DNA of 64,000 nucleotides from the NCBI GenBank assembly GCA_965215605.1, contig OZ244070.1, forward strand, positions 2,304,001 to 2,368,000, written 5' to 3'. The position numbers and the translations under genes are program-made. Origin of the DNA: an uncultured Candidatus Binatia bacterium. Its GTDB lineage: Bacteria > Desulfobacterota > Binatia > UBA9968 > JAJDTQ01. Below the pieces are notes generated by a model. The model did not search any database. It saw only the letters and a program-made list of their open reading frames with translations, and was not told the DNA's origin. Below are positions 1-64,000 of this stretch, in pieces; the stretch's first letter is position 1, and each line of letters opens with the position of its first letter.

Positions 1-230
1 TCGCGCTGCAGCACCCAGCACGACGGGTCCACACCGGGGTAGGCTTCCCTGATGCGGTCCACGCCGTGGCCCACCACCACCAGCACCCGGTCGGGCTCGA
101 GTCCGGCGCAGGCGTCGAGGACGTGCGACAACAGCGGTTTGCCGCCCAGAAGATGCAGCACCTTCGGGGTGGCGGACCGCATCCGCTTGCCCTGGCCCGC
201 GGCCAGGATGATGACTCCGAGCCCCCCCAT
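1..230 (-). CDS. glmU: GlmU-like nucleotidyltransferase, N-terminal part (runs off the window edge)
   Basis: Minus-strand translation from ATG at 230: [39 protein letters not shown], the GlmU/NTP-transferase signature. Not in the ORF track. Confidence 0.8.
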
Positions 231-314
231 ACGCAGCGGAAACTATAACTCAAGGGCGGGTCCGTGGCCAGAGAGGCCAGGGTGGCGGCGAAACCGGCGC
301 CTACAGCGCCCACA

Positions 315-343
315 TTGACAAGCCCGTGATTTTCCAATAACTC
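315..343 (+). promoter_or_regulatory. Putative sigma70 promoter
   Basis: TTGACA, 17-nt spacer, TAACTC upstream of the 434 ORF. Confidence 0.4.
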
Positions 344-433
344 TTACCGTACTTCGAGACCTCCCGCGCCGCCGGAATCCGGCAGCCGCGTGCCGCACGG
401 GAGTCTCAATACGCTGAAGGTGGTCGAGTTTGT

Positions 434-619
434 ATGGAAGAACATTCGGGCTTGTACTATTTCATGGAGATCGTGACCAAACCCGACAACATTCCCATCG
501 TGGGCATGCTGATTCTCGTCCTGTTCTTTACCTGGGTCGGCCTGAAGCAAGCGATGAAGAACGACAGGCTGATCGATGAGGGCCGAGAGGACGAAATCTC
601 TGACCAGATGTGGAAGTAG
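434..619 (+). CDS. Small membrane protein, 61 aa
   Basis: One hydrophobic helix following a KPDNIPIVG motif; reminiscent of segments in cytochrome b-associated proteins of some lineages. Confidence 0.65.
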   Translation: MEEHSGLYYFMEIVTKPDNIPIVGMLILVLFFTWVGLKQAMKNDRLIDEGREDEISDQMWK

Positions 620-1442
620 GGGCCGGGGGCCGCGGTTTCTGTCCGTACTGATCGCGGTTGCGATCCTGAGCATTTGCGGAGAAGCGCGTTCCGCCCTGGT
701 CGACGAAGAGTTGTGGCGGACCGGACGACAGGACTTGGCCGCGGGCCAAGTCCCGGAAGCGTGGGAGAAGTTCGAGAAGTTGCTCGAGCGATACCCGGAA
801 GAGCCGCAACTGCTGCAGGTCGCCGGCTTGGCGGCCCTCAGGCGGAGCGATCCGGAAACGGCCATCGCCTACGTGAGAAAGGCCGTGGCCCTTGCCCCGG
901 ATGACGCCGAGGCGCTGACGCTGCTGGGCTGGCTTGAGATGGAGGTGGCCAACGACGTCGACAAGGCCATCGAGTCCTACCGGAGGGCGGCGGCGCTCAA
1001 GCCCGAGGTCCCCGAGGTCCACGACAACCTGGGGGTGGCGCTCAAGCGCAAGGGAGACCTGGAGCCGGCCATCGGGAGCTTCTCGCGCGCGCTGGAGCTG
1101 AAACCGGACTTCGCGCAGGCCGTCGGCAACCGCGGTTGGGCGTTTGTGGAGCAAGGCAAATGGGAGGCGGCCCGGGCCGACTTCGAAAAGGCCCTGGCCC
1201 TCCAGCCCGAGGACGAGGGATCCCTTTACGGCCTTGCCCGGGTGCGCAAGGAGTTGCGCGACTATGAGGGCGCCCAGGCCGCGCTGGCCCGGTTGAGCCG
1301 CGAGTCTCCCAATTTCGTCTACTGGCTCGAATGGGCTACGGTCGGTATCATACGTTACTATTGGGTTTTCCTGTTGCTGGCTTTGGGTTTGTTCTTCCAC
1401 TTCCGGTACAAGGCAAGGAAAAGGGTGAAGGTCGATGGCTGA
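576..1442 (+). CDS. Tetratricopeptide-repeat protein with N- and C-terminal hydrophobic segments (start uncertain)
   Basis: Several TPR-like repeats (AVALAPDDAEALTLLG, ALELKPDFAQAVGNRGW) and a C-terminal TM helix. Confidence 0.8.
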   Translation: MRAERTKSLTRCGSRGRGPRFLSVLIAVAILSICGEARSALVDEELWRTGRQDLAAGQVPEAWEKFEKLLERYPEEPQLLQVAGLAALRRSDPETAIAYVRKAVALAPDDAEALTLLGWLEMEVANDVDKAIESYRRAAALKPEVPEVHDNLGVALKRKGDLEPAIGSFSRALELKPDFAQAVGNRGWAFVEQGKWEAARADFEKALALQPEDEGSLYGLARVRKELRDYEGAQAALARLSRESPNFVYWLEWATVGIIRYYWVFLLLALGLFFHFRYKARKRVKVDG

Positions 1443-1977
1443 AGCTGCAAAACGCAAGGGTACGGCTCTCCTGGCCGTGATGAACGAGAACTGCACCAGT
1501 TGCGCCGGGTCGCCCCTGTGCGAGGTCCACTGCCCGGTGGACGACTGCATCAACCTCCTCTACGAGGAGATGCCCGGAGGCGGCCTCAAGCCCTACCGGG
1601 TGTGGGTGGACAACGAGAAGTGCATCGGCTGCCAGATGTGCTACAGCGACGACCTCACCAAGATCCACGAGCACAAGACCACCGGCGTGGTCTACTTCGA
1701 GTACGGCAACCGCCTCTACGACGCCAACAAGAAGATCCTGGAGAAGGAGCAGGAGCCCAAGAAGAGCGAGCTCCAGCTCATCGGCACCGACTCGGAGGAC
1801 CGCCTCGACAAGAAGATCTGCCCCTGGGACGCCATCAGCATGGTGGAATACGAGGACGCCCTCGAGCTTTCCAAGCTCTACTACGACCCCGCGCTCATCT
1901 CCACCGAAGACGGCGTCTACTCCATCGGCGACAAGGGCAAGGAAGAACTCGAGGACCGGCAGATGGAGGGGTTCTAG
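1435..1977 (+). CDS. 4Fe-4S dicluster ferredoxin-like protein with insertion
   Basis: CTSC...CEVHCP and CIGCQMC...ICPW motifs. Confidence 0.75.
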   Translation: MAEAAKRKGTALLAVMNENCTSCAGSPLCEVHCPVDDCINLLYEEMPGGGLKPYRVWVDNEKCIGCQMCYSDDLTKIHEHKTTGVVYFEYGNRLYDANKKILEKEQEPKKSELQLIGTDSEDRLDKKICPWDAISMVEYEDALELSKLYYDPALISTEDGVYSIGDKGKEELEDRQMEGF

Positions 1978-1984
1978 AGATACG

Positions 1985-4702
1985 GTGAAGGATCTCTATC
2001 GTTTCTGGGGAAAGGCCCGCCCGGCATCTCTCGACAACGGTCCTGACTGGCATCCGCTCGCTTTTCACTGCCTCGATGTGGCCGCGGTGGGAGAGGCTCT
2101 GCTCACTCAACACCGAGGCCTTGGCGAGAGCCTCTTTCGTCTGCTGGGTCTGTCGCAAGAGCAAGCCGTTCCGCTGATCTGTTACCTCCTCTGTCTGCAT
2201 GACGTCGGCAAATTCGCCAAAAAGTTTCAGGCCAAGGCACCGGAACTCTACCCCGATTGTTTCGGTGACGACCCGCAGGGATTCCCGCATCGTTACGATC
2301 ACGGCGCCGGAGGCTTGCGCATGTTCGACGCCGGTTCCGATGCGTTCGGGCTGCCGAAGGCAACCGGCAACGATGTCTGGCGCCCCCTGATTTCCGCGGT
2401 CACCGGTCATCATGGCTCGCCTCCGCAGCCGGGCAGTGAGGAAAGCCTGATCACGTTGCGAAGCGATTTCGGGCGCGCTGGGATCGAAAACGCCCACCGG
2501 TTCATGCTGCAAGCGGGTGAGCTGTTCGCTGTCCCCGCGGATCTTCCCTCCATAGACCGCCGCCGGTGTCGGCGCGCGTCACACGCGGTCGCCGGTGTGG
2601 CCGTGTTGGCCGACTGGATCGGATCGAATCAGGATTGGTTCCGATATCGTGAGCCGCTTCAAGACCTTGAGGCCTACTGGCACTATGCCCGGGAACGAGC
2701 GGGATGTGCGGTGACCGACTCGGGCGTGCTGCCGAAAGTCATAGGCGACCATCTTCGTTATGAAGACCTGATCGGCGCCGACTCAGCGCCGAGTCCGATG
2801 CAGGAATGGGCTCTGTCGGTGGACATTCCGACCGGCCCCGCACTCTTCATGATCGAGGACGAGACCGGCAGCGGGAAGACCGAAGCCGCGCTGATGCTTG
2901 CCCACCGGCTGATGATGTCTGGCCGGGCCGATGGTTTGTACGTCGCTTTGCCCACGATGGCGACGGCGAATGCCATGTTTGACCGGCTCGCGGTGGCTCA
3001 TCGCCATCTTTTCGCGCCGGGCGTCGAGCCTTCCATCGCGTTGGCCCACGGCGCTCGTGGCCTGCACAATGGCTTTCGGGCCGCCGTCGTCAAGGGCGGC
3101 CGATCGGAGGAACCCTATTCGGAATCCGCGGAGTCGGATCAAGAAACCGAAACGACTGCATCGGCCTCATGCGCCACATGGATTGCGGACGACCGCCGCC
3201 GCACGTTCCTGGCCGACGTCGGCGCTGGAACCATTGATCAGGCGTTGTTATCGGTATTGCCGAACCGGCACCAATCACTGAGGCTGTTAGGATTGATGCG
3301 CCGCGTGCTTATACTCGACGAGGTGCACGCCTATGACGCGTACATGCAGCGTGAAATGGAGCGGTTGCTCGAGTTCCAGGCGGGGCTCGGCGGCTCTGCG
3401 ATTCTTTTGTCGGCCACGTTGCCGAGGTCGATACGGAAACGACTGACCGATGCCTACAGGAGCGGTTTGGGTGAGAATTTGAACGGTGGTACCGCCAGCA
3501 TGGACTACCCGCTCGCCACCGTCTGCGCCGCCGACGTTCATTCAGGCACGAAGGTGAACAGTCGAGTCGAGCGCGCGCGTTCGCTTCCTGTCCGTTTTCT
3601 CCGGTCTTCCGACGACGCAATGAGCGAGATCCATCAGGCGGCCTGCGCCGGCAAGGCCGTTCTCTACATACGCAACACCGTCGACGACGTACTCGACGCC
3701 CATGCGGCCCTGGAGGCGCGGGGACTGGAGCCTCGCCTCTTCCATGCCCGGTTCGCTCTGGTAGACCGACTCAACATCGAAAAGGAGGTCGTCGCGTTGT
3801 TCGGCAAACACGGCAAGTCCGCCGAACGCGCCGGCCAGGTGCTCATCGCAACACAGGTGGTCGAGCAATCGCTGGACCTGGACTTCGATGTACTGGTCAC
3901 CGACCTCGCCCCCATCGACCTGTTGATCCAGCGGGCGGGAAGGCTTTGGCGGCACCATCGTCCAGAGCGCCGCGGACAGCCGGAGTTGCGGGTGGTAGCA
4001 CCGGAACCCGTCGCCAACGCGGACGAGGCATGGTTCGGCCGGGCGTTTCCGCGCGCACAGTACGTCTACCGAGATTACGCCCGCCTGTGGCTGACGGCGC
4101 GGACGTTGGAGGAGGCCTGTATCATCGAGAGCCCTGGCGGCATGCGGACGCTCATCGAAGCCGTCTACGGGGAGGATGCGGATCAATGCCTGCCGGGCGA
4201 ATTGCAGGGCAGCTTTTTCGACGCAGAGGGCAGGGCAGGCGCGGAGCGAGGTGTGGCGACGACCAACGTCCTGGACCTGGGCAAGGGTTATGTGCGGGAC
4301 GGCGGCGCCTGGGACAGAGATGTCCGAACGCCGACCCGACTCGTTGACGACCCACATGTCACCTTGCGGCTCGCTCGTGTCCGCGACGGCCGGATTGAAC
4401 CCTATGCCCACGGTGACGCTCCTCGCGAGCCGTGGGTCGGATGGCGGCTCAGCGAGGTGAACGTTGCGGCCCGGCGTGTTCGCGGCGAGGCCTTGCCGCA
4501 AGAACACGCTGAGGCCGCGCGAGTGGCCAAAGCGGACTGGACAAGGTACGATTCGGATAACATCCTTGTAGTGCTTGAGGAGACCGGTGTCCCCGGTGCT
4601 CCTCTGCGAGGGAAGGCGGTTTCCGGGAGCGAGCCTCAACGAGAAGTTCTCCTGAACTATGACTCCCGGAAGGGAGTGACGTGGGAGAAGAACGAAGAAT
4701 GA
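1985..4702 (+). CDS. cas3: CRISPR-associated HD nuclease/helicase Cas3
   Basis: HCLDVAAV, LHDVGK, GHHG, LADW (HD domain); ETGSGKT, DEVH, LSAT, QVVEQSLDLDFD, QRAGRLWRH (SF2 helicase). Confidence 0.97.
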   Translation: MKDLYRFWGKARPASLDNGPDWHPLAFHCLDVAAVGEALLTQHRGLGESLFRLLGLSQEQAVPLICYLLCLHDVGKFAKKFQAKAPELYPDCFGDDPQGFPHRYDHGAGGLRMFDAGSDAFGLPKATGNDVWRPLISAVTGHHGSPPQPGSEESLITLRSDFGRAGIENAHRFMLQAGELFAVPADLPSIDRRRCRRASHAVAGVAVLADWIGSNQDWFRYREPLQDLEAYWHYARERAGCAVTDSGVLPKVIGDHLRYEDLIGADSAPSPMQEWALSVDIPTGPALFMIEDETGSGKTEAALMLAHRLMMSGRADGLYVALPTMATANAMFDRLAVAHRHLFAPGVEPSIALAHGARGLHNGFRAAVVKGGRSEEPYSESAESDQETETTASASCATWIADDRRRTFLADVGAGTIDQALLSVLPNRHQSLRLLGLMRRVLILDEVHAYDAYMQREMERLLEFQAGLGGSAILLSATLPRSIRKRLTDAYRSGLGENLNGGTASMDYPLATVCAADVHSGTKVNSRVERARSLPVRFLRSSDDAMSEIHQAACAGKAVLYIRNTVDDVLDAHAALEARGLEPRLFHARFALVDRLNIEKEVVALFGKHGKSAERAGQVLIATQVVEQSLDLDFDVLVTDLAPIDLLIQRAGRLWRHHRPERRGQPELRVVAPEPVANADEAWFGRAFPRAQYVYRDYARLWLTARTLEEACIIESPGGMRTLIEAVYGEDADQCLPGELQGSFFDAEGRAGAERGVATTNVLDLGKGYVRDGGAWDRDVRTPTRLVDDPHVTLRLARVRDGRIEPYAHGDAPREPWVGWRLSEVNVAARRVRGEALPQEHAEAARVAKADWTRYDSDNILVVLEETGVPGAPLRGKAVSGSEPQREVLLNYDSRKGVTWEKNEE

Positions 4703-6396
4703 CCGATCCGGTGACGGCCGATGCGCCGCAGGCCGTCTTCAACCTGATCGACGAGCCATGGTTGCCCATGAGGCGCCGAAGCGGCGTTATCGAGTACGTG
4801 CAGCCGTGGCGAGTCACCGAAGGGATTGCGGACGATCCGTTTACAGCCTTTGCCTGGCCGCGACCGGACTTCAATGGAGCGGCGCACGAACTCTTGATCG
4901 GTCTGCTGTCCACCGCCGCCGCGCCCGACGACGACGAAGAATGGAAGAACTGGTGGCGGGAACCGCCGTCGCCGGACGTACTGAGAGAACGCTTCGCGAC
5001 GGTCGGTCACGCTTTTAACCTGGACGGCCCCGGCCCGAGGTTTTTGCAGGATCTCGGTGCGCTCGAAGGTGCTGAAGACAAGGAGATCGCGGCGTTGTTG
5101 GTTGACGCGCCGGGTGCACAGACCCTGCGCAACAACGCGGACTTGTTCGTGAAGCGGGGAGGCGTGCCGGTGCTCTCCCGCGCGGCCGCTGCAATGGCGC
5201 TCTTCACGCTGAACGCCTTCGCTCCCGCAGGTGGTGCTGGCCATCGCACGTCGCTTCGCGGCGGCGGTCCGATGACGACGTTGGTCGTCACAGACCACTC
5301 CGAATACGGCGCCACTCTATGGGGCCGGCTCTGGCCGAACATCGAAAGCCGGGAACAGGTCGAAGCTCGCGCAATAGGTTCGAAGCTTGATGAAGATCCC
5401 GGTACGGTCTTTCCTTGGCTCATCCCCACCCGTACGTCCGACCCGAAGGCTGGCGGCAGACCGACGACTCCTGCGGATGTCCATCCTCTGCATGTCTATT
5501 GGGGCATGCCCAGGCGCATCCGATTGTTGTTCGAGGATGCCGAGGACCGCAGATGCGGACTTACGGACGTCCGGGACTCCGTGGTTGTGCCACGGTATCG
5601 AACCAGGAACTACGGCAACAACTATTCTGACGGATTCCAGCACCCGCTGACACCATACTACCGTCCGAAGCCGACCTCGGCGGAAAAGCTCGCCGTCCAT
5701 CCGAGTCCCGGTGGCATCAGCTACCGCCTGTGGCCGGGGATCGTCGTCCCGAGCAACGACAACCTTCGCGAACCTGCGCAGGTAGTCCGGCAGTGGCACC
5801 AGGAACGGTTCCGCAACGCCCTGCGAGCACGTTTCGTCGCATTCGGTTACGACATGGACAACATGAAGGCGCGCGCCTGGCTCGAAGGCGAGGTGCCGTT
5901 ATGGCACTTCGACGACGACGTGGAAGAGTGGCTTTGTAAGTTCATCCAGAGGGCGACCGCGGGCGCCGACACGGTGACTCGCTTGATGACCGGTGCCGTA
6001 AAATCTGCTCTGTACGATCGTCCAAAGGACGCGGACGGCGACTATGGCTTTCTCGCTGAACGTTTCTACCGTGACACGGAAGCAGAATTTTATGCGGCTC
6101 TCGGCCAGTCCGTGTCGATGATCCAGGCGGACCCGGACAACGACGACCCCACCATGGAGGTGCGCCGGGGCTGGGCGCCGGTGATGGAGAAGGCGGCCTT
6201 GCGCTTGTTCGACGAGTACGCTCCCTCCGACGGCCTGGAGAATCGGGACATGCACCGTTACGTCAGGGCAAGGTTCTACTTGGCTCTTGCGCTTCGCGGG
6301 CGTGGGAAGAATGGCAAGGCCCTGTTCGAACGCGACCTCGGCATTCCATCGCCGGAGAGTTCGCGGCCACGTGCCCGCAAAAAGGAGGCTGCATGA
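4699..6396 (+). CDS. cas8e: Type I-E Cascade large subunit Cas8e (Cse1/CasA)
   Basis: FNLIDEPWLP, FLQD, GGAGHRTSLRGGGP, YWGMPRRIRL, HPLTPY; ATG overlaps the cas3 stop (ATGA). Confidence 0.95.
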   Translation: MTDPVTADAPQAVFNLIDEPWLPMRRRSGVIEYVQPWRVTEGIADDPFTAFAWPRPDFNGAAHELLIGLLSTAAAPDDDEEWKNWWREPPSPDVLRERFATVGHAFNLDGPGPRFLQDLGALEGAEDKEIAALLVDAPGAQTLRNNADLFVKRGGVPVLSRAAAAMALFTLNAFAPAGGAGHRTSLRGGGPMTTLVVTDHSEYGATLWGRLWPNIESREQVEARAIGSKLDEDPGTVFPWLIPTRTSDPKAGGRPTTPADVHPLHVYWGMPRRIRLLFEDAEDRRCGLTDVRDSVVVPRYRTRNYGNNYSDGFQHPLTPYYRPKPTSAEKLAVHPSPGGISYRLWPGIVVPSNDNLREPAQVVRQWHQERFRNALRARFVAFGYDMDNMKARAWLEGEVPLWHFDDDVEEWLCKFIQRATAGADTVTRLMTGAVKSALYDRPKDADGDYGFLAERFYRDTEAEFYAALGQSVSMIQADPDNDDPTMEVRRGWAPVMEKAALRLFDEYAPSDGLENRDMHRYVRARFYLALALRGRGKNGKALFERDLGIPSPESSRPRARKKEAA

Positions 6397-6953
6397 CGAA
6401 CCCGACGGCATCCGCCAGGGCCGTTTCGGTCGCATTCGAGTGGTGGCGCGGGCTGAATCCGACGGATTCTGTGCCGTCCGGTCGCCAGCGGGCGGGCTCG
6501 GCGCGACTGCGGCGAGCCGCTACGCCCCTTGAAGTAATCCAGGAGCCGGAGGCGTTGCGGTTGATCGCGAGGCTGCCGCGTGACCCGGAGCGGGTCGCCA
6601 TTCTCGCGGGGGTGCTGGCCTTCGTGCGGGAGACGGAGACACAGCGCGTGGCCCGGGCCGTGGGCCGCACGGGGCTTGACGACGACAAGTCGGCCCTCCT
6701 GTCGGAAAACCGCTTTAGACGCCTGCTTCAGGTTCCTGTCTGCGACCTCCTGGAGCCGATGCGCCGGCTCGTTCGCATGACGAAGGGGACGCTCAACGTC
6801 CACGACCTTTCCAGTTCGATCCTGTATTGGAACGACGCAGTGAAGAAGCGCTGGATATTCGACTATTACGGGGTCGGTGCCGCAGGCGAGAGCGGTGCCG
6901 CGGGTTCGCCCACTCCTGACCGAATCGAAGAACGGGAACGCGACAATGGCTGA
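6393..6953 (+). CDS. cas11: Type I-E small subunit Cas11 (Cse2/CasB)
   Basis: WW...ARLRRA, LSENRFRRLLQ, W...YY C-terminal motif; operon position. Confidence 0.92.
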   Translation: MTNPTASARAVSVAFEWWRGLNPTDSVPSGRQRAGSARLRRAATPLEVIQEPEALRLIARLPRDPERVAILAGVLAFVRETETQRVARAVGRTGLDDDKSALLSENRFRRLLQVPVCDLLEPMRRLVRMTKGTLNVHDLSSSILYWNDAVKKRWIFDYYGVGAAGESGAAGSPTPDRIEERERDNG

Positions 6954-7998
6954 CTTTCTGCAACTGCATCTCCTTACCGCCTACGGTCCTTCGAACCTGA
7001 ACCGGGACGATACCGGTCGGCCCAAGAGCGTGGTCTTCGGCGGCGTGCCGCGACTGCGTGTTTCTTCGCAGAGCCTGAAGCGAGCCTGGCGTGCCTCCGA
7101 GGTCTTCGCCGAGAAACTCGAGGGTCACCTTGCGGCCCGCACACAAAGACTCGGCAAGGACGTTCTTGATCGGCTGCGGGAAGACGGTGCGGACGAGGAC
7201 AAGGCCTTGGAGATCGCGCGAACAATTGCAGGCATCTTCGGAAAGGTCAAGAGCGAGAAAGACGATGCCCCAACGTTCACGGAGCAGCTCGCTTTCGTGT
7301 CTCCTGGGGAACAGGAAAGGGCGTTCGCGCTTGCCGGCAGGATGCTTGCCGGGGAAGTTTCCGAGAAGCCATCGCCGGATGACTTGCTTCGGAGCGCCGA
7401 TGAGGCGGCCGATATCGCGATGTTCGGGCGAATGCTCGCCGACAATCCGAAGTTCAACCGGGAGGCGGCGGTGCAAGTCGCACACGCCGTCACAACCCAT
7501 CGCGCTATGGCGGAGGATGACTACTACACCGCCGTCGATGATCTGAAGTCGCGCGATGAGCTGGACGACGCGGGGGCCGGATTCGTTGGCGTGCAGGAAT
7601 TCGGCGCTGGAGTGTTCTACCTCTATATCTGTGTGGATCGGGAGCTCCTACTGTCCAATCTGGACAATTTGCAGCCTCTTCATGATTCGAGCTTGGCCGC
7701 CCTTGTCGAAGCCGCCGCCACCGTCGCGCCGGGCGGTAAGCAGGCGAGCTTTGCCAGCCGTGCCCGCGCATTCTATGCGCTCGGCGAGAAGGGTTCGGCG
7801 CAACCTCGCAGCCTCGCTGCCGCATTCCTGAAGCCGGTGACAGGCGACGACCAGGGCGTCGAGTCCATCACAGCCCTTGAGGAGTTCCGGGACCGGCTCG
7901 ATGGAGCCTATGGGCCGTGCGCCGATGATCGCTACACGATGAACGTTGCATCCGGTGAGGGGACGCTTCGGGATCTCCTCGCATTCTCGATCGGGTGA
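6946..7998 (+). CDS. cas7: Type I-E backbone Cas7 (CasC)
   Basis: FLQLHLLTAYGPSNLNRDDTGRPK, RVSSQSLKRAWR, DIAMFGRM, EDDYYTAVDD. Confidence 0.96.
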   Translation: MADFLQLHLLTAYGPSNLNRDDTGRPKSVVFGGVPRLRVSSQSLKRAWRASEVFAEKLEGHLAARTQRLGKDVLDRLREDGADEDKALEIARTIAGIFGKVKSEKDDAPTFTEQLAFVSPGEQERAFALAGRMLAGEVSEKPSPDDLLRSADEAADIAMFGRMLADNPKFNREAAVQVAHAVTTHRAMAEDDYYTAVDDLKSRDELDDAGAGFVGVQEFGAGVFYLYICVDRELLLSNLDNLQPLHDSSLAALVEAAATVAPGGKQASFASRARAFYALGEKGSAQPRSLAAAFLKPVTGDDQGVESITALEEFRDRLDGAYGPCADDRYTMNVASGEGTLRDLLAFSIG

Positions 7999-8002
7999 CG
8001 CC

Positions 8003-8722
8003 ATGCGCTTTCTCGTCTTCACCCTTTACGCCCCTATGGCTTCGTTCGGCGAGATCGCGGTGGGGGAACGGCGCATGAGTTGGGCTCGGCCCGGTCGGTC
8101 CGCGGTCCTTGGTCTCGTGGCCGCGGCCCAGGGAATCGACCGCGTGGACGAGGGTGCCCACCAGCAACTGGATGCCGGTCTTTACTACGCCGTTAGGACC
8201 GATGCGGCGGGCCGGCCGCTCATCGACTATCACACGGCTCAGACTCCGAAGGCTCGCAAGGGGCAGAGTTTTGCGACCCGGCGGGAAGAATTGGAATCGG
8301 ACGATATCAACACGGTTCTTTCCAGCCGGGAGTGGCGGGCGGATGCGTACTTCACGGTCGCGTTGTGGCCGCGACCGGAACGGGCCATCGACCTTGAAGA
8401 GATCGCCGGGGCATTGCGCAATCCGCGTTTCACGCTCTACGTGGGACGCAAGGCAGCGCCGCTCGGTCTGCCCATGGCCCCCGAGATCATCGAAGCCGAC
8501 ACCTTCATGGCAGCCCTTGACGCCCGACGGCCGAATGACGAGGAACGAAGCGTCTTACAGCGAATCGGTATCGACGGGGTGGAGCCCGGCGCCATCGCGT
8601 TCGACCACGACGCGCCCGGAGCGCCGGTGGAAACGCGCGTCGAACGGCGGCGCGATGCGGTTGCGAGCCGCGTCAGGTGGCAGTTCGCCGACAGACTGGA
8701 ACGGGTCGTGATTCCCCGATAG
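8003..8722 (+). CDS. cas5: Type I-E Cas5 (CasD)
   Basis: LYAPMASFG, PGRSAVLGLVAAAQGIDR, DYHT, LYVGRKA. Confidence 0.95.
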   Translation: MRFLVFTLYAPMASFGEIAVGERRMSWARPGRSAVLGLVAAAQGIDRVDEGAHQQLDAGLYYAVRTDAAGRPLIDYHTAQTPKARKGQSFATRREELESDDINTVLSSREWRADAYFTVALWPRPERAIDLEEIAGALRNPRFTLYVGRKAAPLGLPMAPEIIEADTFMAALDARRPNDEERSVLQRIGIDGVEPGAIAFDHDAPGAPVETRVERRRDAVASRVRWQFADRLERVVIPR

Positions 8723-8739
8723 TGCGAGGGTTGACGCGG

Positions 8740-9426
8740 ATGCTTTACCTTTCTCGCGCCCGCCTCAGACGCGATGCTTCGGTAAGCGCTCTCGCGCCAC
8801 TGCTGCTGGGAAAGACCGGAAGAAGCGACGCGTCGCAGCAACCGGGACATCATCTCGTCTGGTCACTCTTCGCCGACGGCTTCCAACGACAGCGCGATTT
8901 TCTCTGGCGTGAAATGGCACACGGCGTGTTCTACATCCTGTCGGCCCGTTGGCCGGAAGACCGACACGGACTGTTCGAGATCGCGGAACCTAAACGCTTC
9001 ACCCCTTCGCTTGCGGCCGGAGATAGCCTGGGTTTTGCATTGCGCGCCAATCCGGTCATCCGCCGCCGCCACGCGGACCGGCGGCGTTCCGTGAAGCACG
9101 ATGTCGTCATGGATGCACTGCGCAACTCGGAGGGCAACCGCGCCGGACGACGTCTGAGGGCCGTGCGCGAACAGGGCCTCGCATGGCTGGAACGGCAGGC
9201 AGGGAAGTCGGGGTTCGAGATACTGTCGGATGGCGTGCGAATCGATGGATACGAGCAACATCGCGTCACCCGCAAGGGGGCCGCGCGCGCACTGGAATTC
9301 TCAACCGTCGACTTCGAGGGACTGCTGACCGTACGCGACCCTGCGGCGCTTCTGACCGCCATCGGCCACGGCTTTGGCGCATCCAAGGCATACGGCTGCG
9401 GGCTCATGCTCATCCGCCGGGCATGA
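8740..9426 (+). CDS. cas6e: Type I-E Cas6e endoribonuclease (CasE)
   Basis: MLYLSR, HHLVWSLF, FALRANP, C-terminal GFGASKAYGCGLM glycine loop. Confidence 0.95.
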   Translation: MLYLSRARLRRDASVSALAPLLLGKTGRSDASQQPGHHLVWSLFADGFQRQRDFLWREMAHGVFYILSARWPEDRHGLFEIAEPKRFTPSLAAGDSLGFALRANPVIRRRHADRRRSVKHDVVMDALRNSEGNRAGRRLRAVREQGLAWLERQAGKSGFEILSDGVRIDGYEQHRVTRKGAARALEFSTVDFEGLLTVRDPAALLTAIGHGFGASKAYGCGLMLIRRA

Positions 9427-9518
9427 GAGCAGGCGAGTAATGACCGCGACTCGCGCCGACGCGCATGGCCGGATCGGGAAGGGCCCCGGCGGACCTCAAT
9501 GGGCGGGAGAAACACCCC

Positions 9519-10714
9519 ATGGAATGGCAGGATGTCCGACGCCGGATCGATGAGGGCGAAGACCGGCACACGGAACTCAAGCGGGGGCTGGGCGATCTGT
9601 CCGCGGTCGGGAAGGCGATGTGTGCCTTCGCCAACACCGAGGGCGGCCTTGTCATTCTGGGAGTCGAAGACTCAAGGGGGATAACCGGGGTCGAGGAGGC
9701 GGCCGAGAAGGTGCAGGAACGCCTGAGTTCGTTTCTGCAAACGGGTTGCAGCGCACCTGTTCACGCTCGTACCGGCCGCTTCGAGGATTCAGCGGGCTGG
9801 GTGCACTGGATTGAAGTTCCTCGGCAACGCGGGTTCGAGCCCCTGCGTTACGACGGCCGGGTGTGGGTTCGTCGCGGGCGCTCCAGCGTTGAGCCGTCGG
9901 CGATGGAACTACAGGAACTCTACAATGCGTTCGGGTACATTCTCACCGAAGAACGCGCCGTCCTCGATGCAACGCCGACGCACATCGATCTGGAAGCCTT
10001 CCGCTCCTATCTGCAACGCCTGGGGTTCGACACGACGGACGATCCGCAACCGGACAGTGTAGACGACCTGCGCAACCGGGACGTGGTTGTCGAGATCGGC
10101 GGCGACTTGCGCGCAAGCCTCTACGGAGTCCTGGCCTTCGGGAAGGACCCGCAGCGCTACACGCGGACGCGCGACTTTCGCATCGAATGTGTCGCGTATG
10201 CGGGCGACGACCGCGCGTCCGAGGTATTGCAGTTAGCCGATGCGGCGGGGCGTCTCGACGAACAGGTCGAAAGGGCGACGGGATGGTTTCTCGGGCTCGG
10301 CCGCTACGAGTCGTATGAAAACCTTAGACGCGATGACCGTTACCTGTTGCCGCGGCGGGCCATTCGGGAAGCGTTGGCGAATGCGGTGACACACCGGGAC
10401 TATGCGATCACGGGTTCAAGAATCCTGTTCGAGGTGTTCGCCCGTCGCGTGGACGTGACCAGTCCGGGGACGCTGCCCAACCACATGACGGTGGAACGAG
10501 TCCGCGCGGGCGCCAACCCGCGATCAAGAAACGAATCCCTGGCGCACTTCATGGCCGGTATGGGATTCATGGAACGGCGTGGGCGCGGTTGGCTGATCAT
10601 GCGCAAGGAAATGCAGGCTTTCAACGGCACGGAGCCGGAACTGCTCCACGATGAACCCAATCAGTTCGTGCGCGTGACGTTTCTTCTCGACCCCCAAGGT
10701 AGCGGGAGGACGCT

Positions 10715-10718
<4 letters not shown>
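9519..10718 (+). CDS. Schlafen/AlbA_2 domain plus RecG-C-terminal-like HATPase domain protein
   Basis: GEDRHTELKR and CAFANTEGGLVILGVED (AlbA_2); AIREALANAVTHRDY, SPGTLP, RNESLA, MERRGRG (HATPase_c_4-like); GGAGA RBS before ATG 9519. Confidence 0.88.
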
Positions 10719-11924
<1,206 letters not shown>

Positions 11925-11951
11925 GCCCAATGTTCCAATTCCCAGCGGCTT

Positions 11952-12590
11952 GTGACCTTGACCTCAATCACTAGGCATTTGGCAAAATGCTCCCTTCACC
12001 CTGAGCGGGTGATTTTTTTGGACATCGAGACCACCGGGCTGAATCCTTACCGTGACGAATTCACTGTGATCGGATGGGCGTACGGCGGTCACGTGAACAC
12101 CATGGTCAAAGGCATGGGTTCAGACCGGCTCTGTGAAGACCTCCGACGCGCGAGGTGGTTGGTTACGTTCAATGGGGTCCGCTTCGACACGAAGTTTTTG
12201 GCGCGAGCTTTCCCTCGGATAGCCCTACCGAGTGTCCATTTCGACCTCCTGAAACTCTGCCGACGAGTTGGACTGAGGGGCGGTCAGAAGGCGATTGAAC
12301 ATGTTCTTGGAATCGGCCAGAGAGACGAAGCGACAAGACTCACTGGTGCGGAAGCGGTGGAACTTTGGCGTCGATACGTCCAAGGAGACGGTGAGGCATT
12401 GCAGAGACTCATCCTGTACAACAGAGCCGATGTCGCAGCTATGGGACCGATCCTTGATGAAATCGTGCAACGAATGGGCCTTCCGCTGGATTCATCCGTG
12501 AAGAAAGTGCGTTTTAGGGATTGGTCAGCGCCGCCCGGTTGGCAAGTGTTGCCAGACACCGGGCCCTGTTCGGCGCAGTTACGGTTTTAG
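11952..12590 (+). CDS. RNase H-like (YprB/RNase_H_2-type) DEDDy 3'-5' exonuclease
   Basis: ExoI FLDIETTG, ExoII VTFNGVRFD, GGQKAIE, ExoIII YNRAD; start uncertain; same frame as cas2. Confidence 0.85.
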   Translation: MTLTSITRHLAKCSLHPERVIFLDIETTGLNPYRDEFTVIGWAYGGHVNTMVKGMGSDRLCEDLRRARWLVTFNGVRFDTKFLARAFPRIALPSVHFDLLKLCRRVGLRGGQKAIEHVLGIGQRDEATRLTGAEAVELWRRYVQGDGEALQRLILYNRADVAAMGPILDEIVQRMGLPLDSSVKKVRFRDWSAPPGWQVLPDTGPCSAQLRF

Positions 12591-12711
12591 GGCGACAGGG
12601 TGATAAAGAGGGTTTGTTGGCCGATACGTTTTCGGTTTCTTCGGGCAATTGGCAATCCGTGTGTGAATCGTTGCCGAGAAACAGTAGGAATTCCACGTAC
12701 TTCCTCGAAGA
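12591..12711 (+). promoter_or_regulatory. CRISPR leader
   Basis: About 120 bp of relatively AT-rich non-coding DNA between the cas genes and the first repeat. Confidence 0.75.
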
Positions 12712-13670
12712 GCGTTCCCCGCCCGCGCGGGGATGAACCGGTGCTTTGTGTTCTCGATAGCTGCCGGGAATGGCGTTCCCCGCCCGCGCGGGGATGAACC
12801 GCGTGAGTGCGCCTCTGTGAGTACTCGGTCTGGGCGTTCCCCGCCCGCGCGGGGATGAACCGCAGCCCCCACCACGTATCGAGGCATCCAGCACGCGTTC
12901 CCCGCCCGCGCGGGGATGAACCGATCTTTAACTGTGCGGTAGCACCAACCACGAAGCGTTCCCCGCCCGCGCGGGGATGAACCGTGTCAAGGGACTACGC
13001 ACGACCGCTAGATATCGCGTTCCCCGCCCGCGCGGGGATGAACCGATTAGCCACGACGAACTGAAGAGCCTTCGCACGCGTTCCCCGCCCGCGCGGGGAT
13101 GAACCGGTCGGGCTCAAGGTCCAGGCCACCATGAGTCCGCGTTCCCCGCCCGCGCGGGGATGAACCGCCGTATACTACAGTCGCAGGTAATGACACCGGG
13201 CGTTCCCCGCCCGCGCGGGGATGAACCGCGACGTGGGAGGCTGTTCGAGAGATAGCGGGCGCGTTCCCCGCCCGCGCGGGGATGAACCGCGCACGTCGAA
13301 GCTCTGGGTTTGGATTGCCCAGCGTTCCCCGCCCGCGCGGGGATGAACCGCTCGCTCGGCCCTTTAGCCGCGTAGTCTGCGAGCGTTCCCCGCCCGCGCG
13401 GGGATGAACCGGAGCGTCAGATCGACCTGCTCGACGCCCGGATGCGTTCCCCGCCCGCGCGGGGATGAACCGGAGACGACAATGAAGCTGTCAATGGCAA
13501 CCGAAAACTGCACACATTTGGCAATCGAAAACTGCACACTTTCGAGAAGAGCGTCCGTGCAGAAGTGACGCTCTGCGGTTGGTTCGGTTCATGGGTCATG
13601 GTCTGGACGGAGGGAGCGGAGCGAGCGGAGTCCAGGCCATGACGGGTTGCAGATCGGCAGGACATGGCGC

Positions 13671-14468
13671 TCACAGGACGCCTCCCTGGCGAGGCTGCTC
13701 GTCGGCTGACCGCATGAGGTTGCGGTGTTCGCGCATCCTGTAGCTGTTGCCGCGGATGTTGACGATGTGGCAGTGGTGGAGGAGCCGGTCGATGAGGGCA
13801 GCAGCCATGACCTCGTCGCCGAGGACGCTGCCCCAGTCCTCGAAGCCCTTGTTGGAGGTGAGCACGGTGGAGGCGCGTTCGTGCCTGGCGTTGATGAGCT
13901 GGAAGAAGAGCACGGCGCCGTCCTGGGTAACCGGCAGGTAGCCGATCTCGTCCACCAAGAGCAAGGCGGGATAGGTGAGGACCCGCAGCCGGCGGGAGAG
14001 CTCGCCTGCGGCCTTGGCCTCCAGCAGCGACTCGATCAGTCCGGCCAGGGTTCCGTAGTAGACGCGGCGGCCGGATTCGGCGGCGGCGACGGCTAGGCTG
14101 ATAGCCAGATGAGTCTTGCCGACCCCGGGCGGCCCGAGAAAAATGACGTTTTCGCGGCGATCCAGGAAGCCGAGTTCGTGGAGGCTCTCGATCTGCTCGC
14201 GCTTGATGCTGGGCTGGAAGGCGAAGTCGAACTGGGCCAGGGTCTTCACGGCCGGCAGCCGCGACGAGCGCATGGCGGTCTGGAGGCGGCGGTTGTTGCG
14301 CAACCCGATCTGGGCGTCCAACAACTGCTCGATAGCCTCGCTGGCGGTGGCCGCCCCGCTGTCGGCCTGGGCCAGGACGTCGTCGACGGCCTCGAGCGCG
14401 CCCGGCATCTTCAGATCCGCCAGCATCGCCCGCAGCCGGTCGCGCCGGTTGCCTGCCTCGGCCCTCAT
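13671..14468 (-). CDS. istB: IS21 helper ATPase IstB
   Basis: GPPGVGKTHLA Walker A, LLVDEIGY Walker B, LTSNK, DRLLHH, GNSYR. Confidence 0.95.
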   Translation of the reverse strand: MRAEAGNRRDRLRAMLADLKMPGALEAVDDVLAQADSGAATASEAIEQLLDAQIGLRNNRRLQTAMRSSRLPAVKTLAQFDFAFQPSIKREQIESLHELGFLDRRENVIFLGPPGVGKTHLAISLAVAAAESGRRVYYGTLAGLIESLLEAKAAGELSRRLRVLTYPALLLVDEIGYLPVTQDGAVLFFQLINARHERASTVLTSNKGFEDWGSVLGDEVMAAALIDRLLHHCHIVNIRGNSYRMREHRNLMRSADEQPRQGGVL

Positions 14469-15487
14469 GACACCGCCTCCGCGTAGACCCTGAGCGAGCG
14501 CCGCTCGACGTCTACGGTGACGGGCAGGGGGCGCCGGGCTTGCTGTGGAAGCCTGTGCATACCAAGGCGCCGATACGGGCAACTCGCCAACGGCAGCAGC
14601 GCCTGCTGCTCGTCGCGCTCGAAGCGGTCCACCGGGCGCTCCCTGGTGGTGCCGTGCCAGCGCCGGTTCGCGGTTCCCTCAAGCCACAAGCGCGCCTGCT
14701 CGTTCAGGTCCTCGTCGTTCAGGAACTCCCGGCCGTAGAAGAAGTTGTTGCGGATGTAGCGGATCGGCCGCTCCACCTTGCCCTTGGTTTGGGCTCGGTA
14801 CGGCCGGCATGCCCGAGGCCGGAACCCCCAGTGCGCGGCGAACCGCAAGAAGTCCGCGTTCAACACCAACTCGCCCCCGCCCGCGCGGCCGTCCGACAGC
14901 ACCACCGTCCGCATCTGGTCGAACAAGAGCTCCTGCGGCACCCCGCCGAAGCACTCGAAGGCGCTCTCCAGCCCTTCGATCAGCACTGCCATCGTCTGCC
15001 GCCGGTAAAACCGCAGCCACAACAGCCGGGAGTGGCTCAGAACCATCACCAAAGCATGCCGCCGCCCCCAGGGAAGCGTGAACGTCGCAAAGTCCACCTG
15101 CCCCTGCCGTCCCGCCGGCGTCTCGAACCGCACCACCGCCTCCGCCGGCTCCCTTGGCCGCACCGCCCGAACGTACTCCCTCACACGGACGTACCCGCCC
15201 GTGTAGCCTGCCCCTCGTACCTCGTCGTACAGCCGCTTCGCCGACAACCGCGGATACTCCTCCAGTCGCGCCTCGATGATCCCCTTGTACGGATCCAGCT
15301 TGTGACACACCGGCGGCCTCGCCCTGTATCGCGTCCCGCCTCCCGACAGATCCCGGTCCAACTGTCCTGTCTCGATCCACTCGTGGATCGTCCGGCGACT
15401 CACCCCGAACCGCCGCGACAGCTCCGTCTTCGTTACACCCCGTTCCAGATAGTGCCTAAGCAGCATCCTCGTCTCCCATCCGTGCAT
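14465..15487 (-). CDS. istA: IS21 DDE transposase IstA
   Basis: N-terminal HTH, RFETPAGRQGQVDF, FGGVPQELLFDQM, QTKGKVER. Confidence 0.95.
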   Translation of the reverse strand: MHGWETRMLLRHYLERGVTKTELSRRFGVSRRTIHEWIETGQLDRDLSGGGTRYRARPPVCHKLDPYKGIIEARLEEYPRLSAKRLYDEVRGAGYTGGYVRVREYVRAVRPREPAEAVVRFETPAGRQGQVDFATFTLPWGRRHALVMVLSHSRLLWLRFYRRQTMAVLIEGLESAFECFGGVPQELLFDQMRTVVLSDGRAGGGELVLNADFLRFAAHWGFRPRACRPYRAQTKGKVERPIRYIRNNFFYGREFLNDEDLNEQARLWLEGTANRRWHGTTRERPVDRFERDEQQALLPLASCPYRRLGMHRLPQQARRPLPVTVDVERRSLRVYAEAVS

Positions 15488-17060
15488 CTGTGCTCCGCTC
15501 CGTTCCTGTTGGTCTTGCCAACAGCCTGGACCCGAGCACTCACGCCAGCAATCAATGTGTGCAGTTTTCGATTGCCATAAATGGGAAATTTACAGTTGCC
15601 ACCAACAGAAGCGCAAGGACACCATCGAGCGTTCCCCGCCCGCGCGGGGATGAACCGGCGTCCTCCCCCGCTATCGTGACGGGCACTCCGCGTTCCCCGC
15701 CCGCGCGGGGATGAACCGGCGGTGTGTCCCACCGGCAAACTGCCAATGGGGCGTTCCCCGCCCACGCGGGGATGAACCGACTAGTAATTAGGGAATTTCA
15801 ACCCACTAACCGCGTTCCCCGCCCGCGCGGGGATGAACCGGAGATTTCGGCGTTCTCGATCCTCGCGTCCAGGCGTTCCCCGCCCGCGCGGGGATGAACC
15901 GGCCCTAAGTCGGCGGGGGAATCGAGCGTCTGAGCGTTCCCCGCCCGCGCGGGGATGAACCGTTTCTGCGACGGTCTGCTAGTTCGAACGCTCTGCGTTC
16001 CCCGCCCGCGCGGGGATGAACCGATACCCGGCCAGCGGATAGCGCGGCATCCGGCGCGTTCCCCGCCCGCGCGGGGATGAACCGCGAAGGATTTCCCCGT
16101 CGCCAGATCAAAAAAAGCGTTCCCCGCCCGCGCGGGGATGAACCGTCCAGCCGTAGCACGCTCGTTGATACGCGCACGCGTTCCCCGCCCGCGCGGGGAT
16201 GAACCGACTCGGATGGGTCGCAGACATTTCGATATGAGGCGTTCCCCGCCCGCGCGGGGATGAACCGCTGCTGGTCCACACAGGCAGCGGCCTGGCGATG
16301 CGTTCCCCGCCCGCGCGGGGATGAACCGCCTACCATCGCATGTGATGTAACTATTCCGCGGCGTTCCCCGCCCGCGCGGGGATGAACCGGCTTTGTGGAT
16401 CGTTTGTCCGGCTGAGTCTGCGCGTTCCCCGCCCGCGCGGGGATGAACCGCCTTGTGTCCTATCCATCGCTGGCTCCTCCTGGCGTTCCCCGCCCGCGCG
16501 GGGATGAACCGCAGCATCAGGCCGAGCAGGATCACCACCAGAAGCGTTCCCCGCCCGCGCGGGGATGAACCGGCCGGGTTCTTGCTGCAGCTGGTGTTCG
16601 GCACGCGTTCCCCGCCCGCGCGGGGATGAACCGTGTAAAGGGGCTACGCACGACAGCTAGATATCGCGTTCCCCGCCCGCGCGGGGATGAACCGGGTTCG
16701 ACGCAGCGGGAGTCCCCACCGTTCAAGCGTTCCCCGCCCGCGCGGGGATGAACCGATACGCACGTACGGGTTTGATAATTAGCCCACGCGTTTCCCGCCC
16801 GCGCGGGGATGAACCGGTGTCGGAATTCTGCTCAAACTGGTGCGCAAAGCGTTCCCCGCCCGCGCGGGGATGAACCGGCCAAGGAGTGGGACCCCCAGCC
16901 GCCCCGGTAGCGTTCCCCGCCCGCGCGGGGATGAACCGGCGGCGTCGGTCAGGAAGGCGACTTCGTCCCCATGCCAAGCATAGGGGTGATCCCACTCAGA
17001 CCGAGTGCAAAGAGTACAGGCCCGGCGAAGCTGTTTGCTGTGCCCTCGCGTATGAGGAGG

Positions 17061-17261
17061 TCACTTGCCCGCGGGTGATGGAATTGACGGAGAGAAAGAA
17101 GGTGTTGACTTGCTGCCAGCGAGAAACCGGGGCTTCTGAGGCGCCGACAAACAGTATCGAGTCGTCGGTGTCGTTCGCCGGTCGGGTTTGAGTTCTCCTC
17201 GGCGAATGGCTCCAGCCTGCCTGATGCTCTCAACCAGCCGTTTGAAGTCGCTTTCCTTCAC
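17061..17261 (-). pseudogene. Truncated HigA/NadS-like antitoxin remnant
   Basis: MKESDFKRLVESIRQAGAIRRGELKP resembles the N-terminus of NadS/HigA2-type antitoxins; the HTH half is absent. Confidence 0.5.
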
Positions 17262-17291
17262 CCGAGTGTCCCCTTCATCAACGATGTCCGC

Positions 17292-18182
17292 TCAGATCAC
17301 CTTGTTCAGCGGGTACTCGACGATCCCGACGGCGCCGGCTCGCGTCAGTTCGGGGATGAGTTCGCGCACCACGTCCTCGGCGATGATGCTTTCCACCGAG
17401 AACCACTTCTTTCCTTTCAGGGCGGGGGTGTCGTAGAGGGTTGCGACGGTCGGGGCGGTCACGCTCGGGATCAGGCCGATGATCTTCTCGAGGTCGGCTT
17501 CCATCACGTTCATCTTGATGCCTACCTTGTGCTCGGCGGCCAGGGCGCCCTGGAGCAGCATGCTGATCTGCTCGATCTTGGCGTGCTTCCATGGGTCCTG
17601 CCAAGCGGTCTTGTTGGCGATGAGCTGGGGCGCGGACTCCAGCAGGTCGGTGACGATGCGGAGGCCGTGGGCGCGGATGGTGCCGCCGGTCTCGGTCACT
17701 TCGACGATGGCGTCGGCCAGGCCTTCGGCGGCCTTGGCCTCGGTGGCGCCCCAGGAGAACTCCACGTCCACCGGCGTGTCGTGCGCCTCGAACAGCCGCC
17801 GGGTGAAGTTGACCATCTCGGTGGCGACCTTCTTGCCCTTGAGGTCTTCGATCTTCTGCACCGGCGAGTCGTGAGGCACGGCGAGCACCCAGCGCGTCGG
17901 CCGGAAGCTCGTCTTGGCATAGATCAACTCGGTGATGTACTCGACGTCCGAGTCGTTCTCCTGGATCCAGTCCCTGCCGGTGATGCCGGCGTCCAGGGTG
18001 CCGTCCTCCACGTAGCGCGACATCTCCTGCGCGCGCACCACGCTGCAGTTCAGGGACTTGTCGTCGATGGAAGGGAAGTAGCTCCGGTCCATGCCGGTGA
18101 TCTTCCATCCCGACTTGCGGAACAACTCGATGGTGGACTTCTCCAGGCTTCCCTTGGGGAGCCCCAGCTTGAGTTGGCTCAC
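17292..18182 (-). CDS. hisG: ATP phosphoribosyltransferase, long form
   Basis: LKLGLPKGSL, DAGITG, FSWGATE, ETGGTIRAHGL; GTG start overlaps the hisI stop. Confidence 0.95.
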   Translation of the reverse strand: MSQLKLGLPKGSLEKSTIELFRKSGWKITGMDRSYFPSIDDKSLNCSVVRAQEMSRYVEDGTLDAGITGRDWIQENDSDVEYITELIYAKTSFRPTRWVLAVPHDSPVQKIEDLKGKKVATEMVNFTRRLFEAHDTPVDVEFSWGATEAKAAEGLADAIVEVTETGGTIRAHGLRIVTDLLESAPQLIANKTAWQDPWKHAKIEQISMLLQGALAAEHKVGIKMNVMEADLEKIIGLIPSVTAPTVATLYDTPALKGKKWFSVESIIAEDVVRELIPELTRAGAVGIVEYPLNKVI

Positions 18183-18577
18183 TTTTTGTAGACCTCCTCG
18201 GGGTCGAAGACCTTCTCCGCGCACACCTCCCAGTCGGCGCCGGCATCGTGGCGGAAGAAGCAGGTGCGGTAACCCATGTGGCAGGCGCCGCCGCCCTGCT
18301 GGTCGATCTTGAGGATCAGCGTGTCGTTGTCGCAGTCCACCAGGATGTCGTGCACCACCTGGAAGTGGCCGGATTCCTCACCCTTGAGCCAAAGCTTGTC
18401 CCGGGAACGGCTGTAGTAGTGGGCCTTGCCGGTTTCGCGTGTGAGGTTGAAGGCCTGTTCGTTCATGTAGGCCAGCATGAGCACGTCCAAGGTCTCGTGG
18501 TCCTGCACCACCACCGGGACGATCCCTCCACCCTTGGCAAAATCGATGGTCTCCATTCGGGTCTCTACCCCTTTCAT
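18179..18577 (-). CDS. hisI: Phosphoribosyl-AMP cyclohydrolase
   Basis: YYSRSRDKLWLKGEESG, DCDND, ACHMGYRTCF (start may be 18556). Confidence 0.95.
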   Translation of the reverse strand: MKGVETRMETIDFAKGGGIVPVVVQDHETLDVLMLAYMNEQAFNLTRETGKAHYYSRSRDKLWLKGEESGHFQVVHDILVDCDNDTLILKIDQQGGGACHMGYRTCFFRHDAGADWEVCAEKVFDPEEVYKK

Positions 18578-18749
18578 GAAATCTGTCTTCGGGAATGCGC
18601 TACGATCCCGCGGCAGCGGGAGCGCGACAGGCTGGATCAGGCCACTGTCACCGGCTCACACTATGCAAAACACGAAATAAAACATACAAAGGTTGGGCGC
18701 GCAAACGGACCTGGAGAGGCGCGATTTTCAAGGGATTTGGGGCAGTCAC

Positions 18750-19070
18750 ATGAGCGAATTCATGGTTGTCTACATCACCGCGTCGGGTGACAATGCCAAG
18801 GATCTGGCGAGCGCGCTGGTGCGGGAGAAGCTCGCCGCCTGCGTCAACCGCGTGCCCGGGGTCGAGTCCACCTACAACTGGGAAGGGCGGGTGGAGCGCG
18901 ACACCGAGGACCTCCTCATCGTCAAGACCCGGACCGACCTCTTCGACCGCCTCAAGCAGAGGACCCAGGCCCTCCACGATTACGATGTCCCCGAAATCGT
19001 CGGCGTCCCCATCGACCAGGGCAGCGAGAGCTACCTGGAGTGGATGACGGCCTCCTTGTCCAAGGATTGA
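18750..19070 (+). CDS. cutA: Divalent-cation tolerance protein CutA
   Basis: LVREKLAACVN, STYNWEG, HDYDVPEI. Confidence 0.93.
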   Translation: MSEFMVVYITASGDNAKDLASALVREKLAACVNRVPGVESTYNWEGRVERDTEDLLIVKTRTDLFDRLKQRTQALHDYDVPEIVGVPIDQGSESYLEWMTASLSKD

Positions 19071-19177
19071 CCCCCGCCGCGGACAAGCGCGGGAAACCGC
19101 AAAAACTTGCGCTCGTGGCCGCCATTGTCTAAGTGTCCTGTATCCGAAGCAAATCATCGAATCAGGGAGTACAAACC

Positions 19178-20557
19178 ATGAGAGACCTCCAGGAATTCAT
19201 CGCCGAAGAGGAGAGCAGGCGTCCAGGGGACGTGATCCGGGTGAAGGAGCCCATCGACCCCAACAAGTGCGAGACCATCGCCTTTCTCAAGCACCTCGAC
19301 GACCGAGGGCTGGAGAAGATGGTGCTGTTCGAGAACGTCACGACGCTGGAAGGGAAGCCGTCGCCGTTCCCGCTGTTCTACAACCCCTGGGTCAGCCGGC
19401 AATTCTGTGCCGACGGCATCGGTATGGGCGACCTCACCTCCAAGATGGAACTGAGCCTCGAGGTCTCGCGGCTGGAGAAGGAGAAGGGCGACACGGAGGT
19501 CATCGCGCCCGACAGCGCCCTTTGTCAGCAGGTGGTGTTGAAGGGGCCCGAGGTGGATCTGGCGAGGTTCCCCATCCCCATGCACCACGACCTGGACATC
19601 GGACCCTACTGGACCATGGCCTGCGTCATGAAGGGCGAATCGGCGCCGTTCTATGACATTACGTTCACCAAGAACCTGTATTACGACGGCAAGACCATGA
19701 GTTTCTCGGCCCACAAGCATCATCACCTGGAGGCCATCGTCACCGAGAACGAGGCCAAGGAGCAGCGGGCGCCGGTCATCATCGTGCTGGGACACCACCC
19801 GGCGTTCTACTTCTCGTCCTGCTGCATGACGCCTTACGGCAACGACGACTACCAGAGCGCGGCGGCGTTCATGCACGAGCCGCTGCGGCTGATCCCGTCG
19901 GTCACCTGGGGCGAGGACTTCCTCGTGCCCGCGGACGCCGAGATCATCATCGAGGGCGAGGTGCCGCCCAACGTGCGCCGCTCCCAGAACCCCTTCGGCG
20001 AGGTGCTGGGCTACTACCAGGTGACCATGGATGTGCCCATCGTGGAGGTCACCGCCATCACCCACCGCAAGAACGCCATCCTGCAGGATATCTGGGCGGG
20101 CCAGAAGGACCACTGGAACCTGGGCGGCATCACCAAGGAAGGCAGCGTCTACAACTCCATCAAGCGCAACATCCAGGGCCTCAAGGCCATCCACCTGCCG
20201 CCTTCGGGCTGCGGCCGCGTGATCTGCTACATCTCCATCGACAAGAAGTTCCCCAACGAGCCCAAGAAGGCGGCCATGCAGGCCTTTGCCGATATGCCCA
20301 ACCTCAAGCTGTGCGTGGTGGTGGACGACGACGTGGACGTTTTCAACGAGCGCGAGGTGCTGTGGGCCGTGGGTACCCGCACCCACTGGGACCGGGACCT
20401 GGACGTCATCCGCGAGGTCCAGAACTTCCGCGGCTGGCTCGGCGACAGCGTCGCCGTGGTGGACGCCACCAAGCCCCTGGAAGGCGAGTTTCCCATCCGC
20501 AACGAGGTCCCCCTGGAGGCCATGAAGCGGGTGGACGTGAGCAAGTACGTTGGCTGA
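19178..20557 (+). CDS. UbiD-family decarboxylase
   Basis: VPADAEIIIEGEV, PFGEVLGYY, VVVDDDVDVFNEREVLWA, DATKP. Confidence 0.88.
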   Translation: MRDLQEFIAEEESRRPGDVIRVKEPIDPNKCETIAFLKHLDDRGLEKMVLFENVTTLEGKPSPFPLFYNPWVSRQFCADGIGMGDLTSKMELSLEVSRLEKEKGDTEVIAPDSALCQQVVLKGPEVDLARFPIPMHHDLDIGPYWTMACVMKGESAPFYDITFTKNLYYDGKTMSFSAHKHHHLEAIVTENEAKEQRAPVIIVLGHHPAFYFSSCCMTPYGNDDYQSAAAFMHEPLRLIPSVTWGEDFLVPADAEIIIEGEVPPNVRRSQNPFGEVLGYYQVTMDVPIVEVTAITHRKNAILQDIWAGQKDHWNLGGITKEGSVYNSIKRNIQGLKAIHLPPSGCGRVICYISIDKKFPNEPKKAAMQAFADMPNLKLCVVVDDDVDVFNEREVLWAVGTRTHWDRDLDVIREVQNFRGWLGDSVAVVDATKPLEGEFPIRNEVPLEAMKRVDVSKYVG

Positions 20558-20668
20558 CAGCTGTGTCACATTCGACGTGCGGATAAAGAGAACCGATGAC
20601 TCCCAACAGCCGGTGCTAGAAGATCGTCCGAAGCTTGTAGGCACGAGTTCAAGGCGAGGACTGGACCG

Positions 20669-21439
20669 ATGACTCAGCGTCGACGCTACAGGAACCCACC
20701 CATCAAAGAGGCGCTTTGCGAGTTTCGCTTCGCGCCGGGTCCGGATTGGGACCTCACGATCCCTGGAAAGCTCCAGGCTGCGCTCGGTGAGGAGTATTCC
20801 GGCAAACCCAGAGAACAGAAAGCAATGCAGGTAGGATTGCATGTCGAGGAAGGTAAGCCTGCCAACCTGCAGTATGGCGAGGGCTTGGCAAAGGTCCAGC
20901 TCTTAACGAGAGATGGAACAAGGCTGGTCGGCGTCGGCCCGGACGTCCTCAGTATTCATATGCTCCGCCCCTATCAGGACCCCTCCAGCTCCGAGGGAGG
21001 TGGATGGGAGGAGTTTGCGCCCCGCATTGCATCTGCGTTGGAGGCCTACCGAAAGGTGGTCGAACCCAACGGCATCAATCGGGTTGGCGTTCGTTACATT
21101 AACCAGATCGCGATTCCTGGGACTAACATTAGAGTTGAGGAGTATCTCAAATGCGCTCATCTGGAGATGAGGGGCTTGCCCGAACATTATGCAAATTTCT
21201 TGAGCCAAGTCGAATACTTGTATGACGATGGAGCACGTCTTAGATTGTCTTATGGTTTGCTTGGAGCCTTGCCGAGTGTCGTGGAATGCCTTCTTGATCT
21301 AGACGTCATTTGGCAAGACAATACGCCGATTGAATCGGAGGCATCGTTGGAAATCGCTAGCGACATGCACGAGCGGGCGGGATCGGCGTTTGAAGCCGTT
21401 GTAACGGATAAAGCCAGGGGGATCTTTGATGCTGGTTGA
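20669..21439 (+). CDS. TIGR04255-like sporadically distributed protein
   Basis: YRNPPIKEALCEFRF, PY...WEEF, RVGVRYINQI, LLDLDV motifs. Confidence 0.75.
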   Translation: MTQRRRYRNPPIKEALCEFRFAPGPDWDLTIPGKLQAALGEEYSGKPREQKAMQVGLHVEEGKPANLQYGEGLAKVQLLTRDGTRLVGVGPDVLSIHMLRPYQDPSSSEGGGWEEFAPRIASALEAYRKVVEPNGINRVGVRYINQIAIPGTNIRVEEYLKCAHLEMRGLPEHYANFLSQVEYLYDDGARLRLSYGLLGALPSVVECLLDLDVIWQDNTPIESEASLEIASDMHERAGSAFEAVVTDKARGIFDAG

Positions 21440-22127
21440 TTCTCGGGAACCCGCGTTGTCAGCAACGCATCCGTTTCTTCCCGCGTTATTTCCGAACACG
21501 GATCGGTCAGGCAGGACTGAAGGACCCGTGCCCATGGTAGGCAGCGGCAGAGAGTCCATGGCTGTCTCGCTCGATCAAGCACGTCTGGGAAGGGCCCTTG
21601 TCGAGCTTGGGTTGCAACTTGTCGTTGAGCCAACTGATACGGCGTTGCTTCATACGAATCTCAGAGCGAGCTTGTTCCCAGCCGTCGTCGATAGAGCTTG
21701 CTTCGAAGACGAGAACCGAGAATATGAACGGCTTGAGAACAGACTGAGGATAGCGTTCGAGGCCGAGCCTCTCGAAGACGGCATCGATCATTCGGCGGAG
21801 CAGATTATCGATGATGCGTTGCAGGCGGTACATGGGCGGAGTATCTTGGTTTGGCTCGGCGCCTTGTCGGTGGATGTCGAGCGCCCGAGCCTGGCGGCGT
21901 CGACTCTACGTTGCTTGGGTCGCCGGCGGCTGGGGACAACCCCGTGGCGCGTCGAGATCGTGCGGTCCGCGCTGACTGCGGACGACGTGGAGATGAGAGA
22001 TGCTGCGGTACAGGCAGCGGAGTCGTGGGGGGATCTGGGAATGCGAGAGGTGCTCTCGAGCCATACGGAGGCGGTACCTTGGCTTCGCGCCTATATCGAG
22101 GACGTGGTCGAGGACCTTGGAGAGTAG
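21426..22127 (+). CDS. Hypothetical protein with C-terminal HEAT-like helical repeat
   Basis: ALTADDVEMRDAAVQAAESWG; overlaps the upstream gene by 14 bp. Confidence 0.6.
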   Translation: MMLVDSREPALSATHPFLPALFPNTDRSGRTEGPVPMVGSGRESMAVSLDQARLGRALVELGLQLVVEPTDTALLHTNLRASLFPAVVDRACFEDENREYERLENRLRIAFEAEPLEDGIDHSAEQIIDDALQAVHGRSILVWLGALSVDVERPSLAASTLRCLGRRRLGTTPWRVEIVRSALTADDVEMRDAAVQAAESWGDLGMREVLSSHTEAVPWLRAYIEDVVEDLGE

Positions 22128-22136
22128 ACATCGGTA

Positions 22137-22646
22137 ATGTTCCTGGCCCGAAAAATCGCTCGCGCCAAATGGGATGCGAAACGGAATATCGAGCGAGGGT
22201 TGGAAGAAGGAGAAATATCGGCTGACGCGGTGACCGGGGACCTGCGAACGCAAGAGGACACGCTATCCTTCTGGCGATGCTACACGGGAGCGAACGACGA
22301 CATAGAAGATGCTGCGTTGGCGATCGCTGCGGCCGGCGAACGTCTCGACAAACTCGATATCGTGTGGCTTGCCGATAACGAGTTGCAAGCGGACGGCCAT
22401 ACTCTGAAGGATACTAGGGGGCGAACGCCAGTCGCAGATCTCTCGGAGAAGCATGTCGACATCTGTAAGCTCGACTATGTCCGGCTAGGCAAGGTAGCTC
22501 AACGCGTGGCGGCGGCAATTGGGGAACAGCAGTTCCGCCGGCTTACGAAGGCGCGCGTAAGGGGGCTTCTGGTCGCGGCGGTACAACAGGGGCGTATCGT
22601 TCCGGACGATCTTGCCGACGATCTTCGAGCCGAGATCGGGCGATGA
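22137..22646 (+). CDS. Hypothetical protein, possibly ADP-ribosyltransferase-like toxin
   Basis: 169-aa ORF with GGAG RBS; LARKI, TLSFW and KHVDI motifs; fold assignment is inference. Confidence 0.55.
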   Translation: MFLARKIARAKWDAKRNIERGLEEGEISADAVTGDLRTQEDTLSFWRCYTGANDDIEDAALAIAAAGERLDKLDIVWLADNELQADGHTLKDTRGRTPVADLSEKHVDICKLDYVRLGKVAQRVAAAIGEQQFRRLTKARVRGLLVAAVQQGRIVPDDLADDLRAEIGR

Positions 22647-22694
22647 AGCTCCGGCCGGGAATACAGGGCTAGCGCGGGCGTATGGGAGAAGGCC

Positions 22695-23039
22695 ATGGCC
22701 AAGCTGAAATTCTATTACAAGAACACGTGAACGACGTGCCGCAAAGCAAGAAGTTTCTTGCAATCACAAGGCGCGGAGCTGGATGAGAGGGAGTACGGCA
22801 AGCAGCCGTTGACCGAGAAAGAGCTCGATTCCATCATCGGCGCCGGTCCGGTGAAGGATTTTCTCAACACGCGGACCTCGCTCTACCGCGAGCGGAAGAT
22901 GAAGGATAATCCTCCTACCCGGGAGGAAGCGATTCAGTTGATGCTCACCGACCAGAACCTCTTGCGGCGCCCGGTCACGGTCAAGGGCAACCACAAGGTC
23001 GCCGGTTTCGACGCGTCCGCGCTCAAGGCCCTGCTCTGA
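22695..23039 (+). CDS. ArsC/Spx-family thioredoxin-fold protein, probable selenoprotein (in-frame TGA at 22728-22730)
   Basis: GGAGAAGG RBS, then MAKLKFYYKNT-U-TTCRKARSFL...NLLRRPV...VAGF; U aligns with the first Cys of CxxC. Confidence 0.82.
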
Positions 23040-23043
23040 CCAC

Positions 23044-23382
23044 ATGTCCGAGATCAGCTTCGACGATTTCCTGAAGGTTGACGTCCGTGTCGGCACCATC
23101 ACCCGGGTCGAACCCTTCCCCGAGGTGCGCAAACCGGCGTACAAGCTATTCGTGGATTTCGGCCCCGAGATCGGCGAGCGCAAGAGTTCCGCCCAGGTCA
23201 CCCATCACTACGCGGCGAAAGAACTGGTGGGCCAGCAGGTCGCCGCCGTGGTCAATTTCCCGCCCAAGCAGATCGGCCCGTTCCGCTCCGAGATCCTCGT
23301 GTTGGGCTTCCCCGACGCCGACGGCGAGGTGGTGATGATCGGGCCCAACCGCCCGGTGCCCGACGGCGGCAGGCTGTTCTAA
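23044..23382 (+). CDS. csaA: CsaA-type tRNA-binding protein/chaperone
   Basis: DFLKVDVRVGTI, KSSAQVT, VVNFPPKQIG, SEILVLG. Confidence 0.9.
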   Translation: MSEISFDDFLKVDVRVGTITRVEPFPEVRKPAYKLFVDFGPEIGERKSSAQVTHHYAAKELVGQQVAAVVNFPPKQIGPFRSEILVLGFPDADGEVVMIGPNRPVPDGGRLF

Positions 23383-23420
23383 AAAAAACCGCCCGCCCCG
23401 GATACGGGGCAGGCGGCTTT
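23381..23420 (-). terminator. Intrinsic terminator, probably bidirectional, between csaA and thiC
   Basis: GC stem CCGCCCGCCCCG/CGGGGCAGGCGG flanked by A8 and TTT. Confidence 0.75.
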
Positions 23421-23460
23421 CGTGCAGAAAATGACATGACGCCTCAGGCGCTCCGCTTCC

Positions 23461-25464
<2,004 letters not shown>

Positions 25465-25511
25465 TCAAGGTGGCGGCGGTACGCTCTTCCCCGCCGGGGC
25501 CCGGGACGGGG

Positions 25512-26066
25512 CTATTCCGAATCGTACTGGATGAGCGAGAACAGCTCTTGGTCGATCTTGTCGCGGGGGTTGAGGAAGGCGAGCTCGATGATGCAGGCGT
25601 GCTCGAAGATCGTGGCGCCGAGCTGTTCGACCAAGGCGGCGGCGGCTGTCGCCGTTCCCCCGGTGGCGACGAGGTCGTCCACCAGCAGTACCCGGGCGCC
25701 GGGGGCGAGGGCGTCGCTGTGCACTTCCAGGGTGTCGGAGCCGTACTCGAGCTCGTAGGTTGCCTGCAAGGTGTCGTAGGGGAGTTTTCCAGGCTTCCGG
25801 ATCACGCACAGGCCCTTGCCCAAGCGATAGGCAAGCGCCGCGCCGATGATGAACCCGCGGGATTCGACGCCCGCCACCGTGTCCACGGGAGCGTTCTCGT
25901 ATCGCTCGGCGAACAGGTCGATGGTCCTGCGGAACAGCGGTCCGTCACCGATCAGCGGCGTAATGTCCTTGAACACGATCCCGGGCTTGGGGAAGTCGTG
26001 AATGTCGCGAATGATGCCTCGAATCTCGGCGATGGTGTCGGTATGGGTGTCCCGGGCGCTGGTCAT
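25512..26066 (-). CDS. apt: Adenine phosphoribosyltransferase
   Basis: DFPKPGIVFKDIT, ESRGF, RKPGKLP, VDDLVATGGT. Confidence 0.96.
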   Translation of the reverse strand: MTSARDTHTDTIAEIRGIIRDIHDFPKPGIVFKDITPLIGDGPLFRRTIDLFAERYENAPVDTVAGVESRGFIIGAALAYRLGKGLCVIRKPGKLPYDTLQATYELEYGSDTLEVHSDALAPGARVLLVDDLVATGGTATAAAALVEQLGATIFEHACIIELAFLNPRDKIDQELFSLIQYDSE

Positions 26067-26086
26067 GGACGCTTCAGCTAACACAG

Positions 26087-27004
26087 TCAGGGCAAATAGG
26101 AAAGCGGGTCCCGGGCCACGTTGTTCCTGCGGATCTCGAAGTGAAGGTGCGGGGTGGTGACCCGTCCGGTGGCGCCCACCTCGGCGATGACCTGCCGCCG
26201 CGTCACCTTCTGCCCCTGCCGCACGAGGTTCTTGCGGTTGTGGGCGTAGACCGACGCATAGCCGCCCCGGTGGCGCACAATGATGAGGTTGCCGTAGCCG
26301 CGCAGCTCGTCGCTGTAGATCACCTGCCCCGGCAGCGTCGCGCGGACCGGGGTGCCGGAGGGCGCGGCGATGTCGATGCCGTCGTTGAGGCTGTCGTGCC
26401 GCGGGTCGAATCGTGCGGTGATCTTGCCCCGGACCGGCCAGGTGAACGGTTGCTGCCGCGAGCCCGGCCGCCGCGGCGCGGCGTGAGCCGTGCGGCGGGG
26501 AGACTTGGGGCTGGCGGCCCTGGCGGGAGAGTTCTTCACGGGAGCGGTCCTGGCAGGGGGACGCGTTCGGGGTGTGACCGCGGCGCGGGGCGCCTTTGCA
26601 GGTGCGGGCTTCACCGACGAGGGTTTTGGTGCGTCGCCGCGCGCGGCCCTTGCGGCGGGCGGGCTTTTCAAAGGCTCCTTGATGGGCGTGATGATCTCCA
26701 CGGGCAGCCGCCGGGTTGCGCCGGGAACGAACAGCCGGTGCCCGACCCGGAGGTCGCGCGCATCCGCGATGCGGTTGGCGCGAGCCAGCTTGACGTGGTG
26801 GATGCCGTACGCCTTGCCGATGCGGTAGAGGTTCTCGCCCTTCTTGACGACGTGGTGGATGCCGGTTTGCTGGGGAGCCTTCCGGGCAGGTTTCCTGGGA
26901 GCACGGCTGGTGCCGTCACGGTTGTCGACGTAAGTGCAACCGGCCAGGACAAGGAAGACGAGGATTTGGACCAGCCCGAGCGCGCGAGTGGCTATCCCGG
27001 CCAA
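26087..27004 (-). CDS. LysM/M23 peptidase lipoprotein (NlpD-like)
   Basis: Lipobox LAGC, LysM (VKKGENLYRIG), M23 (GIDI, YAHN, PHLHFEIR); TTG start after GGAGG; downstream of pcm. Confidence 0.88.
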   Translation of the reverse strand: MAGIATRALGLVQILVFLVLAGCTYVDNRDGTSRAPRKPARKAPQQTGIHHVVKKGENLYRIGKAYGIHHVKLARANRIADARDLRVGHRLFVPGATRRLPVEIITPIKEPLKSPPAARAARGDAPKPSSVKPAPAKAPRAAVTPRTRPPARTAPVKNSPARAASPKSPRRTAHAAPRRPGSRQQPFTWPVRGKITARFDPRHDSLNDGIDIAAPSGTPVRATLPGQVIYSDELRGYGNLIIVRHRGGYASVYAHNRKNLVRQGQKVTRRQVIAEVGATGRVTTPHLHFEIRRNNVARDPLSYLP

Positions 27005-27663
27005 CCGTACCTCCCCAGAAGCTTCACGAACCGACACCCGCCGAGGTCCGTCTCTTCGAGGCCGGTGGGAGTCCGGACCGTGAGTTTGAGGGTCTGGGAC
27101 TGGTGGTCGCCGATGGGGACGATGAGCCTGCCGCCGGCCGCGAGTTGTTGGGCCAGCGGCGCCGGCACCTTCGGCGCTCCCGCGGCCACGACGATGGCAT
27201 CGTAGGGCGCGTGTTCCGACCATCCCAGGGTCCCGTCCCCCATGTGGATCGCCACGTTGTAGTAGCGCAACTCGTCCAGGCGAGTCCGCGCCTGCACCGC
27301 CAGTTCGCGGAGCTTCTCCACCGAGAAGACGTTCGTGCATAGTTCCGCGAGCAGTGCGGTCTGGTAGGCGGACCCCGTGCCGACCTCCAGCACGCGCTCA
27401 CCGCCCGTGAGCTTGAGGGCCTGCAACATGTAACCGACGATGTAGGGCTGGGAGATCGTCTGTTTCCCGCCGATGGGAAGCGGGTCGTCGTCGTAGGCGC
27501 GGTTCACCAGCGCCGGTTCCACGAAGATATGGCGCGGTACCTTGCGCATGGCCCGGATCACTCTCGGGTCGTGGACGCCGCGGTCGAGCAACTGGGTGCG
27601 GACCATCCGCTCCCTGGCGCCCTCGAACCCTGTGACGTTGTGGTTGTTGGAACTCCCGGCCAT
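26992..27663 (-). CDS. pcm: Protein-L-isoaspartate O-methyltransferase
   Basis: VPRHIFV, QTISQP, VLEVGTGSAYQ, GDGTLGW. Confidence 0.95.
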   Translation of the reverse strand: MAGSSNNHNVTGFEGARERMVRTQLLDRGVHDPRVIRAMRKVPRHIFVEPALVNRAYDDDPLPIGGKQTISQPYIVGYMLQALKLTGGERVLEVGTGSAYQTALLAELCTNVFSVEKLRELAVQARTRLDELRYYNVAIHMGDGTLGWSEHAPYDAIVVAAGAPKVPAPLAQQLAAGGRLIVPIGDHQSQTLKLTVRTPTGLEETDLGGCRFVKLLGRYGWPG

Positions 27664-27716
27664 TCGATCCGAGGTGACGGCCGCCGGTGACAGGCTGCCA
27701 AGGGTGTTGGTAAGAA

Positions 27717-27793
27717 TGGTCGGGGCGACTGGATTTGAACCAGCGACCACACGCACCCCAAGCGTGTGCGCTACCAGGCTGCGCTACGCCCCG
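27717..27793 (-). tRNA. tRNA-Pro(GGG)
   Basis: CGGGGCG acceptor stem, CACGC-TTGGGGT-GCGTG anticodon arm, GGTTCAAATCC T arm, CCA end. Confidence 0.96.
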
Positions 27794-27890
27794 ACACTCA
27801 CTGCAAACTCTTAACACCCAACCGGCAGCGGGTCAATTCTAGCGTCGTGTCAGGTGTGGTTGGGGCGGCGCGGCAGAGTAGGCGCGGCTG

Positions 27891-28232
27891 TCAGGAGATC
27901 AGGTCCCGGAGCGAGATCAGGTCGTTCTTTATCCTGAGGAGGACTTCCTTTTGCTCTCCGGCGGGCTTTGTCGCTTCAGCGGCCGCATCCTGCTGCTTGA
28001 GCTTATTGCGGGCGCCTTCGATGGTGTACCCCTCGGTGTACAGCAGCCGTTTGATCTCCAGGAGCAATTCGATGTCCTCGCGCCGGTAGAGGCGGTGGCG
28101 GGACGGGGCCTTGTTGGGTGTAAGGATGTCGAATTCGGTTTCCCAGTAGCGCAGCACGTAGGGTTGCACGTCCAGAAGGGCGCTGACTTCGCCGATCTTG
28201 AAGTACAGCTTGTCGGGGATGACCACTACCAT
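27891..28232 (-). CDS. MerR-family transcriptional regulator
   Basis: [24 protein letters not shown]; typical position after ihfA. Confidence 0.9.
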
Positions 28233-28246
28233 GCCTCCGCATGGTA

Positions 28247-28564
28247 TCACGAAATGGCGAGTTTGTCGGAGTCCTCGATCTCGGCGGGGTCGGTGTTCAT
28301 GTGCTTCTTCAGGGTCTGGCTGGGCTTGAAGGTCAGCACCTTGCGGCCCGCGATGGTGATCTCTTCGCCGGTCTGGGGGTTCCGGCCCTTGCGGGGCTGC
28401 TTGCCGTGGATGACGAAGTTCCCGAATCCCGAGATCTTGACCTTGTCGCCCGTCTCCAGTCGAGACTTGATGATCTCGAAGGTAGCCTCGACGACATCGG
28501 TGGCCTCCTTCTTGGAGAAGCCCACCCTCTCGTAGATCCGATTGATGATATCGGCCTTGGTCAT
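28247..28564 (-). CDS. ihfA: Integration host factor alpha
   Basis: [29 protein letters not shown]; follows pheT. Confidence 0.93.
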
Positions 28565-28602
28565 GGTTGCCCTCCTCCGGGGCGCCTGCCGGCCAAGCTC
28601 CG

Positions 28603-31017
28603 CTATCGGAGCGTGGCGTCGAACGCCGCACAAAGCCGGCGGGTCAGGTCCTCATGCACGGAGTTGACCTCGTGATCGGTGAGGGTCCTCTCCGGCGATC
28701 TGTAAAAGACCTTGTACGCCAGACTCTTCTTTCCTTCCGTGATGGGAGCGCCGGTGTATTCGTCGAAGATATCCACTCGCTCGATGAGAGCCTGATCCAG
28801 CCTCCTGACCCAATCCATCACTGTGTGACTCGGGAAGTCTGCCGTCACGACGATGGCGAGGTCTCGCTCCACCGAGGGAAAACGGGGAATGGGACGCACC
28901 CTGAAATCTGGCCGAGCATAGTGAACGATGGCATCGAAGTCAAGCTCGAACAGGAAGCACGGGGGCAGGTCCAATTCCTCACGAACTCGCGGACTTATCT
29001 CGCCAACGTGGCCGACCTTCCCGTTCCCGGCGGAGACCGTGGCGAAGCCGCCGGGGTGCAGGACCGAGGGGGGAGTCTCGGCCGTCCACCGGGAATCGGG
29101 CCAGCCGGCGCCCTCCAGGAGATCCTCCACGATCCCTTTCATGTCGGCGAAGGTGAAGTCACGGCTTTCCACCTTGAGGCCGCGCCGTGGCCGGCGGCCG
29201 CGGATCAGGCCGGCGACGTTCATCCGTTCGGTGAACCCGCCGCCGTCCGCGAGCGAGAAGACCTTGTTGAGCTCGAAGATCATCGAGCTCTGGTTTCTCC
29301 GCTCGGCGTGGTCGTGCAGGTTTTCGATCAGCCCGGGGAGCAGGCTGAGGCGCATCTCGTCGGTTTCCTGGCGCAACGGGTTGGCGATCCTGACGGCCTT
29401 GCCCTCGCCGGCCCAGAGCCCGGAAAAGGTCCGGTTCATCTCCGGGGAGCAGAAGGGGGGGGTCACCACCTCGCTCAACCCCGCGGTGACGAGCAGTGAA
29501 CGGGTCTTCCGCATCCAGCGCAACAGCGTGTCGCCCTGTCCGGCGCCCATCCGCACCGCCGGCAGCGTGGCCGGTATCTTGTCGTAACCATGGATCCGCG
29601 CCAGCTCCTCGACGATGTCCGCCTCCCGGGTGAGGTCGAACCGAAACGAGGGCGGGCATACGACGAGGTCCTGTTCGGATGAACGCTTCAACTCGATGCC
29701 CAGGGACCGGATGATGCCGCGGATACGGTCCGGCGCCAACTCCACTCCGAGGGCGCGCTTGACGCTGGCGTACCGCAGGGTAATGTCGGGCGGCTTGCGC
29801 GCGCCGGGGTAGATGTCGGCGAAACCCTCCGCCACCCGGGCCTCGCCCATCTCCTCCCACAGGGCCACGGCCCGATCCATGGCGTAGCGCGTCCCTTCCG
29901 GATCCACGCCCCGTTCGAACCGGTGGGAGGCCTCGGTGTGCATCCCCATGCGTTTGGCCGTGCGCCGGATGGTCAGGGGGTCGAAGTGGGCGCTCTCCAG
30001 CAGCACGGATTCGGTCTCGTCGGTCACCTCGGAGCCCGCCCCGCCCATGACGCCGGCGAGGGCCGCGGGGGTGTCGCCGTCGCAGATCAGCAGGTCGTCG
30101 GGATGGAGCGCCCGTTCCGATCCGTCCAGGGTGGTCAGCGCGCGCGACTCGCCGGCGGTGCGGACCACAATACGCCGGCTGGCGATACTCTGCGCGTCGA
30201 AGGCGTGGAGGGGCTGGCCGGTCTCCAGCATCACGTAGTTGGTGACGTCCACGATGTGGTTGATGGAGCGGATGCCGCAGGCCTCGAGCCGGAAGCGGAG
30301 CCACGGCGGCGCCGGCGCCGGCCGGAGTCCGTGGATGAGGCGGGCCGAGTAGCGCGGGCACAGGTCCGGGTCCATGATCTGCACCGCTACCGGGATCGTC
30401 GGCGGGTGCTCGCGGAGATGGGCGGGGATGACGGGCGTCCGGAGCCTTCCTCCGGTCAGCGCGGCGATTTCCCGCGCCAGCCCCAGGACGCTGAGGCAGT
30501 CGCCGCGGTTGGGCGTGACGCTCACCTCCAGCATCCAGTCGTTCAGGGTCAGGTAGTCGTTCAGGGATGCGCCGGCGGGAGCGCCGGCGGGCAGCTCCAT
30601 GATGCCGCGGTGATCGTCGGAGAGCCCCAACTCCCTCTCGGAGCAGAGCATGCCTTCCGAGGGGATTCCCCGGATGGGGCGGCGCTCGATGGCCTGTCCC
30701 GACGGCAGCACGGAGCCCACTCGCAGGAACGCCGTCTTCATGCCCGCCCGGACGTTGGGGGCGCCGCACACGATGCGCAACGGCTCGCCCTGGTCATGGA
30801 TCTCGCACACCGACAGCCGGTCGGCGTCCGGATGGGGCTGGACGTCCCGCACCTCCACGACCACCGCGCCGGCGTCGTCCGCCAGCGGCTGGACCGCTTC
30901 CACCTCGAGGCCGGCGTGGGTCAGGCGATCGGCCAGCTCCTCGGGGCCGAACGATCCTCCGCCGGCCGCGTCCGGCCGCTCCACCAGCTCCATCAGCCAA
31001 TTGAAAGTCAACTTCAT
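28603..31017 (-). CDS. pheT: Phenylalanine-tRNA ligase beta subunit
   Basis: [40 protein letters not shown]. Confidence 0.97.
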
Positions 31018-31110
31018 GATCGATTCGTAAACCGGGTGCGGGCAGTCCGCGCCGCGTTACCACCCGTTGTGGGGGCGGGTTTCAAACCGCGCTGAGTTCG
31101 ATTCAGGCTC

Positions 31111-32148
31111 CTACGGCGGAAACTGACTCAGGAAGCGGATGTCGTTCTGGAAGAACAGCCGGATGTCGTCCATGCCGTATTTCAGCATGGCGATGCGCTC
31201 CACGCCCATGCCGAACGCAAAACCGGAGAAGGCCTCGGCATCGTAGCCGACGAAGCCGAACACGTTGGGGTCGATCATTCCCGACCCGAGGATCTCGAGC
31301 CACCCGGACCCGCGGCACACCCGGCAATTGCCCGTGTCACGGGCGCCGCGGCAAAGGATGCAGCCGATGTCCACCTCGGCGCTGGGTTCGGTGAACGGGA
31401 AGAAGCTCGGGCGGAAGCGCACGCGCACGTCGTCCTGAAAGATCTGTTCGAGGAAATGGGTCAGCACCCCTTTCAGGTCCCCGAACGTGATGTCGTGGTC
31501 CACCATGAAGCCCTCCACCTGGTGGAACACGGGCGAGTGGGTGGCGTCGTCGTCGTGGCGGTAGACGGCGCCGGGCGCGATGATCTGCAAGGGCGGCCGG
31601 CGCTGCTCCATGACCCGGATTTGCACCGGCGAGGTGTGGGTGCGGAGCACGTGGCTATCCGACACGAAGAAGGTGTCCTGCATGTCGCGGGCCGGATGAT
31701 CCTTGGGAATGTTGAGCGCCTCGAAGTTGTGGTAGTCGTCCTCCACATCCGGCCCCCGGGCGATCTCGAATCCCATGCCGGTGAAGACGTCGATGATCTC
31801 GTCGGTGACCCGGGTGAGGGGATGGACGCGGCCCCGCTCCACGCGGTTTCCGGGCAGGGTGACGTCGAGGCGGGGAACCCCGTCCGGCAGGTCTTCCGGT
31901 CCGGCCCGGAGCTCCTTGAGGCGTGCTTCGAGAAGCTCCTCGAGCGCCGCCCGCCGCCGGTTCAACTCCTGTCCGGCCCGCGGCCGCTCCTCGGCCGGCA
32001 GCTCACGGAGGCCGCGCAACAGCGCCGTGAGCCTGCCGCCCTTGCGCCCGAGGTAGTCGATGCGGATCTGCTCCAACTCCTGTTCCGAGGCGCACTGACC
32101 GAGGCGCCCGGCGACTTCCTCATGGAGTTTCTCGAGGGTCTCGATCAT
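31111..32148 (-). CDS. pheS: Phenylalanine-tRNA ligase alpha subunit
   Basis: HPARDMQDTF, LRTHTSPVQ, FPFTEPS, GFAFGMGVER. Confidence 0.97.
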   Translation of the reverse strand: MIETLEKLHEEVAGRLGQCASEQELEQIRIDYLGRKGGRLTALLRGLRELPAEERPRAGQELNRRRAALEELLEARLKELRAGPEDLPDGVPRLDVTLPGNRVERGRVHPLTRVTDEIIDVFTGMGFEIARGPDVEDDYHNFEALNIPKDHPARDMQDTFFVSDSHVLRTHTSPVQIRVMEQRRPPLQIIAPGAVYRHDDDATHSPVFHQVEGFMVDHDITFGDLKGVLTHFLEQIFQDDVRVRFRPSFFPFTEPSAEVDIGCILCRGARDTGNCRVCRGSGWLEILGSGMIDPNVFGFVGYDAEAFSGFAFGMGVERIAMLKYGMDDIRLFFQNDIRFLSQFPP

Positions 32149-32166
32149 GGGGTCGGTGCGAATGGT

Positions 32167-32553
32167 CTATTCGGATTCGAGGGCAACCCCCGGGTCGGTG
32201 TCGAGGGCATGCTTGGCGCGCTGGACGAGCTGATCGAACACGGCCGCGTCGCGTGCCGCGAGATCGGCGAGGATCTTGCGGTCCAACTCCACGCCGGCTT
32301 TCTTCAAGCCGTGGATCAGGCGGCTGTAGGATAGCCCGTTGACCCGCGCGCCGGCGCTGATGCGGATGTTCCACAAGCCCCGGAACGTGCGTTTGCGCAC
32401 CCGCCGGTCGCGGTAGGCATAGACCAGTCCCCGCTCGACGGTCTCCCTGGCGACCCGGTACAGTCGGCGCCTCCCTCCGACGTACCCCTTGGCCAGCTTC
32501 ATGATCTTTCTTCGGCGTCGGCGGGAAGCCGGTCCGCCTTTGACTCTAGGCAT
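32167..32553 (-). CDS. rplT: 50S ribosomal protein L20
   Basis: MPRVK, YAYRDRR, LDRKILA. Confidence 0.97.
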
Positions 32554-32652
32554 CGCGCGTGCTCCTTGAACAAATCTTGACCGCGGCGCCGCCGGGCAGG
32601 TCCCGCCCGGGCGCCTCGTTCGAACTCGTGATGATGTCGGTGAAAGTTCTGC

Positions 32653-32850
32653 CTACAGGTAAGGGATGAGACGCCGCACGTTCTTCGTTTCGTAGCTCGA
32701 TACCGACTCGGCTTGTCTCAGGCGGCGTTTCCGCTTGCGGCTCTTGGTGGACAGAATATGGCTCGTGAAGCCGCGCCGCCTCATGACCTTGCCGCTCTTG
32801 CTGACCTTGAACCGCTTGGCCGCCCCCCTCTTGGTCTTTATCTTGGGCAT
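32653..32850 (-). CDS. rpmI: 50S ribosomal protein L35
   Basis: MPKIKTKRGAAKRFK. Confidence 0.97.
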   Translation of the reverse strand: MPKIKTKRGAAKRFKVSKSGKVMRRRGFTSHILSTKSRKRKRRLRQAESVSSYETKNVRRLIPYL

Positions 32851-32884
32851 CCTTGTTTTCCTTGTCCCTCTCGTGATTCGTGTA

Positions 32885-33397
32885 TCAGGCGTTGGCTTTC
32901 GGCGTCAGAAGCATGGCCATGCTCCGTCCTTCCAGCTTCGGCGACACGTCCAGTTTGGCCAGATCCTGCACCACTTCAAAGACTCCGTTCAGCATGGCCC
33001 TGCCGAGTTCAGGGTGCGTTATCTCGCGTCCCCGGAAGAACACCGACACCTTGACCCGCTGTCCCCGTTCGAGGAAGCGCCGGATGTTCCGGACCTTGAA
33101 CTCCAGGTCGTGCGTGTTGGTCCGAGCCCCCATCTTGACCTCTTTGACCGCGACGAAGGTGGCGTTGCGTTTCGCCTCCTGCGTCTTCTTCTTTTGCAGG
33201 TAGCGGAACTTGCCGTAGTCCAGCAAGCGGCAAACCGGGGGCTGTGCGTCAGGGGCTACTTCCACCAGATCGAGCTCTTTTTGCTCCGCGATGCTCAGAG
33301 CTTCATGCAACGGCATGACTCCAAGCTGGTCCTCCGCGTCGATTACGCGAACCTCGCGCGCTCGGATCTGCTGGTTGATTCGTGTGGGCCGCGCTAT
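32885..33397 (-). CDS. infC: Translation initiation factor IF-3 (non-canonical ATA start)
   Basis: AGGAGG RBS then ATA-GCG-CGG (ARPTRINQQIRAREVRVID); DLVEVAP, DYGKF, FRGRE. Confidence 0.93.
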   Translation of the reverse strand: MARPTRINQQIRAREVRVIDAEDQLGVMPLHEALSIAEQKELDLVEVAPDAQPPVCRLLDYGKFRYLQKKKTQEAKRNATFVAVKEVKMGARTNTHDLEFKVRNIRRFLERGQRVKVSVFFRGREITHPELGRAMLNGVFEVVQDLAKLDVSPKLEGRSMAMLLTPKANA

Positions 33398-33431
33398 AAA
33401 GCACCTCCTGCGAAGATCTGCGTCCCCGGTT

Positions 33432-35348
33432 TCATTGGACCGGCTCCGTTTCCTGCCGCACGTCTTCCCGGAGCCTCTGTGCGAATGCCTCTACCGACAT
33501 CGCCGGGAGGTTCTCCCCGCCCCGTTTTCTTGCCGACAGGGTCCCGTTCTGCACTTCCTTGTCACCGATCACCAGCGCGTACGGTATCTTGGCCATTTGG
33601 GCTTCCCGGATCTTGAAGCCGAGCTTCTCGTTCCGGTCATCCAGGTCCACCCGCCATCCGTCCGCCGCGAGCCCGTCGCGCACTTCGGCCGCATAGGCGT
33701 TTTGTTGATCCGTGACCGTCACGATGCGCGATTGCACGGGGGACAGCCACAAGGGGAACGCCCCCCCGGTGTGTTCGATCAACAGCGCCATGAAGCGTTC
33801 GATGGAGCCGAGAATCGCCCTGTGAATCATCACCGGCCGCTCCTCCGCTCCGGCGGGCGAGACGTAACCGAGGTCGAACCGTTCGGGCATGGAGAAATCG
33901 AGCTGGACCGTGCCGAGCTGCCAGCCGCGCTTCATCGCGTCCTTGACGACGAAATCGATTTTCGGGCCATAAAAGGCGCCGTCGCCTGCACTGATCTCAT
34001 AGGCTACGTTCCGTTTCTCCAGCGATGCGGCCAGCGCGGCCTCGGCGCGTTCCCAGGTTTCCAGCTCTCCCAGGTATTGGTCGGGCCTGGTGGAGAGGAA
34101 GACCTCCAGATCCTGGAAGTTGAACCTATGATACACCTCGCGGAGCATGTCAAGCAGACTGGCGATCTCCTGCTCGATCTGCGACGGAGCGCAGAAGATG
34201 TGAGCGTCGTCCTGCGAGAAGCTGCGCACCCGCGTGAGTCCGGCGGTGACGCCAGATTTCTCGTAGCGGTGCAGCCGCCCGAAATCCGCCAGTCGTATCG
34301 GCAGGTCCCGGTAGGAGCGCTTCTTCGAGGCATAGATGAACGTGTGGCTCGGGCAGTTCATGGGCTTGACGCCGAACTCGCGCTCATCGATGTGGGTGAA
34401 GTACATGTTGTCCTTGTAGTGATCGTAGTGCCCGGACCGGTGCCACAGGCCGGCGTCGAAGATCTGCGGCGTGATCACCTCTTCGTAGCCGTAGCGCCGG
34501 TAATGGCCGCGCATGTACTCCACCAGGGTGTTGTAGACGAATGCTCCCTTGGGATGAAAGAACGGGCTTGCCGGCGCCGCGGGATGAAAGCTGAAGAGGT
34601 CCAGCTCCTTGCCGAGCTTGCGATGGTCCCGCTTGCGCGCCTCCTCCAGGAGCGCCAGGTGTTCCTTCAACTGTTTCCGGGAGGGGAACGCGGTGCCGTA
34701 GATGCGCTGCAGCATCTCGTTCTTCTCGTCGCCGCGCCAGTAGGCCCCGGCCACCGAAGTCAGCTTGAAGGCCTGGATCAACCCGGTGTTGGGCAGGTGC
34801 GGGCCCCGACAGAGGTCGACCCAGTCCCCCTGGCGATAGAGCGACACGGTCTCGTCGGGAATCCCGGAAAGGATCTCGACCTTGTAGTCCTCTCCCATGC
34901 CGCGAAACAACTCGATGGCCTCGGCCTTCGGCAGCTCCTCCCGGGCGATGGCCAAGTCCTGCCCCGCCAGCTCGCGCATCCGTTCCTCGACCCGCTCGAT
35001 CTCCTCGGGCGTAAACGGCTTGTCGCGCTTGAAGTCGTAGTAGAAACCTTCCCGGGTGGTGGGGCCGATGGTCACCTGGGTGCCGGGAAACAGGCTCTGA
35101 ACCGCCTGGGCCATGAGATGGGCCGTGGAATGGCGCAGGATATCGACGCCCTCGTCGCTGTCGAGAGGGATCCATTCCACCGCGCAGTCTTCCATCACGG
35201 GCCTCGCAAGATCCACCGCGGCGCCGTCGACGGCGGCCGCCACCATGCGCCGGCCGCCGGGCGGAAGTGCCGCGATGTCTCCGGCCGGCGTGCCGGGAAC
35301 GGCCTCGAGGGTCCCGCCCCCTGGTACGGTTACGCGAATCTTGCTCAT
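33432..35348 (-). CDS. thrS: Threonine-tRNA ligase
   Basis: RHSTAHL, DLCRGPH, RDHRKLG, KPMNCP, HRAILGS. Confidence 0.97.
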   Translation of the reverse strand: MSKIRVTVPGGGTLEAVPGTPAGDIAALPPGGRRMVAAAVDGAAVDLARPVMEDCAVEWIPLDSDEGVDILRHSTAHLMAQAVQSLFPGTQVTIGPTTREGFYYDFKRDKPFTPEEIERVEERMRELAGQDLAIAREELPKAEAIELFRGMGEDYKVEILSGIPDETVSLYRQGDWVDLCRGPHLPNTGLIQAFKLTSVAGAYWRGDEKNEMLQRIYGTAFPSRKQLKEHLALLEEARKRDHRKLGKELDLFSFHPAAPASPFFHPKGAFVYNTLVEYMRGHYRRYGYEEVITPQIFDAGLWHRSGHYDHYKDNMYFTHIDEREFGVKPMNCPSHTFIYASKKRSYRDLPIRLADFGRLHRYEKSGVTAGLTRVRSFSQDDAHIFCAPSQIEQEIASLLDMLREVYHRFNFQDLEVFLSTRPDQYLGELETWERAEAALAASLEKRNVAYEISAGDGAFYGPKIDFVVKDAMKRGWQLGTVQLDFSMPERFDLGYVSPAGAEERPVMIHRAILGSIERFMALLIEHTGGAFPLWLSPVQSRIVTVTDQQNAYAAEVRDGLAADGWRVDLDDRNEKLGFKIREAQMAKIPYALVIGDKEVQNGTLSARKRGGENLPAMSVEAFAQRLREDVRQETEPVQ

Positions 35349-35407
35349 CCTATCCTGTTATAGTCGGCAAACGGCGGCTGTTCTTGATGGCAGGCAACCG
35401 CGGGGAA

Positions 35408-35482
35408 TGGTAGGCACGGGCGGGATTGAACCGCCGACCTCTTCCGCGTCAAGGAAGCGCTCTCCCACTGAGCTACGTGCCT
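35408..35482 (-). tRNA. tRNA-Val(GAC)
   Basis: AGGCACG acceptor stem, CTTCC-TTGACGC-GGAAG anticodon arm, GGTTCAATCC T arm, CCA end. Confidence 0.96.
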
Positions 35483-35533
35483 CGATCCACCTTCGCAAAG
35501 GTCCGATTTTATTACCAAAGGGAAGGGTATCTG

Positions 35534-36850
35534 TCAACGGCGCGGGGCTCTCTGGAGTTCCCCGAGCTCCGCGCCGTTGGCGGCGGCCAGCTTCCTGATC
35601 TGCCCCGAGACCTTGGCCGTAACCAGCGCGGTGATCCGCACGCCGTGCTCGTCGTATTCCTCGGCAAGCACCTGTCCCCGGGCGCGCAGGAAAGGGATGA
35701 TAACGGTCTCGGATTGCGGAAGCGTCAAATGGATGCGCTGCTTTCCCCGGTCCAGCAGTCTCCCGACGGTTTCCAGCAGCCGGTCGATGCCCTCCCCGGT
35801 GCGGGCGGAGATGGGGCACAGGCCTTCGTGGCCGTTCGGGGGGTAGAGAGGCAGGCCCTCGGCGACGTCGATCTTGTTGGGCACGATCAGGCGCGGGGTG
35901 CCGGCCGCGCCGATGTCGTCCAGCACCGAATCGACGATGGCGAGTTGCCGTTCGGCCAGGGGGCTCGTGGGGTCCAGCACACACAGCATCAGGTCGGCCT
36001 GATGGATCTCTTCCAGGGTGGCCTTGAACGCGTCCATGAGGGTGTGGGGGATCTTGTTGATGAAGCCCACGGTGTCCACCAGCATCACCCGTTCGCCGTT
36101 GGGCAGCCGCAGCGCCCGCGTGCGCGGATCGAGGGTGGCGAAGAGCTTGTCCGCGGCCAGCACCCCGGCCCGGGTCAGGCGGTTCATCAGCGTGGACTTG
36201 CCGGAGTTGGTATAGCCCACCAGCGCCACGGTGGGGTAGGGGATGGCCTCCCGTTCCTTGCGCTGCAGCCGCCGGGTCTTGGCCACGCCGTCCAGCCGCC
36301 GTTTGAGACGGCCGATGCGTTCCCGGATGCGCCTGCGGTCCACCTCGAGCTGGGTTTCGCCCGGGCCGCGCGTGCCGATGCCGCCGGCGATGCGGGAGAG
36401 GTGGGACCAGAGCCGGGTGAGCCGGGGAAGCAGGTATTCCAGTTGCGCCAGCTCCACCTGGAGCTTGCCCTCCCGGCTCCGGGCGCGCAGCGCGAAGATG
36501 TCCAGGATGAGCTGCGTGCGGTCCACCACCCGGAGGTTGAGCGACGACTCCAGGTTCCGTTGCTGCGCCGGCGTGAGGTCGTTGTCGAAGATGACCAGGT
36601 CGGGCTGGTGCTCGCCGACGAACGCGCGGACCTCCGCCACCTTGCCGGAGCCCGCCAGGGTGGCGGTGTGGAACCGGCCGGTGTGCTGGCTGAAGACGCC
36701 CACGACCCGGGCGCCGGCGCTGGCGGCGAGCCCCTGAAGCTCCTCCAGGCTCTCTTCCAGCGGAACGTCGTCGGCGGAGGCCGGCGTTTCCACGCCCACC
36801 AGCACCGCGCGCTCGGCCTGCCCGTCCCGTTCGCCGTGGTTCAATTCCAC
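35534..36850 (-). CDS. hflX: GTPase HflX
   Basis: [39 protein letters not shown]; start inferred at a GTG abutting the dnaE stop. Confidence 0.93.
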
Positions 36851-39800
36851 TAGCTGCTTCTCGACGTGATTCCGAACTTGCGTTGCACGGTATCCAGCAA
36901 CACTCGCGAGGGGTTGATGCGGAAGTCGGCGGGTCCGATGACCTTGGTCTCCCGGGCGGCGGTGGTCATGTGGAGATAGACCGACGCCTTCCCTTGTTCG
37001 CCGGCGATGAAGTCGTGGAACGCCCGCAGCTCCTGACGGTGGTCCTCCGTCAGGTAGAAGTGCACTTCCCGTGGAGTGTTGTTCGCATGGGCGGTGATGG
37101 CTTGGGCGCAGGCCTCCTCCAGCGGCAGGATGTCGTTGGCGATGAGGGTGATGCGCTCCTCGCCGATGTCCAGCCTGCCCTTGACCCGGATGGGGTCGTC
37201 GCGTCCGATGCAGTCCGCCGTCTGCCGGTACGTGTCGGGCCACGCGATGGTATCCACGAACCCGCTCTTGTCCTCGAGGTTGAAGTTGGCGTATCGCTCG
37301 CCCTTCTTGGTGTTCTTGAGCTTCAGCGCGGTGACCACTCCCACCATGGTGACGTCGCCGTTGTTTCCGTGCGCGCGGACCCGGTTGGCCGGCAACGCGC
37401 GCAGCCGTTTGAGGGACTCCTCGAACCGGTCCAGCGGATGGCCGGTGACATAGAAGCCCACGGTCTCCTTCTCGAACGCCAGGAGCTGGCTGCCGGTCCA
37501 CTCCTCCACGGATTCATAGGCGTCCATGGGGTCCTTGGCGGGGGCCGCGAGCAGGTCGAACATGCCGAACTGGGAGCTGTCCCGGTCCCGCTGGGAGGAC
37601 TGGCCGGATTTCAGGGCGTCGTCCAGCGACGCCCTGAGGCGGGCGCGGTACACGCCGGTGGAGTCGAAGGCGCCGCATTTGACCAGGCTTTCCACCACCC
37701 GCCGGTTGACCACCTTCAGGTCCACCCGCCGGCAGAAGTCGAAGAGCGACTCGAAGGGGCCGGTGTGTTCGCGGGTCTCCCGGATGGCCTCGACAGCCTT
37801 CTCGCCGACGTTCTTGACCGCCGAAAGGCCGAAGCGGATGCGCTCTCCCACCACCGTGAACCGGGCGCCTCCCTCGTTGACGTCCGGCGGCAGCACCTCC
37901 ACGCCCTGCTCGCGGCACTCCGCGAGGTTCTTGATGACCTTGTCGGTGTCGCCCATTTCCGAGCTCATGAGCGCCGCCATGAACTCCACCGGGTAGTGCG
38001 CCTTCAGCCAGGCCGTGTGGTAGGAGACCAGGGCGTAGGCGGCGGAATGGGACTTGTTGAAGCCGTAGCGGGCGAAGGTCTCCATCTGATCGAAGATGGC
38101 GGTGGCATGCTCCTTCCGGATGCCGTTGGCGTCCGCCCCCTCGACGAACCGCTGCCGCTGGCTGGCCATCTCCTCGGGGTCCTTCTTGCCCATGGCGCGG
38201 CGCAGGATGTCCGCTTCGCCGAGGCCGTAGTTGGCCATGGTCTGGGCGATCTGCATGACCTGCTCCTGGTACACGATGACGCCGTAGGTGTCCTTCAGGA
38301 TGGGCTGGAGTTGCGGATGCAGATAGGAGGTCTTCTCCTTGCCGCTCTTGCGCTTGATGTACTCTTCCGCCATGCCGCTATCCAGCGGACCCGGGCGGTA
38401 GAGGGCGAGGATGGCGACGAGGTCCTCGAAGCAGTTGGGTTTGATGCGCACGCTCATCTCGCGGATGCCCGTGCTTTCGAGCTGGAAGATCCCGGTGGTG
38501 TTGCCGCTGCCCACCAGCCGGTAGGCTTCCGGGTCGTCCAGGGCGTCCTCCTGGAGGTCGGGCGCGGCGCCGCGGCTCTGCCGGATCAGATCCAGGCAGT
38601 CGTGGATCAGGGTCAGCGTCTTGAGTCCCAGGAAGTCGAACTTGACGAGGCCGATCTTCTCCACGCTGGACATGTCGTACTGGGTGACGATGTTGCCGTC
38701 GCGGTCCTGGTACAGGGGCAGGTGGTCCACCAGCGGAAGGTTGGAGATCACCACTCCCGCCGCGTGGGTCGACGAGTGCCGGGTGAGCCCCTCCAGGCGC
38801 AGCGCGTGGCTGATGAGGTTGGCGACGCGCGGATCCTCGTCCGCCAGTTGGTTCAGCCGGGGCTCCTGCTTGAGGGCGTCGGTAAGCGAGCAGTCGAAGC
38901 CCTGCCTGGAAGCGGGCACCAGCTTGGCGATGGCGTCGGTCTCCGCGAACGAGAGCCCCACCGCGCGTCCCACGTCGCGGATGGCGGCCTTGGCCTTGAG
39001 GGTCCCGAAGGTGGTGATCTGGGCCACCTTGTCGGCGCCGTACTTGTCCTTGACGTACTGGATCACCTTGTCCCGGCCGCGGATGCAGAAGTCCACGTCG
39101 ATGTCGGGCATGGAGCGCCGTTCCGGGTTCAGGAAGCGCTCGAACAGCAGGTTGTGGCGTATCGGGTCGAGGTCGGTGATGCGCAGCGCATAGGCCACCA
39201 GGCTGCCGGCCGCGGAGCCGCGTCCGGGCCCCACCGGTATGCCCTCGTCCTTGGCGTAGTTGATGAAGTCCGCCACGATGAGGAAGTAGCCCGGGAACTG
39301 CATGCTCTTGATGACGCCCAGCTCGAAATCGAGCCGCTCCCGATAGGCGCCGCGGTCAACCTCGCCGGCGTCCTTGAGCCGGTCATCGAGGCCCTGGCGG
39401 GCGCGGGTGTCGAGGTAGTCGTCGAGACTCTGGGCGTCCGGCGCCTCGTAGTGCGGGAAGTGGTACTTGCCGAACTCGATCTCGACGTCGCAACGCTCCG
39501 CGATGGCCGCGCTCTGGGCCACCGCGTCCGGCAGGTGCGCGAACCCTTCCAGCATCTGGTCGGTGGACTTGAGGAACAGCTCCTCGGTGTCCATCTTCAT
39601 GCGGTTGGTGTCGTTGTGCCCCTTGCCGGTCTGGATGCACAGCAGGATGTCGTGCGCCTGGGCGTCCTCGGGGTCCAGGTAATGGCAGTCGTTGGTGGCC
39701 ACGATGGGCAGCGAGAGGTCCTTGCCCAGCTCCAGGATGCCGGCGTTCACCTTCTCCTGCAGCGGCAGCTTGTTGTCCTGGGCCTCCAGGTAGTAGCGGT

Positions 39801-40317
39801 CGTCGAAAATTTCCCGATAGGCTTCGGCCACCTTCCTCGCCTGCTCCATGGAGCCCAGGGTCAGGGCCTTGGCCATCTCGCCGCTCAGGCAGCCGCTCAA
39901 GGCGATGATGCCGGCGTTGAACTCCCGCAACAGCTCCTTGTCGATCCGCGGCTTGTAGTAGAACCCCTCGGTGAAGCCGTGGGTGACCAGCTTGCAGAGG
40001 TTGCGGTAGCCCTCGTTGTCCATGGCCAGCAGGATCAGATGGTGGTTGTATTCCTTGTTGCCGCGGTCGATTCCCTGGCGCTCGTAGCGGCTCCCCGGGG
40101 CCACGTAGACCTCGCAGCCGAGGATCGGCTTGATGCCGGCCGCCACCGCCTTGCGGTAGAACTCCACCGCGCCGAACATGTTGCCGTGATCGGTCATGGC
40201 GATGGCCGGCTGTCCCAGGTCCCTGGCCCGCTCGATCAGCGGGTCGATCTTGTTGGCGCCGTCGAGCAGGCTGTACTGGGTGTGGCAGTGAAGGTGCACG
40301 AAATTGTGGTTGCTCAT
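36850..40317 (-). CDS. dnaE: DNA polymerase III alpha subunit
   Basis: [42 protein letters not shown]. Confidence 0.98.
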
Positions 40318-40339
40318 CTTCGGAATCGTCTTCCTTTGC

Positions 40340-41872
40340 TCACTCCCATTCGATGGTGGCCGGCGGCTTGGACGAGATGTCGTAGACCACCCGGTTGATG
40401 CCGCGCACCTCGTTGATGATGCGGTTGGAGATGCGGCCGAGTAGCTCCGGAGGAAGCGTGACCCAGTCGGCGGTCATGCCGTCCTGGCTTTCCACCGCCC
40501 TTACCGCCGCCACGTTCTCGTAGGTGCGCTCGTCGCCCATGACGCCCACGGTGCGGATGGGCAGCAGGACGGCGAAGGACTGCCAGATGCGTTCGTAGAG
40601 CCCGGCGTTGCGCACCTCCTCCACCACGATGGCGTCGGCCGCCCGCAGGATCCGAAGGCGCTCTTCGGTGACGTCGCCGAGGATGCGGATGGCCAGACCG
40701 GGTCCCGGAAACGGCTGCCGGTGGATCCACCGGTCCGGCAGGCCCAGCTCCCGGCCCAGCTCGCGGACCTCGTCCTTGAACAGTTCCCGCAAGGGTTCCA
40801 CCAGCTCGAACTTCATGCTCTCGGGGAGTCCGCCGACGTTGTGGTGGCTCTTGATGAGCGCGGACGGGCCGGCATGGGGCACCGACTCGATGACGTCGGG
40901 GTAGAGGGTGCCCTGGCACAGGAACGGGAAGTCGCCGAGCTTGCGGGTCTCGTCCTCGAATACGCGGATGAAGAGGTTGCCGATGCGCTTGCGCTTCTCT
41001 TCCGGGTCCTCCACCCCTTCCAGGACGTCGAGGAACCGCCGGGACGCGTCCACGTAGCGGAAGCCTTCCCCGAAGCCCTGCCCCATGACCTGGGCCACCG
41101 CTTCCGCCTCCCCCTGCCGCAGCAGCCCGTTGTTGACGAAGACGCAAACGAGCCGGTCGCCGATGGCGCGGTGCACCAGGGTGGCGGCCACCGACGAGTC
41201 CACCCCGCCGCTCAGCCCGCACAGCACCCGCGCGCCGCCCACCTGCCGGCGGATCCGTTCCACCGCGGCGGAGGCGAAGTGCTCCATGTCCCAATCCGCG
41301 GCGCACCCGCAGACCCGGAACAGGAAGTTCTCCAGGATGGTCCGCCCGTTCCGGGTGTGCGCCACCTCGGGATGGAACTGGAGGCCGTAGAGACGCCGCC
41401 GGCCGTCGGCGAACGCGGCGATGGGGGAGTTGCCGGTGTGGGCGATCACCGACCAGTCGTCGGGCAGCGACGTCATCCGGTCGCCGTGGCTCATCCACAC
41501 GCTCTGGCCGCCGTCGGAGTCGAGTCCGGCGAAGAGGTCGGTGGCGTCGTCGACGGTGAGGTCGGCGAGCCCGTATTCCCGTTCCATTGCTTCGGCCACC
41601 CCGCCCCCCATGGCCTGGTTGATGATGCCCATGCCGTAGCAGATGCCCAGGAAGGGCACGGGCAGCCGGAACAGCTCCGGCCCCACCGTGGGCGCGTCGC
41701 TGCTATAGACGCTGGCGGGGCCGCCGGACAGGATGACGCCGGCGGGTTCCAGCCGGGCCAGCCGTTCCACGGGAGTGTCGAAAGGGTGTATCTCGCAGTA
41801 GACGCGCGCTTCGCGTACACGGCGGGCGATGAGCTGCGTGTACTGCGATCCGAAGTCCAGGATGACGATCAT
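40340..41872 (-). CDS. guaA: GMP synthase (glutamine-hydrolysing)
   Basis: [35 protein letters not shown]. Confidence 0.98.
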
Positions 41873-43335
41873 TCTCTGCGATAGTTGGGCGCTTCGTTGG
41901 TGATGAAGACGTCGTGAACGTGGCCCTCGGTGAGGCCGGCGGCGGTGATCTGCATGAATCGCGCCTTGTCCTGCAGTTCATGGATGTTGGTGCAGCCCAC
42001 GTAGCCCATGCCGGCGCGGACGCCGCCGATGAGCTGGTAGACGTTGGCCGCCAGCGTGCCGCGGTAGGGGACCTGGCCTTCCACCCCTTCCGGCACGAGC
42101 TTCACCTCTTCCTCGACGTCGTCCTGGGCGTAGCGGTCCCTGCTGCCTTCCCGCATGGCGCCGATGGAGCCCATGCCCCGGTAGACCTTGTAGGTCCGGC
42201 CCTGGTAGAGCACCGTCTCTCCCGGGCTTTCCTCGCAGCCGCCGAACAGGGTGCCGATCATCACGGCGTCGGCGCCCGCCGCCAGCGCCTTGGTGATGTC
42301 GCCCGAATACTTGATGCCGCCGTCGGACACCAGCGGCACCCCCGTGCGGGCGCCCACCCGGGCACAGTCGGCGATGGCGCTGAGCTGGGGGACGCCGACC
42401 CCGGAGACCACCCGGGTGGTGCAGATGGAGCCCGGTCCGACCCCCACCTTGACGCCGTTGGCGCCGGCGTCGATCAGGGCCTGGGTGCCCTGGGCCGTGG
42501 CCACGTTGCCGGCGACGAGCTCAAGCTCGGGATAGTCGGCGCGGATCCGCGCCACCGTCTCCAGCACCTTGGCGGAGTGGCCGTGGGCCGTGTCCACCGC
42601 CACCACGTCGACGCCGGCCCGCACCAGCGCCTCCACCCGTTCCTCCCGGTCCGGCCCCACGCCCACCGCCGCGCCCACCCGCAGTTGGCCGCGGTCGTCC
42701 TTGCACGCCATCGGATGGCGGGTCTTCTTCTCGATGTCCTTGACCGTGATCAGGCCCTTCAGCCGGTAGTTCCCGTCCACCACCAGCAGCTTCTCGATGC
42801 GGTGCCGGTGCAGGAGCTCCTGGGCCTCCTCGAGGCCGACGCCGTCCGGCACGGTGACCAGGTCTTCCTTGGTCATCAGCTCGTCGACGCAGCGCTCCAG
42901 GTTCTTCTCGAAACGGAGGTCACGGTTGGTGAGGATGCCCACCAGACGGCCGCCCAGCGTCACCGGCAGGCCCGATATCCCGTGTTGGTCCATCAGCCCC
43001 CGCGCCTCGGCGATCTTCTGGTGCGGGCTTACGGTGACGGGGTCGGAGATCATGCCGCTCTCGAACTTCTTGACCTTCTCGACCTCCCTGGCCTGCGCGT
43101 CCACCGACATGTTGCGGTGGATGAAGCCCATGCCGCCCTCCTGGGCCATGGCAATGGCGGTGCGGGCCTCGGTGACCGTGTCCATGGCGGCGCTCAAGAG
43201 GGGAATGTTGAGCTGGATGCGTTGCGTCAACCGGGTGGAGACATCCGTGTCGCGCGGCAGAATCGACGATTCAGCGGGCACCAGCAGCACGTCATCGAAC
43301 GTGAGCCCAATGGGCAAGACTTCCTGGTCGAGCAT
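41869..43335 (-). CDS. guaB: IMP dehydrogenase
   Basis: [11 protein letters not shown] pair, [18 protein letters not shown]. Confidence 0.98.
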
Positions 43336-43370
43336 CCTTCACCTCGAAGCGAACGGCGCCGAAACGGCAC

Positions 43371-43399
43371 AAAAAAAGCCCAGACTTCCGCCTGGGCTT
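43371..43399 (-). terminator. Intrinsic terminator within the guaB 5' leader (attenuator-like)
   Basis: Minus strand AAGCCCAGGC-GGAA-GTCTGGGC-TTTTTTT, ending about 35 nt before the guaB ATG. Confidence 0.65.
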
Positions 43400-43583
43400 C
43401 CCGGTCATTCCAGCGTCATCCTGTTGTGCATGACACGTCCTAGCAAGATTTCTTTGCGCTGGCAAGGTCCCTTTTTGAGTGTCTCCGGTCCCGATTTTTC
43501 GCTCAATCATTTCGGTCAGTTAGGCACCTTCGAGCCAAGAGCGGCCTAAAGTTCCGGGTCCGCTTGCCGATATGAATTAGAGC

Positions 43584-45110
43584 ATGCTTGCAAGGATTTA
43601 CGGCGCGTCGCTTCACGGCATCGACGCGCTCAAGGTGGCGGTGGAAGTCGACATCGCGTCGGGACTGCCGAAGCTGGTCATGGTGGGGCTCCCGGAGGGT
43701 GCCGTGCGCGAGAGCAAGGTGCGCGTGCGCGCGGCGTTGAGGAACTGCGGTTACCCGTTCCCGCCTCGGCGGATTACCGTCAACCTCGCCCCCGCGGACG
43801 TCAAGAAGGAGGGATCGGGCTACGACCTGCCCATGGCCATGGGCATCGTGGCAGCTCAAGGCGCCGTTGAGCCCGCGCGCCTCGCCGACTACCTGCTGGT
43901 GGGCGAGTTGTCCCTGGACGGCGCCATCAAGCCCGTGCGGGGCGCGCTGCCCATCGCGGCGGCCGCGCGGCGCCAGGGCCTCAAGGGCCTGATCCTGCCC
44001 CGCGCCAACAGCGCCGAAGCGGCGGCGGTGCAGGACATCGAGGTCTTCGGGGTGGAGAGCCTCGCGGAGGTCGTGGAGTTCCTGAACGGAGAGCGGGAGA
44101 TCGCGCCCACGCGGGTGGACCTTGCCCGCCTGTTCCGCCGGCACGCCGTCCACGACGCCGACTTCAGCGACGTCCGCGGACAGTCTCATGTCAAGCGGGC
44201 GCTGGAAGTGGCCGCCGCCGGCGGTCACAACGTCCTCTTGATGGGGCCCCCCGGCTCCGGGAAGACCATGCTGGCCAAGAGGCTGCCCACCATCTTGCCG
44301 GATCTGACCCTGGCCGAAGCCCTGGAGACCACCAAGATCCACAGCGTCACCGGCGTCCTGGGCGACAGCGCGCTGGTGGCGGTCCGGCCGTTCCGGGCGC
44401 CGCATCATACCGTCTCGGATGCCGGGATGGTGGGCGGCGGCACGGTGCCCCGGCCCGGGGAGGTGTCGCTGGCCCACAACGGTGTGCTCTTTCTCGACGA
44501 GGCGCCGGAGTTCCGCCGCAACGTCCTCGAGGTCCTGCGTCAACCCCTGGAGGACGGCCGCATCACGGTGGTGCGGGCCGTCGGCTCCGTCGACTATCCG
44601 GCCGCGTTCATGCTGGTGGCGGCCATGAATCCCTGTCCCTGCGGATTCTTCTCGGACCCGCTGAAGGAGTGCCGCTGCACCCCCGGGCAGATCACCCGCT
44701 ACCGCTCCAGGATCTCCGGGCCGCTGCTCGACCGCATCGACATCCAGGTGGAGGTGCCGGCGGTGGCGTACGAGGCGCTGGCGTCACGGGCCCCGGGTGA
44801 GCCCTCCGGGGCCATCCGCGAGCGGGTCGACCGGGCGCGCGCGGTGCAGGAGGAACGCTTCGGGCAGACCGGGATACACGCCAACGCCCGAATGAGCGCG
44901 CGCGGCGTCCAACGCCACTGCCAGGTGGACCCGGCGGGCGAGCAGCTTCTGGAAACCGCCATCAGGAGGCTCGGACTGAGCGCCCGCGCCTACGTGCGGA
45001 TCCTCAAGGTCAGCCGCACCATCGCCGACCTCGAGGGCGCCGAAGAGATCCGGCCGCCGCACGTCGCCGAAGCCATCCAGTACCGCGGCATGGACCGGCC
45101 GCCGGTCTGA
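43584..45110 (+). CDS. comM: YifB/ComM Mg-chelatase-like AAA+ ATPase
   Basis: ITVNLAPAD, GPPGSGKT, PFRAPHH, SLAHNGVLFLDE, AMNPCPCG. Confidence 0.93.
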   Translation: MLARIYGASLHGIDALKVAVEVDIASGLPKLVMVGLPEGAVRESKVRVRAALRNCGYPFPPRRITVNLAPADVKKEGSGYDLPMAMGIVAAQGAVEPARLADYLLVGELSLDGAIKPVRGALPIAAAARRQGLKGLILPRANSAEAAAVQDIEVFGVESLAEVVEFLNGEREIAPTRVDLARLFRRHAVHDADFSDVRGQSHVKRALEVAAAGGHNVLLMGPPGSGKTMLAKRLPTILPDLTLAEALETTKIHSVTGVLGDSALVAVRPFRAPHHTVSDAGMVGGGTVPRPGEVSLAHNGVLFLDEAPEFRRNVLEVLRQPLEDGRITVVRAVGSVDYPAAFMLVAAMNPCPCGFFSDPLKECRCTPGQITRYRSRISGPLLDRIDIQVEVPAVAYEALASRAPGEPSGAIRERVDRARAVQEERFGQTGIHANARMSARGVQRHCQVDPAGEQLLETAIRRLGLSARAYVRILKVSRTIADLEGAEEIRPPHVAEAIQYRGMDRPPV

Positions 45111-45111
45111 G

Positions 45112-45363
45112 TTTTGGGGCCGCGAACAGTGGGCGAAATACTATCAAGGGTGGGTCCGCGCATTCGAGGGCATCATGGCCAATCCGGGTCGTGGACGCGA
45201 CCGAAGCTTGTTCGCCGCGGGCATGCGCTCGGTCAACTGCGGAAGGCACGTTATCTTCTTCGCGCGGATCCAGGCGCTTGGTAACGACCCGGTGATCCTG
45301 CGGACCGTTCATCGACGCCGCCATATGCCGGCATGGGTCTACCTCGAGGATCTGGAAGGATGA
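45112..45363 (+). pseudogene. 5'-truncated ParE/RelE-family toxin remnant
   Basis: Open frame FWGREQWAKYYQGWVRAFEGIMANPGRGRDRS...RHVIFF...ILRTVHRRR; N-terminal strand and antitoxin missing. Confidence 0.6.
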
Positions 45364-46463
45364 GTGGCGGCGAAGGATGCGATCTCCGACACGTGCCGCA
45401 CGCCATCCCGGTCCATGACCTGTAGAAGCTCTTCCGCCATCCTCCTGGCGATCATCGGCCCGCGGTACGGGAGGGCGCTGTGGACCTGCACCAGGGGGCA
45501 GCCGCTCTCCTTCATCATGGTGCAGGCGTCACCCCCGTCGTAGATGCCGCCGTTGCCCACCAGCGTGAGGCGGCCCTCCAGCCGGGCCGCGGCGCCGCGG
45601 ACCTGGTCCCGCGCCTTGGGGAAGAGCGGCGGGCCGCTGTAGCCGCCCTTGTCCGGATCCGGGTTGACCGCGGGATCGATGGTGGTGTTGCCTATGATGA
45701 CGGCGTCGATTGCGGGGTCGAGCAGTTCGCGGCACTTGGTCAACGCGATGTCCCGGAGAATCGGCGGCATGTCCGGGGCGAACTTGGGCCAGAGGGGTTT
45801 TCGCCGCGCCATGCCGGCGGACCGCGCCAGATCGTCGGCCTTCTTCACCAGGCTGGTCAGCAAGTTGTCCAGCCGGCTGCCTTCCTGCAACTCCCGCAGA
45901 TGCAGCGTGTTGGGAGAGCTGATGCATATTTCGAAGAAGTCCGCGTACGGATAGAGCTTCTCCAGGGAATAGGCATAGTCCTGGAAGGCGTCGTCGAGGG
46001 GCGTCCGCAGCGCCTTGCCCAGGCTGATCCCCAGGGGAACCGGCAGCCCGGGCTGGCGTTCAAGGGTCGAGGCCAAAGTGTCCGCGCCGCGGTTGTTGAA
46101 GCCGAGACGGTTCCACAGTGCCCGGTTCGGCACGTCCCGGAACAGCCGCGGGCGCGGGTTCCCCGGCTGGCCGTCGCGGGGCGTCACGGACCCCACCGTG
46201 AGGAAGCCGAAGCCGAGCGCCGCCAGCGCGGGCGCGGCGATGCCGTTCTTGTCGAACCCGGCGGCGAGGCCGATGGGATTTCGGAAACGCATTCCGCACA
46301 GGGTCTGCTCCAGGCGGGGCTCCGGGTCCGGGTCGCGTCCGGCCAGGAGCGCCTGCAGCCACGGCCGGGTGTTCGCCCGCCGCAGCAGGCCCAGGGCGCC
46401 GTTGTGCGCGGTCTCGGCGTCCAGGCGGAACAGCAGCGGTGCCAGAAGTCTCTGGTAGAGCAT
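45339..46463 (-). CDS. pyrD: Dihydroorotate dehydrogenase (quinone)
   Basis: NPIGLAAGFDKN, GNPRPRLFR, NRLGFNN, SSPNT, GGYSG. Confidence 0.92.
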   Translation of the reverse strand: MLYQRLLAPLLFRLDAETAHNGALGLLRRANTRPWLQALLAGRDPDPEPRLEQTLCGMRFRNPIGLAAGFDKNGIAAPALAALGFGFLTVGSVTPRDGQPGNPRPRLFRDVPNRALWNRLGFNNRGADTLASTLERQPGLPVPLGISLGKALRTPLDDAFQDYAYSLEKLYPYADFFEICISSPNTLHLRELQEGSRLDNLLTSLVKKADDLARSAGMARRKPLWPKFAPDMPPILRDIALTKCRELLDPAIDAVIIGNTTIDPAVNPDPDKGGYSGPPLFPKARDQVRGAAARLEGRLTLVGNGGIYDGGDACTMMKESGCPLVQVHSALPYRGPMIARRMAEELLQVMDRDGVRHVSEIASFAATHPSRSSR

Positions 46464-46482
46464 CGACGGAGAGCCGCGCGGT

Positions 46483-47418
46483 TCAGTCGCCTTCGAAGAT
46501 CCACTCCAGCAGCGACATTCGGATGAACATGCCGTTGCCCGCCTGCCGGAAGTACCAGGCCCTCGGGTCCGCGTCGACTTCCGGTGGAATCTCCGCCAGC
46601 CGCGGCAGCGGATGCATGAGCACGGCGTGGGGCTTCATGAGGTCGAGTTGCGCGGGCCCGATGACGAACCTCAAGTGCAGTCCTTCATCGACCGCTTCCG
46701 GCCCGAGCCGTTCCTTCTGGACCCGTGTCCAGTAGACCACGTCGCTCCGTGGCAGTGCGTCCTCCAGACGCGATTCCTCGCTGAAGGCAACGCCTTTCTC
46801 GCGGAGGTGCTCCTTGATGTCCAAGCCCATTCCGAGCGGATCCGGGGACACGAACAGGATGCGGACGCCTTCGAACTTCGCCAGCAGGTAGGCCAGGGAC
46901 CGCGCCGTCCGGCCGTTGGCCAGGTCCCCGCCGATGGTCACGGTCAGGCCGGCGATGGTGCCGAGGGCCTGTTGGATGGTGTAGAGGTCCAGTAATGCCT
47001 GGGTGGGATGTTGCCCGGCTCCGTCACCCGCGTTGATGATCGGCACCGTGCTGTACCGGGCGGCGCGCTCGGCGGCGCCGGTCTCGTAGTGCCGCAGCGC
47101 GATCGCGTCCGGGTAATATTCGCACAGGACCCGGATGGTGTCCTCGAGGCTTTCCCCCTTGATGGCCGACGAGAACTCGCGCGCGTTCTCGGTGGCCACC
47201 ACGCTCATTCCAAGGTGCTGACCGGCGGCGACGAAAGACATCCGGGTCCGGGTGGAGGGTTCGTAAAAGACGCTGAAGAGGGTCTTCCCCCGGTGGATCC
47301 GGGTCAGGGCGAGTTTCTCGGAGGGGATGGCTATCTGCCGGCGGAACTCGTCCGCCCGCCGGAACAGCCTGTCCAGGATCGAACGGTCGAACTGCTGGGA
47401 ATACAGGACGTGTCGCAT
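46483..47418 (-). CDS. pyrB: Aspartate carbamoyltransferase
   Basis: FYEPSTRTRMSF, KGESLEDT, HPTQALLD, MHPLPR. Confidence 0.96.
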   Translation of the reverse strand: MRHVLYSQQFDRSILDRLFRRADEFRRQIAIPSEKLALTRIHRGKTLFSVFYEPSTRTRMSFVAAGQHLGMSVVATENAREFSSAIKGESLEDTIRVLCEYYPDAIALRHYETGAAERAARYSTVPIINAGDGAGQHPTQALLDLYTIQQALGTIAGLTVTIGGDLANGRTARSLAYLLAKFEGVRILFVSPDPLGMGLDIKEHLREKGVAFSEESRLEDALPRSDVVYWTRVQKERLGPEAVDEGLHLRFVIGPAQLDLMKPHAVLMHPLPRLAEIPPEVDADPRAWYFRQAGNGMFIRMSLLEWIFEGD

Positions 47419-47633
47419 TGCCGTGCTTGCCTGACGGTCGAGACGCGGGGACCCGGCCCGGCGGTGAAGCGATTCGCGCCGGCGGGTCCGGGGATGAGTC
47501 GAAGCGAACTATAGGTTCTTGCGGGACTCACCGCAAGAACCTGACGCCCGGAGGGACCTGTCACCGCAGAGCCGGCGCGGGGTGGGCGCGGATGGCGCCA
47601 CGGCCGCGGAAAGCGCGGGACTACCGGTACGGG

Positions 47634-47861
47634 TTACCCCGCTTCATCAAGCGCCTGTTGGGGCAGCAGGGTTTGGGAGCCGACGACGACGGGTTCAAGG
47701 CCCGCGTTCGGGCCGAACTCGATCTTGCAACCGGCGAGGTCGCCGGCCAACTGGACCTTGCCGCTGTTGACAAGGTGGATAACGACGGCCTTCAGTTCGT
47801 CAGGAGTACTTGCATACTCGCCTACGGCGTCGATGACATCGAGCAGCGTGAGTGACTTCAT
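47634..47861 (-). CDS. Small hypothetical protein
   Basis: GAGGA RBS before MKSLTLLDVIDAV...HLVNSGKVQLAG. Confidence 0.55.
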   Translation of the reverse strand: MKSLTLLDVIDAVGEYASTPDELKAVVIHLVNSGKVQLAGDLAGCKIEFGPNAGLEPVVVGSQTLLPQQALDEAG

Positions 47862-48188
47862 CGTTGGTTCCTCATTCGACATTTTCTTGATGTCCTGAAG
47901 ACGCAAACGCCGTGCCATGCGCTCCGCCACGCCAAACCGTTGAAATAACGTGATTCCAGGGATCTTCCGGATACGCCGGTCGACGGGATCGTCGATCAAT
48001 GACGTTCTCGTCGACATTTTGGTGTCGTCCGGCAAAGGCGGGCAACCAGCGACGTCGTATTCGGAAGCGCGCGGATGCAAAAAACCCCTCGGTGGCCGGT
48101 TCCGGCTCGATCCCGAGGGGGATTGGCTGATGAGTCAGCAGAACAGCGCGTATTTACTACAGATCGGGCCTCGGTGTCAACAGGTTCT

Positions 48189-49151
48189 TTATTTGCGGGC
48201 CTTGATCTCTTCGATGAGCTGGGGGACGACCTTGAAGACGTCGCCCACGATGCCGAGGTCGCACATCTGGAAGATGGGGGCATCGGCATCCTTGTTGACC
48301 GCCACGATCAGCTTGGAGTCCTTCATGCCGGCCAGGTGCTGCACGGCGCCGGAGATGCCACAGGCGATGTAGAGTTCGGGCTTGACGGTCTTGCCGGTTT
48401 GGCCGATCTGCAGGGAGTAGGGCACCCAGCCGGAATCCACCACGGCCCGGGTGGCGCCCACGGCGCCGCCCAGCAGGTCCGCCAACTCGCGCAGCATGTC
48501 GAAGTTCTCGGCTCCGGCCAGGCCGCGGCCTCCCGAGACGATGACGTTGGCGCCGTCCAACTGCGGGCCCTCGGCCCTGGCGGCGACCCGTTCCTTGACC
48601 CTTACCTTGCAGAGCTCGGCGCCGCCCGCGGCCGCGACTTCCTCCACCACCGGGGTCTTGGGGTTGTGGGCGGGCTCGAAGGCCTTGGGCCTCACCAGCA
48701 GGAGCTTGACGTCGTCGTGCACCAGCGTGGCGGTGTTCCAGTAGCTGGCTCCCAGGGCGGGGATCCTGGCTTCGATGGTTCCGTCCGTCAAGGTGAAGTC
48801 GGCCACGTCCGTGATGGCGCCGCAGTCGAGGCTGGCGCTGATGGCCGCGGCCACGTCGCGGCCGCCGTAGCTCGACGCGAACAGCACCGCCGCCGGCTTG
48901 TGTTGGCGAATGAGGGCTTCCACCACCGCCGCCGCGGGCAACGTCAGGTATTCATGAAAGACCGGGTCGGCCGACCGGTAGACCTTGCCTGCGCCGTGCT
49001 CGCCCAGCAACTCCACGGCGCCGTCGGGGGCCGGTCCGAGCAGGATCACCTCGGCGGCTCCCACCGCCGAGGCCTTGGTCACCATCTCCAGCGTCGTGGA
49101 GGTGACGGCGCCATCCACGACCTCGCCATAGACCCAAATGATATCGGACAT
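48189..49151 (-). CDS. etfA: Electron transfer flavoprotein alpha
   Basis: [34 protein letters not shown]. Confidence 0.95.
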
Positions 49152-49931
49152 CTAAATGACCTTGGCCTCGGCCAGGAAATCGGCGATCCTCGTGCCCCCG
49201 TCGCCGTCGTCTTCCACCACCTCCCCGGCTGCGCGTTGCGGCGGCCTGCCAATCTCCAGGACCTTCTCCCGGGCTCCCGGCTCGCCCACCTCATCCGGTG
49301 TGAGGCCGAGGTCCTCGACGGAGTACTCCAGGATCTCTTTCCGCTTGGCCGACATGATGCCCTTGAGCTGCGGGTAGCGCGGCTCGTTTATGCCGCTGGT
49401 GACGGTCACCAGCGCCGGCAGCTCGGCCTCCACCACGTCGTAGCCGGTCTCGCTCTGGCGCTTGATGGACAGGGTGGAGCCGTCCACGGTCATCTCGTTG
49501 GCGAAGGTGACCGGCGGGACTCCCAGCAGCCGCGCGATCTGGCCCGGCACGATGCCGGAGTAGCTGTCGCTGCTCTCGGTGCCGCAGATGATGAGATCGA
49601 AAGGCTTCTTGCGGATGGCCGCGGCCAGGGCCTTGGCCGTCGCCAGCGCGTCCGACCCCGCCAGCGCGTCGTCGAAGATGTGCACCGCGGAGGTGGCCCC
49701 CATGGCCAGCGCGGTCCGTATGCCGATGGTGATCTCGTTGAATCCCATGGTCACCAGCGTGACCGTGCCGCCCACCTGCTCCATCAGCCGCAACGCCTCT
49801 TCCACCGCGCTGGCCGCGGCCGGATCCAACTCGTGCGCCACGCCCTTGCGGATCATCCGCCTGGTGGCGGGGTCGATCTCGATGGTGACGGTGCTGGCAG
49901 GGATGATCTTGCCACAGACCACGATATCCAA
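49152..49931 (-). CDS. etfB: Electron transfer flavoprotein beta
   Basis: ALAMGA, GSDALAT, INEPRYP; TTG start; adjacent to etfA. Confidence 0.93.
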   Translation of the reverse strand: MDIVVCGKIIPASTVTIEIDPATRRMIRKGVAHELDPAAASAVEEALRLMEQVGGTVTLVTMGFNEITIGIRTALAMGATSAVHIFDDALAGSDALATAKALAAAIRKKPFDLIICGTESSDSYSGIVPGQIARLLGVPPVTFANEMTVDGSTLSIKRQSETGYDVVEAELPALVTVTSGINEPRYPQLKGIMSAKRKEILEYSVEDLGLTPDEVGEPGAREKVLEIGRPPQRAAGEVVEDDGDGGTRIADFLAEAKVI

Positions 49932-50026
49932 GGGTGCGAACCTCCGGTAAGGGTAGTGGGAGCCGGTGATGCCCGGCTATGGCGAGCCCGAAAGGGAGGG
50001 TGGAAGGGGGAGGGTTTCCGGATCGG

Positions 50027-50221
50027 CTACTCCAGCCACTCGGATACCTTCCCCTCCATCACCATGTCGAGGACTTCCCGGCAGTCCTGGAGAGCCTGGT
50101 CCACGATCTTCTCGTCCTTGATGTTGGGGACCGCCCGGTTGACGGCCCCGTGGACCGCCGCGATGCAGGCCTTGAGGTGCTCGTCGAGCTCCGCCGAATG
50201 AGGTGCCTGTGCCATTTCCAT
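50027..50221 (-). CDS. Small hypothetical protein, 64 aa
   Basis: ORF 7 nt downstream of the diiron gene, with host-like codon usage. Confidence 0.55.
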   Translation of the reverse strand: MEMAQAPHSAELDEHLKACIAAVHGAVNRAVPNIKDEKIVDQALQDCREVLDMVMEGKVSEWLE

Positions 50222-50228
50222 TTCCGTC

Positions 50229-50945
50229 TCAGGTGTAGAGCCGGCCCTCGTTGGGGTCGGGGATTTCGAGGCCCATGTCCGTGATCAGGGCATTGATCTC
50301 CGCGGTGTACTCTGCCCGCTGCTGGCGGTTGGTGCGCCTCTTGAGGCCCCAATAACGGTACCGCTCGGAGCGCCTGGAATCCGACTTGCCGAACATGTCC
50401 AGGCCCTTCACGTACCAGTAGTTCACCGCGTTCTGGATGCGCTCCCTCGACTCGTCACCGCCTTCGGCCATCTCGCGGGTCATGTTGGTGCCGAAGGAGA
50501 TGTGCGCGACTTCTTCCTGCTCCATGGTGGGAAGGAGCTCGGCAAGCGGCAGGTAGCTGCAGTCCTCGAACTCCTCGAGCTGGAAGCGTCCGACCCGGTC
50601 GATGAGAAAGCCGAAGACCGCGAAATCTTCCCAGGTGGTGATCTTGCCGCGGAACGCCTCCACGTAGCGTTTCTGATTGGGCCAGCTCAGGACGTAGGAC
50701 ACATCCTCGCCGATGTCTGCGGCCAGCTTGGCCATCTTGCGGTAGTGGTCCACCTCTTCCGCCGCGGTGCGCGCCACCACGAGCTGGTAGAGCTTCGTCG
50801 GGGCGTTGGGGAGCATGTCGTCGATGTAGAGATGCGGCCCGCCGATCTCGCAGTCGCACTGGATCGCAAGCACCCGCTTCAACAGATCCTGGTACTCCGG
50901 ATCCATCTTCTCGAAGTCTTTGAGCTCGATCTTGTCGGTGAACAT
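50229..50945 (-). CDS. Ferritin-like diiron protein (PaaA/PaaC/BoxB superfamily)
   Basis: DCE, EEVDH, DR, EEVAH ligand pattern; CSYLPL, LDMFG, WGLK; AGGAGAGG RBS. Confidence 0.82.
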   Translation of the reverse strand: MFTDKIELKDFEKMDPEYQDLLKRVLAIQCDCEIGGPHLYIDDMLPNAPTKLYQLVVARTAAEEVDHYRKMAKLAADIGEDVSYVLSWPNQKRYVEAFRGKITTWEDFAVFGFLIDRVGRFQLEEFEDCSYLPLAELLPTMEQEEVAHISFGTNMTREMAEGGDESRERIQNAVNYWYVKGLDMFGKSDSRRSERYRYWGLKRRTNRQQRAEYTAEINALITDMGLEIPDPNEGRLYT

Positions 50946-51084
50946 GGCGCCTCTCCTCTGTAACTTTTCAACTAAAATCGGGTTAGCAGAAGGCTCGATT
51001 GAAGGCAAGCGAAAGCGGCACGGCCTTTACTCGGCCCTGGCCACGCCCTAAACTGACGGGCGCATACGGCAGCAGGGGGGAAGC

Positions 51085-51738
51085 GTGATGTCGGAAGACG
51101 TCGTTAGCAGCGTGACGGTGCCGAAGAACTCCGGGTGGGCCTCCACGATGAGGAAGGGCCATTGCATCCGGGTGGCGGGGAGGTCGGTGGTGGACTTCGT
51201 CGCCTTCAACCTGCATGACCTGACCGAGCGTTTCGATCAGGCCCGGACCAAGACCAACCAGGCGCGGATTTTTATCAGCGCCGGCGACCAGCTCTTGTCC
51301 AAGCTCAACAATCCGCTGCTGACCATCGTGGCGGACACGTTCCATGAAGGACGGCACGACTTGCAGAAGGGGATGTGCAGCCGCAGGCGGTTCGAGCTGG
51401 TGGCCGCCGGTCTGGCCCAGCGGAACTTCATCGAGGGGGTCGATCCCAATCCCAGGAGGCCGGAGGACATTCCCACCCACGGCTGCTACGAGAACCTCTC
51501 CGAGGCCGTGCGCCCGTGGGACATTGCCCCGGTGGACATCCCGAGCCCGTTCAACATCTTTCAGACCATGCGCATCGACCCGGATACCGGCGCCATGTTC
51601 GACACCTTCGTGCGGCCCAGGGAAGACGCCCATGTGGATTTTCGCGCGGAGATGGACTGTCTCGTGGCCCTCAGCGCGTGTCCGGAATCCGGACGAGGGC
51701 AGGCGATCCGGGTGGAAATGTTCGAACCGGAGGCCTGA
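51085..51738 (+). CDS. DUF1989/urea-carboxylase-associated family protein
   Basis: ERFDQART, HDLQKGMC, GCYENL, PFNIF, SACP. Confidence 0.85.
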   Translation: MMSEDVVSSVTVPKNSGWASTMRKGHCIRVAGRSVVDFVAFNLHDLTERFDQARTKTNQARIFISAGDQLLSKLNNPLLTIVADTFHEGRHDLQKGMCSRRRFELVAAGLAQRNFIEGVDPNPRRPEDIPTHGCYENLSEAVRPWDIAPVDIPSPFNIFQTMRIDPDTGAMFDTFVRPREDAHVDFRAEMDCLVALSACPESGRGQAIRVEMFEPEA

Positions 51739-51743
51739 CCACC

Positions 51744-52940
51744 ATGGATGTCCGGGAAGCCTTTCGCATTGCCGACGAGCACGTTGACGATCCCGAGCTG
51801 GATGCGCTGTTCACCGAGCTGCTGCGGGTCCCATCGGAGCACACGGAGCGCATGGAGTCCGATCCGGCTGTGACGGGCTTCGTCGCGGACGTGGTGGCGC
51901 CGCGGCTCCAAACGCTTACCGGGGTGACGCCACGGACCGATGGTATGGGCAACCTGCTGTGGCGGCTCGGTCCGGCCGAGGCGGATCCGGCGGAGGGGCT
52001 GCTCTTCATGGGTTACGCCATGACCTTCCCGGCGGGCTCGATGCCGGAGCCGTTCTCGGGAAGGGTGGTGCCCGGGGAGCCCTACGGGCTCGAGGGGCCG
52101 TGCGTGTGGGGCCGGGGCGGCTGCGAGCAGAAGGCGGCGCTGGCGGCCATGCTGGCGGCCGCCGCCGCGGTGCGGCGGTCGGGCCGGGAGCTGACGCGTC
52201 CACTGTCGCTGGCGGTGAGCACGGCCGGGGAGACCGGACGCCATGATGCGGCCCGGTACATGCTGGAAGAGGATGGTCTCACGGCCCGCTACGGCATCGT
52301 CGGGCTGGGCACCACCAACCGGGTCTGTCTGGGTAACAAGGGCCGGATCGACGTGGAAGTCGTGGTGGGCGGCCAGTCCTGCCACAGCAGCACACCATGG
52401 GCCGGGGTCAACGCGGTGGAGGGGGCACGCGCGGTGCTGGAGCGCCTGGACGGTTTGGTGGACGGCATCGCCCACCCGTCGCTGGGGGATGCGAGCCTGG
52501 TCGCCACCCATATCGAGAGCGGCCCCGACATCCTGCACACCATACAGGACCATTGTCGGCTGACGCTCGACCGGCGTCTCATGCCGGGCGAGGATCCGGC
52601 GGAGGCCCTGGCGGCCATCACCCGAGCCCTGGCGGATCTGGAGCCCTGGCAGGTGGCGGTCACCCAGGGCAATTTCATGTATCCCGCCGAGGTGTCGGAG
52701 GACAGCGAGGTGGCCGTGGCCCTGGCGGCGGCGCGCGAGATGGCGGGGGAGACGGGGCCGCCGTTATGGTTTCCGGCGGCGCTGGATGCGGGCTACCTGA
52801 ACGAGAGCGGCATCGAGACCGTCATGTTCGGACCGGGAGACCTGGCCTTCGCCCACACCGACGCCGAGGTGGTGGTGCTGGAGCAGGTGCGGCGAGCGGC
52901 CAGGGTCTATGCCGCGGCGGCGCTGCAGATGCTCGCATGA
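51744..52940 (+). CDS. M20-family metallopeptidase/amidohydrolase
   Basis: WGRGGCEQK, AGE, HSSTPWAGVNA, LDRR, FGPG...AHT; first metal ligands atypical. Confidence 0.8.
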   Translation: MDVREAFRIADEHVDDPELDALFTELLRVPSEHTERMESDPAVTGFVADVVAPRLQTLTGVTPRTDGMGNLLWRLGPAEADPAEGLLFMGYAMTFPAGSMPEPFSGRVVPGEPYGLEGPCVWGRGGCEQKAALAAMLAAAAAVRRSGRELTRPLSLAVSTAGETGRHDAARYMLEEDGLTARYGIVGLGTTNRVCLGNKGRIDVEVVVGGQSCHSSTPWAGVNAVEGARAVLERLDGLVDGIAHPSLGDASLVATHIESGPDILHTIQDHCRLTLDRRLMPGEDPAEALAAITRALADLEPWQVAVTQGNFMYPAEVSEDSEVAVALAAAREMAGETGPPLWFPAALDAGYLNESGIETVMFGPGDLAFAHTDAEVVVLEQVRRAARVYAAAALQMLA

Positions 52941-52959
52941 CTCGGGGGCACCGCCAAAC

Positions 52960-52994
52960 GTCATTCCCGCGAAAGCGGGAATCTTGCGGGAATG
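52960..52994. repeat. REP-like palindromic element
   Basis: GTCATTCCCGCGAAAGCGGGAATC-TTGCGGGAATGA. Confidence 0.6.
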
Positions 52995-53040
52995 AAAAAG
53001 GGACCCTCCCGATGTTCGGCGACATCGAAAGGGTCCCTTT
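52995..53040. terminator. Bidirectional terminator-like hairpin
   Basis: AAAAAGGGACCC...CGATGT/ACATCG...GGGTCCCTTT between convergent genes. Confidence 0.7.
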
Positions 53041-53072
53041 CGCCATTGTGGCGAAGATGCGGGCCGTCGGGC

Positions 53073-54095
53073 CTACTTCTTCATCCACCCCTTGTTGTTA
53101 TACCAGGCCAGGGCCTTGTCGTAGAACTCCTGGAACATGATCTGCTCCATCGGCGGGATCTTGGTATCCTTTGCGATGGACTTGGTCCAGAACGCCGACT
53201 CGATGTACGCTTCGACGCCCGCCGCGGTTGCCTGACAGCGATCGGGGATGGACTTTGCCTCCAAGATCTCGATTTCGTACATCTTCTTGGCGATGTGCGG
53301 CTTGTTGCGCATCACGTTCTGGTAGACGTTCAGCACTTCTTCGCCGTTCTTGGGGTCGTTGACGAAGGCGCATCCGCGAATGAGGGTGCCCATCAGGGCA
53401 ACGGCCTTGTCGGGATTGTCCTTGATGAAGTTCTTGTTCATGGCGAGTTGCAGGAACGCGTATTCCTTGACGAACTGTTCCGCGGCGCCGAGAACGGTCA
53501 AGCCCGCGTCGCGTGCCGCCAGCATCTTGCCGAAGGTGAGGGAGCCCACGTCGATCTTGCCGGCCTTGACGCCGGCCAACCGCGCGGACGATCCACCGAC
53601 CTTGATCAGGCGCACGTCCTTCTCCGGGATGCCCGCGTTCTGCAGCAGCTTGAGGGAGACGTAGACGTTGCCGGACGTGGGAGAGCTGATGCCCACCTTT
53701 ACCGGCCGCGGCAGGTCCTTGTAGGACTTGACGTGCTTGCCGCCCACGAGCCAGTAGGGCAGGGTGTTCAACTCGGTGCCGACGATGCGGATGTTGCTGC
53801 CCGGCCGAATGGCCAGCGCGATGTTGTCATCCGACCCGAAGAAGGGGAGCTGACCCCGTTCCAGCGCGAGGACCGCGGCGTTCTCACCGCCCGATACCGA
53901 GTAGACCCTGGCGTCGTAGCCGATGTCCTTGAAAAAACCCTTGTGGATGGCCACCTGCTCCACCAGCGACGTGGTGGAGTTGGTCTGCGCCACCGGGATG
54001 CGGAGCTTTTCCTGCGCGAGTGCCTGACCGCCAAGCAGCAGTCCCGCGCCCACCAAGGCTATGACAATTCCTTTTGCGATCCTCTTGGCCCTCAT
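53073..54095 (-). CDS. ABC substrate-binding protein (NMT1/SsuA-like), paralog 3
   Basis: Signal peptide, KGFFKDIG, KVGGSSARLAGVKAGKID. Confidence 0.88.
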   Translation of the reverse strand: MRAKRIAKGIVIALVGAGLLLGGQALAQEKLRIPVAQTNSTTSLVEQVAIHKGFFKDIGYDARVYSVSGGENAAVLALERGQLPFFGSDDNIALAIRPGSNIRIVGTELNTLPYWLVGGKHVKSYKDLPRPVKVGISSPTSGNVYVSLKLLQNAGIPEKDVRLIKVGGSSARLAGVKAGKIDVGSLTFGKMLAARDAGLTVLGAAEQFVKEYAFLQLAMNKNFIKDNPDKAVALMGTLIRGCAFVNDPKNGEEVLNVYQNVMRNKPHIAKKMYEIEILEAKSIPDRCQATAAGVEAYIESAFWTKSIAKDTKIPPMEQIMFQEFYDKALAWYNNKGWMKK

Positions 54096-54214
54096 GTGTT
54101 TCCTCCTTCTGTTGGTTGATGGTTGACACGGTGAGCATGAAGACGGACCCTTCCGATGTCCTGTCGGGCATCGGAGAGGTCCCTCCTTTGCAACACCGTT
54201 TCCTGTGACCTTCC

Positions 54215-55234
54215 TTACTTCTTCATCCACCCTTTGTTGTTGAACCAAGCCAGGGCCCGGTCATAGAACTCGGGGAACATGATGTCTTTGGTTGGCGGAA
54301 TCTTGGTGTCCGCCGCGATGGACTTGCTCCAGACGGCCGACTCGATGAATGCCTTGATACCAGCTTCCGTGGCCTGGCACCGGTCGGGGATGGAACCTTG
54401 GGCGACCTCGATCTCGTACATCTCCTTGGCGATGTCCGGCGGGTTGCGCATGACCTTCTCGAGGACGTGCAGGACCTCTTCACGGTTCGCGGGGTCGTTG
54501 ACGAACGCGCACCCGCGGATCAGGGTGCCGAACATGGCCTCGGCCTTCTTCGGCTGGTCCTTGATGTAGTTCTTGTTCATGGCGACCTGAAGGAACGCGT
54601 ATTCCTTGACGAACTGGTTCGCCGCGCCAAGGATCGACAGGTTTGCCTTCTTGGCCCGCAGCATCATGCCGAAAGTCAGCGAGCCCACGTCGATTTTGCC
54701 GCCCTTGACGCCCGCCAACCGTGCCGACGATCCGCCTACCTTGATCAGGCGGGTGTCCTTCGTCGGGATGCCGGCCGCCTCGAGCAGCTTCAGGGACACG
54801 TAGACGTTACCCGAGGTGGGGGAGCTGATCCCGACCTTCACCGGCCGCGGCAGGTCTTTGTAGGACTTGACGTGCTTCCCGGCCACGAGCCAGTACGGCA
54901 GCACGTTCATCTCGCTGCCGATGACGCGGATGTTGCTGCCCGGGCGAATGGCCAGAGGGATGTTGTCGTCCGAGCCGAAGAAGGGAAGTTGGCCCCGTTC
55001 CAGGGCGAGGACGGCGGCGTTCTCGCCACCCGATACCGAGTAGACCCTGGCGTCGTAACCGATGTCCTTGAAGAAGCCCTTGTAGATGGCCACCTGCTCG
55101 GTCAGCGCGGTGGTCGTGCTGGTCATCGCAACCGGGATTCGGAGGTTTTCCTGTGCGAGCACCTGTCCGCCCCATAACAGGCTGGCTCCCAAAAAGGCCG
55201 CGGCGATTCCTTTCGCAATGCGATTGTGTTTCAT
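54215..55234 (-). CDS. ABC substrate-binding protein (NMT1/SsuA-like), paralog 2
   Basis: Highly similar to the neighbouring paralogs; signal peptide. Confidence 0.88.
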   Translation of the reverse strand: MKHNRIAKGIAAAFLGASLLWGGQVLAQENLRIPVAMTSTTTALTEQVAIYKGFFKDIGYDARVYSVSGGENAAVLALERGQLPFFGSDDNIPLAIRPGSNIRVIGSEMNVLPYWLVAGKHVKSYKDLPRPVKVGISSPTSGNVYVSLKLLEAAGIPTKDTRLIKVGGSSARLAGVKGGKIDVGSLTFGMMLRAKKANLSILGAANQFVKEYAFLQVAMNKNYIKDQPKKAEAMFGTLIRGCAFVNDPANREEVLHVLEKVMRNPPDIAKEMYEIEVAQGSIPDRCQATEAGIKAFIESAVWSKSIAADTKIPPTKDIMFPEFYDRALAWFNNKGWMKK

Positions 55235-55250
55235 GCGTAGTCCTCCTTCG

Positions 55251-56273
55251 CTACTTTTTCATCCAGCCCTTGCTGTCGTGCCAGGCAAGGGCCTTGGCGT
55301 AGAACTCGGGGAACAGGATCTGGTCGATGGGCGGAACCTTGGTATCCGCCGCGATGGACTTGGTCCAGAAGGCCGAATCGAGGAAGGCCTTGATGCCCGC
55401 CTCGGTGGCTTGGCATCGGTCCGGGATGTGCTTGCTCTGGGTCACCTCGATGTCGTACATCTCCTTGGCCAGGTTCGGCTTGTTGCGCATGACCTTCGTG
55501 AGGACATGCATGACCTCTTCCTTGTTCTTCGGGTCGTTGATGTACGCACACCCGCGGATGAGGGTGCCGAACATGGCCGTGGCCTTGTCCGGATTGTCCT
55601 TGACGTAGTTCCTGTTCATGCCGAGTTGCGTGAAGGCGTATTCCTTCACGAACTGGTTGGCGGCGCCGAGGATCGTCAGGTTCGCTTCCCTGGCGCGCAG
55701 CATGTTGCCGAAGGTCAGCGAGCCCACGTCGATCTTGCCCGCCTTGACGCCCGCCAGACGCGCCGACGACCCGCCGACCTTCACCAGGCGCACATCCTTT
55801 CTGTCGATGCCGGCGGTCTCGAGCAGCTTGAGGGACACGTAGACATTGCCCGAGGTGGGCGAACTGATGCCCACTTTCACGGGCCGGGGCAGGTCCTTGT
55901 ACGACTTGACGTGTTTCCCGCCGACCAGCCAGTAGGGCAGCGTGTTCATCAAGGTGCCGACGACCCGGATGTTGCTGCCGGGACGAATGGCCAGGGGAAC
56001 GACGTCGTCCGAGCTGAAGAAGGGAAGTTGACCCCGTTCCAGGGCCAGCACCGCGGCGTTCTCGCCGCCCGACACCGAGTAGACCACGGCGTCGTAGCCG
56101 ATCTCCTTGAACCAGCCCTTGTAGATGCCCACCTGCTGCACCAGCGCGGTGCTCGAGTTGGGGGATGCCACCGGGATACGGAGCTTCTCCAGGGCCTGCG
56201 CGGAGCCGGCGAACCACAGGCATGCCCCCAGGAAGGCTGCGGCGATTCCTCTTGCGACAAGTCTACGTCTCAT
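55251..56273 (-). CDS. ABC substrate-binding protein (NMT1/SsuA-like), paralog 1
   Basis: Highly similar to the neighbouring paralogs; GGAGGG RBS. Confidence 0.88.
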   Translation of the reverse strand: MRRRLVARGIAAAFLGACLWFAGSAQALEKLRIPVASPNSSTALVQQVGIYKGWFKEIGYDAVVYSVSGGENAAVLALERGQLPFFSSDDVVPLAIRPGSNIRVVGTLMNTLPYWLVGGKHVKSYKDLPRPVKVGISSPTSGNVYVSLKLLETAGIDRKDVRLVKVGGSSARLAGVKAGKIDVGSLTFGNMLRAREANLTILGAANQFVKEYAFTQLGMNRNYVKDNPDKATAMFGTLIRGCAYINDPKNKEEVMHVLTKVMRNKPNLAKEMYDIEVTQSKHIPDRCQATEAGIKAFLDSAFWTKSIAADTKVPPIDQILFPEFYAKALAWHDSKGWMKK

Positions 56274-56362
56274 TGGCTTCCCTCCTTGTTTGTGAGATTC
56301 AGCCCGGAACTTCGCATCATTGCCGTTGCATGGGGAATGGCGCCCGCCCGGCGAGCTGCCGA

Positions 56363-57154
56363 CTACTCCTCCATGGCCTTGCGGGCCTCGTCCGCGAGCA
56401 ACTCCCAGATGTCGTGCTTGATCTGCAGGAACTCGGGTTCTTCCTTGATTCGCAGGGTGCGGGGGGTGGGAAAGGGAACCTTGATCTCCTTCATGATCGT
56501 ACCCGGCCTGAAGCTGAAGCAGAAAACGACGTCGGAAAGAAACACGGCTTCCTCGATGTCGTGGGTCACGAAGACCACTATCTTGCCCGAGTTCTTCCAA
56601 TCGATCATCCGCTGCAGCTCTTCCTGCATGAGCAGCCGCGTCTGGGCGTCCAGGGAGGCGAAGGGTTCGTCCATGAGCAGGATTTCCGGGTCCACCGCCA
56701 GTGCGCGGGCAAGGTTCACCCGCTGCTGCATGCCGCCGGAAAGCTCGTGAGGATAGTGGCTCTCGAAGCCCCGCAAGCCGACGATCTGCGTGTATTTGTC
56801 ACAGATCTCGCGCTTTTCGGTGGCGGACATGCTGCGGTCGTTCTCGATGCCGAACTGGATGTTGTCGGTAACGTTCCGCCAAGGCAGCAGCAGGGCCTGC
56901 TGGAACACCACGGCCTTGTTGGGCGTCGGACCGGTCACTTCCTCGCCGTCCAGCAGGATACGGCCCTTGGTAGGGGGCAGCAGCCCGTGGATCATGTGCA
57001 GCAGCGTCGTCTTGCCGCAGCCGCTGGGTCCCACGAACGAATAGAACGTCCCCGGACGGAGATCCATGTCGACGCCGCCCACGGCATGGACCGTCTCCCC
57101 GGTGGGTTTCATGAAGGTCTTGTGGATTTGCTCTACCTGAATCGATGACGACAC
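56363..57154 (-). CDS. ABC transporter ATP-binding protein (NitT/TauT type)
   Basis: GPSGCGKT, LSGGMQQR, LMDEPF, VTHDIEEA. Confidence 0.95.
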   Translation of the reverse strand: MSSSIQVEQIHKTFMKPTGETVHAVGGVDMDLRPGTFYSFVGPSGCGKTTLLHMIHGLLPPTKGRILLDGEEVTGPTPNKAVVFQQALLLPWRNVTDNIQFGIENDRSMSATEKREICDKYTQIVGLRGFESHYPHELSGGMQQRVNLARALAVDPEILLMDEPFASLDAQTRLLMQEELQRMIDWKNSGKIVVFVTHDIEEAVFLSDVVFCFSFRPGTIMKEIKVPFPTPRTLRIKEEPEFLQIKHDIWELLADEARKAMEE

Positions 57155-57157
57155 GGA

Positions 57158-57943
57158 CTACTCCTGTAATTGGGAATCACGCCAAGGCGCCATGCGGCGC
57201 TCGATCATGAGAATCGCCTGGTTGAGCACCACGCCGGTGCCGGCGAGCATGGCCGCGCACGACATCATGAGCGGCATGTTGAAGGTATCCAGTCCCTTGA
57301 ACAGTTGATAGCCGAGTCCCGCATAGGCGCCGAAATACTCTCCCACGACGACTCCCACGATCCCGCGGGAGATGCCGAGGCGCAGCCCCGTAACGATATA
57401 GGGGAGTGAACCCGGAATGAGGATCTTGTAAAGGACCTGATTCTTGGGAATGCAGAACGAGCTGGCGAGGGTCTGGAACTCCTTGCCGACGCTCAGAACC
57501 CCGGTGTAGGTGTTCAGGACGATGGGCACCACCGCGGTGATGAGGACGATGACGATCTTGGCCGTGAGGTCCACGCCGAACCAGATGATGATGAGCGGCG
57601 CCAGCGCCACGGACGGCGTGGCGTAGACCGCGCTCAGCCAGGGATCGAAGAATTCGCGGAATACCCGGCTGATCCCGAAGATCATCCCGAGGGCGATGCC
57701 CGCGAACGCGGCTACGCCGAATCCCCAGAAGAACTCGATGCCGCTGATGTATAGATCGTCAAGGATCTCGCCGCTGGCGAAAAGGCCGTAGGTGTGGGTG
57801 ACGACCCGCCACGGGCCCACGAAGAACAACTCGCTGTTGACCTGCCAGTCGGCGAACGACCAGAACACCGCCACGATGGCGATGCCGAAAATCGCGTTCA
57901 GCCATTTACGCTGCTGCTGATAGATACTTGCCAAGGCTTCCAT
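57158..57943 (-). CDS. ABC transporter permease
   Basis: Six TM helices, PGSLPYIVTGLRLG, GEYFGA. Confidence 0.92.
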   Translation of the reverse strand: MEALASIYQQQRKWLNAIFGIAIVAVFWSFADWQVNSELFFVGPWRVVTHTYGLFASGEILDDLYISGIEFFWGFGVAAFAGIALGMIFGISRVFREFFDPWLSAVYATPSVALAPLIIIWFGVDLTAKIVIVLITAVVPIVLNTYTGVLSVGKEFQTLASSFCIPKNQVLYKILIPGSLPYIVTGLRLGISRGIVGVVVGEYFGAYAGLGYQLFKGLDTFNMPLMMSCAAMLAGTGVVLNQAILMIERRMAPWRDSQLQE

Positions 57944-57957
57944 GAGGTTCTCTCGAC

Positions 57958-58788
57958 TTAGACCAGTGTCTTTCTGTAAGGCGTAGCCCAGCGCTCGACG
58001 CCCTTGAGGATCTCGTTGCCCGCGATCCCCATGATGGTCAGCAGCGAGATGCCTACCATCATCTCGGCCACGTGGAACGTCTGCGTCGCGTGGTCGATCA
58101 TGTAGCCGATGCCGGCCTCGGCCCCGAACAGCTCTGCCACCATGATGGTCACCACCGACCGGGAGTAGCCCAGCCTCAGCCCCGCGATCAGGAACGGCAG
58201 CGAACCCGGTATGATGATCTTGGTCAGCATGGCCCAGAACGAGATGTTGAAGGCCCGTCCCAGCATGCGGAACTCGCCTTGAACGTTCTTGATGCCGGCC
58301 TGTGTGTTGATGATTACGGGAAACACCGAGGCCAGGGTGATGACGCCGACCTTGGAGGCGATGCCGAGGCCCAGCCAGATGATGAACAGCGGCGCCGCCA
58401 CCGAACGCGGTGTGGCGTAAAGGCCCACCAGGATGGGGGAGAACATCTCGTCCAGGGTCTTGCTGAAAGCCACCGCCGCGCCGATGACGACTCCCAGGAT
58501 CATGGCGAGGCCGAAGCCGTAGATCAGCTCGGTGCCGCTGTAGTTGATGTTCTCCCAGAACCGCGGCTCATAGACCAGCACCGTGAATTCGACCGCTACT
58601 GCCACCGGGCCGGTGAAGAAGTCGGGATCATCGAAGATGTAGTCGATGAACTCCCACGTCAACAGGGCCAGGATCACGGAGAAGAAGAAGTTGATGCCGA
58701 TGCGGTGGCGGTTGTAGACACCCTTCACGGACGTGACGAACGAAGGCTCGGGCGTGTCTTCGAGCGGTACAGGTTGCGTTTTACTCAT
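57958..58788 (-). CDS. ABC transporter permease
   Basis: PGSLPFLIAGLRLG, AELFGA. Confidence 0.92.
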   Translation of the reverse strand: MSKTQPVPLEDTPEPSFVTSVKGVYNRHRIGINFFFSVILALLTWEFIDYIFDDPDFFTGPVAVAVEFTVLVYEPRFWENINYSGTELIYGFGLAMILGVVIGAAVAFSKTLDEMFSPILVGLYATPRSVAAPLFIIWLGLGIASKVGVITLASVFPVIINTQAGIKNVQGEFRMLGRAFNISFWAMLTKIIIPGSLPFLIAGLRLGYSRSVVTIMVAELFGAEAGIGYMIDHATQTFHVAEMMVGISLLTIMGIAGNEILKGVERWATPYRKTLV

Positions 58789-58884
58789 GGATTTCCGATG
58801 GGCGTAGAAATGGGGCGGATGCAATTAAACCCTGCCTCATACGAGTATTGGCAGACCTTGTCAAGCGGTTTTGACTGTTTGCGG

Positions 58885-59424
58885 TCAGATCCTCACGACC
58901 GCATCGACTTTGTCGATTTCCGTGAGCCGGACGCGCACGTCCCCGCCCTTGGACATCGCGACCTGCTTGCCGACGAAACGGGCCTCGATGGGAAGCTCCC
59001 GTCCGCCGCGGTCTACCAGGACCGCGAGAAAGATGGCCCTGGGCCGCCCCAGTGCCATGAGGTGGTCGACGGCGGCGCGGACGGTGCGTCCGGTATGCAA
59101 CACGTCATCGAACAGGATCACGGTCTTGTCGGTCACGTCGAAGGGTATGTGGGTGGCGTCGATGCGTCCCTTGGGCAGCAACGTGTTCAGGTCGTCGCGA
59201 TAGAGCGTGGCGTCGAGCTCGCCCACGAGAACCGGCAGGCCGTGCTTTTCCTTCAGGACCGCGGCGACACGCCGGGCCAAGGTAGGTCCGCGGGTCCGTA
59301 TACCGACGAAGGCCAGCGCGCCGGCGCACTCCTCGGCGATCCGCTTGGCAAAGCCCGCCAGAACTCTCTTGATCTGTGCTCCGCCGAGCACGGGTGTTTC
59401 CTTGGTTGCCTTAGATTTCTGCAT
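58885..59424 (-). CDS. pyrR: PyrR bifunctional regulator/uracil PRTase
   Basis: GIRTRG, LDATLYRDDL, DDVLHTGRTVRAA, DRGGRELPI. Confidence 0.92.
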   Translation of the reverse strand: MQKSKATKETPVLGGAQIKRVLAGFAKRIAEECAGALAFVGIRTRGPTLARRVAAVLKEKHGLPVLVGELDATLYRDDLNTLLPKGRIDATHIPFDVTDKTVILFDDVLHTGRTVRAAVDHLMALGRPRAIFLAVLVDRGGRELPIEARFVGKQVAMSKGGDVRVRLTEIDKVDAVVRI

Positions 59425-60670
59425 GGGCGGCTCGAAGCAGGGCCTCCACCAGGAGTTGGGTGCCGAGGCAGATGTCCGCGGGATCGGTCCACTCCGTGGG
59501 GTTGTGGCTGACGCCGTTGGTGCTGGGGATGAAGATCATGCCGGTGGGGGTGATCTTGGCCATCTGCATGGCGTCGTGACCGGCTCCCGACGGCATCACC
59601 TCGAAGGGAACCTCCCGCTCCTCGCAGGTGGCGCGGATGAGCGAGATCACTCCCGGGTGCAGCGCCACCGGCTCCTCGTCCCGGATCGCCAGTACCTCGA
59701 CCTTCATGCCCCGCTCCCGGACGATCCGCCGCGCCCGCTTCTTGATCAGTCCCGCCACCTTGCGCTTGGAGGCGGCGGTGATGCTGCGCACGTCCACCTG
59801 AAGCTCCACGCGGCCGGGGATGGCGTTGATGACCCCCGGCTCGACCTTGATGGCGCCCACGGTGCCCACCACCCGGCCCTGGTCCTCGGAGGAATGCTCC
59901 CGGCAGACCTCGTCGATGTAGGTGATGAGGCAGCCCGCCGCCACCAGCGCGTCCTTGCGCATCTCCATGGGGGTGGTGCCGCTGTGGTCCGCCTGTCCCT
60001 TGAAAACCACTCGGAACCGGCTCGGGGCGGCGATGGCGGTGACCACGCCGATCTTCTTCTTCTTCGATTCCAGCACCGGCCCCTGCTCGATGTGGAGCTC
60101 GATGTAGGCCTTGACGGTCTCCGGGTCGCGTTTCAGGGACGCGAGGTTCTCCCGGTAGATGCCGAAGCTCGAGAGCACGTCCTCGAGCCGGTTGCCGCCG
60201 GCGTCCACCGCGTTGGCGAAGTCGTCCATGGTGACGTCCCCCGCCACCAGGCTGCTGCCCAGCGTGGCGAAACCGAACCGGCTGGATTCCTCCCCCACGA
60301 AGCACACGCTCTCCAGCGGCAAGGGCAGGGGCACGCCGCTCTCCTTGATGGTCCGCACCGCTTCGAGGGCGCCGATGACCCCCACCGGGCCGTCGTACCT
60401 GCCGCCCTGGATGACGGAATCGAGGTGGGACCCGGCCAGCACCGCGGGTCCGTCCGTTCCCGCCGACAGCCGCCCGAAGATGTTTCCGGCGGCATCCACG
60501 CGCACGTCGAGGCCGGCCTGGTTCATCAGGTGGACCAGCAACTGGCGGGAGCGCAACTCGTGCACCGAGAACACCAGCCGTGTGACCGATCCGCCCTCGC
60601 CCAAGCCGATTCGGGAGACCGCGTTCAGGTCGCGCAACAGCCTGTCTTTATTGATCTCGGGGACTTCCAT
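59411..60670 (-). CDS. Zn-dependent N-carbamoyl amidohydrolase (allantoate amidohydrolase/beta-ureidopropionase family)
   Basis: GSHLDS, GRYDG, GEESSRF, ELHIEQG, GAGHDA, GVSHNP. Confidence 0.9.
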   Translation of the reverse strand: MEVPEINKDRLLRDLNAVSRIGLGEGGSVTRLVFSVHELRSRQLLVHLMNQAGLDVRVDAAGNIFGRLSAGTDGPAVLAGSHLDSVIQGGRYDGPVGVIGALEAVRTIKESGVPLPLPLESVCFVGEESSRFGFATLGSSLVAGDVTMDDFANAVDAGGNRLEDVLSSFGIYRENLASLKRDPETVKAYIELHIEQGPVLESKKKKIGVVTAIAAPSRFRVVFKGQADHSGTTPMEMRKDALVAAGCLITYIDEVCREHSSEDQGRVVGTVGAIKVEPGVINAIPGRVELQVDVRSITAASKRKVAGLIKKRARRIVRERGMKVEVLAIRDEEPVALHPGVISLIRATCEEREVPFEVMPSGAGHDAMQMAKITPTGMIFIPSTNGVSHNPTEWTDPADICLGTQLLVEALLRAAHAEI

Positions 60671-60772
60671 CCGACGACTCGACGGGTCCGGGAAGGTGTG
60701 CATGGTAACAAAAATGCGCGGGAGGGGACAACGGCTGGAAAAGCCCCATTCACCGTGTTAAGAACCGCATCC

Positions 60773-61441
60773 ATGTCGGAGACCGGAAAGAGAATCGCCC
60801 AGTTGCTGCTGAGCACGCAGTCCATTCAGGTGTACAGCGACAGACCCTTCGTGTTCGTCTCGGGCCGGGTGTCGCCGGTCTACATCGACTGCCGGCGCCT
60901 GCTTTCCTTTCCAGAGGCACGGGACGAGATCCTCGAGGCGTTGGCCCAGATCGCCCGCCGCGACATCGGCCTCGACAACGTGGACGTGGTGGCCGGCGGC
61001 GAGACCGCGGGGATTCCCTATGCCGCCTTCGTGTCCCACTATCTGCGGAAGCCGATGATCTACATCCGCAAGAACCCCAAGGGCTACGGACACACCAACC
61101 AGATCGAGGGGGTTCTCGGCGAGGGGCAGCGGGTCACGCTGGTGGAAGATCTGGTGACGGACGGCTTCAGCAAGCTCCGCTTCAACATCGGCGTCCGCGC
61201 CCAGAAGGCGCGCATCACGCACTGCCTGTGCGTGTTCGAGTACAGCTCCGACGAGCTGGATCTGCACGAGGGCAAGAAGAACCTCGGCGACCACGACATC
61301 AGCCTGCACACCCTGTGCAACTGGGACGACGTCCTGAACGCCGGCGCGGAAACCGGGTTCTTCTCGGAGGAGAGCCGGACCCAGATCCTCGATTTCCTCA
61401 ACGACCCCTCCAACTGGGGCCGCCGCATGGGCTTCGAGTAG
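60773..61441 (+). CDS. pyrE: Orotate phosphoribosyltransferase
   Basis: SGRVSPVYIDCR, GGETAGIP, YIRKNPKGYG, VEDLVTDG. Confidence 0.92.
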   Translation: MSETGKRIAQLLLSTQSIQVYSDRPFVFVSGRVSPVYIDCRRLLSFPEARDEILEALAQIARRDIGLDNVDVVAGGETAGIPYAAFVSHYLRKPMIYIRKNPKGYGHTNQIEGVLGEGQRVTLVEDLVTDGFSKLRFNIGVRAQKARITHCLCVFEYSSDELDLHEGKKNLGDHDISLHTLCNWDDVLNAGAETGFFSEESRTQILDFLNDPSNWGRRMGFE

Positions 61442-61447
61442 CTGCCC

Positions 61448-61473
61448 GTCACCCCGGGCTTGACCCGGGGCCA
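61448..61473. repeat. REP-like palindrome
   Basis: GTCACCCCGGGCTTGACCCGGGG between convergent genes. Confidence 0.5.
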
Positions 61474-61500
61474 GGCGGCGCGGGAGGGCGGCGGCCACCC

Positions 61501-62133
61501 TTACTCCTCGTCGTAGATCTCCACGTCCACCGGCTTGCCGCCCACCGGCATGTCCGGACACGCACTGAACGCCGCCAGCAGGTCCCGCTCGGCCCTGATG
61601 TCGACGTTGGTCGGCGCCTCGGGCCGGATGTTCGTGTGCTGCATGAGGCCGGTCTTGCCGTCGATGATCATGTGCTGGAAGAGGTTGAAGGGGCTCGGAA
61701 TGTCCTCCGGGGCGATGTCGTAGGGCGCCAGCGCCTTGGACAGGTTCTCCCAGCAGCCATGATCCGGAATCTCGTCGTCCCGGTAGTCCCGGTGGTAGTA
61801 CTCCCGCAGCCGCCCCTCCGCCTTGGCCAACTGAAAGCGCCGTCCGCTGCACATGCCCTTCTGCAGATCGTGGGTCCCTTCCTTGAAGGTGTCCGCCACG
61901 ATGGTCATGAAGTGCTGGTTGTCCCGGGACATCAGCTTGTCGCCTGTGCTCAGGAAGATCTTCCCGTTGTAGACCTTGGTGCGGGCCTGGTCGAACCGCT
62001 CCCGCAGGTTGTCCCGGTCCAGCACCAGGAAATCCACCGTGGACATGGCGATGATGCGGATGATCTGCCCCTTCCTGAGATCCCCGGACCAGCCGCTGTT
62101 GGCGGGGACGTGCTCGCTGAATATCTTTTTCAT
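61501..62133 (-). CDS. DUF1989 family protein (paralog of 51085..51738)
   Basis: ERFDQART, HDLQKGMC, GCWENL, SACP. Confidence 0.85.
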   Translation of the reverse strand: MKKIFSEHVPANSGWSGDLRKGQIIRIIAMSTVDFLVLDRDNLRERFDQARTKVYNGKIFLSTGDKLMSRDNQHFMTIVADTFKEGTHDLQKGMCSGRRFQLAKAEGRLREYYHRDYRDDEIPDHGCWENLSKALAPYDIAPEDIPSPFNLFQHMIIDGKTGLMQHTNIRPEAPTNVDIRAERDLLAAFSACPDMPVGGKPVDVEIYDEE

Positions 62134-62224
62134 TCAGGCCTCCTTCGTAGCGGAACTGTGAACCGCCGGGCACGAATTTTCAATACTCGGCGTGGCGTCC
62201 GGCGTTCTTGTTTCCCGGTTCCCG

Positions 62225-63091
62225 TCAGCGTATCGCCGTAATCAACAACACCCCCAGCACGATCAGTGCCGCCGCCACCACCTTTCGCACGGTGATGATC
62301 TCCACCTCCCGCAGGAACACGGCGGAGAGCACCAGGCTGTAGAGCGGGCTCAGGCTCGCCAGCGGCGCGACGATGACGACGTCGGACAGGTACAGGGACA
62401 TGTACACGCTGGCGACGCCCAGGGTCACGGCGCAGCCGGCCAGAAGGAAGTAGCCCAGGGAGCGGCGGTCGAAGGTGACGGCGGACCACTTCCGCGAGAC
62501 CGACAGCGAAATCGCCACGGCGACCAGGGACGTGCCGGTGGTGACCGCGGCCCCCAGGATCGGCAGGGTAATCTGCGCCAGGCCGATCTTGCGGATGACC
62601 TGGGTGGAGCCGGCGACGAAGGCGCTCAGGAGCGGCAGCGTGACCAGGATGTTCATCCACGCGCCGGTCCTCTCTTCCCGCAGGCTGAGCAGGGTGATGC
62701 CGAAGACCACCAGCGCGGTTCCGGCGCCCACCGCCGGCGTGAGCTGCTCCCCCAGAACGGCGATGGCCATGAGCGACGAGAACAGCGGCGTGGTGGCCCG
62801 GAGCGGCGCGGTCACCGCCACCCCCACCTTCTCCACGCTCAGGTAGGCCAGGTAGCGGGTGCCGCCTGGCTGGATCAGGCCGACCAGCACGAAGATCAGC
62901 AGCTCGGGACGCAGGATCTGGTCCCACGGGAGCACCGCAAATACGAAGCTCCAGAAGGACAGGACGTTGATGGCCAGGGAGATGACGATGGCGGTGACGG
63001 GGTTGCCGTGCGCCAACCCCTTCTTCAGGAGGATCAGGTTGATGGCGGTGAAGAGCCCGCAAGCGAGCGCGAAGGCTTCGGCTGGGATCAC
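62225..63091 (-). CDS. EamA/DMT family transporter
   Basis: About ten TM helices with two-fold repeat (LGEQLT, LREVE). Confidence 0.85.
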   Translation of the reverse strand: MIPAEAFALACGLFTAINLILLKKGLAHGNPVTAIVISLAINVLSFWSFVFAVLPWDQILRPELLIFVLVGLIQPGGTRYLAYLSVEKVGVAVTAPLRATTPLFSSLMAIAVLGEQLTPAVGAGTALVVFGITLLSLREERTGAWMNILVTLPLLSAFVAGSTQVIRKIGLAQITLPILGAAVTTGTSLVAVAISLSVSRKWSAVTFDRRSLGYFLLAGCAVTLGVASVYMSLYLSDVVIVAPLASLSPLYSLVLSAVFLREVEIITVRKVVAAALIVLGVLLITAIR

Positions 63092-63124
63092 GTGAAGGGC
63101 GTGGAGTCCGTCAGGCGCGCGGCG

Positions 63125-64000
<876 letters not shown>

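Follow-up and report, generated by a model that had tools for sequence, protein, structure and literature searches.

The stretch of DNA analyzed here, hereafter the window, comprises 64,000 nucleotides from an uncultured Candidatus Binatia bacterium and carries a complete type I-E CRISPR-Cas locus that holds a Schlafen-ATPase gene between cas6e and cas1. The genes, protein domains and repeat array of this locus are as follows.

1985-4702, plus strand: cas3 (Pfam Cas3_HD, 4.3e-40)
4681-6396, plus strand: cse1 (Pfam CRISPR_Cse1, 7.4e-107)
6393-6953, plus strand: cse2 (Pfam CRISPR_Cse2, 3.3e-12)
6877-7998, plus strand: cas7 (Pfam Cas_CT1975, 1.5e-91)
7946-8722, plus strand: cas5 (Pfam Cas_Cas5d, 2.1e-33)
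8677-9426, plus strand: cas6e (Pfam CRISPR_assoc, 2.7e-48)
9427-9518, plus strand: spacer between cas6e and the Schlafen-ATPase gene, 92 nt, with GGGAG 9 nt 5' of ATG 9519
9519-10718, plus strand: Schlafen-GHKL gene ('Schlatpase', TrlG-like), 399 aa; the alternative ATG 9465 would give 417 aa
9558-9893, plus strand: SLFN_AlbA_2 nuclease domain (Pfam, residues 32-143 of the 417-aa form)
9558-9581, plus strand: E-x4-E-x-K motif EDRHTELK (translation)
9621-9635, plus strand: CAFAN 'Schlafen box' (translation)
10365-10682, plus strand: GHKL (Bergerat) ATPase domain core (N-box and Pfam)
10365-10403, plus strand: GHKL N-box R-E-x3-N-A-x2-H-R-D-Y (motif)
10413-10682, plus strand: HATPase_c_4 (Pfam)
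10715-10720, plus strand: GTGATG, in which the TGA of the Schlafen-ATPase gene (10716-10718) overlaps the candidate cas1 starts GTG 10715 and ATG 10718
10715-11647, plus strand: cas1 (TIGR03638 Cas1e, 362 bits, 1.6e-108)
11601-11924, plus strand: cas2 (Cas_Cas2CT1978, 8.8e-34)
11952-12590, plus strand: RNase_H_2/DEDDh-type 3'-5' exonuclease, 3' of cas2 (PF13482, 2.1e-29; PADLOC DEDDh 'CAS associated', 1.7e-6)
12712-16938, plus strand: CRISPR array with 29-nt repeats, split by an IS21-family element
12712-13472: CRISPR array part 1, 13 repeats
13473-15628: IS21-family element within the array (IstA 14465-15487 and IstB 13671-14582, both on the minus strand)
15629-16938: CRISPR array part 2, 22 repeats

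A preliminary description of this DNA had claimed a gene of about 400 codons at the cas6e/cas1 junction, and such a gene is indeed present (399 aa, ATG 9519, stop at 10718). The start proposed there, 9427, is merely the base that follows the cas6e stop codon. When the upstream ATG is included, the open reading frame spans 9465-10718 (417 aa); the metagenome collection's own entry of the protein has 399 aa, close homologues mostly have 390-417 aa, and DNA homology with loci lacking cas genes begins at 9504-9520. Based on these protein lengths and the onset of homology, ATG 9519 is the likely start, which leaves the 92-nt gap between cas6e and the gene. A sequence scan found no promoter-like or terminator-like sites at either the cas6e/gene or the gene/cas1 junction; it returned 12 sites in total, near the shuffle mean of 9.5, including a weak terminator-like match (5 pairs) inside the Schlafen-ATPase gene at 9709-9724. 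Judged from this arrangement, the gene and the cas genes most likely share a transcript.

The overlap between the TGA stop and the cas1 start, also claimed in the preliminary description, is found in the window, whereas in the other type I-E loci that carry the gene (L002, L009, L013 and L018) 32-157 nt separate its stop codon from the first candidate cas1 start. The specific link to adaptation and Cas1 that had been drawn from the overlap is therefore not supported, the arrangement being present only in the window and absent from the four other type I-E loci. What survives of the earlier proposal is its other half, an abortive-infection RNase co-expressed with the cas genes, which most likely remains the best reading by analogy with characterized relatives, and with which the position of the gene agrees in terms of co-transcription.

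Both domains assigned to the protein score above their Pfam cut-offs, SLFN_AlbA_2 (PF04326) with 1.5e-17 and 64.6 bits against 25.3, and HATPase_c_4 (PF13749) with 1.2e-17 and 64.1 bits against 26, and the catalytic motifs are intact, so that the EDRHTELK motif and the HATPase-like domain described earlier are both confirmed. In an alignment of 78 relatives, E14, E19 and K21 are kept in 76, the exceptions being the domain-deleted copies L059 and L068, and C-x-F-A-N is kept in 73-76; the GHKL residues E284 and N288 and the S-P-G motif are conserved in all 78, and R-G-R-G-W in 75-78. The near invariance of the catalytic E-x4-E-x-K residues argues for an active nuclease. The GHKL domain is followed directly by the end of the protein; Pfam and the AF2 model (pLDDT 91.1) reveal no HTH, no other DNA-binding domain and no additional domain of any kind, which bears out the earlier statement that a C-terminal wHTH is absent. 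The protein also has neither TrlF as a partner nor a sensor domain that would activate or restrain the nuclease, an observation that we count against reading it as autonomous.

Structural homology was assessed by comparing a profile of 51 homologues with the PDB, which matched 3lmm (3.9e-32), the tRNase CbCash (6.9e-12) and mammalian SLFN5/11/12/13/14, and by running Foldseek on the AF2 model. The latter retrieved 3lmm (DIP2311) at 9.2e-19, the rSAMD9 tRNase domain, the Schlafen C-lobe fold of SLFN14, SLFN5, SLFN12, SLFN13 and 2kyy (E 7e-5 to 2e-3), and the ATPase domains of ThkA, CpxA, QseC and PDK1/2/4 (E 2e-3 to 2e-2). No NCBIfam family matches the protein. PADLOC holds no stand-alone model for it, and matches it only with pAgo and SIR2-APAZ-type models; the pAgo match covers the N-terminal part of the model (positions 55-423 of 1121, 9.1e-19). 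A homodimer prediction with two copies and ATP (score 0.00, mark 0.42) speaks neither for nor against oligomerization. Taken together, the protein is a minimal Schlafen-GHKL 'Schlatpase'; its tRNase activity and ATP switch are putative and are proposed by analogy with characterized members of the family.

To place the gene in context, relatives were collected from the metagenome collection as 80 loci (L001-L080), in a search centered on the Schlafen-ATPase gene. The gene occupies the cas6e-cas1 slot of a full type I-E locus in 4 of the 80, is retained in a decayed type I-E locus in 7, and adjoins a divergent type I locus in 2. In 29 loci it lies 9-42 nt downstream of a TrlF/Ppl-like ATPase of about 920 aa, which matches both the NCBIfam 'TrlF family AAA-like ATPase' (L012: 366 bits, cut-off 350) and the anti-phage protein Ppl. 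BREX systems harbor it in 5 of the 80, and 3 copies lie beside a methylase or SNF2 helicase. A further class of 34 loci was labeled 'no defence neighbour' with the neighbors spot-checked, and may hide unrecognized defence genes. The relatives are 50-86% identical and, judging from the organisms named in record titles, span many phyla, while DNA homology across contexts is confined to the open reading frame plus or minus about 15 nt. The ratio dN/dS is 0.07-0.21 in 13 of 13 pairs, some of them drawn from decayed loci and from loci that lack cas, and the relatives outside cas loci are thus under purifying selection.

In the seven decayed type I-E loci the Schlafen-ATPase reading frame is the only gene of the window that is matched at or near full length. 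This appearance of a last gene standing is partly a matter of ascertainment, because a search centered on the Schlafen-ATPase is blind to loci that lost this gene first. Two of the decayed loci (L059 and L068) encode a Schlafen-ATPase without residues ~43-143, and the nuclease domain is deleted in L045 as well as in these two. Two loci (L016 and L017) hold TrlF together with the Schlafen-ATPase gene between remnants of cas6e and cas1, an arrangement that makes loss of TrlF within a type I-E locus a plausible history. CreTA is the model for a safeguard in which the antitoxin depends on Cas proteins; a design of this kind was considered as the main reading and rejected, given that intact copies remain where the cas genes are fragments.

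In the phylogeny of the protein (rows L030, with no single reading frame across the match, and L045 and L078, with reading frames under 300 aa, were left out), the CRISPR-linked copies fall within or next to one clade with UFboot 98 and SH-aLRT 97, in which 12 of 17 rows have a CRISPR context. Full type I-E loci occur on all three deep branches of this clade, with Cas3 58-69% identical. A single supported clade with full type I-E on every deep branch indicates that the association of gene and locus has held steady across considerable divergence. For the five taxa, neither the Cas1-Cas2 tree nor the Cas3 tree is resolved (supports 37-77); the Schlafen-ATPase tree and the Cascade tree both contain the split that joins the window with L002. 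A stable clade linked to type I-E would equally fit a functional link to type I-E, and is counted against an autonomous role. The preliminary description had taken closest homologues in non-cas contexts as the sign of a solo mobile insertion: 67 of the 80 relatives do lie outside cas or CRISPR contexts, but one well-supported clade is tied to type I-E.

The cas6e-cas1 junction was then viewed from the side of the CRISPR locus, using the 80 loci with the closest Cas1 (L089-L168, from the same metagenome collection). None of these contains the Schlafen-ATPase gene, and in one of them Cas1 is 88% identical and the cas6e-cas1 junction is contiguous. Other inserts occupy the junction in 17 of 58 closest-Cas1 loci, so that the junction, described earlier as normally contiguous, is interrupted in some type I-E loci. 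Six of these inserts were scanned, and all six are of toxin-antitoxin type: ParE, MNT plus HepT, MazE plus PIN, UPF0175 plus DUF3368 (twice) and DUF5615. The Schlafen-ATPase gene itself is found at this same position in the window and four other loci, with remnants in seven more. These data suggest that RNase suicide modules have settled repeatedly at the cas6e-cas1 junction of type I-E loci. At the window gene we found no antitoxin-like partner reading frame; the 92 nt after cas6e could not accommodate one, and cas1 overlaps the stop codon. The exonuclease gene after cas2 has no tblastn match in L001-L080, including the four sister type I-E loci, or in L089-L168. The notion of a type I-E variant whose adaptation module is flanked by two nucleases is accordingly not supported, the exonuclease being found solely in the window among the loci compared.

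We favor, with a probability of roughly 0.55, the reading that the gene encodes an autonomous ATP-switched tRNase, a backup abortive-infection effector that rides in the cas operon rather than adding a component to the CRISPR machinery. As its relatives sit mostly in other defence cassettes, the gene is probably a self-contained one for arresting growth upon infection. Under this model, the protein would combine an RNA endonuclease that depends on metal ions, the Schlafen (AlbA_2) domain, with an ATP-binding GHKL domain, and it possesses neither a sensor nor a domain for binding DNA. By analogy with characterized relatives, ATP bound by the GHKL domain would drive oligomerization, which would bring two single-lobe Schlafen domains together to form an active site for tRNA cleavage, and cleavage of tRNA would halt translation and growth, resulting in abortive infection. 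The protein would derive from a TrlG-type protein that has lost the TrlF/Ppl-like PHP-SMC ATPase normally encoded upstream as its partner, and its gene would occupy the cas6e-cas1 slot of a horizontally spreading type I-E locus, a slot that elsewhere holds toxin-antitoxin RNase modules. We infer both the role in abortive infection and independence from Cas proteins, that is, a second-line effector that would be a subunit of neither Cascade nor the Cas1-Cas2 integrase.

The supported clade with full type I-E on each deep branch, and the split shared by the Schlafen-ATPase and Cascade trees, could also reflect an effector coupled to CRISPR, in which the Schlatpase swapped TrlF for type I-E and would be activated by target-bound Cascade/Cas3 or by Cas3-made single-stranded DNA or breaks, so that type I-E interference would gain a target-triggered, tRNA-cleaving abortive arm. 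The L016 and L017 arrangement fits such a swap, the partners across the family target DNA (TrlF/Ppl-like ATPase, BREX, RM, type I CRISPR), and Weickert et al. speculate that such homologues sense structures arising from DNA cleavage. We nevertheless regard this coupling as unlikely, since intact copies under purifying selection persist beside cas fragments and without any trace of cas, the closest Cas1 relatives lack the gene even where Cas1 is 88% identical and the junction contiguous, the cas1 overlap is not conserved, and there is no sign of physical contact between the Schlatpase and any Cas protein.

The tight confinement of cross-context DNA homology to the reading frame, the 50-86% identity over many phyla and the use of the same slot by toxin-antitoxin modules would equally be expected of a selfish, toxin-like addiction cassette, kept because cells that lose or deregulate it are harmed, and landing in permissive slots of defence operons with no benefit to immunity; the growth-restricting phenotype reported for trlG is consistent with this. 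Such a cassette is nonetheless improbable here, considering that it lacks an antitoxin-like partner, that the copies with a deleted nuclease domain in L045, L059 and L068 imply that loss of the nuclease is tolerated, and that a genuine defence gene would likewise be enriched beside others of its kind. Still less credence, to the point of being highly improbable, is given to a non-nuclease regulator that would sense ATP and bind RNA or DNA to control the expression of cas genes, the handling of crRNA or the acquisition of spacers. Proteins of like architecture are often annotated as transcriptional regulators, the plasmid homologues among them as 'transcriptional regulator' or 'RNA-binding domain-containing protein', a preprint puts AlbA_2-wHTH proteins forward as accessory factors of Class 1, and the gene separates the interference module from the adaptation module and, in the window, overlaps the start of cas1; against this weigh the absence of a DNA-binding domain from the Pfam and AF2 results, the nearly invariant nuclease residues, the absence of cas genes to regulate beside most relatives and, once more, the overlap with cas1 that other loci do not share.

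To our knowledge, no stand-alone Schlafen-GHKL member has a known trigger. Schlafen-GHKL is reported as the commonest prokaryotic Schlafen architecture, with 34% HisKinase and 19% HisKinase-HTH in one survey and a share of 58.6% in another. The loci described here provide a natural series, from free TrlF plus gene, through TrlF plus gene in type I-E and the gene alone in type I-E, to the gene alone after decay of cas, which allows one to ask what turns the nuclease on and whether its signal comes from DNA-targeting systems. That the lineage exchanged TrlF (a PHP-nuclease/SMC-like ATPase) for type I-E interference, with DNA degradation by Cas3 or target-bound Cascade as the activating signal, is decidedly doubtful; if true, it would represent a type I CRISPR with a built-in, target-triggered, tRNA-cleaving abortive-infection arm and a DNA-targeting counterpart of type III-Cash signaling without cyclic nucleotides. 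Should the gene prove simply autonomous, it would be an ordinary case of a defence gene nested in another defence operon. The slot finding bears on the long-standing idea that immunity is coupled to dormancy or suicide. The presence of Schlafen-ATPases beside type I CRISPR is already noted in published 2026 surveys. In the literature consulted, we found no printed description of the cas6e-cas1 slot and no printed link of TrlF-TrlG cassettes to type I-E; Supplementary Data 3 of PMC13462974, with its list of the type I-associated cluster, may already include the family.

Among known systems, the TRL locus trlR-trlF-trlG of Photorhabdus laumondii encodes TrlG, described as Alba_2 plus HATPase_c_4 (bioRxiv 10.1101/2020.06.02.129163, PMC7554251). 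Its domains lie at 14-128 and 298-365, versus 14-125 and 299-388 in the window protein (399-aa numbering). The same source reports that trlG mutations relieve growth restriction at 36 C, which indicates that a TrlG-like protein can arrest growth; no such temperature phenotype is known for the window gene. TrlF-gene pairing is annotated on Pseudomonas and Yersinia plasmids, whose TrlF-adjacent homologues, encoded by genes that overlap those annotated 'TrlF family AAA-like ATPase', are 27-29% identical to the window protein over 91% (E 1e-21 to 1e-23). Unlike the TRL operon, the window gene has no adjoining trlF or trlR, and its upstream neighbor is cas6e; the sole TrlF match of the genome (C1:1509046-1511907) is paired with a 32%-identical paralogue of the Schlafen-ATPase.

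The 'Schlatpase' of SLFN-pAgo (RzAgo) is a tandem of SLFN (PF04326) and GHKL (PF13749) that reportedly binds and hydrolyses ATP, tetramerises on ATP and cleaves tRNA via an E-x4-(D/E)-x-K site, and most Schlatpase proteins are stated there to be small, with no further domain or just an HTH (Kuzmenko et al. 2026, 10.64898/2026.05.29.728809). RzAgo and the window protein have in common E-x4-(D/E)-x-K, the (S/C)AFAN box and the GHKL E...N pair, the window residues E284/N288 corresponding to E314/N318 of RzAgo by motif pattern rather than alignment. The window protein lacks the Argonaute sensor core of RzAgo, and guide/target-dependent licensing is therefore inapplicable to it. Among solved structures, the best relative across almost the entire protein is DIP2311 of Corynebacterium diphtheriae (3lmm), a structural-genomics protein whose chain of 583 aa contains extra sequence compared with the window protein; because the global TM is just 0.47, the domain arrangement is either different or flexible.

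Homologues of 'Cluster 1' are reported as Schlafen-ATPases 'tightly associated' with type I CRISPR, uncharacterized and proposed to sense DNA-cleavage products (Weickert, Liu and Strecker 2026, PMC13462974); the accessible text gives for them no operon position, subtype or TrlF link. The same article describes Cash, the type III CRISPR-associated Schlafen, as a tRNase causing growth arrest (PDB 9ylu). Cash and the window protein both contain a Schlafen nuclease domain (the profile match of 6.9e-12 above) and both are CRISPR-linked, but Cash carries the cA4-sensing Csx15 domain and belongs to type III signaling, whereas the window protein carries a GHKL ATPase in a type I-E setting, which makes no cyclic oligoadenylate. 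Finally, a recent study interprets the Schlafen-histidine-kinase-wHTH genes that lie within BREX loci as 'backup suicidal effectors' (NAR 2026, PMC12839542). The BREX Schlafen genes, the toxin-antitoxin modules within CRISPR loci and the window gene all appear to represent RNase effectors housed in DNA-targeting defence operons, the window protein differing from the first in having no wHTH and from the second in having no antitoxin gene.

The window contains a complete type I-E locus. Its genes run cas3, cse1, cse2, cas7, cas5 and cas6e, then an extra gene, then cas1 and cas2, and last an additional gene for an exonuclease.

Features of the type I-E locus and its array in the window
1985-12590, + strand: complete type I-E locus
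9465-10718, + strand: ORF of the extra gene, with SLFN_AlbA_2 (1.5e-17) and HATPase_c_4 (1.2e-17) domains (Pfam)
11952-12590, + strand: stand-alone RNase_H_2/DEDDh-type exonuclease gene, between cas2 and the array leader
Downstream of the I-E genes: CRISPR array of 29-nt repeats, in blocks of 13 (all perfect) and 22 repeats with an IS21-family element between them
13473-15628: IS21-family element interrupting the array
13671-14582, minus strand: IstB ATPase of this element
14465-15487, minus strand: IstA-like rve integrase of this element

The preliminary description had placed a Schlafen and HATPase gene between cas6e and cas1. This was borne out, as both domain scores far exceed the Pfam cut-offs, the TGA of the gene overlaps GTG and ATG candidate starts of cas1, and no further domain was found in the protein with Pfam or in its AF2 model. 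The gene boundary, formerly drawn from 9427, has been revised: ATG 9519, giving 399 aa, is the likely start judging from close homologues (mostly 390-417 aa), the collection entry for the protein (399 aa) and the onset of DNA homology to relatives in other contexts (9504-9520). The proposal of an I-E variant whose adaptation module is flanked by a pair of nucleases did not hold beyond the window, as the exonuclease after cas2 gave zero tblastn matches in four sister I-E loci and 80 cas1-centred loci, and is therefore a separate, apparently recent addition.

A whole-library search with the window protein matched 9512 proteins at E <= 1e-3. Its Schlafen catalytic signature reads EDRHTELK and its Schlafen box CAFAN; in the GHKL part, E284 and N288 of the N-box and the motifs S-P-G and R-G-R-G-W are conserved in 75-78 of 78 relatives. 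Run against solved structures, a profile built from 51 diverse homologues matched DIP2311 (3lmm) over nearly its full length (3.9e-32), the type III tRNase CbCash (6.9e-12) and mammalian SLFN5/11/12/13/14 (1e-7 to 1e-11). The AF2 model was predicted with high confidence (pLDDT 91.1, pTM 0.76), and its top Foldseek match is likewise 3lmm, followed for the N-terminal domain by SLFN14/5/12/13; the C-terminal part retrieves the ATPase domains of histidine kinases and pyruvate-dehydrogenase kinases. A PADLOC pAgo model matches the window protein with its N-terminal positions 55-423.

Relatives were sought in one genome per species, and the 80 loci returned encode proteins 51-87% identical to the query in MAGs whose names span many phyla (Acidobacteriota, Gamma- and Alphaproteobacteria, Spirochaetota, Latescibacterota, Chloroflexota, Actinomycetota, Binatota, Rhodothermota, Gemmatimonadota and Entotheonella). 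Contexts were classified by tblastn with the window Cas proteins, ORF clustering, repeat searches and spot Pfam/PADLOC/NCBIfam scans.

Genomic contexts of the gene among 80 loci of relatives
Full I-E locus, gene between cas6e and cas1: 4/80 (L002, L009, L013, L018)
Decayed I-E locus, cas fragments and/or 1-2 leftover repeats next to the gene: 7/80 (L005, L008, L011, L016, L017, L059, L068)
Directly upstream of a divergent type I locus with I-E-like gene order: 2/80 (L001, L021)
9-42 nt 3' of a gene for a ~920-aa protein, same strand: 29/80 (including L016, L017 and the BREX loci L041, L053)
Inside BREX: 5/80 (L024, L057, L060 without the ~920-aa partner; L041, L053 with it)
Adjoining a DNA methylase or SNF2 helicase: 3/80
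No recognised defence neighbour, neighbours spot-checked only: 34/80

Across these contexts, DNA homology is confined to the ORF plus or minus ~15 nt. In the divergent loci (L001:10001-21111; L021:10001-14098) the gene is linked to type I in a second way; in L001, 87 nt separate it from a downstream cas3 whose 1152-aa product is 31% identical to the window Cas3 and has an N-terminal extension of ~290 aa, and cas7, cas5, cas1 and cas2 come after in I-E-like order. Three copies (L045:10001-10837, L059:10001-10849, L068:10001-10849) are deleted for residues ~43-143, the core of the Schlafen nuclease domain, with the GHKL part still 84-87% identical; leftover CRISPR repeats adjoin those of L059 and L068. 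Two solo loci, L004 (14208-17522) and L007 (14181-17723), encode a conserved protein (1104-1180 aa) some 3 kb downstream of the gene, for which Pfam gave no match at E <= 1e-4. A second, partial copy of the 5' end of the gene is present in L007 (4479-4544), and a short stretch of its 3' end recurs in L004 (11236-11283).

The ~920-aa partner matches the NCBIfam model 'TrlF family AAA-like ATPase' (366 bits in L012, cut-off 350; 327 in L033, just under it) as well as anti-phage Ppl (PADLOC, ~1e-30). TrlF is named after the Photorhabdus 'temperature restriction locus' trlR-trlF-trlG (10.1101/2020.06.02.129163, PMC7554251), in which TrlG is described as an Alba_2 and HATPase_c_4 protein formerly mis-annotated as RecG. 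Because trlG point and stop mutations are reported there to permit growth at 36 C, a TrlG-type protein can, by analogy, arrest growth. Homologues that overlap genes annotated 'TrlF family AAA-like ATPase' are encoded on plasmids of the Pseudomonas syringae group and Yersinia ruckeri; they share 27-29% identity with the window protein over 91%. The genome of the window itself encodes a canonical TrlF (591 bits, cut-off 350; Ppl-like 539 bits) ~0.8 Mb from the window gene. Its gene runs into the start of the next one, which encodes a Schlafen-ATPase paralogue of 479 aa with 32% identity to the window protein; the pair spans G000:C1:1509046-1513168 (L169:2047-6169) and is flanked by an enoyl-CoA hydratase gene. 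At other places the contig carries four further paralogues, which are more distant (26-31% identity). Since pairing with TrlF recurs in relatives and the window gene stands without it, its product is classified from sequence as a TrlG-type protein missing its TrlF.

A careful maximum-likelihood tree of the Schlafen-ATPase (78 rows; L030, L045 and L078 left out) recovered one 17-row clade (UFboot 98, SH-aLRT 97) containing all five full I-E copies, five remnants, the two copies next to other type I loci and five rows without CRISPR trace; each of its three deep branches carries full I-E loci. TrlF-linked copies are scattered throughout the tree and also form the neighbouring group, whose join is weakly supported (57/31) and which includes L016 and L017. 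In L016 (7674-11441), TrlF and the gene precede a cas1 N-terminal fragment, and in L017 (6958-11173) cas5 and cas6e C-terminal fragments precede TrlF and the gene, so that the cassette appears to sit exactly at the former cas6e-cas1 junction. In the most economical history, a TrlF-TrlG cassette would have inserted between cas6e and cas1 in an I-E locus, TrlF would then have been lost, and the I-E locus with its Schlafen-ATPase would have spread horizontally and repeatedly decayed. Horizontal spread is suggested by Cas proteins 58-87% identical among organisms named as different phyla; the history as a whole is inferred from an unrooted tree.

The junction itself accepts other genes. Among 58 loci of the Cas1-centred set (L089-L168) with cas6e and cas1 in order, 41 are contiguous and 17 carry an insert of 0.4-2.1 kb (15 of 420-940 nt, two of ~2 kb). 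All six inserts scanned are of toxin-antitoxin type (ParE; MNT and HepT; MazE and PIN; UPF0175/Phd and DUF3368 twice; DUF5615). Examples of inserts lie at L122:694-1277, L148:2628-3262, L142:2082-2719, L150:4940-5741, L157:2729-3223 and L141:5425-5985. The boundary between interference and adaptation modules thus seems to receive RNase-type suicide modules repeatedly, a slot occupied by Schlafen-ATPase and toxin-antitoxin inserts alike. That the window gene is a selfish toxin-like cassette is quite improbable.

We favour, at a probability of about 0.55, an autonomous backup abortive-infection effector. An effector coupled to Cas3 or Cascade is rather unlikely, and the boldest reading, in which type I-E interference would set off a Schlafen tRNase, is improbable. 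A link of some kind to CRISPR is favoured by the monophyletic association, which spans substantial Cas divergence, and by a (window, L002) split common to the Schlafen-ATPase and Cascade trees, with five taxa only and Cas1-Cas2 and Cas3 unresolved. Against a role within the CRISPR machinery, the gene is intact where cas3, cse1, cas6e and cas1 are mere fragments, a survival that is partly an ascertainment effect because the first scan could find only loci still carrying the gene. Its dN/dS is 0.07-0.21 in 13/13 pairs, including the decayed-locus pair L008-L011 (0.13) and the pair without cas context L004-L007 (0.21). The Cas1-centred scan, unbiased for this gene, found it in 0/80 metagenome loci with Cas1 65-88% identical, and in eight of these at 79-88% identity (L089-L096) cas6e and cas1 are contiguous. 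The overlap with cas1 is unique to the window. The interpretation given in the preliminary description is partly supported: its abortive-infection reading is kept, and its tie to cas1 through the overlap is not. E14, E19 and K21 are conserved in 76/78 relatives, the other two being copies missing the whole Schlafen domain, and a non-nuclease regulator is very unlikely.

[quoted passage not shown] Co-transcription of the gene with the cas operon is probable; its junctions showed neither promoter-like nor terminator-like sites in a sequence scan, and one weak terminator-like match lies inside it, with the scan total close to shuffle expectation.

The association of Schlafen-ATPases with type I CRISPR is itself already published: Weickert et al. 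(2026, PMC13462974) report a tight association of homologues with ATPase domains, their uncharacterised Cluster 1, with three kinds of system (BREX, RM and type I CRISPR). AlbA_2-wHTH proteins are reported near Class 1 loci (2025 preprint), and BREX-embedded Schlafen-histidine-kinase-wHTH genes are read as backup suicidal effectors (NAR 2026, PMC12839542). Our literature search did not find in print the TrlF-orphan origin, the cas6e-cas1 slot common to Schlafen-ATPases and toxin-antitoxin modules, the decay series or the cross-phylum spread of the locus, parts of which supplementary tables may cover. Slfn-HisKinase was found to be the commonest prokaryotic Schlafen architecture (Taboada et al.). 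The window protein differs from characterised relatives in lacking the Argonaute, Csx15, Ig-like or HTH modules that serve them as sensors, as well as TrlF, and its SLFN and GHKL tandem corresponds to the 'Schlatpase' supradomain named by Kuzmenko et al. (2026 preprint, 10.64898/2026.05.29.728809). In SLFN-pAgo, according to that preprint, the GHKL domain binds and hydrolyses ATP, single-lobe Schlafen domains come together in pairs through ATP-driven tetramerisation to give a bilobed nuclease resembling the mammalian one, and tRNA is cut by an E-x4-(D/E)-x-K site.
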